Shown piece after piece: positions 1-64,000 of a DNA stretch of 64,000 bases. The stretch is taken from NCBI GenBank assembly GCA_002269645.1, contig NIVC01001304.1, forward strand, positions 1 through 64,000. Direction: 5' to 3'. The DNA is from Macrostomum lignano (taxonomy: Eukaryota). Position numbers and translations under genes: made by a program. Position 1 is the first letter of the stretch. Each line of letters begins with the position of its first letter. The notes below the pieces were generated by a model. The model saw nothing but the letters and a program-made list of their open reading frames with translations, was not told the origin of the DNA and searched no databases.

Positions 1-9368: not shown

Positions 9369-10499
9369 ATGACTCAGACAGAGGGTTCGTCTCTGCCTCA
9401 GTTGCACACGAGCAGCTGCCTCAACCATTCGACGCTGTCGGTGAGCAACGACAGCTTTGTGCCAATCCGGCCCAGCCTCCAGGAGTTCTGGCTGGTCACC
9501 AGCTACTGCCTCAGCCTGCTGGTGGTGCTGACGAACTCGGCGGTGCTGGTGGTGGTGTCCCGCAGCCCCAGCCTCCACCGAGCCGCCTACGCCTTCATCT
9601 GCAACCTGGCCGCCTGCGACCTCATCTACGGTCTCTGCTACGCCTTCTTCGCCTCGGCCGCGCATTTCCGCCAGCTGGGCGGCAGCTTCACCGTCTGCCG
9701 CCTCGCCCTGGCCAGCTTCTACGCCTCCATCGGCTGTTCAACCGTCGGCATCACCCTCATCGCGAGCGAGCGCTTTGTTGCCATCCGCTACCCCATCGCT
9801 TACGGTCGGCTGGCCACCCGTTCGGCCGTGTCCGCCAGCATCGCCGTCGCCTTGGCGCTCGTCGTCGGCCCGGTGACAGCTGCCGTGTTCCTCTCGGCCA
9901 GGCAACCGCCGTATTACCCTCACCTGGTTGGCTGCGTCACCCAGCATCTGCTGCCCACCTGGGCTCTGGTGCTTGCCTCCGCGCACATTGCCCTGGCGCA
10001 GACCGTGGCCACCTGCTGCTACCTGTCCGTGTTCCGCATCGCCAGGCTGCAGCGGCTCAGCGCCAAGCGCCAGATGGGCCAGCGGGCGGGCCGCGTCGCT
10101 CGCAGCTGGCAGCTGACCGTCTCCATCGGGCTGCTCATCGTTCTGTTCTACTTCTTCTGGATTCCCACCTGGGCGCTGCAGCTCTACCGACTGACCGTGC
10201 CGGATACCTCGGCCTCGCTGACCCTCGCCTACTTCAGCGCCTGCTTCTCCACGCTGAACAGCATAGTGAACATCTTCGTCTACTGGCTGCGCACCAGAGA
10301 GTTCCAGCTGGCCGTGAAGCGACTGCTGCTGGGTGGCGAGGCCCGGAGGCGCCGCTCCACTGCTCAGCGGCAGCCGCAGTTGGGCGGCTCCGCCAGGGCC
10401 AGCGTTGCTACAGTCGCCTCCATGATGGAGTCCTCCGCGGATGCCGCTGCTGCCGCTGCCGAATCAGTGAAGGGAAATTTTGTTGCTACTAAACTCTGA
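9369..10499 (+). CDS. Intronless orphan class A (rhodopsin-like) GPCR
   Basis: Seven hydrophobic segments: TM1 N, TM2 NLAACD, ERF in place of DRY, TM6 FWIP, TM7 NIFVY. N-terminal sequons NHS and NDS. ATG 9369 is preferred over the upstream in-frame start at 9201. Confidence 0.92.
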   Translation: MTQTEGSSLPQLHTSSCLNHSTLSVSNDSFVPIRPSLQEFWLVTSYCLSLLVVLTNSAVLVVVSRSPSLHRAAYAFICNLAACDLIYGLCYAFFASAAHFRQLGGSFTVCRLALASFYASIGCSTVGITLIASERFVAIRYPIAYGRLATRSAVSASIAVALALVVGPVTAAVFLSARQPPYYPHLVGCVTQHLLPTWALVLASAHIALAQTVATCCYLSVFRIARLQRLSAKRQMGQRAGRVARSWQLTVSIGLLIVLFYFFWIPTWALQLYRLTVPDTSASLTLAYFSACFSTLNSIVNIFVYWLRTREFQLAVKRLLLGGEARRRRSTAQRQPQLGGSARASVATVASMMESSADAAAAAAESVKGNFVATKL

Positions 10500-10907
10500 C
10501 AGATGCTCCGTAGTTTATGCAGAGGATGGCTGAAAGCCGCACAATCATGAAAATTTATTTGAAGAGATGAGCTCAGTGGTCCTTGCATTCCCATAACTCG
10601 TTGTACTGTGCAAGTCCATTACAAAATCCAAATAGCCCCGACTAGCTACTTGCTAAAAGTACGCTCGTAGTACGAATAGCACCCGCAGTTCCTAAAACTG
10701 CCTGTCCGCCACTGTTAAACATGAACTGCAACTGCAGACCTGATTCGCCAGGTCGCTCTCAATGCATTTCCACACTAATTAAAATGCCCAGCGGGGGAAA
10801 TTGCGCAAAACTTTCTTGATTTTGCTGCGATCGATGCGTTTTTGAGTTGTATTTCCTGACACGGAAGCCTCGGATTTTCTGGCAGGTTTAACACGGCCGC
10901 CATGTTG

Positions 10908-11117
10908 GTTACTGCAGCCTGACTAGTAGCTAACTGCAGCCTGACTAGTAGCTTACTGCAGCCTGACTAGTTGCTTACTGCAGCCTGACTAGTAGCTTAC
11001 TGCAGCCTGACTAGTAGCTTACTGCAGCCTGACTAGTAGCTTACTGCAGCCTGACTAGTAGCTTACTGCAGCCAGACTAGTAGCTTACTGCAGCCTGACT
11101 AGTAGCTTACTGCAGCC
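10908..11117. repeat. 22-bp minisatellite (ACTGCAGCCTGACTAGTAGCTT)
   Basis: About 9 tandem units read directly. Confidence 0.95.
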
Positions 11118-11285
11118 TGCAGTACTAGGATCCAAGGAGCGTTTACAGTGTAGTCCTAGATGTGGCAGGGGAAATTTCAATCTAGGAGCAGTTCTAACAT
11201 CTTTGTATCAATTGTGACACTGCGCTATCACAGCACGACAGCATGACTCGATAGGGGGTCCTGGTTTAATCTCAATTTTTAGCTC

Positions 11286-11590
11286 ACCACTCTTGCATAG
11301 CTTACAGATCCTCAGCACTCTTGCATAGCTTACAGATCCTCAGCACTCTTGCATAGTTTACAGATCCTCAGCACTCTTGCATAGTTTACAGATCCTCAGC
11401 ACTCTTGCATAGCTTACAGATCCTCAGCACTCTTGCATAGCTTACAGATCCTCAGCACTCTTGCATAGCTTACAGATCCTCATCACTCTTGCATAGCTTA
11501 CAGATCCTCAGCACTCTTGCATAGCTCACAGATCCTCAGCACTCTTGCATAGCTCACAGACCCTCAGCACTCTTGCATAGCTCACAGACC
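11286..11590. repeat. 28-bp minisatellite (CAGATCCTCAGCACTCTTGCATAGCTTA)
   Basis: About 11 tandem units read directly. Confidence 0.95.
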
Positions 11591-11962
11591 CAACACACTG
11601 ATCAACTGGCATTTAGATATAAAAGTAGCATAATGAACTTATCTAACAAGCATCTATTCTGCTGACACATTCTAGAAGCGCTAGCTATAGGAGAGCGCCT
11701 TCGATTTCCCCCTGGTCTCGCCTCCACCCTGTGCACCGGTCTGAAAACTGCGGCTCCTCTGCCCCCCCGCGCACAGCTCAGATAAGCTCAGCAGAGCCCG
11801 CAGCACTTCCTGCCAGCTCAGGCGCAGGCCCACTGGGTTCGCACGCAGCCCCAGGTGATAAGCTGCGCAAGGCACCCTTTTTCTGCCCGCAGCTTAGCAG
11901 TCCAGCGGCAGAGCCAGGCAGAGCTTCAGATCCGAAAGCGAGCAAGGCGCGCCTCAGCAACC

Positions 11963-13558
11963 ATGACTGACCCCTTTTTGTTGGACCAGAGGGAGGTGGA
12001 GTTGACCCTGCACCGGCTGGAGGAGGCCGTCTCGGTGTGGAGGACTATGCAGAAGGAGAGGCGGACCGACTTCAGCGACTCGCTTGAGTACGAGCTGCAG
12101 GGGGTCGAGAGTGAGTCCTGACTGGGTCAAAGTGGGTTGAGGGAGGGTAATAGGGATTGGGGCGAGAGTGAATCATGGGGATTGGGGCGAGAGTGAATCA
12201 TGGGATTGGGGCGAGAGTGAGTCATGGGGATTGGGGCGAGAGTGAATCATGGGGATTGGGGCGAGAGTGAATCATGGGATTGGGGCGAGAGTGAATCATG
12301 GGATTGGGGCGAGAGTGAGTTATGGGAATTGGGGCGAGAGTGAGTTATGGGAATTGGGACGAGAGTGAGTCATGGGATTGGGGCGAGAGTGACGAGTCAT
12401 GGGGATTGTGTTGAGGGTGGGTCATTGGAACTGGGTGGAGGGTGGGTCATTGGGATTGGGTTAAGGGTGGGTCATTGGAACTGGGTGGAGGGTGGATCAT
12501 TGGGATTGGGTTAAGGGTGGGTCATTGGAACTGGGTGGAGGGTGGGTCATTGGAACTGGGTGGAGGGTGGGTCATTGGGATTGGGTTAAGGGTGGGTCAT
12601 TGGAACTGGGTGGAGGGTGGGTCATTGGGATTGGGTTAAGGGTGGGTCATTGGAACTGGGTGGAGGGTGGGTCATTGGGATTGGGTTAAGGGTGGGTCAT
12701 TGGAACTGGGTGGAGGGTGGATCATTGGGATTGGGTTAAGGGTGGGTCATTGGAACTGGGTGGAGGGTGGGTCATTGGGATTGGGTGGAGGGTGGGTCAT
12801 TGGAACTGGGTGGAGGGTGGGTCATTGGAACTGGGTGGAGGGTGGGTCATTGGGATTGGGTGGAGGGTGGGTCATAGGGATTGGGGGGGGGGGCAGGTGC
12901 TCAAAATCAAACGGAATTCCTGTTCACCCCAGGCAGCATCAGGAACGGGATCCGGGACGTGAAGTGGAGCCTGGAGGACCTGGAGGAGACGCTGAAGCTG
13001 ATGTCGCAGAACAACGGCCGCTTCGTGACCTCCGAGGACCTTGCCGCTCGGCGCAAATTCCTGGAGGAGTCTCGAAAGACTCTCGCCGATGTGGAGTTCG
13101 AGGTCAGCAGCCCCTCGCTGGACGCGGTGATCAGCGGGAAGCTGCAGCAGCAGCAGGAGGTGGCAGAGGCACCCGCGGACATCAGCTCAGCTGAGCCCGA
13201 GCAGGTGTCGCTGCTCAGGGCCGACTCCGAAGAGCAGGTGGTGTTCAGCAAAACCGAGTTTGCTTCCAGACTGCAGCCGAGTCAGCAGCGAAAGCCGGTG
13301 GACACCATGGTGTCTGTGAACCTGGACACCGTCAGGGACCTCGTGGAGCCGCCAAGAGGCCACCGGGGCTTCGGGGCCGCGGCTCGTTGGCTGTCCCGGT
13401 ACCGCTGCTGGCTGCTCCTCCTGCTGCTGGTGGCCTTCTTCCTCTTGCTGGTGCTGATGAAGGCGCTGTCCAGGCGGGCCAGTGTGGATGGCTTGGCCAG
13501 CACCGAGACGCCAGCGACCACCACCGAGTGCCCGATCGACAGCTTTGACTGCCTGTAG
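11963..13558 (+). CDS. Syntaxin-6 N-terminal (Habc) domain protein with C-terminal TM, 2 exons, 257 aa
   Basis: join(11963-12110,12933-13558), GT-AG, phase-consistent, 774 nt. MTDPF...EV...IRDVKWSLEDLEETL...F...DLAARRKFL matches the syntaxin-6/10/Tlg1 N-domain; TM WLLLLLLVAFFLLLVLM. Confidence 0.85.
12141..12880. repeat. Two adjacent intronic minisatellites (24-25-bp GATTGGGGCGAGAGTGA(A/G)TCATGG; 25-bp GGTGGGTCATTGG... variants)
   Basis: Tandem units fill the intron of the syntaxin-6-like gene. Confidence 0.93.
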
Positions 13559-13604
13559 CTGCCTGCCGGCACCGCTGCGCCTGTCGCTCTGTAGCCTGGT
13601 GGCA

Positions 13605-14270
13605 TCTGGTGTGACAGAGCGTGTTGTCTGGAGTGACAGAACTGATGGTGTCGGAGTGAAAGAGTTGGTTGTGTCTGGAGTGACAGAGCTGATGGTGTCG
13701 GAGTGACAGAGTTGGTTGTGTCTGGAGTGACAAAGCTTATGGTGTCGGAGTGACAGAGTTGGTTGTGTCTGGAGTGACAGAGCTGGTGGTGTCTGGAGTG
13801 ACAGAGCGTGTTGTCTGGAGTGACAGAACTGATGGTGTCGGAGTGAAAGAGTTGGTTGTGTCTGGAGTGACAGAGCTGATGGTGTCGGAGTGACAGAGTT
13901 GGTTGTGTCTGGAGTGACAAAGCTTATGGTGTCGGAGTGACAGAGTTGGTTGTGTCTGGAGTGACAGAGCTGGTGGTGTCTGGAGTGACAGAGCTGGTGG
14001 TGTCTGGAGTGACAGAGTTGGTTGTGTCTGGAGTGACAGAGTTGGTTGTGTCTGGAGTGACAGAGCTGGTGGTGTCGGAGTGACGGAGTTGGTGGTGTCG
14101 GAGTGACAGAGCTGGTGGTGTCGGAGTGACGGAGTTGGTGGTGTCGGAGTGACGGAGTTGGTGGTGTCGGAGTGACAGAGCTGATGGTGTCTGAAGTGAC
14201 AGAGCTGATGGTGTCTGGAGTGACAGAGCTGATGGTGTCTGGAGTGACAGAGCTGGTGGTGTCTGGAATG
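13605..14270. repeat. 23-24-bp minisatellite (GGAGTGACAGAGCTGGTGGTGTCT)
   Basis: Tandem units directly downstream of the syntaxin-like stop codon. Confidence 0.93.
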
Positions 14271-14685
14271 TTGCATTGGCTGCCGTTAGGAGTGAAAGAT
14301 TCGAGGACATCTTAGTTGATGGACTCAAACTTTTACTCATGAGCTACAAGTTACAATTTACTCTGAAAGCGTGATCTGAGTCGGCATAATTTCATGCACC
14401 TGTGATTTGTAAAGCTTTGCATTTTAACCCCCTGCCTATTGCCAACGCTACTCGTAGTTCAAAGTAGTTCCGAACTCAACAAGCCCTCCCAATAAAATTT
14501 TGCACCTGTCAGCACGTGTCACCTTTGTCTGGGTCTGACTCACTTCCTTCAAAACTAAACTTCAGCGTCATTTTTAGTTCAAAATCAAAATAAAACTACT
14601 ATGAGTAGTAGGCATGTAGTGTGATAAAAAAATGCTAGTATTGTCGAATTCTTAGGTTGCGATTTACTTTTTCTGGCGCCAGAGT

Positions 14686-15362
14686 TGGCGCAAACCGAGT
14701 AGTCAATCTGGCGCAAACCGAGTAGTCAATCTGGCGCCAACCGAGTAGTCAATCTGGCGCCAACCGAGTAGTCAATCTGGCGCCAACCGAGTAGTCAATC
14801 TGGCGCCAACCGAGTAGTCAATCTGGCGCAAACCGAGTAGTCAACCTGGCGCCAACCGAGTAGTCAATCTGGCGCAAACCGAGTAGTCAACCTGGCGCCA
14901 ACCGAGTAGTCAACCTAGCGCCAATCGAGTAGTCAATATGGCGCCAATCGAGTAGTCAATATGGCGCCAATCGAGTAGTCAATATGGCGCCAATCGAGTA
15001 GTCAATATGGCGCCAATCGAGTAGTCAATATGGCGCCAATCGAGTAGTCAATATGGCGCCAATCGAGTAGTCAATATGGCGCCAATCGAGTAGTCAATAT
15101 GGCGCCAACCGAGTAGTCAACCTGGCGCCAGTCTAGTAGTAAATCTGGCGCCAACCGAGTAGTCAATATGGCGCCAACCGAGTAGTCAATATGGCGCCAA
15201 CCGAGTAGTAAATCTGGCGCCAACCGAGTAGTAAATCTGGCGCCAATCGAGTAGTCAATCTGGCGCCAGTCGAGTAGTCAATCTGGCGCCAGTCGAGTAG
15301 TCAATCTGGCGCCAGTCGAGTAGTCAATCTGGCGCCAGTCGAGTAGTCAATCTGACGCCAAT
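14686..15362. repeat. 23-bp minisatellite (GGCGCCAACCGAGTAGTCAATCT)
   Basis: About 29 units, with variants clustered in blocks. Confidence 0.95.
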
Positions 15363-16019
15363 CGAGTTAGTGTAGTGAACGCTGACCGGCTAACCTGAGT
15401 CGGGTTCGGCAGCGCTATCAGTGCTTAATTAAAGTTTTGCAAGCAATCTACTTTACAAGCAGAGGGCCTGCGACCCTCAGCTGTGCCTGGAAACCGCTGG
15501 AAGGAATGCGACTGGCATCGAGTCCTATGAATACTGATCAGCATTGGTAAATTAACTCACGGCTATAAATAGTACCGAGCAGGTGCAGGCAAATTAAGAT
15601 AGCATATTTTTGTAAAGAGCAGCCCAATCAAACTCCATAATTTAAGCTCGCAGGCAATGATAAGTTGAGTCAACATGAGCACGGCCGGTCCCTGAGAGGT
15701 GAGCAGATTAGAATTCATTTTAGCTACTGTTGAGGCTCTTAACTGAGAAATGCATTCCCACTGCTCAGCTCTGCTAAAGGCTATGCGCGACTAAAAAATA
15801 GTCTCAGTTGAGGCAAATTATGCTTTTTAATGAAACAGAATTTTTAGTTGGACTGCAGCAGCAGAGTTGACGCTGCCTCATGACAGCTGGATGCGACAGA
15901 TGACTTATTGAGTTGCGAGAAGCGTTGTGAGAGACGCGCCAGCTGCCATGCAGGGAGCAACTATTGCTGTCAGATGGTCAGAGCACTGCTCACCTGCTTG
16001 TCTGCCTAGCAGCTCACGA

Positions 16020-16507
16020 GTGCACATCTCACATCTCACATCTCACAGCTCACAGCTCACATCTCACAGCTCACATCTCACGGCTGACATCCCACAGCTC
16101 ACATCTCACAGCTGACATCCCACATCTCACATCTCACAGCTGAAATCTCACAGCTCACATCTCACAGCTCACATCTCACAGCTCACATCTCACAGCTCAC
16201 ATCTCACAGCTCACATCTCACAGCTCACATCTCACAGCTCACATCTCACAGCTCACATCTCACAGCTCACATCTCACAGCTCACATCTCACAGCTCACAT
16301 CTCACAGCTCACATCTCACAGCTCACATCTCACAGCTCACATCTCACAGCTCACATCTCACAGCTCACATAACACAGCTGACATCTCACAGCTCACATCT
16401 CACAGCTCACATCTCACAGCTCACATCTCACAGCTCACATCTCACAGCTCACATCTCACAGCTCACATCTCACAGCTCACAGCTGACATCTCACAGCTGA
16501 CATCTCA
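16020..16507. repeat. 14-bp minisatellite (TCACAGCTCACATC)
   Basis: Near-perfect tandem run. Confidence 0.95.
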
Positions 16508-16887
16508 TAGCCCAAAGTTTACAGCTGGCTGCCAGCTGCCTACCAGGGGATTATTGATCACATGAAAGGCAGCCATTCGTGATTTCGCCTGTTGATCAGC
16601 CCCCCGCAGCCCAGTTGATTGCGGAGTTCCGGGCGCCCCGGACACGCCGGAAAGTGAGTTGACGGCGGAAGACATCAGAAAATGCAGTTTATGCAGCAGA
16701 TCCGCTCGCATCCGGTGTGTCTTCTAGCTGTGCATCCGGGATCCCTGCCCCACTTCAGCGCTGCTCCCTTCCAGACCGCTCATGGTTGGCTGCTGGGCTT
16801 CCCCATTGACTTTTGCTGCTTCAATTGGATGCTGAACTCTCCATCCATGCTTTATTTGGCTGCTCATGGCTTACTATGGTTTACTGT

Positions 16888-17595
16888 GATTCTCCTCCGC
16901 GATTCTCCTCCGCGATTCTCCTTCGCGATTCTCCTCCGCGATTCTCCTTCGCGATTCTCCTTCGCGATTCTCCTCCGCGATTCTCCTTCGCAGCTGAGCC
17001 GGTAGGCATCGGAAGAACTGAACTGTGAGTGCTGTGTGCTGCACACGGACTGCGGCTTGACTGCTGCCTCCCCTCTCTCCATCTCTACCATCTGTCCCAC
17101 CTCTCTCCATCTCTACCATCTGTCCCACCTCTCTCCATCTCTACCATCTGTCTCACCTCTCTCCATCTCTACCATCTGTCTCACCTCTCTCCATCTCTAC
17201 CATCTGTCCCACCTCTCTCCATCTCTACCATCTGTCCCACCTCTCTCCATCTCTACCATCTGTCTCACCTCTCCTCTATCTCTCCCCTCTCTCCTCCTAT
17301 CTCTCTCCGATCTCCTCTAGCTCTCCACTCTCTCCTCTATCTCTCCCCCTATTTCCTCTATCTCTCCCCTATCCAATTTATCCGACCCTCTATCTCCTCT
17401 CTCTCCCCTATCTCCTCTATCTCTCCCCTATCTCCTCTCTCTCCCCTATCTCCTCTATCTCTCCCCCTATCCGATCTATCTCCCCCTCTATCTCCTCTAT
17501 CCCTCCTATCTCCTCTATCTCCCCCCTGTATCTCATCGACCTCTTCCTCCCCCTCCATCTCCCTTAATCCCTTTCTCTCCTTCTCCTCCCCATCT
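16888..17595. repeat. Pyrimidine-rich repeats: 13-bp CTCCGCGATTCTC, 28-bp CTCTCTCCATCTCTACCATCTGTCCCAC and CT-rich low complexity
   Basis: Read directly. Confidence 0.85.
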
Positions 17596-18045
17596 CTCCC
17601 TGTGTGTGGGCTCTGTGGGCAGTGAATTGCGGAGCCTCATCAAAGATTTTCCCTAAAGAAGCAGCCACCGAATTCGCCCGCAGACCCGATTCCTCCATGG
17701 CGTCCAAAGCCAGTAACAAGAAAGGTCGCTCACCGCCCGTCAACATCCCGCTGGCAGAGCTGGAGTCTGGCGGCAAGTGCGGAAGTGAGGACAAAGCTTT
17801 ACTTCTGGTCCTTCTCTGCCCCTCAGCTCGCATCTGTTCGAAGAACTTCGCCTGCGTGTGCCCAGTAAAATGGGAGATTTTGGGAGTCAGAGAGCTGGGT
17901 TTCCCAATAGCCCAGGCAGTGGGATATTCATTCGGGCCAATCAGAGCACAAGTCGAATAGAAATAAGAGAATTCATATTTCTTCTGGGCACTGTTGCAGA
18001 AAAAGAATGGCTGAAAGCTTGAAAATTCGAGAGGAATCTGCAGGC

Positions 18046-19182
18046 TCAGGTGAGTGACAGAGATGAGTAGGGTGAGTGACAGAGATGAGCAGGGTGAGTG
18101 ACAGGGATCAACAGGGTGAGTGACAGAGATGAGCAGGGGGAGTGACAGAGATGAGCAGGGTGAGTGACAGAGATGAGCAGGGTGAGTGACAGAGATGAGC
18201 AGGGTGAGTGACAGAGATGAGCAGGGTGAGTGACAGAGATGAGCAGGGTGAGTGACAGAGATGAGCAGGGTGAGTGACAGAGATGAGCAGGGTGAGTGAC
18301 AGAGATCAACAGGGTGAGTGACAAGTTGAGCAGGGTGAGTGACAAGTTGAGCAGGGTGAGTGACAGAGATGAGCAGGGGGAGTGACAGAGATGAGCAGGG
18401 TGAGTGACAGAGATGAGCAGGGTGAGTGACAGAGATGAGCAGGGTGAGTGACAGAGATGAGCAGGGTGAGTGACAGAGATGAGCAGGGTGAGTGACAAGT
18501 TGAGCAGAGTGAGTGACAGAGATGAGCAGGGTGAGTGACAGAGATGAGCAGGGTGAGTGACAGAGATGAGCAGGGTGAGTGACAGAGATGAGCAGGGTGA
18601 GTGACAGAGATGAGCAGGTTGAGTGACAGAGATCAACAGGGTGAGTAACAGAGATGAGCAGGGTGAGTGACAGAGATGAGCAGGGTGAGTGACAGAGATG
18701 AGCAGGGTGAGTGACAGAGATGAGCAGGGTGAGTGACAGAGATGAGCAGGGTGAGTGACAGAGATGAGCAGAGTGAGTGACAGAGATGAGCAGGGTGAGT
18801 GACAGAGATGAGCAGGGTGAGTGACAGAGATGAGCAGGGTGAGTGACAGAGATGAGCAGGGTGAGTGACAGAAATGAGCAGGGTGAGTGACAGAGATGAG
18901 CAGGGTGAGTGACAGAGATGAGCAGGGTGAGTGACAGAGATGAGCAGGGTGAGTGACAGAAATGAGCAGGGTGAGTGACAGAGATGAGCAGGGTGAGTGA
19001 CAGAGATGAGCAGGGTGAGTGACAAGTTGAGCAGAGTGAGTGACAGAGATGAGCAGGGTGAGTGACAGAGATGAGCAGGGTGAGTGACAGAGATGAGCAG
19101 GGTGAGTGACAGAGATGAGCAGGGTGAGTGACAGAGATGAGCAGGGTGAGTGACAGATTTTAGCAGGGTGAGTGACAGAGAT
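18046..19182. repeat. 22-bp minisatellite (CAGGGTGAGTGACAGAGATGAG), about 50 units
   Basis: Read directly. Confidence 0.96.
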
Positions 19183-19493
19183 GTCTACCACTTGAAACCA
19201 AAATACTCGGTTGAATTCAAAATCGGCGTTGCACTCTGGCATCCAGCATCATTGGCTAGACATCGCCAAGAACCACTAGCATATAAGTTAAGTAGTCCTT
19301 GGACATCGCATTAGCAAATTATTCCGCAGCTCAGCTCTGCTGTTGTTGGCCAACCAGCCCCCCCCTCCCTTCAACACCCGAGCGCAACTGTCGGGTCCGC
19401 TGGGAGAGTCGATAATTGAGCAAATCGACTTCTAGTCCCGGGCTCGGATTCCCCGCAGGGGATGCAACCGGCTGCAATCGGTTTGAACCAGGG

Positions 19494-31578
<12,085 letters not shown>

Positions 31579-31699
31579 GCGGCGCGTTTTGCGCAATTGC
31601 AGTGTGACGGAACTTTTGATCGCTGATTTTACTTTTCCCTGAGGAGGGAGGCGAAGCGGTCTATATGGCTGGTTCCTTGGTGTGCTGAGTGAGAAATTT

Positions 31700-32610
31700 C
31701 CCCAGTGTCTAGTGAGAAATTCCCCTAGTGTCGAGAGAGGGAGATATTCCCCTAGTGTCGAGAGAGGGAGATATTCCCCTAGTGCCGAGAGAGGGAGATA
31801 TTCCCCTAGTGCCAGGTGAGATATTGCTCTAGTTTCGAGTGAGATATTCCTCTAGTGTCTAGGGAGATATTCCCCTAGTGTCGAGTGAGATATTCCCCTA
31901 GTGTCGAGAGAGGGAGATATTCCCCTAGTGCCGAGAGAGGGAGATATTCCCCTAGTGCCGGGTGAGATATTGCTCTAGTTTCGAGTGAGATATTCCTCTA
32001 GTGTCTAGTGAGATATTCCTCTAGTGTCGAGTGAGATATTCCCCTAGTGTCGAGAGAGGGAGATATTCCCCTAGTGCCGAGAGAGGGAGATATTCCCCTA
32101 GTGCCAGGTGAGATATTGCTCTAGTTTCGAGTGAGATATTCCTCTAGTGTCTAGTGAGATATTCCCCTAGTATCGAGTGAGATATTGCCCCAGTATCGAG
32201 TGAGATATTCCCCTAGTGTCGAGAGAGGGAGATATTCCCCTAGTGCCGGGTGAGATATTGCTCTAGTTTCGAGTGAGATATTCCTCTAGTGTCTAGTGAG
32301 ATATTCCCCTAGTGTCGAGTGAGATATTCCCCAGTATCGAGTGAGATATTGCCCCAGTATCGAGTGAGATATTCCCCTAGTGTCGAGAGAGGGAGATATT
32401 CCCCTAGTGCCGGGTGAGATATTGCCCTAGTTTCGAGTGAGATATTCCCCTAGTGTCGAGTGAGATATTACCCCAGTATCGAGTGAGATATTCCCCTAGT
32501 TTCGAGTGAGATACTCCCATAGTGTGAGTGAGATATTCCCCTAGTTTCGAGTGAGAAATACCCCAGTATCGAGTGACATATTCCCCCAGTGTCGAGTGAG
32601 AAATACCCCG
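31700..32610. repeat. 23-27-bp minisatellite (GAGATATTCCCCTAGTGTCGAGT) with higher-order blocks
   Basis: Read directly. Confidence 0.92.
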
Positions 32611-33035
32611 CGTCTAAGTTTTCCATTTCGCAGATAGGAAATTCGTCGTCAGGAATGGGAGCTCACATTATTATTCGTTTGTAAGAACACTCCAACAAGT
32701 GAGGCTTGGAGATCCCAGAGCTTCTATCAACTGAGAAATTCCCCATATGATGCAAGCTGCACGACCGCTAAGTCTCTCGTACAGCGAGAGTCCAAACAGA
32801 GAGTTGTTGCCTAAATTGTTAAATTTTTCTACGAAAGAATCAATAAAACAGACGGGTTAGCGGCGGATGTCACTTTGCATGAGTCAGTAGATGCAGCAGT
32901 CTACTGGGAAATTTCGCACGAAATGCACTAAAAATCTATGAAATTTTTAATTTGTTATGATGAGACGGCTTTAGATATTTTAAACAGCGGCATTTTGAGA
33001 TAACGAGTTGACAGCAGTGGATACCTATGCCGCGT

Positions 33036-33842
33036 TTGCACTGCAGTGTGGATACTCTATGCCAGTCAAGTGGCTGAACTGCCGCTGTTGCACTGCAGTG
33101 TGGATACTCTATGCCAGTCAAGTGGCTGAACTGCCGCTGTTGCACTGCAGTGTGGATACTCTATGCCAGTCAAGTGGCTGAACTGCCGCTGTTGCACTGC
33201 AGTGTGGATACTCTATGCCAGTCAAGTGGCTGAACTGCCGCTGTTGCACTGCAGTGTGGATACTCTATGCCAGTCAAGTGGCTGAACTGCCGCTGTTGCA
33301 CTGCAGTGTGGATACTCTATGCCAGTCAAGTGGCTGAACTGCCGCTGTTGCACTGCAGTGTGGATACTCTATGCCAGCAAGTGGCTGAACTGCCGCTGTT
33401 GGACTGCAGTGTGGATATTCTATGCCAGTCAAGTGGCTGAACTGCCGCTGTTGCACTGCAGTGTGGATACTCTATGCCAGTCAAGTGGCTGAACTGCCGC
33501 TGTTGCACTGCAGTGTGGATACTCTATGCCAGTCAAGTGGCTGAACTGCCGCTGTTGCACTGCAGTGTGGATACTCTATGCCAGCAAGTGGCTGAACTGC
33601 CGCTGTTGCACTGCAGTGTGGATACTCTATGCCAGCAAGTGGCTGAACTGCCGCTGTTGCACTGCAGTGTGGATACTCTATGCCAGCAAGTGGCTGAACT
33701 GCCGCTGTTGCACTGCAGTGTGGATACTCTATGCCAGCAAGTGGCTGAACTGCCGCTGTTGCACTGCAGTGTGGATACTCTATGCCAGTCAAGTGGCTGA
33801 ACTGCCACTGTTGCACTGCAGTGTGGATACTCTATGCCAGTC
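33036..33842. repeat. 51-52-bp minisatellite (GTTGCACTGCAGTGTGGATACTCTATGCCAGTCAAGTGGCTGAACTGCCGCT), about 15 units
   Basis: Read directly; head-to-tail with no spacers. Confidence 0.96.
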
Positions 33843-34729
33843 AATGCAATGCAGTGGTCCTTTAAAAGAGGAAAGCTTTAAAAAACCAGTACTTATTGAG
33901 AACAAAAATGTGCACTCCTCGACCTAGCTGGTTGGAACATTGGAGTGCACGCAGGTCTCACGGATTACCTGTACCCCAATGAAAAGGGTATACTTAGGCC
34001 GAGAAGCGCCCCTGAGTCGTTGCAGATGACGCAGGTAAAATAGGAAAGAAGTGACTCTAAACGACTCCAAGAACGACGAGATGTCACGGTAGTCTACTAG
34101 CCTACTAAGTTAGAAGTTAAGTGCCAACACAAAGATTTCTGGAGCACTGTTTCACGACTCCTACGACTCTACAATTCAAGTGACGCGCTTTGTGGCGCCA
34201 AAGTCACCTCTCCGCGTTGCATCAGATGCGTTTGAGTCTTTAAAAAGTTGAGTCACAAAAGTCGCTACAGCCACTAGCGAGTTGTTTGCCACGACTTCTT
34301 GCCACAGTATCGTTTTCAACGGGTACCGCATGCACGAACGGCCATATGAATTACCTCTGTAGCTATGAATTGAAGAACAGACTAATTTTGCAAGCATGCA
34401 GATTCAAGTCAAGCATTGCTAGCGATCTTATTCGAAACTGAGAGTTTAACAGAACAAAGTCTTGATCAGATAAGACTGGTGCTCGTATTTTCAATCTTTG
34501 GTCAATTAAAGACTGCCTTGAGTCGACAGGAACGGCAGGGGTTCATGTACATTTCGACGCTCGACACAGAGGTTCACGAGTCAAGGACAGACAGTGTCCG
34601 AGTCAGGGACAGAGCCGTTTCCAGTCCCATGCTCACCCAAAAAGTCCATGTACAAGATAGGGCATGCCTCACGCTTACATGGTAAACTTTTATTCAAGCG
34701 AAGCTGGCTGCTTCTTGACCTTGAAAGTA

Positions 34730-36218
34730 GTGTCTCAGTAGTGTTTCAGTAGTATCTCAGTAGTATCCCAGTAGTGTCTCAGTATCTCAGTAGTGTTTCA
34801 GTAGTGTTTCAGTAGTATCTCAGTAGTATCCCAGTAGTGTCTCAGTATCTCAGTAGTGTTTCAGTAGTGTTTCAGTAGTATCTCAGGAGTATCTCAGTAG
34901 TATCCCAGTAGTATCTCAGTAGTATCCCAGTATTATCTCAGTAGTATCTCAGTAGTATCTCAGTAGTATCTTAGTAGTGTCTCAGTAGTATCTCAGTAGC
35001 GTCTCAGTAGTATCCAGTAGTGTCTCAGTAGTATCTCAGTAGTATCCAGTAGTGTCTCAGTAGTATCTCAGTAGTATCCAGTAGTGTCTCAGTAGTGTCT
35101 CAGTAGTATCTCAGTAGTATCCCAGTAGTATCTCAGTAGTATCCCAGTATTATCTCAGTAGTATCTCAGTAGTATCCCAGTAGTGTCTCAGTAGTATCTC
35201 AGTAGTATCCAGTAGTGTCTCAGTAGTATCTCAGTAGTTTCTCAGTAGTGTCTCAGTAGTATCTCAGTAGTGTCTCAGTAGTGTCTCAGTAGTATCTCAG
35301 TAGTATCTCAGTAGTATCTCAGTAGTGTCTCAGTAGTATCTCAGTAGTGTCTCAGTAGTTTCTCAGTAGTGTCTTAGTAGTATCTCAGTAGTGTCTCAGT
35401 AGTGTCTCAGTAGTGTCTCAGTAGTGTCTTAGTAGTGTCTCAGTAGTATCTCAGTAGTGTCTCAGTAGTGTCTCAGTAGTATCTCAGTAGTATCTTAGTA
35501 GTGTCTCAGTAGTGTCTCAGTAGTGTCTTAGTAGTGTCTCAGTAGTGTCTCAGTAGTGTCTTAGTAGTAACTCAGTAGTGTCTCAGTAGTGTCTCAGTAG
35601 TGTCTCAGTAGTATCTCAGTAGCGTCTCAGTAGTATCCAGTAGTGTCTCAGTAGTATCTCAGTAGTATCCAGTAGTGTCTCAGTAGTATCTCAGTAGTAT
35701 CCAGTAGTGTCTCAGTAGTGTCTCAGTAGTATCTCAGTAGTATCCCAGTAGTATCTCAGTAGTATCCAGTAGTGTCTCAGTAGTATCTCAGTAGTATCCC
35801 AGTAGTATCTCAGTAGTGTCTCAGTAGTTTCTCAGTAGTGTCCCAGTAGTATCTCAGTAGTATCTCAGTAGTGTCTCAGTAGTTTCTCAGTAGTATCTCA
35901 GTAGTGTCTCAGTAGTATCTCAGTAGTGTCTCAGTAGTGTCTCAGTAGTGTCTCAGTAGTATCTCAGTAGTGTCTCAGTAGTGTCTCAGTAGTATCTCAG
36001 TAGTATGTTAGTAGTGTCTCAGTAGTGTCTCAGTAGTGTCTTAGTAGTGTCTCAGTAGTGTCTCAGTAGTGTCTCAGTAGTATCTCAGTAGTGTCTCAGT
36101 AGTGTCTTAGTAGTATCTCAGTAGTGTCTCAGTAGTGTCTCAGTAGTATCTCAGTAGTGTCTCAGTAGTGTCTCAGTAGTGTATCAGTAGTGTCTCAGTA
36201 GTATCTCAGTAGTGTCTC
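34730..36218. repeat. 11-bp minisatellite (CAGTAGT(G/A)TCT)
   Basis: Read directly. Confidence 0.96.
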
Positions 36219-36849
36219 TGTGATTGCCTGAGCTGTGGATTCCTCCACAGCCTGGCCAGGGAGGGTCTACCGCTACCACTGACTAATGTTACTCGTATTT
36301 CGCACTCTGTTAGTTCCCCTCACTGACTTATCGGAGTCTCCCCTTCTGCACACTCCCACCACTTCCCAGTGCAATAGCTAATAAAGACTTCGTTCTCAAG
36401 TCATTACAGTCTCAGTAGTGTCTCAGTAGTATCCACCGAAAAAATGTAAAACTTGAAATCCAACTTAAATGTAAGCAAATGTAATGTCGGTCTTGAGTGA
36501 AGGTCACGTGCTCTGTTTTAAAATCTTGATAAGACAGAATGCCAGTGGCAGAAATTTAATTTTGCCTGTCAGTCAGCCAGAAGCCAAGCCAGCTGACAGA
36601 TCAGTAAAAGTGCAAGCAATTCGCATGAGTAAAATTCACAGGCTAAACTCAAGCTCAATCGTAGAAACAAATCGGACCTTCTGGTCAACTTAGGAGGGCA
36701 CAGAATTTAGCTCATTATATGCACTTTTCGCATAGCTAAGTACATTTGAAACGCGAGATTTTCACATCAGTAAATTTCACATGGAATATCACCTACAGTG
36801 ATTTCATTCAGGAACGTTCGATAGACAGAAATTACCGCAGAAACGAAAG

Positions 36850-37012
36850 CAATCATGGGTGCTAGCTGGTGACAGCACATTACTCAGACAGCAATCATGG
36901 GTGCTAGCTGGTGACAGCACATTACTCAGACAGCAATCATGGGTGCCAGCTGGTGACAGCACATTACTCAGACAGCAATCATGGGTGCCAGCTGGTGACA
37001 GCACATTACTCA
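36850..37012. repeat. 42-bp tandem repeat, about 4 units
   Basis: GACAGCAATCATGGGTGC(T/C)AGCTGGTGACAGCACATTACTCA. Confidence 0.9.
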
Positions 37013-37217
37013 GAAGGCGTTTGAACAGGGATTGAAAGACTGCGATGGAAGAAGGGATAAAATGGAATAAACATGGACACAGAGTATAGAAGCTTCATCT
37101 CGAATCCTGTTTAAAAATTGTTTAAACAATTACATTCTGAATAGAAAAATATTGTGTGAAATTGTGAAGATTGTGAATTATTGTGAAATATTGTACATGC
37201 AGTCGGCCTGGGACCGC

Positions 37218-37545
37218 TCCCCTCAGCTCCTCCTCAGATCCCCTCAGCTCCTCCTCAGATCCCTCAGCTCCTCCTCAGATCCCCTCAGCTCCTCCTCAGA
37301 TCCCCTCAGCTCCTCCTCAGATCCCCTCAGCTCCTCCTCAGATCCCCTCAGCTCCTCCTCAGATCCCCTCAGCTCCTCCTCAGATCCCCTCAGCTCCTCC
37401 TCAGATCCCCTCAGCTCCTCCTCAGATCCCCTCAGCTCCTCCTCAGATCCCCTCAGCTCCTCCTCAGATCCCCTCAGCTCCTCCTCAGATCCCCTCAGCT
37501 CCTCCTCAGATCCCCTCAGCTCCTCCTCAGATCCCCTCAGCTCAT
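37218..37545. repeat. 21-bp minisatellite (CAGATCCCCTCAGCTCCTCCT) abutting the NRF-6-like stop codon
   Basis: Read directly. Confidence 0.95.
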
Positions 37546-39680
37546 TCAGCGGCCCCTCAGCACCCGCTCCAGTCCGATCAGGGGCGCCTCAAACATCAGC
37601 GACGCCACAAAGGCGGCCATGTAGGCCAGGGCGCAGTTGCCCAGGAAGGCGTGGATCACGGAGAAATTGTCCCACACCATGGCCTGCCTGCGGCTCAGGT
37701 AGTAAGCCAGCATCACGACCGGGTGCACCAGGTAGGCGCAGTAGGTGAGCCGAGACAGCGGGGCAAACAGCGGCTGCGACAGCAGACTGTTCACCCAGCC
37801 GCCGTTGCCAGTGACGCAGGCGATGGTCACCCAGCCGACGGCGGCGGCCCACAGCGGCCGGTAGACGGCGTTGTACAGCGAGGCGACGTTTTGCGACAGC
37901 TTGACCCGGCCGCCGTCCACATCGTAGAGGCCGTACACGATGCTGAGGGCCACCCCGGCCGCCACCAGCCACAGCAGGGCCACCAGGAGCCTGCGGGGGC
38001 GCCAGCGGTAGCGGATTCTTGCATGAAATGTCCAACACAGAGATGGGATCAGATGAGAAATGGGATCAGATGGGGACGATGGGGATGCGAATTAGGGAGA
38101 TGGGGATCAGGGAGATGGGAATTAGGCAGATATAGAATCAAGAGGAAAGGAATTAGGCCAGGGGATGGGATCAGGGGGTGGGATCAGGGGATAGGATCAG
38201 GGGAATAGGATCAGGGGGTGGGATCAGGGGGATGGGATCAGGGGGATGGGATCAGGGGGGATGGGATCAGGGGTTGGGATCAGGGGGATGGGATCAGGGG
38301 TTGGGATCAGGAGAATAGGATCAGGGGGATGGGATCAGGAGAATGGGATCAGGGGGATGGGATCAGGGGGATGGGATCAGGGGGGTGGGATCAGGAGAAT
38401 GGGATCAGGGGGATGGGATCAGGAGAATGGGATCAGGGGGATGGGATCAGGAGAATGGGATCAGGGGGATGGGATCAGGGGAATGGGATCAGGGGAATGG
38501 GATCAGGGGGATGGGATCAGGGGAATGGGATCAGGGGAATGGGATCAGGGGAATGGGATCAGGGGAATGGGATCAGGGGAATGGGATCTAAGGAGCAAAT
38601 CGCGCACCTGTTGGGCCGCCAGCGCCGCTCCTTGAGTCGGTGCAGCAGATAGCCGGACAGCACGCCGACCAGGTAGGGGGTCGCCCGGAACCACGGCTTG
38701 ATGTAGATGCCGCTGAACTCCTGCGCGATGCCGAAGAAGCCGACGGCCAGGCCATTGACGGTGCTGTGGATGCCCATGGCGGTGACGGAGGCGAGCAGCA
38801 AGGCGGAGGTGACCCCGACGCCGAGGGCGGGCTTGATGGCCAGCAGGCAGAACAGCATCGGGCTGACAATGTAGAACTGCATGTCGTTGGCCAGGTACCA
38901 GGACCAGCCCATGCACTGCGGGTGGCGGGAGTTTATGTTATTTATATTTTTTCGATACATATCGGCATTAGGTGTCCAAGTTTCGTTTGTTAAGCAAAAG
39001 ACAATTCAAATTCGCGCGAAAAATGGCATTGCTAAACTATCGTTAAACACTCCACTGATACACAGCCAGACATATTTTCGATACATATCGGCACTAACCC
39101 CAGCGCCGGACTCAGCGGAGAACAGGTTATTGATGTACAGCGCATTCTTCCACCAGTCCGTGGGGCACTGCGGGTCGATGGCAGCCGGCGCCTGCGGGTA
39201 CATCGGGCCCTCGTAGACGTACTGGAAGAGGCTCACGTAGGTGGCCATGACCAGCAGGTAGGGCGGGGTGAGCCGCCAGTACCTGTGCACGTAGAACATC
39301 AGCCAGTTGATTTTGCGAAGCCCGCCGCCCATGCGCTGCAGTTCCCGGAAGAACAGGTAGGTGGACAGCAGGCCGCTCAGCACGAAGAAGCTGTCCACCG
39401 AGACGGTGGCGTTGGCGATCACCTGGAAGGTCCAGTCATTCTGCCAGCCGGCATACAGCTGGCCCATGTTGTTCAGCGAGCCGAAGGCGAAGTAGTAGGT
39501 GTGGCCCAGGATCACCCACGACATGGACAGGAAGCGCAGGCCGTGCACGCAGGTCAGGGTGCCCTCTGAGTGGCTGACGTCCGCGATCTTGCGGGCGTTG
39601 GTGAGCACCGAGAAGCAGAGCAGCAGGCGGAGGGGCAGCGCTGGGGATGGGGTGGGTTCTGCCGGGTATGAGACAGACAG

Positions 39681-39763
<83 letters not shown>

Positions 39764-39764
39764 C

Positions 39765-39843
<79 letters not shown>

Positions 39844-41907
39844 GTCAGGCAGGCAGGCAGACAGACAGACAGACAGACAGACCGGCAGAGACACACAGAA
39901 ACTCACGCAGCATGTCCGCAGCGATGGCGCTGAAGCTGGAGGCGGTCTCATGGCCACCGTTGGCGATTCCGTTGACGCGGTGGCCGCCGCCATCAACCGC
40001 AGCAGCGGAGATGCCGTCCGCACTGGCAGTCTCCGCGTCCGCTTCCTCATCCTCGTTGACCAGCAGCTGCTTTCTGGAGCGGCAGAGGCTGCGCCAGCTC
40101 AGCCGGTAGGTGCGCACCAAGTCAAAGGCGGTGCCCAGCAGCATGAAGACGCCGAAGAGGCTGAGCAGGCAGCTGCAGAGCGGAAGAGGGCGGCGCTCTG
40201 GGTTTATAGAGTAAAAAAGCCTCCTTAATGATGCCAAATGACAGAATGGTACCATAATGAGACTCAAATGGCACCACAACCAGACAGAATGACACCACAA
40301 CCAGACAGAATGACACAACAACCAGACAGAATGACACCACAACCAGACAGAATGACACCACAACCAGACAGAATGACACCACAACCAGACAGAATGACAC
40401 AACAACCAGACAGAATGGCACCACAAGAAAGCATGCACCCAAAAAATGTGTCCCAGGCTGAAAAGTATCCGCATACGTCATAAACACAGCAGCCCGTGTC
40501 CAGGGCAGCTGGGCTCGGGGCTGGTGGCACTGAGTAGCCTGAGGAAGCACCAGAAGAGACCGGTTGGCGGGCAGCAGCTTCTGAAGCGGGCTGAGCAGCA
40601 GCTGCGTCAGGTTGTTAATCTGGGCGGGTGAGCAGCTGTCCGGCCAGCAGAGGCCCAGGCGAAGCGCGCTGGACTCGAGGCCGCCGGCTGGCCGGTCCGA
40701 ACCGTCGGTCTCCGCAGCGGCCAGCAGGCAGTAGGAGCCGCGGATCGGCAGGGGGTCGCCGCGATGCTCATCAGCGGCGCCGTAGATCTCGATGGGGTCG
40801 GAGCGGCCCACGGCCATGCACTGGTCGTAGTTGCCCAGCCAGAGCCGGGCGCCATAGGCCAGGGCTGCCGGCGGCTTGGCGTCCGAGTCCAGGACTGCGA
40901 GTGCGGCGGCGAAAGCGACAAGGGCGATGGTCAGGGAGCTTTGAAGGCGATTGTCAGGGAGGTTTAAGGACGATTTTCAGGAAGCTTTAAGGGCGATTGT
41001 CATGGAGGTTTAAGAGCGATAGTCAGGGAGGTTTAAGGGTGGTCAGGGAGGTTTGAAGGCGATGGTCAGGAAGCTTTAAGGGCGACGGTCAGGGAGGTTT
41101 AAGAGCGATTGTCAGGAAGCTTTAAGGCCGATTGTCAGGCAGGTTTAAGGGCGATTGTCAGGAAGCTTTAAGGGCGATTGTCAGGCAGGTTTGAAGGCGA
41201 TGGTCAGGCAGGTTTAAAGGCGATAGTCAGGGAGGTTTAAAGGCGATTGTCAGGGAGGTTTAAAGGCGATTGTCAGGGAGGTTTAAAGGCGATTGTCAGG
41301 GAGGTTTAAAGGCGATTGTCAGGAAGGTTTAAAGGCCATTGTCAGGGAGTTTTAAGGGCGATTGTCAGGAAGGTTTAAAGGCCATTGTCAGGGAGGTTTA
41401 AGGGCAACTGGCAGGCAGCTTTAAAGGTTTAAAGATGTGTTGAATAATCATGATTGATAGCTTAGGTTCCTTGCACGCTTGCATTAGCTAAAAAACAGCC
41501 AGAGTCGGCCAGAGCCCCAACTCACACTTGAGCGCCCAGCCTTCGCCCTTGGACAGAGCCATGAGCAGGGTCACGGTGTGGTTGGCGCAGGCCGAAATGC
41601 TCTCATTGCCGTCAGAAGCGACAGCAAACGGAGCCGCAGCCTGCTCAGCCCTGACGAAAGTCTCCAGCGCTTCCAGAGCCGCCTGTCGCAGGCTGGCGCC
41701 GTCGGCAGACAGCAGGCGAGCCGCGGCCTCCAGCGTCGGCCGGGAGACGCCGCCGTCGGCAGCATCTGCCACCGGCCTGAAACTGTCGAGTCTCCGCCAG
41801 AAGGAGCTGTAACTGACCTCCCCGCCTGCCGCCGCGGCAAGCAGCGGCAGCAGCAGCAGCAGCGCCGCCGGAGACAGTGAGCTGGCCGCTGAAAGCTTCA
41901 GGATCAT
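37546..41907 (-). CDS. NRF-6/OACYL-like O-acyltransferase (NRF domain plus acyltransferase-3), 6 exons, 786 aa
   Basis: complement join(41907-41526,40894-40477,40172-39907,39640-39099,38915-38608,37990-37546) = 2361 nt, in phase. Signal peptide, FLDSDAKPP...[79 protein letters not shown]. Confidence 0.93.
38040..38590. repeat. 14-15-bp minisatellite (GGGATCAGGGG(A/G)AT) in NRF-6-like intron 5
   Basis: Read directly. Confidence 0.93.
39670..39885. repeat. (GACA)n microsatellite in NRF-6-like intron 3
   Basis: Read directly. Confidence 0.97.
40265..40425. repeat. 21-bp minisatellite (ACAACCAGACAGAATGACACC) in NRF-6-like intron 2
   Basis: Read directly. Confidence 0.92.
40925..41425. repeat. 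22-bp minisatellite (AGGCGATTGTCAGGGAGGTTTA) in NRF-6-like intron 1
   Basis: Read directly. Confidence 0.92.
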
Positions 41908-42424
41908 GCTGCACTGTACAGAGGCTGGTATGTGACTCTAAGTGAATCTAGCCGAACCAGAGCGATGTCAAATTGAAGTGAAAGTGACAGAATGGGTGGC
42001 GGTCCCGTCCCAGCTAAGATATATTGCACCTGCCAGACCTTAAGACCTTATCTGCTAAGCAATTTTTCTATCGCTTATCAGCGCTGCAGCTTCAGCTAAC
42101 AGGGCTGAGGTGGGGCTTGCGGCTAACTGGGGCGGCTAAGGAGAGAGCAGAGAACACTGCGCTGCACTGCGGTCCAGTGGCAATGTACTATTGCACCAGT
42201 CCAATGACTCGCCTCTCCCCCTCTTTCCCAGCTAGCGAATGCGTGCGCCAAATGACGCAGACAGACTCGAATGCAGCTGAGACAGAAGGCAGAATGAGCT
42301 GAGCTGCTCACAGCCGAAAGCTAGAGCTGCACACGTCACTGTTGGGTCGGTGAGCATACCTGCTGTAGCTCTATAGAACATTTTGCGGTGCTTCCAAGCT
42401 TTGCTGCAGCTAAGGCTGAGGGCC

Positions 42425-43750
42425 AGCTGGACACAAGCAATGCAGTCTGGATACAAGCAATGCAGTGTCTGGACACAAGCAATGCAGTCTGGACACAAGC
42501 AATGCAGTGTCTGGACACAAGCAATGCAGTGTCTGGACACAAGCAATGCAGTGTCTGGACACAAGCAATGCAGTGTCTGGACACAAGCAATGCAGTCTGG
42601 ACACAAGCAATGCAGTGTCTGGACACAAACAATGCAGTCTGGACACAAGCAATGCAGTGTCTGGACACAAGCAATGCAGTCTGGACACAAGCAATGCAGT
42701 GTCTGGACACAAGCAATGCAGTCTGGACACAAGCAATGCAGTCTGGACACAAGCAATGCAGTGTCTGGACACAAGCAATGCAGTCTCTGGACACAAGCAA
42801 TGCAGTCTGGACACAAGCAATGCAGTGTGGACACAAGCAATGCAGTGTGGACACAAGCAATGCAGTGTCTGGACACAAGCAATGCAGTCTGGACACAAGC
42901 AATGCAGTGTCTGGACACAAGCAATGCAGTCTGGACACAAGCAATGCAGTGTCTGGACACAAGCAATGCAGTCTGGACACAAGCAATGCAGTGTGGACAC
43001 AAGCAATGCAGTGTCTGGACACAAGCAATGCAGTCTGGACACAAGTAATGCAGTGTCTGGACACAAGCAATGCAGTGTGGACACAAGCAATGCAGTGTCT
43101 GGACACAAGCAATGCAGTGTCTGGACACAAGCAAAGCAGTCTGGACACAAGCAAAGCAGTCTGGACACAAGCAATGCAGTGTCTGGACACAAGCAATGCA
43201 GTGTGGACACAAGCAATGCAGTGTCTGGACACAAGCAATGCAGTGTGGACACAAGCAAAGCAGTCTGGACACAAGCAATGCAGTGTCTGGACACAAGCAA
43301 TGCAGTGTCTGGACACAAGCAAAGCAGTCTGGACACAAGCAAAGCAGTCTGGACACAAGCAATGCAGTGTCTGGACACAAGCAAAGCAGTCTGGACACAA
43401 GCAATGCAGTGTCTGGACACAAGCAAAGCAGTCTGGACACAAGCAAAGCAGTCTGGACACAAGCAATGCAGTGTCTGGACACAAGCAATGCAGTGTCTGG
43501 ACACAAGCAATGCAGTGTCTGGACACAAGCAAAGCAGTCTGGACACAAGCAAAGCAGTCTGGACACAAGCAATGCAGTGTCTGGACACAAGCAATGCAGT
43601 GTCTGGACACAAGCAAAGCAGTCTGGACACAAGCAAAGCAGTCTGGACACAAGCAATGCAGTGTCTGGACACAAGCAATGCAGTGTCTGGACACAAGCAA
43701 TGCAGTGTCTGGACACAAGCAAAGCAGTCTGGACACAAGTAATGCAGTCT
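42425..43750. repeat. 20/22-bp minisatellite (CTGGACACAAGCAATGCAGT(GT))
   Basis: Read directly. Confidence 0.96.
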
Positions 43751-44199
43751 AATATAATAAACTAAAGCCAAGAAGCTGTTACTACTGTGGAGAATTCTAT
43801 TAAAATGCTAGCAAAACAGACCTTCAGTGGTAAACAGACAGAAGACATGGCACAAAATTTAATAATTGAAAAATTTCAGAATGGTAAAAAACCTTTTTAT
43901 GCATCATTTATTATAAATGATTATTTCATGCAAGATTCAAAAACACATCCGCGTTATCATACAACGCAAACAGAAAAAAGGTACAGGCAAAAGTAAAAAA
44001 AACAAAAAAGAAGCTATTGGAAGATCAGGATTTGCAATGCTCATCATTGCGTATTAGTGTTATTATATCTATAAAAATCACAAAAATCTGTCACAAAAAT
44101 TTTCAAAAATATTACATCATTTAATATCCTCCGTGCGGCCAGTGGTTAAAATTGAGAAGAATATGTAAAGTAGGGTATTACAGTTGAAGAGAAAGGTAC

Positions 44200-45572
44200 A
44201 TGTAGCTCAGGTAGAGACAATGGTAGCTCAGGTAGGGACAATGGTAGCTCAGGTAGGGACAATGGTAGCTCAGGTAGAGACAATGGTAGCTCAGGTAGGG
44301 ACAATGGTAGCTCAGGTAGAGACAATGGTAGCTCAGGTAGGGACAATGGTAGCTCAGGTAGAGACAATGGTAGCTCAGGTAGGGACAATGGTAGCTCAGG
44401 TAGAGACAATGGTAGCTCAGGTAGGGACAATGGTAGCTCAGGTAGGGACAATGGTAGCTCAGGTAGAGACAATGGTAGCTCAGGTAGGGACAATGGTAGC
44501 TCAGGTAGGGACAATGGTAGCTCAGGTAGAGACAATGGTAGCTCAGGTAGGGACAATGGTAGCTCAGGTAGAGACAATGGTAGCTCAGGTAGAGACAACG
44601 GTAGCTCAGGTAGGGACAATGGTAGCTCAGGTAGAGACAATGGTAGCTCAGGTAGGGACAATGGTAGCTCAGGTAGAGACAGTGGTAGCTCAGGTAGGGA
44701 CAATGGTAGCTCAGGTAGAGACAGTGGTAGCTCAGGTAGAGACAATGGAAGCTCAGGTAGGGACAATGGTAGCTCAGGTAGAGACAATGGTAGCTCAGGT
44801 AGGGACAATGGTAGCTCAGGTAGGGACAATGGTAGCTCAGGTAGGGACAATGGTAGCTCAGGTAGAGACAATGGTAGCTCAGGTAGGGACAATGGTAGCT
44901 CAGGTAGGGACAATGGTAGCTCAGGTAGGGACAATGGTAGCTCAGGTAGGGACAATGGTAGCTCAGGTAGGGACAATGGTAGCTCAGGTAGGGACAATGG
45001 TAGCTCAGGTAGGGACAATGGTAGCTCAGGTAGGGACAATGGTAGCTCAGGTAGGGACAATGGTAGCTCAGGTAGGGACAATGGTAGCTCAGGTAGGGAC
45101 AATGGTAGCTCAGGTAGAGACAATGGTAGCTCAGGTAGGGACAATGGTAGCTCAGGTAGAGACAATGGTAGCTCAGGTAGGGACAATGGTAGCTCAGGTA
45201 GAGACAATGGTAGCTCAGGTAGAGACAATGGAAGCTCAGGTAGGGACAATGGTAGCTCAGGTAGAGACAATGGTAGCTCAGGTAGAGACAATGGTAGCTC
45301 AGGTAGGGACAATGGTAGCTCAGGTAGAGACAATGGTAGCTCAGGTAGGGACAATGGTAGCTCAGGTAGAGACAATGGTAGCTCAGGTAGAGACAATGGT
45401 AGCTCAGGTAGGGACAATGGTAGCTCAGGTAGAGACAATGGTAGCTCAGGTAGAGACAATGGAAGCTCAGGTAGGGACAATGGTAGCTCAGGTAGAGACA
45501 ATGGTAGCTCAGGTAGGGACAATGGTAGCTCAGGTAGGGACAATGGTAGCTCAGGTAGGGACAATGGTAGCT
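44200..45572. repeat. 21-bp minisatellite (GGTAGCTCAGGTAG(G/A)GACAAT), about 65 units
   Basis: Read directly. Confidence 0.97.
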
Positions 45573-45854
45573 TCTAGGCTATACATACAAACTGAGATTC
45601 GAAGATAATTGTAAAGAATAAAGATTGTAAACGAAAATTAAAAAATTATATACTGCAATAGAATTCAGAATGAAACCAGGCAAATATACAGTGCTGCTTG
45701 AAGCCAAAACACCTAATTTTTTGCAAAAAGCGAGAACTGAAAATTCATTTTAAAACAGCTTCCAAAAATGGCATTTATTGGTATTTGTATTGGCATTGGT
45801 ATTGGCATTTACACTGCTGACAACAGAAAATGACGGTTTTTACCCATTTTTCGG

Positions 45855-46560
45855 ATGGGGATGCGTGAATGATAGGATTCGTGAAAGATGGGATGCGTGA
45901 ATGATAGGATTCGTGAAAGATGGGATGCATGAATGATAGGATTCGTGAAGGATGGGATGCGTGAATGATAGGAATCGTGAATGATGGGATGCGGGAATGA
46001 TAGGAATCGTGAATGATGGGATGCGGGAATGATAGGATTAGTGAAGGGTGGGATGCGGTAATGATAGGATTCGTGAAGGATGGGATGCGTGAATGATAGG
46101 AATCGTGAAGGATGGGATGCGGGAATGATAGGAATCGTGAATGATGGGATGCGGGAATGATAGGATTAGTGAAGGGTGGGATGCGGTAATGATAGGATTC
46201 GTGAAGGATGGGATGCGTGAATGATAGGAATCGTGAATGATGGGATGCGGTAATGATAGGATTCGTGAAGGATGGGATGCGGGAATGATAGGAATCGTGA
46301 ATGATGGGATGCGGTAATGATAGGATTCGTGAAGGATGGGATGCGTGAATGATAGGAATCGTGAATGATGGGATGCGGGAATGATAGGATTAGTGAAGGG
46401 TGGGATGCGGTAATGATAGGATTCGTGAAGGATGGGATGCGGGAATGATAGGAATCGTGAATGATGGGATGCGGGAATGATAGGATTCGTGAAGGATGGG
46501 ATGTGGGAATGATGGAATGCGTGAACAAATGCGTGAATGATGGGATGCGTGATTGATGGG
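45855..46560. repeat. 32-bp minisatellite (GATGGGATGCGTGAATGATAGGATTCGTGAAG)
   Basis: Read directly. Confidence 0.93.
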
Positions 46561-46647
46561 ATTTGTGAACGATAGATAGTAGCAAATACTATAAAGGTCA
46601 GAGATAGTACGCATCATAGATTCGTACATATGTACGATCTCAGGGCC

Positions 46648-48924
46648 TCAGACCTCAGCCGGGTCGTGGCACTGGCTGCAGTCGGCAGCCGCGGATCCGC
46701 GGGCTGCCATCCGCTCCACCTGCACGGTGACCTCGTGCACCCGGAATCGGCGCCGTACAACTAAAGTGGCCGCCTGCAGAACCCGCTGCGAGTCGGCGGT
46801 GTCCGCCACGGCCAGGTGGGCGCTGAGCGCCGTCCGGCTTACGGAGATGCTCCAAATGCGCAGGCTGTGGACGCGAACCACCCCTTCGACGGCGTTGAGA
46901 GCTGCGGTCACGGAGTCGAAGTCCAAGCCTCTGAAAAAAGGAATACGAAGCCTATGACTCACTTCATTCACACCATTGGCACTTCAGTGATACAAGCGAC
47001 ACTTCAGCAAAACGTCAGTGACCCCAGTGACACGTCAGTGACCACAGTGACACGTCAGTGACCCCAGTGACACGTCAGTGATTCCAGTGACACGTCAGTG
47101 ACCCCAGTGACACGTCAGTGACCCCAGTGACACGTCAGTGACCTCAGTGACACGTCACTCGTCAGTGACCCCGGTGACACGTCAGTGACCCCAGTGACAC
47201 GTCAGTGACCACAGTTACACGCCAGTGACCCCAGTGACACACGGTCAGTGACCCCAGTGACACGCTAGTGACCTCAGTGTCACGTCAGTGACCACAGTTA
47301 CACGCCAGTGACCTCAGTCTCAGTGACACGTCATTGACCCCAGTGACACGTTAGTGACCCCAGTGACACGTTAGTGACCTCAGTGTCACGTTAGTGACCA
47401 CAGTTACACGCCAGTGACCTCAGTGACACGTCATTGACCCCAGTGACCCCAGTGACACGTCAGTGACCACAGTTACACGCCAGCGACCCCAGTGACACGT
47501 CAGTGACCCCAGTGACACGTCAGTGACCCCAGTGACACGTCAGTGACCTCAGTTACACTTGCGTGATGCAAGCAATGTGGTGGCCCCAGCGACACATTTC
47601 AAACACTAAGGCGGCACAATACCTTGGCGCGGCCTCCATGAGAACCCGGAGCGCGTCCCTGATAATAGCGAAGGTTGTGATGAGCACCAGCACGGAGAAC
47701 AGGAAGGTGCAGATGGGATCGGCGACGCGCCAGTCGGGCCGGTAATAAATCAGGTAGGCCGCGCACAGCACGCCAAGGCTCTGCAGCAGGTCGCCGATCA
47801 CGTGGATGAAAGCGGCGCGAACGTTGATGTTCTGCTCGGCTGGAGCGTCGGCGCTTTCGGCCTCGTGCGAGTGCGAGTGCGGGTGCAGCGTGAAGGCCAT
47901 GAGGATGTTCACCGCCACGCCAACGGCGCTGGTGATCAACATGATGCGGCCGTCAACATCGAAGCTGCCGGTGCGGACACGCTCAATGGCGAGGAACACC
48001 AGTATCTGGCGGGGCAGCAGGGCGCGGGTGGGATATCATATCAATTGTAGAATGGGATCTGAGCAGTGTGGGATCTGTGCAGTGTGGGATCTGTGCAGTG
48101 TGGGATCTGAGCAGTGTGGGATCTGTGCAGTGTGGGATCTGAGCAGTGTGGGATCTGTGCAGTGTGGGATCTGTGCAGTGTAGGATCTATGCAGTGTTGA
48201 ATCTGTGTAGTGTGGGATCTGTGTAGTGTGGGATCTGTGTAGTGTGGGATCTGTGTAGTGTGGGATCTGTGCAGTGTGGGACCATAGTATAGAAGATTTT
48301 TGTAGATGCAATTATCACAGAATAATATTGGGGTGGGATCTTTGCTAGGATGGGATCCTTGTAGCTGTCAAGATTCTTATACTACACTAACTACTTATAC
48401 TATACTACACTGCAAGATCGGATCCGTGCAGAATGGACTCTATGCCAATAAAAGCATCTTTCAGCTTGAGATCAGCAAGAACAACAGTGAGGGAAACAGA
48501 TTTTAGCAGACAAGCGCACCCCAGTAACAAGCCAGATGAGCAGCACGGACACCAGGGCTCCGAGCACCTCAGCCCGGTGCCAGCCGAAGCTGTACGTCTT
48601 GCTGGGCCGTCGGCCAGCCAGGAAAATGGCCAGCAGGCTGATCATAAAGCTGGCAAAGTCTGTCAGCAGGTGCGCTGCGTCAGTCATGATGGCGAGGCTG
48701 TTGGCAAGGGCGCCGCCGACGATCTCGCCGGCCATGAACAGCAGGCAGAGCACGGAGGCCAGCAGCAGACGGCGCTGGGCTGAGCGCTGCTCGGCAGCCA
48801 CCGTGGCGTCAAATTCAAGTTCGTGGCAGTGGCTGTCGGGGTCGTCCTCGGCAGCCGCCACCGCCGAGGACTCCTGCTGAAGGAGCGGCGAGACGTCGCT
48901 TAATGAAGAGCCGGCGCGATTCGC
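46648..48924 (-). CDS. ZnT2-like zinc transporter (SLC30/CDF family); 5' exon not located
   Basis: complement join(48924-48520,48005-47623,46930-46648), in phase. SLAIMTDAAHLLTD (TM2 HxxxD), FGWHRAEVLGAL, HPHSHSH loop, NINVRAAFIHVIGD (TM5 HxxxD), ADPICT and the C-terminal HEVTVQVE domain. Confidence 0.92.
47010..47552. repeat. 20-bp minisatellite (CAGTGACACGTCAGTGACCC) in a ZnT intron
   Basis: Read directly. Confidence 0.92.
48050..48280. repeat. 16-bp minisatellite (GTGGGATCTGTGCAGT) in a ZnT intron
   Basis: Read directly. Confidence 0.92.
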
Positions 48925-49084
48925 CTGGAGCAGGTGGGTTGCACTGATTGAGCACACAAGCCGCTCTCTGCCCCTGCATGCTCTCCGCTTAGTAATACCA
49001 GCTTTCCCCCCACTCTGACCCCTCCTACCCCCCATTGACCCCTCAGACTTCCATTCTGACCCCTCCACCCCCACTGACCCTTTA

Positions 49085-49920
49085 TCCATTGACTCTGACT
49101 TCTCTGTCCACTTACTCTGACCCCTCTGTCCACTGACCCTGACCCCTCTGTCCAATGACCCTAACCTCTTTGTCCACTGAATCTGACCCCACTGTTCTTC
49201 GACTCTGACCCCTCTGTCCAATGACCCTGACCTTTTTGTCCACTGAGTCTGACCCCCTCTGTCCACTGAATCTGATCCCTCTGTCCACTGAATCTGACCC
49301 CTCTGTCCACTGAATCTGACCCCACTGTTCTTCGACTCTGACCCCTCTATCCAATGACCCTGACCTTTTTGTCCACTGAGTCTGACCCCCTCTGTCCACT
49401 GAATCTGATCCCTCTGTCCACTGACTCTGACCCCTCTGTCCACTGACCCTGACTCCTCTGTCCACTGAATCTGATCCCTCTGTCTACTGACTCTGACCCC
49501 TCTGTCCACTGAATCTGACCCCTCTGTCCACTGACTCTGACCCCTCTGTCCACTGACTCTGACCCCTCTGTCCACTGACCCTGACCCCTCTGTCCACTGA
49601 ATCTGATCCCTCTGTCTACTGACTCTGACCCCTCCGTCCACTGAATCTGACCCCTCTGTCCACTGAATCTGATCCCTCTGTCCACTGACTCTGACCCTTC
49701 TGTCCACTGACCCTGACCCCTCTGTCCACTGAATCTGATCCCTCTGTCTACTGACTCTGACCCCTCTGTCCACTGACCCTGACCCCTCTGTCCAATGACC
49801 CTGACCCCTCTGTCCAATGACCCTGACCTATTTGTCCACTGAATCTGACCCCACTGTCCATTGACTCTGACCCCTCTGTCCAATGAACTTGATTCTTCTG
49901 TCCACTGACTCTGACCTTTT
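49085..49920. repeat. 22-bp minisatellite (CTGAATCTGACCCCTCTGTCCA)
   Basis: Read directly; lies upstream of the ZnT acceptor at 48925. Confidence 0.92.
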
Positions 49921-51617
49921 TGCAACCCCACTATGATATTTTAATATTTTAATTGTATTTATCTTTTATTTTTAATCTCATTCTTTGTCTGTCCACTTGT
50001 TTAACTTTTTAATGCTTGATTTTATCTTATAAGGTTTAAAGGTTCTCTATCCTTTTGTTAAGACTAACTTTGATTAGTTTGTCAAAAATAATTTAGATGT
50101 TCTTGTTCCCCTTTTTAGCTTTAGCCTCTGTGTTTCTATCCTTTGATGAAACTATTTTCAATTAATATATACAATATTTTTATATAGAAAATGTTCATCT
50201 ATCCAACAATTGACTAATTAAATATTGATAAAATGGACACAGTGCATATTTTTTTATTTATGAAATATGCCAAAATATGCAATGTACACAGTTACTCTAT
50301 TTCATTTAGAACTTAATTAAAATATTGAATATTTTTCAATGACTATTGGCTTTTTGTTAGCCCAATGATTTATTATACTTGTTTAATATTAATTATGGTG
50401 ATAATAATTGTAATAACAATACCATAAAAAATAATAGTAATATTAGGAATAATAAATATAATGTTTAAGAACTTCTGTGGCTGTGTTTTGCACTTTTATA
50501 TCTTGTATAAATAGTTGATTTTAAAATGCAGATTTTATATTTTTTAAAAGAGCTATGATGAAGCTTGCTTACTAAGAAAAGAGAAACAAATTGAAATAAT
50601 ATATTTAAATAGTTTATGCATATGTATGTTTAGTTTTGTGTTCATATATTTTATTGTAAACAAAGTCAAAGAGTATTACAATACTAAAAGGAGACTAAAT
50701 TAAAGTTTCCAAAAATATAGTTACCCCCCAAAAAATCGCACCCAAAACTCAAGTTTTTTCTCACATTATTTAAAAGAAGAAATGTAGGCCTAGTGCCTAC
50801 AATTTGAATATAATTTTAGGTCCTAATCATTCACTGCACAATCTCAATCAATGCTACTAACAACTTGAACTTGAACAAGCAATTACAAAGCGCAAATCAC
50901 ATTAATTACATTTACAACACAATTAACTTGTCGGTCTTAACTTAACTTCAATATGCCACTGTTTGGTTAAAAAGTTACTTTGAATACTACTGACAAACTG
51001 TCTAAGTTCCATATAATAGTTCGGTACTATTCTGTCGTAAATTGTTTGTTAAAATATAAAATTCATTACGTAGTTATCGTGACTTTTAAATTATTGTAAC
51101 TCCTCCGGTAGCAAAATTGCCTATTTTTGCATTCTTAGTAAATAGGATTGTGCTTTAGAGAGTAAAGCTGCACTAAATTTAAATTTCCTTGTCGAGACTT
51201 TCGGTTTAGTTTTGAAAATCAAAGGCCTTGACGCGAGGCATTTAATCAAAGGCCTGAGATATCATGATATGTTCCCCTTTGGACAACAAAGGTAAACATA
51301 CATGTAGATTGGTTGTGGTGGAGTGGCCAAGATCCCACAAATGAGGTTAGTGACCTAGGAGTTTCTGGTAGTTAATTAATTTTACACCCAAAACTACTTT
51401 TAACGAAACCGTTGAGTCCCGCTATTGACGAAGATTTGAAGATTTAACCAAGAGTTTTTGGAAAGGGCCGACGATGAGGCGTCTAAGGAATGGTCTATAT
51501 TTAATGCTGAGAGCGAGAACCTATGCTTAGGGGCCGTAAAGAGTAAAGTGAAGGTGACGCTCTAATTTTTTATATAGCTCGATCCTTTGGGTCCTTCGAT
51601 GAGCTACGGTAAAGTAC

Positions 51618-51860
51618 GCACGCGAAGGCGTATTCAGCATGCCAGTGAAGTATGAGACAGACTAGGCCCATGGGCTAAGGTCTGCGATGCTTCACGCCTG
51701 CCCCTATCTTCAGCAGGTCAAGGCTGGTGGGAGGTCTGCACCCTCTATTTGCCTCTGGCAGCCGCAGACCCCCCCCCACGCTGTCTCGCAAGTCGACCCA
51801 GGGTACTCGTCCCCGCGTGTGTTCAAGGCAGTCCCTAGGGCTGCTGGACAGACTGGGCTC
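51618..51860 (+). ncRNA. HDV-like self-cleaving ribozyme (predicted) at the 5' end of the retrotransposon
   Basis: P1 GCACGCG 51618-24 / CGCGUGU 51814-20 (G1-U wobble); P3 GGG 51801-03 / CCC 51811-13; L3 UACUCGU; P1.1 A51805-U51822 and C51806-G51821; P4 GCAGUCC/GGGCUGC; J4/2 CAGA 51849-52; P2 CCCA 51797-800 / UGGG 51854-57. Confidence 0.8.
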
Positions 51861-52135
51861 CGGCGCTGGCGACCCTATCCAGTGGCTTCGGCCGAATTTG
51901 GGTATGCGGGTCTGGCTCGCCAACCTGCAGGCCGTGGTACTGCTCAACGTACTCTCTAATGCCTAAGGTGTTGACCGTGCCGATGGGCTGGAAGGCCGGG
52001 GAGTAGTCCGGTCGCAAGCGGTCCCCCTCCTGGTGTCGGGCCAGCCTTGAGGGTGCTATTGGCCTACTGCCCGGTCAGGTGGAGCGGCCGGGTGGGTACC
52101 GCGCCCCTTTGAGGGTAGCCCACCAACCTTTTATC

Positions 52136-53656
52136 ATGGCCTTCGAGCCGACTATGGATAAACAAGCTATTTCTAGGGATGGGGACCCTTCTAAACCCCA
52201 ACCTCAGTCCGAAGGACCGGCCGGCCCTGCTGGCAGATCCCAACCGACTGATTCAACTGTGGCAAAGGAAGGACCGGCTGGCTCTGCTGGCAGATCCGAC
52301 CAGAGCTACCAAACTCAAAATACCCTAAGACCTGCCAGCTCCGCTGGTGGATCTAAGGGAACCGCGAGCTCTGAGCCTAAAGGACCGGCCAAATCTGGCA
52401 GATCCGATGAAGCTCAGCGGGCTCGGCTTGAGCGCAAACGCGCTAAACAACGCGCCAAAAGGCAGGCCAAGAAGGGAGCTGCGGGGGCCAAAGCGGCGGC
52501 GTCCACCATGGATGCTGAAGCGACTGGAGTCCCAAGGCAACCAGGCGGGCCGGCCGGTGGAAGCTCCAGTAGTTCAGCGGCGGCGCTCCCTGGAGCTGCT
52601 GCCGCGGCTGCTGAGGCCGAAACCACGGCGCAACAAATGGCCACTGCCAACAAGGAGGTTCCTTCGGGAGCTACCTTTGCGGCGAAGGCCAAGGCCAAAA
52701 TCCCGGGAGTGATCATCCAAGGTCGCGACCAGGACTGGACCACTGATCAGCTTCAAAAAGTGTGGAGTGCTGTTGACTCCTATCTGATTGAGCTGACTGT
52801 CGAGGAGGGAATCTCCATCGGCGTTGAGCGGATGGTGCTGCGAAGCACATTCGTTCTTATTGCTCCTAGCAGCGAGGAGGACGCTCGGCGGCTGCTCCAG
52901 CGGCTACCGACGGTCTCCTTGGATGCTGACCTTGGCGGAGCTCTTTTTCTTCGCGAGGGCCAGCGTCCAAAGACGATACCCTATGTGGTTTTCGTCCCTG
53001 CTAAGAGCACCGCAGCTGGACCAGACGTTATTCGCCGGGTCCTACTGCGTCTGAACCCCGACCTCCCTGCTAGTGGACTGGTGTATCACCGTAAAGTCCG
53101 CAGGGGGGAGACGGGCAACTCAATTGTCCTCGGCCTTTCCAGCACTTGGGCGAGTCGGTACCCTAATGGATCCTCTTTCCAGCTGGGTGCCCTCAAGCTC
53201 AAGTTGCGCCGAGGAAAGTCTGCCAAAGGGAAGGCTACTGCCAACCCCGGCATCTCCGGCAAGAGCGGGGCGCAGTCTAAGGCCCAAGGAAAGGCGCAAG
53301 CCGATCCCAAAGCCAAAGCTGCATCTCGCCCCTCTGCTAGCAGCAGTTCGGCGACCGCGGTAACGGCTCCGGCCGAGCCCCGGGAACCAAACCTGCCAGT
53401 CGGAGAAGGAGTTGAGGACGAGGCCGGGTCTTCGGAATCCGAGCTCTCCTCGGCCACCTTGGTGGGGTCTGAAGGTAAAGATGCAGGTGAGGAAGCTTCC
53501 TCCATCCTGTCATCGGAGCCTGAGGAGTCTGCTGGGGGGCCGGTGGGGGTGAGGAGGCCATGGACGTCGACCAACTCCCATCTCCCAGTCAAGCCCCAGC
53601 GGCCTGGGACGAGGACGATCTGTTGTCCAAGTCTCCTTGATGGCCCTGGGCTCTAG
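52136..53656 (+). CDS. Retrotransposon ORF1 (no zinc knuckles; central DUF4780-like domain)
   Basis: First ATG at 52136. Low-complexity N- and C-termini flank a globular core whose LLRLNPDLP...G...IVLGL...FQLG..KLKLR segment resembles ORF1 of LOA/R1-type elements (by eye). Confidence 0.8.
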   Translation: MAFEPTMDKQAISRDGDPSKPQPQSEGPAGPAGRSQPTDSTVAKEGPAGSAGRSDQSYQTQNTLRPASSAGGSKGTASSEPKGPAKSGRSDEAQRARLERKRAKQRAKRQAKKGAAGAKAAASTMDAEATGVPRQPGGPAGGSSSSSAAALPGAAAAAAEAETTAQQMATANKEVPSGATFAAKAKAKIPGVIIQGRDQDWTTDQLQKVWSAVDSYLIELTVEEGISIGVERMVLRSTFVLIAPSSEEDARRLLQRLPTVSLDADLGGALFLREGQRPKTIPYVVFVPAKSTAAGPDVIRRVLLRLNPDLPASGLVYHRKVRRGETGNSIVLGLSSTWASRYPNGSSFQLGALKLKLRRGKSAKGKATANPGISGKSGAQSKAQGKAQADPKAKAASRPSASSSSATAVTAPAEPREPNLPVGEGVEDEAGSSESELSSATLVGSEGKDAGEEASSILSSEPEESAGGPVGVRRPWTSTNSHLPVKPQRPGTRTICCPSLLDGPGL

Positions 53657-53679
53657 CCAGATATTGCATTTAATACAGT

Positions 53680-56600
53680 ATGACTAAGCTCCACGCTGCC
53701 AAAGGAGCGACATTCTGTCTGCAAATAAATTTACAGCATTGCGTATCTGCGTCAGTAAATCTGATGAAGATTGCTGAGCTGTACAGGCCAGGCCTCATCC
53801 TGATCCAGGAACCCTGGATGCGCAACGGTAAGTTGCCCAACATTCCCTCTGGCTACTCTGATTTTTATGTGTGTGGCCCGGGGAACAGCCGCCCTAGAGC
53901 GGCTATCCTCGCTGCTAGCCATCTCCAGGCTTGGCTGAGGACTGATCTCTCTGATGGAGACCTTTGCGTCATCCAATCTAATCATTTCTCTCCGCGTACG
54001 TGTCTTGTTGCCTCGGTTTATATCCCAGGCGACAGAGACCCTGCTCCGAGAGTTTACTGCGCCTTGCGCAGTACTGCGAGTCCCAGAACGCTGAGCTGTG
54101 CTTAGGGGGCGACCTCAACGCGCACCACAAGCACTGGGGCAGCAAAGATACCAACACTAGAGGAGAGGAGCTTCTGGCCCTCATCTCTAACACAAACCTC
54201 ATGCTCTGCAACCGCGGCAGCACTCCTACCTTTAATAATGGCAGATGGACCGAGGTCCTCGACGCCACACTCGTTACCCCAAGACTCTTTGACAGAGTCA
54301 AGGAGTGGAGAGTCTGGTCTGAGGAGCCCTCCCTGTCTGACCACTGCTTTATCGCCTTTAATATCGCGGACACTAAAACCCAGTCTCCGATCACTTGGAG
54401 ACGCAATATCCGCAACACTGATTGGGCGGCCTACAAGGCTGCCCTTGATCTGCACCTGCAGGAACTCACGGACTTACGTCCGATTGAGACCTGCGAGGAT
54501 GTGGATCATATGGCTGAGACGCTGACAGGTTGCATTATTGCAGCCTACGAAGCGGCTTGTCCTGCTCGCGCCTACAGAGGCAAGACCTCGGCGCCGTGGT
54601 GGAACCCGGAGCTGGGGAAACTCAGGCGGAAGGCCAAAAGCCTTCATCGCCGTGCCATGAAGACCGGAAACCCGGAGGACATGGAGCTTTTCCGGCAAGC
54701 CTCCCGCAATTTCAAATCTGAAGTGCGCAAGGCCAAGGAATGTAAGTGGCGCCAATTCTGCAATGAATTGGATCAAGACAGACCTACTTCTAGGCTTGTC
54801 AAGGCCCTTACAATGGACAAAATGTCCAAATTAGCCATGATCAAAAAAGATGATGGCTCTCTTACTAAAGACCCTGAAGAAGTGCTTCAGCATATGCTTA
54901 GCACATTCTTCCCGAGGGTACCTACTGCTAGACCGGAGCCCAACCATTCGATGGATGGAGCCACCCTAGCGGCGGGCATTGTCACTGAAGACCTAATCGC
55001 TCGTGCGGTCAGAACCTTCAAACCCTTCAAATCTCCTGGACCTGATGGTATCTACCCTGTTCTCCTTCGTGAAGCAGCCAAGATACCCTCGTTCCTGAGA
55101 CTCACCCGCAATCTTATGCGGGCCTCTATCCAGCTGGGATACGTTCCCAAAAGCTGGACTGAAGCTCGAGTAGTCTTTATTCCCAAACCTGGGAAGGGTG
55201 ACTACCAAAGCGTCAAGGCCTTCCGGCCAATTAGCTTAACGTCAGCAATGCTTAAGCTCACTGAGAGGCTTATTCTCTGGCGGCTGCTCTCCTGCGAGCT
55301 GACAGCGATGCCCCTCAGCAATAATCAGCACGCCTTCCGTACCGGGAGGTCGACTGACAGCGCCCTGCATGCGATTGTCGAAAAGATTGAACGGGCGGTA
55401 CTGGGTGACGGTTACGCCCTGGCTCTCTTTCTTGACATTGTTGGCGCCTTCGACAACGTTATCTTTGAAGCGTTTCAGAGGGCCCTTCAAAATCGCAAAG
55501 CTCATGCTACCCTCATACGGTGGATCATGTACATGATCTCCAACCGTACGGTCACTGCCCAACTTCTTGGGCAAACTGCCTCCACCAGAGTCTGTAAGGG
55601 TGGACCCCAAGGCGGAGTCCTCACCCCGACGCTCTGGAACCTGGTCATGGACGCTCTTCTGAGTGACTCCCGACCTGACCCCGTCTTCAAAGTCGGGTAT
55701 GCTGATGACGTCACGGCCATTGTGGCAGGACCGTCTCCCAGCACGCTCAGGGATCTGATGCAGAGCTTTATCCGCAAAGCAGAATCCTGGGCCAATGACA
55801 ATGGTTTGGAACTCTCTGAGCCCAAAACCGTTGCCATTATGTTTACCAGCAGACTACGCTGGAACATACGTCCTCTGCAGCTCTACGGCAGAGATATTGC
55901 CTTCGCGCACCAGACCAGATGTCTCGGGGTCACACTTGACCACCGGCTCAACTGGTCCTTCCACGTGAAAGCAAAAGCTAAGCGTGCCTCAGCCATCCTG
56001 GCCCAGCTCCGACGAGCACTTGGCACTTCTTGGGGTCTATCCCCAAAGCGGCTTTGGTGGATCTATACTTCCGTAGTTAGACCTGCCATTACGTACGCCT
56101 CTGTTGTCTGGGTTAGCGCTACCCAGGTCAAAAGCCATGCAGACCTGCTCAACACGATCCAAGGCAGAGCGTGTAGGCTCATCTGCAACGCCACCAGGTC
56201 CACGCCCTTTGCTGGCATGGGGGCCTTTCTTAATCTTCCGCCTCTTGACCTCTTCATCAGGGGTGAGGCGGCTAGAACGACGCGGCGTCTAATTGATGCC
56301 GGCGTCAAATTCATTTACATGAGAGCACCTGCTAAGCGGAACCTTGTCCCGCATAGCGATCTGTGCCTCAACTTTCTCAACGAGTGTCAGGCCAATCGCG
56401 TCTTCACCGATGGCATTGCCTCAACGCTCAACCTGAGACAGCGCTACTCCGTAGCTATCGACTCGCGCGATAACATCAATGACCATTGGAACCCTGGTGA
56501 GCTTCATTGCTACACCGACGGTTCTAAGCAGTCAGCCAACACCGGCTTTGGTGTTGGAATCTTTCTGAACGGGAGGGTCATCGCTACCCACGCTCAATAC

Positions 56601-57419
56601 ACTGGGGTCAACTCCAGTGTTTTCCAAAATGAAGTTCTGGCCATCAGCTCCTGCACTGCAGAGCTTCTCGCCACTGGCGTTACTGGTAAGAACATCATTT
56701 TCCATTCGGACAGCCAAGCTGCCTTGCACGCCATCAGTGGCTGCAGCACCAACTCTGCTACAGTCCTTGACTGTATCAAACTCCTCAATGTGTTGGGTTC
56801 CGCCAACAAAATTACCCTTAAGTGGGTTCCGGGGCATGTGGGGATCCGAGGAAATGAGTTGGCTGACACCCTTGCAAAAGTTGGTGCCTCCGGCTCCTCT
56901 CTCGGCCCCGAACCTCTTGTCCCGATTCCTGGCTGTGTCATCGACTCGCGCATCAAAGCGTGGATCAGGACTCAGCACCGCTCGACTTGGGCGAACCGCA
57001 CGAACTGCAGGCAATCCAGAGGCGCTGTCCCTCAGCCCTCTCACCAGCTCCGGAAGCTCCTCTTGCGCCTCTCGCGCAGAGACATCCGGGCTGCCACCAT
57101 GACCCTCTCTGGTCACGGCTGCTTCTCCAGGCACCAGTACCTGCAGGGCAACGCCACCAACGCCACCTGTAGTTTCTGCAACTCAGGTGACGAAACCGCT
57201 GAGCATTTCGTCAGCATCTGTCCCGCCTTCACGCGGGCCAGACTCACTTACCTCGGGCCACACACATCTATTACTGAAGCGTGCAAACCCGAAAACTTTA
57301 ATCAGCTCATGCGCTACCTTCGGGCCACCCGCAGGGCTGAACTCTCCTTTCCAGAGAGCACCATAGCTGCTGGCGACACTGGGGGACCTCCCTGGGTGGC
57401 GCCAACCCTCCGTCCATAG
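53680..57419 (+). CDS. Retrotransposon ORF2: AP endonuclease, reverse transcriptase, RNase H and CCHC motif (one frameshift near 54048)
   Basis: APE: QINLQH, LIQEP, GGDLNAH, SDH. RT: PGPDGI, FRPISLTS, LDIVGAFD, PQGGVL, YADD, WGLSPK..WIY..VVRP. RNase H: YTDGSK, SDSQAAL, WVPGH.GI.GNE.AD.LAK. C-terminal CSFC...ETAEHFVSIC. Confidence 0.96.
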
Positions 57420-58701
57420 CGACGCGTCGGCCGTTCAGGGACTAGCGGAATGGGCGCCCGCGCCTTCCCGCTGTGTCCCCTCCGGGACAGCCCTGCAGCT
57501 AAGTCAAAGTAAGTCAAGTACGGTAAAGTACTAAGTAATGCTAATGTCTTCTGATGCCCTGTAATGCAATCGAGTTATTTAGTAATTAAAAGCATTAATA
57601 TTTATTAGCAGTCAATAATTTAAATCCATGGCAGCTTCCATTCTCTCGGCAGCTTCAATTCTCTCGGCATCTTCAGAATCTGAATACATGTGCACCTAAC
57701 TCTCTTGCCATTAGACTTGACCATTGCCCAACAGATTATACTGAAGTGTGAACTATGAGAAGCATGAGAAAAAATATTAAGAATGAACTAAACTGTGCAC
57801 GTGAGCATTGAGAAAAATTTTTAAAGACTGAGTTGGGGGTCGTCGTAGTCAAAGTGATGCACGGTCAAATTAAAATGGTATTTTTGTGCTCTTAAATATT
57901 GAATAGCTCTGTAAACAGTTCGTGGACCACACTCGAATGAATGCTCAGTACAAGTGTCTGCATTCCATTCAAAAATCAGTGCAATTTTTTTATTTCACAG
58001 TCAATCGTAAAATTTATGTAACTAATTAATAGAATGCGGTGTTATAGCGTAATTATGCGTGGAGTTGCTACAGATGTTTCTGTACCATTTGAAAATCAAG
58101 CGTGACAATTATAGCGCTATCAGGTGATGGGTAATGTAGGCTGGGATTGCCATTGAATAAGTCGCTAGCAGTGGGATTACCTGAAGTGCCGAGGTGCTTA
58201 TACAAGGTTGATATATAAACACTACAATTAAGCATTGAATCAAAAAATGTTTTTAAAGACAAGCATGCAACAGCAATCTGCAAATTCAAGATTTCATGCA
58301 TTGAATGAAGCTTGGGTTGCATAAAATTTTCAGAAGCGCGGCTCGATCAGTCTTTAAAGCCGCGCTGTCGGTTGTACGTTTCGAATAAAATTCATTTGCA
58401 TGTACATTCGCATAAATAATTGTTTAATTTTATCTACCAGAGTGCATTGAACGCAATGGATTGGAAAGGGTGGTGCTAATTGCCAAATTGAAATTGCAAA
58501 GCATTTTAACTATGATTTTATCAGTTCAAGCAGGTCAGGCAGCGTACATGTAGGTAGCATTTCGTATCTACGTATCTTAATTCTTACATCTCTCTTCATT
58601 CCTTCAGCTTTCGAACTTCTATTTTGTTAATTCGCACAACTTATGACGGAAAGGTGGTGATTTTTGTTTTTTACTTTTTCCATAAACTGAGTTGACAAAA
58701 G

Positions 58702-58923
58702 CCCGTATAGCAATCCGACGTCTCCGACATTCAATTCCGACGTTTATCGGTGTCCCTGGCAAACAGCTGCACATTAAAATTACACCGACTTTCAGCCGGC
58801 GTACGACATCATTATAACTGTCGGCGCAATGTTAAAACATCAATTTGCCAGCGACGTTCACCGAGTTCGGGTACGTCGAATTGTCGGCGGACGTCGGGAA
58901 TGTTGCGCGGGCAGATTGCTGGG
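58702..58923. mobile_element. Possible MITE-like element with imperfect inverted repeats
   Basis: AGCAATC-CGACGTC-TCCGAC...AATTCCGACGT on the left versus ACGTCGAATT-GTCGG-GACGTCGG...GATTGCTGGG on the right; no TSD identified. Confidence 0.35.
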
Positions 58924-59014
58924 TTGCCTGATCTATCGTAACTCTTTAAAAAGCAACCACTTTCTAATTCCAGACAGACCACAATGTTGATAAAAATTCG
59001 GGCAAAAGTAGAAA

Positions 59015-61833
59015 TTACTCCGATTTGATTGCAGCATCCTCTTTCGGTGCAGCCTCCTGATCTTCATCAGCCTGAGTCTCGCCCGTCACCACCATGAAAA
59101 CCTTCTGCAGAGCCAAGGTCAGTCCGTGGTAGCGGCGCTGGAAGGATGCCGGCTTTCGCTCCCAGGCCACGCAGAGAAAGTACACTGGAATGCCGACGGC
59201 GATGAAGCCGAGGCACTTCAGGCTCTGCTCTGGCGCCTGGTAGATCGTCATGGCAACCAAGCCAAAGCACCACAGCAGCACGAACACGGGAATGGGCAGG
59301 GGGATCTTGATCGGCCTGTGCAGGTTTGGCCGCAAGTAGCGCAAATAGAGCAGCGAAGACATAGTGAGGGTCAGGATGATGTTGAACGCAAAACCCAGCA
59401 GGTTGATCAGCGTCCAGATGTCAGCGAGGAAAAGCAGAGCCAGAGAAATTATGAGCTGCGGAGTGTTAGAAAACATAGTTTATTAAAGTCTACTAGCGGC
59501 TGTTGCCAGCAACCTTCCCCTGCCTAAAATTACACTGAATAAAAGCTCTCATCTCTACCCCGATGTACACTGAATAGCAGCTATCATCTCTACCCCGGTG
59601 TACACTGAATAGCAGCTATCATCTCTACCCCGGTGTACACTGAATAGCAGCTATCATCTCTACCCGATGTACACTGAATAGCAGCTATCATGCACCTCTA
59701 CCATGATGTACACTGAATAGCAGTTATCATCTCTACCCAATGTACACTGAATAGCAGCTATCATGCACCTCTACCATGATGTACACTGAATAGCAGCTAT
59801 CATGCACCTCTACCCCGATATACACTGAATAGCAGCTATCATCTCTACCCAAAGTACACTGAATAGCAGCTATCATGCACCTCTACCATGATGTACACTG
59901 AATAGCAGCTATCATCTCTACCCCGATGTACACTGAATAGCAGCTATCATGCACCTCTACCCCGATGTACACTGAATAGCAGCTATTCAGTATGTTCTAT
60001 TCAGATACATCTCTACCCATGCAATGTACACTGAATAGCAGCTATCATCTCTACCCATGCAATGTACACTGAATAGCAGCTATCATCTCTACCCATGCAA
60101 TGTACACTGAATAGCAGCTATCATCTCTACCCCGATGTACACTGAATAGCAGCTATCATCTCTACCCCGGTGTACACTGAATAGCAGCTATCATCTCTAC
60201 CCGATGTACACTGAATAGCAGCTATCATGCACCTCTACCATGATGTACACTGAATAGCAGTTATCATCTCTACCCAATGTACACTGAATAGCAGCTATCA
60301 TGCACCTCTACCATGATGTACACTGAATAGCAGCTATCATGCACCTCTACCCCGATATACACTGAATAGCAGCTATCATCTCTACCCAAAGTACACTGAA
60401 TAGCAGCTATCATGCACCTCTACCATGATGTACACTGAATAGCAGCTATCATCTCTACCCCGATGTACACTGAATAGCAGCTATCATGCACCTCTACCCC
60501 GATGTACACTGAATAGCAGCTATCATCTCTACCCAATGTACACTGAATAGCAGCCATCCACTCTACCCAAAGATCACATTAAATAAAAATCACCAAAGCT
60601 GCTCACCATAACGATGAGCGATGGCAGAGGCGTGAGCTGCTTATAGCTGATCATGGCCAAGAACTCGGGCAGCTGGCCCTCCCGAGCGCCCACATAGAAA
60701 ACCCGGGAGATGCTCATCGTGCCGCCGTTGATGGCACCGAACACCGAGATGGCGACGAACAGCGGCATGAGGAAGGCAGCCGGGCCCATCTTGTCGTTGG
60801 CGAAGGTGATGGCCACCGCGTTGGAGGAGATGATCTGCTCCGGGGACAGCACGGCAGCGTAGGCCACATTTGCCAGCAAGTAGACCGCGGTCACGATGGT
60901 GATACTGATGACTATCGCTAGGGGAAGATTTCTGTAGGGATTCTGCAGCTCCTCGATCAGAAAGTTCAGGTAGTTCCTGACAGTTCAATGGATGGGTTCT
61001 GGCGATAAATTTTCTAAATTCAAGATAGTAAAGTTTTTTGGTCCAAACCGTCATTCGATGGTTCAAGATGTGTAGAAAAGTGTCAAAGTATCGGTGTCAG
61101 GATCTGCAGATGGGTGTCAGGATCTGCAGATGGGTGTCAGGATCTGCAGATGTGTGTCAGGATCTGCAGATGGAAGTCAGGATCTGCAGATGGGTGTCAG
61201 GATCTGCAGATGGGTGTCAGGATCTCGATCAGGATCTCTATATAGACTTCAGTGTCTCCAAAGATTTCCTTGTGTTATCGGGACGCATCATATGTTGCTA
61301 CTCATGAGTAGTAACAGCTGCATTGAACCCGACTTTCCAATTCCACGCACCATCCGCCGTAAGCCCAGAAACCGGCGTAGAACCCGAAGGCCAGGGTTTT
61401 GCCATTGATGTCCGAGCCCTCGAATGCGTCCTGCAGGTTGTTGCTGTAGCCTGCGAGTGGAAATGGGGAGCGGAGGGTGGGTGAACTGCATGAGGTCCCG
61501 TCAGAGAACTCAGGCTCAGAATTTCTTAGAAATGCTAATGACTCTCAGAGCAACGTCTCATAGAAATATTCACTATTGCTTTGCGTTTTTCGAATTTTGG
61601 AAGTGTCTCTAATGCCAACTCAGAATGAAGAGCGTTCTCAGTGCCTTGAGCACACCCGATCGGCGCTGACAGAACAAACTGCACGGCAGTGGGGCTGCTC
61701 TGTTTACCTTTGCCAACGTGAATGAAGCCGAGAATGATGATGATCACGAGGGCCAGCAGCTTGCATCCGGTGAAAATTATCTGAGTTTTGGCCGCCCACT
61801 TCACGTTGATGCAGTTGATGGCCGTCAGCAGGC
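59015..61833 (-). CDS. SLC7 L-type/y+L amino-acid transporter light chain, last 4 exons (5' exons beyond the window)
   Basis: complement join(61833-61708,61450-61351,60976-60607,59455-59015), in phase. [80 protein letters not shown]. Confidence 0.93.
59545..60570. repeat. 34-40-bp minisatellite (TGTACACTGAATAGCAGCTATCATCTCTACCCCGA) with a ~400-bp higher-order duplication
   Basis: Read directly; last SLC7 intron. Confidence 0.94.
61094..61225. repeat. 20-bp minisatellite (GTCAGGATCTGCAGATGGGT)
   Basis: Read directly; SLC7 intron. Confidence 0.9.
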
Positions 61834-62189
61834 CTGCGGGATGGAGATGGCGGGAGGCTGGGGTTGGGCTTGACTCAGGCGATGCTATGAGATCCTTCAC
61901 AGACTCTCCAGTTGCCATCGCTGTCTTCTGTGCTCATTTAAACCCGAGTCCCGAGCGCCCCATGCCTCGGGCGGTGACCTACAAGGCCCACTTTTTTGAG
62001 TCTGGACTTGGCAACTCAATCAAGCATGCAAAACAATTTTATTTTATTTTGGAATTCTCACTCTATGGATTTGTGTTCCTCCTCGGCATCCATATTCTCC
62101 CTATTTCCAGCATCGCTTACTTCCCATTCTCACTGGTCTGATACCAATTCCTCCTAATCACATCACTGCCTGGTCCCACACTCCCCGTT

Positions 62190-64000
62190 CCCATCACTCC
62201 CCGATCCCATCACTCTTTGATCCTATCACTCCTTGATCCCATCACTCCATGATCCCCTCACTCCATGATCCCATCACTCCCTGATCCCATCACTCCCTGA
62301 TCCAATTACTCCCTGATCCAATTACTCCCTGATCCCATCACTCCCTGATCCCATCACTCCCTGATCCCATCACTCCCTGATCCAATTACTCCCTGATCCC
62401 ATCACTCCATGATCCCCTCACTCCCTGATCCCATCACTCCCTGATCCCATCACTCCATGATCCCCTCACTCCCTGATCCCATCACTCCCTGATCCCATCA
62501 CTCCCTGATCCCATCACTCCCTGATCCAATTACTCCCTGATCCCATCACTCCATGATCCCCTCACTCCCTGATCCCATCACTCCCTGATCCAATTACTCC
62601 CTGATCCCATTACTACCTGATCCCATCACTCCTTGATCCCATCACTCCATGATCCCATCACTCCCTGATCCCATCACTCCCTGATCCAATTACTCCCTGA
62701 TCCAATTACTCCCTGATCCCATCACTCCCTGATCCCATCACTCCCTGATCCCACCACTCCCTGATCCAATTACTCCCTGATCCCATCACTCTTTGATCCT
62801 ATCATTCCTTGATCCCATCACTCCATGATCCCCTCACTCCATGATCCCATCACTCCCTGATCCCATCACTCCCTGATCCAATTACTCCCTGATCCAATTA
62901 CTCCCTGATCCCATCACTCCCTGATCCCATCACTCCCTGATCCCACCACTCCCTGATCCAATTACTCCCTGATCCCATCACTCTTTGATCCTATCATTCC
63001 TTGATCCCATCACTCCATGATCCCCTCACTCCATGATCCCATCACTCCCTGATCCCATCACTCCCTGATCCAATTACTCCCTGATCCAATTACTCCCTGA
63101 TCCCATCACTCCCTGATCCCATCACTCCCTGATCCCATCACTCCCTGATCCAATTACTCCCTGATCCCATCACTCCATGATCCCCTCACTCCCTGATCCC
63201 ATCACTCCCTGATCCCATCACTCCATGATCCCCTCACTCCCTGATCCCATCACTCCCTGATCCCATCACTCCCTGATCCCATCACTCCCTGATCCAATTA
63301 CTCCCTGATCCCATCACTCCATGATCCCCTCACTCCCTGATCCCATCACTCCCTGATCCAATTACTCCCTGATCCCATTACTACCTGATCCCATCACTCC
63401 TTGATCCCATCACTCCATGATCCCATCACTCCCTGATCCCATCACTCCCTGATCCAATTACTCCCTGATCCAATTACTCCCTGATCCCATCACTCCCTGA
63501 TCCCATCACTCCCTGATCCCACCACTCCCTGATCCAATTACTCCCTGATCCCATCACTCCCTGATCCCATCACTCCCTGATCCCATCACTCCCTGATCCA
63601 ATTACTCCCTGATCCCATCACTCCATGATCCCCTCACTCCCTGATCCCATCACTCCCTGATCCCATCACTCCCTGATCCAATTACTCCATGATCCCATCA
63701 CTCCATGATCCAATTACTCCCTGATCCCATTACTACCTGATCCCATTACTACCTGATCCCATCACTCCATGATCCCCTCACTCCATGATCCCCTCACTCC
63801 CTGATCCCCTCACTCCATGATCCCCTCACTCCATGATCCCATCACTCCCTGATCCCATCACTCCCTGATCCCATCACTCCCTGATCCCATCACTCCCTGA
63901 TCCAATTACTCCCTGATCCCATTACTACCTGATCCCATTACTCCATGATCCCATCACTCCCTGATCCCATCACTCCCTGATCCCAGCACTCCCTGATCCC
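62190..64000. repeat. 16-bp minisatellite (GATCCCATCACTCCCT), running off the window
   Basis: Read directly; presumably an SLC7 intron. Confidence 0.96.

What the first reader, a model, noticed from the sequence alone, without database searches (positions are those of the whole stretch)
51618..51860. HDV-like ribozyme with a ~170-nt J1/2 insert and an unusual compensated P1.1, cleaving exactly at the element's first base
Seen: the first 7 nt after the TSD (GCACGCG) pair with CGCGUGU about 190 nt downstream, with the G1-U wobble. Between and after them the nested double pseudoknot is complete: P2 CCCA/UGGG, P3 GGG/CCC, L3 UACUCGU, J1/4 GU, P4 hairpin GCAGUCC/GGGCUGC and J4/2 CAGA (candidate catalytic C51849). 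P1.1 uses A-U plus C-G instead of the usual two C-G pairs, a compensatory change. J1/2 (51625-51794) is itself structured (GUGAAGUAU/AUGCUUCAC, CAGAC/GUCUG, GGUCUGC/GCAGACC). Established: HDV-like ribozymes process the 5' ends of R2, R4, RTE, SART, Baggins and L1Tc elements. Inference: self-cleavage defines this element's 5' end, and the large insert may add a promoter or translation-initiation function. P2 is short (4 bp, 6 with a bulge) and its register with P3 is ambiguous.
Basis: partly seen in the sequence, partly recalled or inferred. Interest (0 to 1): 0.9.

Follow-up and report, generated by a model that had tools for sequence, protein, structure and literature searches.

The report
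HDV-like ribozyme heading a flatworm LINE
The first ~245 bases of a Macrostomum lignano non-LTR retrotransposon fold into a hepatitis-delta-virus-like self-cleaving ribozyme with a large structured insert, a known way for such elements to cut their RNA free at its exact 5' end, so this is a good new example of a known device, not a new one.

Summary
P1 starts at G51618, the first base after an exact 12-nt target-site duplication. The element (51618-57519) is a non-LTR retrotransposon with ORF1 and an APE/RT/RNase H ORF2, and the host is Macrostomum lignano. Structure descriptors alone are weak evidence, because loose versions hit both strands equally. Anchored to the element's first base, the P1+P3+P1.1+P2 combination arose in 15 of 30,000 shuffles. 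The strongest support is comparative. A relative with 57% ORF2 identity (L001) begins at the homologous base and keeps P1, P1.1, P2, P3 and P4 through compensatory changes. More distant relatives (L005, L061/L023, L006) have the same architecture about 2.2 kb upstream of ORF2, with 12-bp P2 helices. All carry a 114-199-nt helix-closed domain in J1/2. Large HDV-like ribozymes with such a P1.2 domain and a 12-bp P2 are already described (drz-Agam-2-1), and 5'-terminal HDV-like ribozymes are known for R2, R4, Baggins, RTE and L1Tc. Verdict: very probably a real ribozyme, and a new member of a known kind. Cleavage by this copy is untested; its P2 is short, its P4/J4/2 junction is atypical, and its ORF2 is frameshifted.

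The parts
51606..51617 (+). 5' copy of the target-site duplication, ACGGTAAAGTAC
   Evidence: Exact 12-mer found only here and at 57520-57531.
51618..51624 (+). P1 5' strand GCACGCG. The predicted cleavage site is 5' of G51618, the element's first base.
   Evidence: Pairs with 51814-51820. L001 starts at the homologous base. P1 covaries.
51625..51791 (+). J1/2: linker AAG, then the structured P1.2 domain (about 51628-51789, closed by GCG/CGC plus CAGC/GCUG), then linker AA
   Evidence: Folds. The same layout (A-rich 3-5-nt linker, closing helix, 2-nt linker) is seen in L001, L005, L061 and L006.
51645..51695 (+). Conserved hairpin arm inside P1.2 (GUGAAGUAU/AUGCUUCAC, CAGAC/GUCUG, apical GGCC-CAUG-GGCU). 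The block 51664-51690 is nearly identical in L001.
   Evidence: Alignment. Both lower stems change compensatorily in L001.
51792..51800 (+). P2 5' strand. The contiguous core is CCCA 51797-51800. By homology with relatives the strand starts at G51792 (GUCGACCCA).
   Evidence: In relatives the 12-nt P2 strand starts at the same AA|GUC position.
51801..51813 (+). P3 (GGG/CCC) enclosing L3, UACUCGU. A51805 and C51806 form the 5' side of P1.1.
   Evidence: P3 and P1.1 covary in relatives. L3 matches the pattern U-N-C-N-C-G-U shared with relatives.
51814..51820 (+). P1 3' strand, CGCGUGU
51821..51822 (+). J1/4, GU, the 3' side of P1.1
   Evidence: It is AG or GG in relatives, with matching changes in L3.
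51823..51848 (+). P4 hairpin (core 51827-51845, loop CUA). The basal pairs U23-A48 and C24-G47 are specific to this copy.
   Evidence: P4 is present and covaries in all relatives.
51849..51853 (+). J4/2, CAGAC. C51849 is the candidate catalytic cytosine.
   Evidence: Relatives have CUGC, CUGA, CUAAAC and CUAG at the same place. The catalytic role is inferred.
51854..51864 (+). P2 3' strand. The core is UGGG 51854-57. A possible bulged extension (U59-A96, C60-G95, GGC 62-64 with GUC 92-94) is inference.
   Evidence: L001 has UCUGAG followed by a matching distal GGC/GCC.
51865..52135 (+). Rest of the 5' UTR, with blocks conserved in L001 although the reading frames differ
   Evidence: Alignment.
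52136..53656 (+). ORF1, from the first ATG. It has no Pfam domain.
53680..57419 (+). ORF2: APE endonuclease, reverse transcriptase, RNase H and a C-terminal Cys/His motif. It is broken by a frameshift inside the APE domain between about 54000 and 54105.
57420..57519 (+). 3' UTR and tail, ending in the tandem units TAAGTCAAAG TAAGTCAAGT
   Evidence: L001 ends with the same GCAGCTAAGTCAAAGT.
57520..57531 (+). 3' copy of the target-site duplication

Best explanation
Window 51618 to about 51864 encodes a large HDV-like self-cleaving ribozyme at the 5' end of a non-LTR retrotransposon of Macrostomum lignano.

Proposed mechanism (inferred, not shown):
- The element is transcribed as part of a longer read-through or host transcript.
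- The nascent RNA folds into the nested double pseudoknot (P1, P1.1, P2, P3, P4).
- The helix-closed P1.2 domain inserted in J1/2 holds the far ends of P1 and P2 together.
- C51849 in J4/2, with a Mg2+ ion, catalyses attack of the 2'-OH of C51617 on the phosphate 5' of G51618.
- This releases an element RNA that begins exactly at G51618 with a 5'-OH and no cap.
- That RNA serves as both mRNA and retrotransposition template, which explains why full-length insertions begin at this base, next to the TSD.

Shown here: the sequence elements, their position relative to the TSD, and their conservation with compensatory changes in relatives.
Inferred: catalysis, co-transcription, and the role of P1.2.

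The confidence of 0.82 is for the region being a genuine HDV-like ribozyme of its family. That this particular copy still cleaves efficiently I put at about 0.55.
For: 1. All helices are present at the stated coordinates. P1 begins at the first base after an exact 12-nt TSD.
2. The element is a bona fide non-LTR retrotransposon: Exo_endo_phos_2, RVT_1 and RNase_H in ORF2, and close protein hits named from M. lignano.
3. Anchored shuffle test: 15 of 30,000 shuffles reach P1+P3+P1.1+P2/CNR.
4. L001 (ORF2 57% identical) begins at the base homologous to G51618. Its first 6 nt, GCCUGC, are Watson-Crick complementary to the 6 nt that follow its P3 hairpin (GGG UCUCCGU CCC GCAGGC). Its P1.1 changed from A-U/C-G to C-G/U-A. 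P2 is CUCAGA/UCUGAG and P4 is a 9-bp hairpin.
5. L005 (= L069), L061, L023 and L006 (ORF2 33-36% identical, as listed) have the same architecture about 2.2 kb upstream of the ORF2 match, with 12-bp P2 helices and a G-C-N-R junction after P4.
6. On the curated core alignment, 97.7% of cells pair against 60% in shuffles and 35-45% when partners are slid. Twenty of 22 pairs show changes on both sides.
7. L061 and L023 are 90% identical from the first G of P1 onward and unrelated upstream.
8. [quoted passage not shown] Cleavage at the element's 5' end is reported for R4, Dong, Baggins, L1Tc and RTE (PMC3774820; PMC6765202).
Against: - No Rfam family matches the window, at gathering score or at E<=10 locally, and none matches the relatives. 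The variable 114-199-nt inserts would defeat those models, so this is only a weak negative.
- The minimum-free-energy fold of 51618-51860 does not contain P1 and is not unusually stable (z = -1.3).
- P2 in this copy is only 4 contiguous bp, which is chance level by itself.
- This copy has GGA where relatives have a single G between P4 and the candidate catalytic C.
- J4/2 is not identical among relatives.
- ORF2 of this copy is frameshifted, so the copy is not autonomous and may carry other lesions.
- The curated alignment used was built from segments I chose because they pair, so its numbers lean towards the structure.
- No other M. lignano copy could be retrieved.
- There is no experimental cleavage evidence.
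Confidence: 0.82

Rival explanations
1. The family has a real ribozyme, but this copy is an inactive or very slow relic. In this reading the 2-nt GA insertion before the catalytic C, the 4-bp P2 and the frameshifted ORF2 mark a decayed copy whose 5' end was made by its active parent.
For: GGA in place of G before the C. P2 is 4 bp here against 6-12 bp in relatives. ORF2 is frameshifted. The MFE fold prefers alternatives to P1. Published work shows that shortening P2 from 12 to 7 bp while keeping a long P1.2 slows an Agam-2 ribozyme about 175-fold (PMC4908430).
Against: The TSD is perfect at 12 of 12, which suggests a young insertion. The inserted GA can pair with U51823 and C51824 (UC here, GC in L001), giving a continuous P4 with the C directly after it, as in ribozymes that lack a J1/4 linker. 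P1 keeps the G-U wobble, and L3 keeps U, C, C and G at the expected positions.
Confidence: 0.3
2. The conserved 5' structure is mainly something other than a ribozyme, such as a protein-binding pseudoknot, an internal promoter or an IRES-like element. In this reading the 5' end is set by transcription initiation and the HDV-like appearance is incidental.
For: P1.2 contains a block that is nearly identical in L001 (51664-51690) even though the proteins are only 57% identical, and further 5' UTR blocks are conserved. Dual use of the same 5' region is documented for L1Tc (promoter Pr77 plus ribozyme) and for R2 (protein-binding pseudoknot and proposed IRES).
Against: The conserved features are exactly those that define the HDV fold: P1 starting at base 1, a 3-bp P3 with a 7-nt L3, a covarying 2-bp P1.1, a pseudoknotted P2, and a C after P4. 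The more distant relatives do not share the P1.2 sequence but keep the core. The documented dual functions add to cleavage; they do not replace it.
Confidence: 0.07
3. Chance resemblance: GC-rich 5' UTR sequence that happens to satisfy a permissive descriptor.
For: Loose descriptors are satisfied about once per 8-10 kb and equally on both strands. P1 complementarity alone arises in 24.6% of shuffles. There is no Rfam hit.
Against: The anchored probability is about 5e-4. The same architecture is found at the homologous place, with compensatory changes, in five independent relatives.
Confidence: 0.04
4. The fold uses a distal J4/2 and P2 3' strand: C51893 GAAUU followed by UGGGU 51899-51903, pairing with ACCCA 51796-51800. 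P4 would then be a roughly 70-nt branched domain.
For: GGCCGAAUUUGGGU resembles the HDV GGCGAAUGGG junction as I recall it (from my own knowledge), and it gives a 5-bp P2.
Against: In L001 the homologous block (GGCUAAACCGGGU) cannot pair with that element's P2 5' strand, whereas the proximal UCUGAG does. All relatives have a simple P4 hairpin followed directly by G-C-N-R and the P2 3' strand.
Confidence: 0.07

Closest known systems
drz-Agam-2 family of large HDV-like ribozymes (Anopheles gambiae; Webb et al. 2009; Webb, Nguyen, Myszka and Luptak 2016, PMC4908430)
   Same: Nested double pseudoknot with cleavage at the first nucleotide of P1. A large, stably base-paired domain (P1.2) is inserted in J1/2 and joined by short single-stranded linkers. 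The relatives L005, L061/L023 and L006 also have the extended 12-bp P2 described for Agam-2.
   Different: There is no detectable sequence or Rfam-model similarity. The window copy and L001 have a short or interrupted P2 (4 and 6 contiguous bp). The P1.2 domain here is larger and branched (about 160 nt) and has a lineage-specific conserved hairpin. The host is a flatworm LINE. I could not compare directly with the Agam-2 sequence, which was not available in the tools.
5'-terminal HDV-like ribozymes of non-LTR retrotransposons: R2, R4/Dong, Baggins, RTE, SART, L1Tc (Eickbush and Eickbush 2010, 2013; Ruminski et al. 2011; Sanchez-Luque et al. 2011)
   Same: The ribozyme occupies the first bases of the element, so self-cleavage of a co-transcript would generate the exact 5' end. 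The element has APE and RT, and a TSD abuts the cleavage site.
   Different: The element is a two-ORF APE/RT/RNase H LINE from Macrostomum lignano whose clade I did not determine. No paper in the searched library links Macrostomum to ribozymes in any substantive way. The list of families in Ruminski et al. 2011 is from my own knowledge, because the paper was not held.
CPEB3 and genomic HDV ribozymes (the archetypes)
   Same: A G1-U wobble closes P1, P3 is 3 bp, and L3 is 7 nt. UACUCGU compares with HDV UCCUCGC and CPEB3 UUCACGU as I recall them. J1/4 is GU followed directly by P4, as in CPEB3, and a C follows directly after P4 (archetype sequences from my own knowledge).
   Different: P1.1 is A-U plus C-G, not two G-C pairs. 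J1/2 is 167-176 nt, not a few nucleotides. J4/2 is CAGAC, not CGAA.

Membership tests
HDV-like self-cleaving ribozymes (nested double pseudoknot) | P1 of 6-7 bp whose first nucleotide (G, usually in a G-U wobble) is the cleavage site | tested here: met
   GCACGCG/CGCGUGU with G51618-U51820. P1 covaries in relatives: 4 of 6 pairs have changes on both sides.
HDV-like self-cleaving ribozymes (nested double pseudoknot) | A 3-bp P3 closing an L3 of about 7 nt, immediately 5' of the P1 3' strand | tested here: met
   GGG UACUCGU CCC at 51801-51813, directly followed by the P1 3' strand. P3 is GGG/CCC, ACC/GGU or GCC/GGC in relatives.
HDV-like self-cleaving ribozymes (nested double pseudoknot) | P1.1: one or two pairs between L3 positions 2-3 and J1/4 | tested here: met
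   A51805-U51822 and C51806-G51821. Relatives have C-G/U-A or C-G/C-G, and both pairs show changes on both sides.
HDV-like self-cleaving ribozymes (nested double pseudoknot) | P2 pseudoknot between the sequence 5' of P3 and the sequence 3' of J4/2 | tested here: inconclusive
   Only CCCA/UGGG (4 bp) is contiguous in the window, which is chance level by itself. P2 is clear in relatives: 6 bp in L001 and 12 bp in L005, L061 and L006.
HDV-like self-cleaving ribozymes (nested double pseudoknot) | A P4 hairpin followed by J4/2 that starts with the catalytic cytosine (C-N-R-A type) | tested here: met
   P4 is 51823-51848, followed by C51849 AGA C. Relatives have G-C-U-G/A at the same place. This copy has GGA before the C, not a single G.
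HDV-like self-cleaving ribozymes (nested double pseudoknot) | Mg2+-dependent site-specific self-scission that gives a 2',3'-cyclic phosphate and a 5'-OH and depends on the J4/2 cytosine | not testable with these tools
   This needs in vitro transcription and cleavage assays with mutants.
Rfam HDV-type families (HDV_ribozyme, CPEB3, drz-Agam-1, drz-Agam-2-2, HDV-F-prausnitzii and others) | A covariance-model score at or above the gathering threshold | tested here: not met
   There were no HDV-type hits in the window at gathering score or at E<=10 in 51400-52100, and none in seven relatives at E<=1. This is expected if the models cannot absorb a different 114-199-nt insert.
Large HDV-like ribozymes of the drz-Agam-2 type | A stable base-paired domain (P1.2) in J1/2, joined by short linkers | tested here: met
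   Linker AAG, then a helix-closed domain 51628-51789, then AA. The same layout is found in L001, L005, L061 and L006. The definition comes from PMC4908430.
Large HDV-like ribozymes of the drz-Agam-2 type | An extended P2 of about 12 bp | tested here: not met
   The window has 4 contiguous bp, or 9 bp if two single-nucleotide bulges are allowed, which is inference. The feature is met in L005, L061/L023 and L006.
5'-terminal ribozymes of non-LTR retrotransposons | The cleavage site coincides with the element's 5' end, as defined independently | tested here: met
   P1 starts at the first base after the 12-nt TSD. The L001 contig starts at the homologous base. L061/L023 similarity starts at P1. 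Other M. lignano copies could not be obtained.

The most novel reading that the evidence does not exclude
The roughly 160-nt P1.2 domain may be more than a structural clamp. Its apical hairpin arm (51645-51695, with block 51664-51690 nearly identical in a relative whose proteins are only 57% identical) and the conserved non-coding blocks further down the 5' UTR (51865-52135) could form a second functional module. After cleavage has left an uncapped 5'-OH RNA, this module might recruit the element's own proteins or the ribosome, acting as an IRES-like or packaging signal, or it might act as an internal promoter in the DNA. That would make this a composite ribozyme-plus-recruitment 5' UTR in a LINE from a laboratory model flatworm.
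Probability: 0.25. Interest if true: 0.55.

Novelty: new member of a known kind. Interest (0 to 1): 0.35.

Why it matters
This extends 5'-terminal HDV-like ribozymes, and specifically the large type carrying P1.2, to a two-ORF APE/RT/RNase H LINE family of Macrostomum lignano, a genetically tractable flatworm. It also extends them to a set of related elements seen in Logan and metagenome assemblies. It gives a precise, testable definition of the family's 5' end, which helps transposon annotation and the interpretation of read-through transcripts. The family is also a natural series in which P2 length (4, 6 or 12 bp), P1.1 composition and P1.2 size vary together, which could be used to test the published 'pinch' model. 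It does not change what is known about how such elements work.

Tried and rejected
- Rfam scans of the window (gathering score, and E<=10 locally) and of seven relatives found no HDV-type hit.
- A second copy was sought inside the window and none was found.
- Other M. lignano copies were sought by exact-protein look-up of UniProt hits and of the window's ORF1 and ORF2. None is on record.
- The ORF1 core domain had no homologues in the protein database.
- Relaxed Python descriptors (P1 of 6 bp or with one mismatch, L3 of 6-8 nt, G-U allowed in P1.1, P2 of at least 6-8 bp) gave as many or more minus-strand hits, for example 274 plus against 552 minus, or 18 against 13. I rejected them as evidence and as a way to find more members.
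- Thermodynamic folding of 51618-51860 does not recover P1 and gives z = -1.3, so it is not informative for a pseudoknotted RNA.
- The distal J4/2-P2 alternative (C51893/UGGGU 51899) was rejected because it is not conserved as a pairing in L001.
- L033 and L078 have HDV-like cores at plausible positions but no convincing P2 or J4/2, so I left them out of the alignment.
- No TSDs were found in the relatives, possibly because the contigs do not include the elements' 3' ends.
- Ruminski et al. 2011 and Jimenez et al. 2015 could not be read.
- The clade of the element within the non-LTR retrotransposons was not determined.

Full report
**What is there.** I read window 51400-52100 directly. Every element in the finding is present at the stated coordinates.
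- P1: GCACGCG (51618-24) pairs with CGCGUGU (51814-20), with G51618-U51820 as the closing wobble.
- P2: CCCA (51797-800) pairs with UGGG (51854-57).
- P3: GGG (51801-03) pairs with CCC (51811-13), enclosing L3, UACUCGU.
- J1/4: GU (51821-22). Its G pairs with C51806 and its U with A51805, forming P1.1.
- P4: a hairpin with core GCAGUCC-CUA-GGGCUGC. It can be extended at its base by G27-U45, C24-G47 and U23-A48.
- C51849 follows directly after that helix, and J4/2 reads CAGAC.

**The element.**
- The 12-mer ACGGTAAAGTAC occurs exactly twice in the window, at 51606-17 and 57520-31, against 0.08 expected. The insertion therefore runs from G51618 to about 57519, and P1 begins at its first base.
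- It ends in the tandem units TAAGTCAAAG TAAGTCAAGT.
- It carries an ORF1 with no Pfam domain. ORF2 has Exo_endo_phos_2, RVT_1 and RNase_H domains and a frameshift inside the endonuclease domain between about 54000 and 54105.
- The nearest named proteins are from Macrostomum lignano.
- The element sits in AT-rich DNA between minisatellite arrays.

**How much of this is chance.**
- I wrote descriptor scans. A loose core (G-initiated 7-bp P1, 3-bp P3, 7-nt L3, 2-bp P1.1, J1/2 up to 350 nt) occurs 4 times on the plus strand and 7 times on the minus strand of the window. It occurs 51 and 61 times in 450 kb of related loci.
- More relaxed versions give as many or more hits on the antisense strand. 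A descriptor match alone therefore proves nothing.
- I then anchored the test to the independently defined first base and shuffled the 5' UTR 30,000 times. A P1 complement appears in 24.6% of shuffles, with an adjacent P3 hairpin in 1.8%, with P1.1 in 0.14%, and with a 4-bp P2 plus C-N-R in 0.05%.
- The short P2 contributes almost nothing by itself.
- No Rfam model matches. The minimum-free-energy fold does not recover P1 (z = -1.3). Neither result is decisive for a pseudoknot interrupted by a 170-nt insert.

**Comparative evidence.** There is no second copy in the window, and other M. lignano copies could not be reached. An ORF2 search led to two sets of relatives.

*L001*, a 6.5-kb Logan contig with ORF2 57% identical:
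- The contig begins at the base that aligns with G51618.
- Its first six bases, GCCUGC, are perfectly complementary to the six bases (GCAGGC) that follow its P3 hairpin, GGG-UCUCCGU-CCC.
- Relative to the window, P1 positions 3 and 4 changed on both strands.
- P1.1 changed from A-U/C-G to C-G/U-A: L3 went from UAC to UCU, and J1/4 from GU to AG.
- P2 is CUCAGA/UCUGAG. P4 is a different 9-bp hairpin. J4/2 is CUGC.

*Metagenome relatives.* A scan with an ORF2 alignment gave 80 more loci with 28-40% identity:
- L005 (= L069), L061, its 90%-identical relative L023, and L006 have the same architecture about 2.2 kb upstream of the ORF2 match.
- Each has a 7-bp P1, an L3 of the form NCNNCGU or NCNNAGU, a covarying P1.1, a simple P4 followed by G-C-U-R, and a 12-bp P2.
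- L061 and L023 are alike from the first G of P1 onward and unrelated upstream.

*Covariation.* On a 52-column alignment of the core segments:
- 97.7% of cells form standard pairs, against 60% in shuffles and 35-45% when partners are slid.
- 20 of 22 pairs show changes on both sides.
- I chose those segments myself, and P1, P3 and P1.1 were required by the scan that found the relatives. The counts therefore lean towards the structure.
- The 12-bp P2 helices, the P4 hairpins, the positions of the candidates and the a priori test on L001's terminal hexamer are not subject to that bias.

**The J1/2 insert.**
- In all members J1/2 is 114-199 nt with the same layout: a 3-5-nt A-rich linker after P1, a long closing helix, and a 2-nt linker (AA or UA). 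The P2 strand follows, starting GUC or GCC in four of the five members and CGA in L006.
- This is the P1.2 peripheral domain described for large natural HDV-like ribozymes. [quoted passage not shown] PMC4513843 also notes extensive stem-loops in its J1/2 and P4.
- The long structured insert is therefore not a new feature. Its most economical role is structural.
- The window and L001 additionally share a hairpin arm inside P1.2 (51645-51695). Its lower stems covary, and its apical part (51664-51690) is almost identical in the two. They also share several blocks further down the 5' UTR, although the upstream reading frames differ.
- These features leave room for a second function, but I could not test one.

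**Peculiarities of this copy.**
- P2 is 4 contiguous bp. By homology the P2 strand would be GUCGACCCA, pairing with UGGG-C-UC-C-GGC, that is 9 bp with two bulges. This is inference.
- Between P4 and the candidate catalytic C the window has GGA where all relatives have G. The extra GA can pair with U51823 and C51824, so the C still follows a helix directly.
- A distal alternative exists: C51893-GAAUU followed by UGGGU 51899-903. It looks HDV-like, but it is not conserved as a pairing in L001.
- Together with the ORF2 frameshift, these points mean that the activity of this particular copy is uncertain, even though the family's ribozyme is well supported.

**Comparison with what is known.**
- Self-cleavage at the exact 5' end by HDV-like ribozymes is established or reported for R2 in Drosophila, R4/Dong, Baggins, RTE and L1Tc (PMC3774820; PMC6765202; PMC3185411 listed).
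- Roles proposed for these ribozymes are release from co-transcripts and promotion of translation of the uncapped RNA.
- No paper in the library connects Macrostomum with ribozymes in any substantive way.
- The finding is therefore a new member of a known kind: a large, Agam-2-type HDV-like ribozyme heading an APE/RT/RNase H LINE in a flatworm, with relatives in environmental assemblies.

**Verdict.**

| Claim | My estimate |
|---|---|
| The region is a genuine HDV-like ribozyme of its family | 0.82 |
| This copy still cleaves efficiently | about 0.55 |

Interest is moderate to low at 0.35.

Noticed in passing
window 1-50000 and 59500-64000: The window is dominated by dozens of different minisatellite arrays with periods from 4 to 207 nt. 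They include an 8.5-kb array of a 27-mer (22536-31038, about 316 copies, 97% matches) with strong strand asymmetry (GC skew -0.44), and a 16-mer array that runs off the window end (62153-64000). The retrotransposon lies in AT-rich DNA between two arrays.
   Followed up: partly
window 53680-54105 / 54000-57419: ORF2 is split by a frameshift inside the APE endonuclease domain. The N-terminal part is in one frame (53680-54105) and the rest in another (from 54000). This copy is therefore not autonomous, unless the break is an assembly error.
   Followed up: partly
window 51865-52135 versus L001 240-600: Several non-coding blocks downstream of the ribozyme are conserved between the window and L001, for example CCGGGGAGUAGUCCGG, UUGGCCUACUGCC and GCGGCCGGGUGGGUAC. 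The open frames upstream of the ORF1 ATG differ by one base between the two, so the conservation is at the RNA or DNA level and not the protein level.
   Followed up: no
window 51664-51690 (inside P1.2): The block AGGCCCAUGGGCUAAGGUCUGCGAUGC is almost identical in L001 (one loop base and one stem base differ). The stems below it change compensatorily. It is not shared with the more distant relatives.
   Followed up: partly
window 51890-51903: GGCCGAAUUUGGGU resembles the G-C-GAA-U-GGG junction of the genomic HDV ribozyme and could pair with ACCCA 51796-800. The homologous L001 block (GGCUAAACCGGGU) is conserved in sequence but cannot form that pairing.
   Followed up: yes
window 57495-57519; L001 5945-5965: The 3' tail is a short tandem repeat, TAAGTCAA(A)G, present twice in the window. 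L001 ends with the same GCAGCTAAGTCAAAGT. The pentamer AAGUC also marks the P1.2/P2 junction at 51790-94 and in L005 and L061. This may be coincidence.
   Followed up: no
L002 1804-2100 and L035 2200-2500: This is another HDV-like candidate: P3 CCC/GGG, L3 UCCUGGC, P1 GCCUAU/AUGGGC, a 9-bp P2 and J1/2 of about 190 nt. It lies only about 400-600 nt upstream of the ORF2 match, so its position differs from the other relatives. It may be chance.
   Followed up: no
L033 27-420 and L078 1032-1300: Both have HDV-like cores upstream of ORF2. L033 has L3 UCCUCGU with P1 GGCUGC/GCAGCU, and L078 has L3 UCUGCGU with P1 GUCUCGA/UCGAGGC. Neither has a convincing P2 or J4/2, so their status is unresolved.
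   Followed up: partly
L005 2646-2665 and L061 7491-7510: The flanks 20 nt upstream of P1 in two unrelated insertions both begin with CAGAAAU. This could be a target-site preference or coincidence.
   Followed up: no
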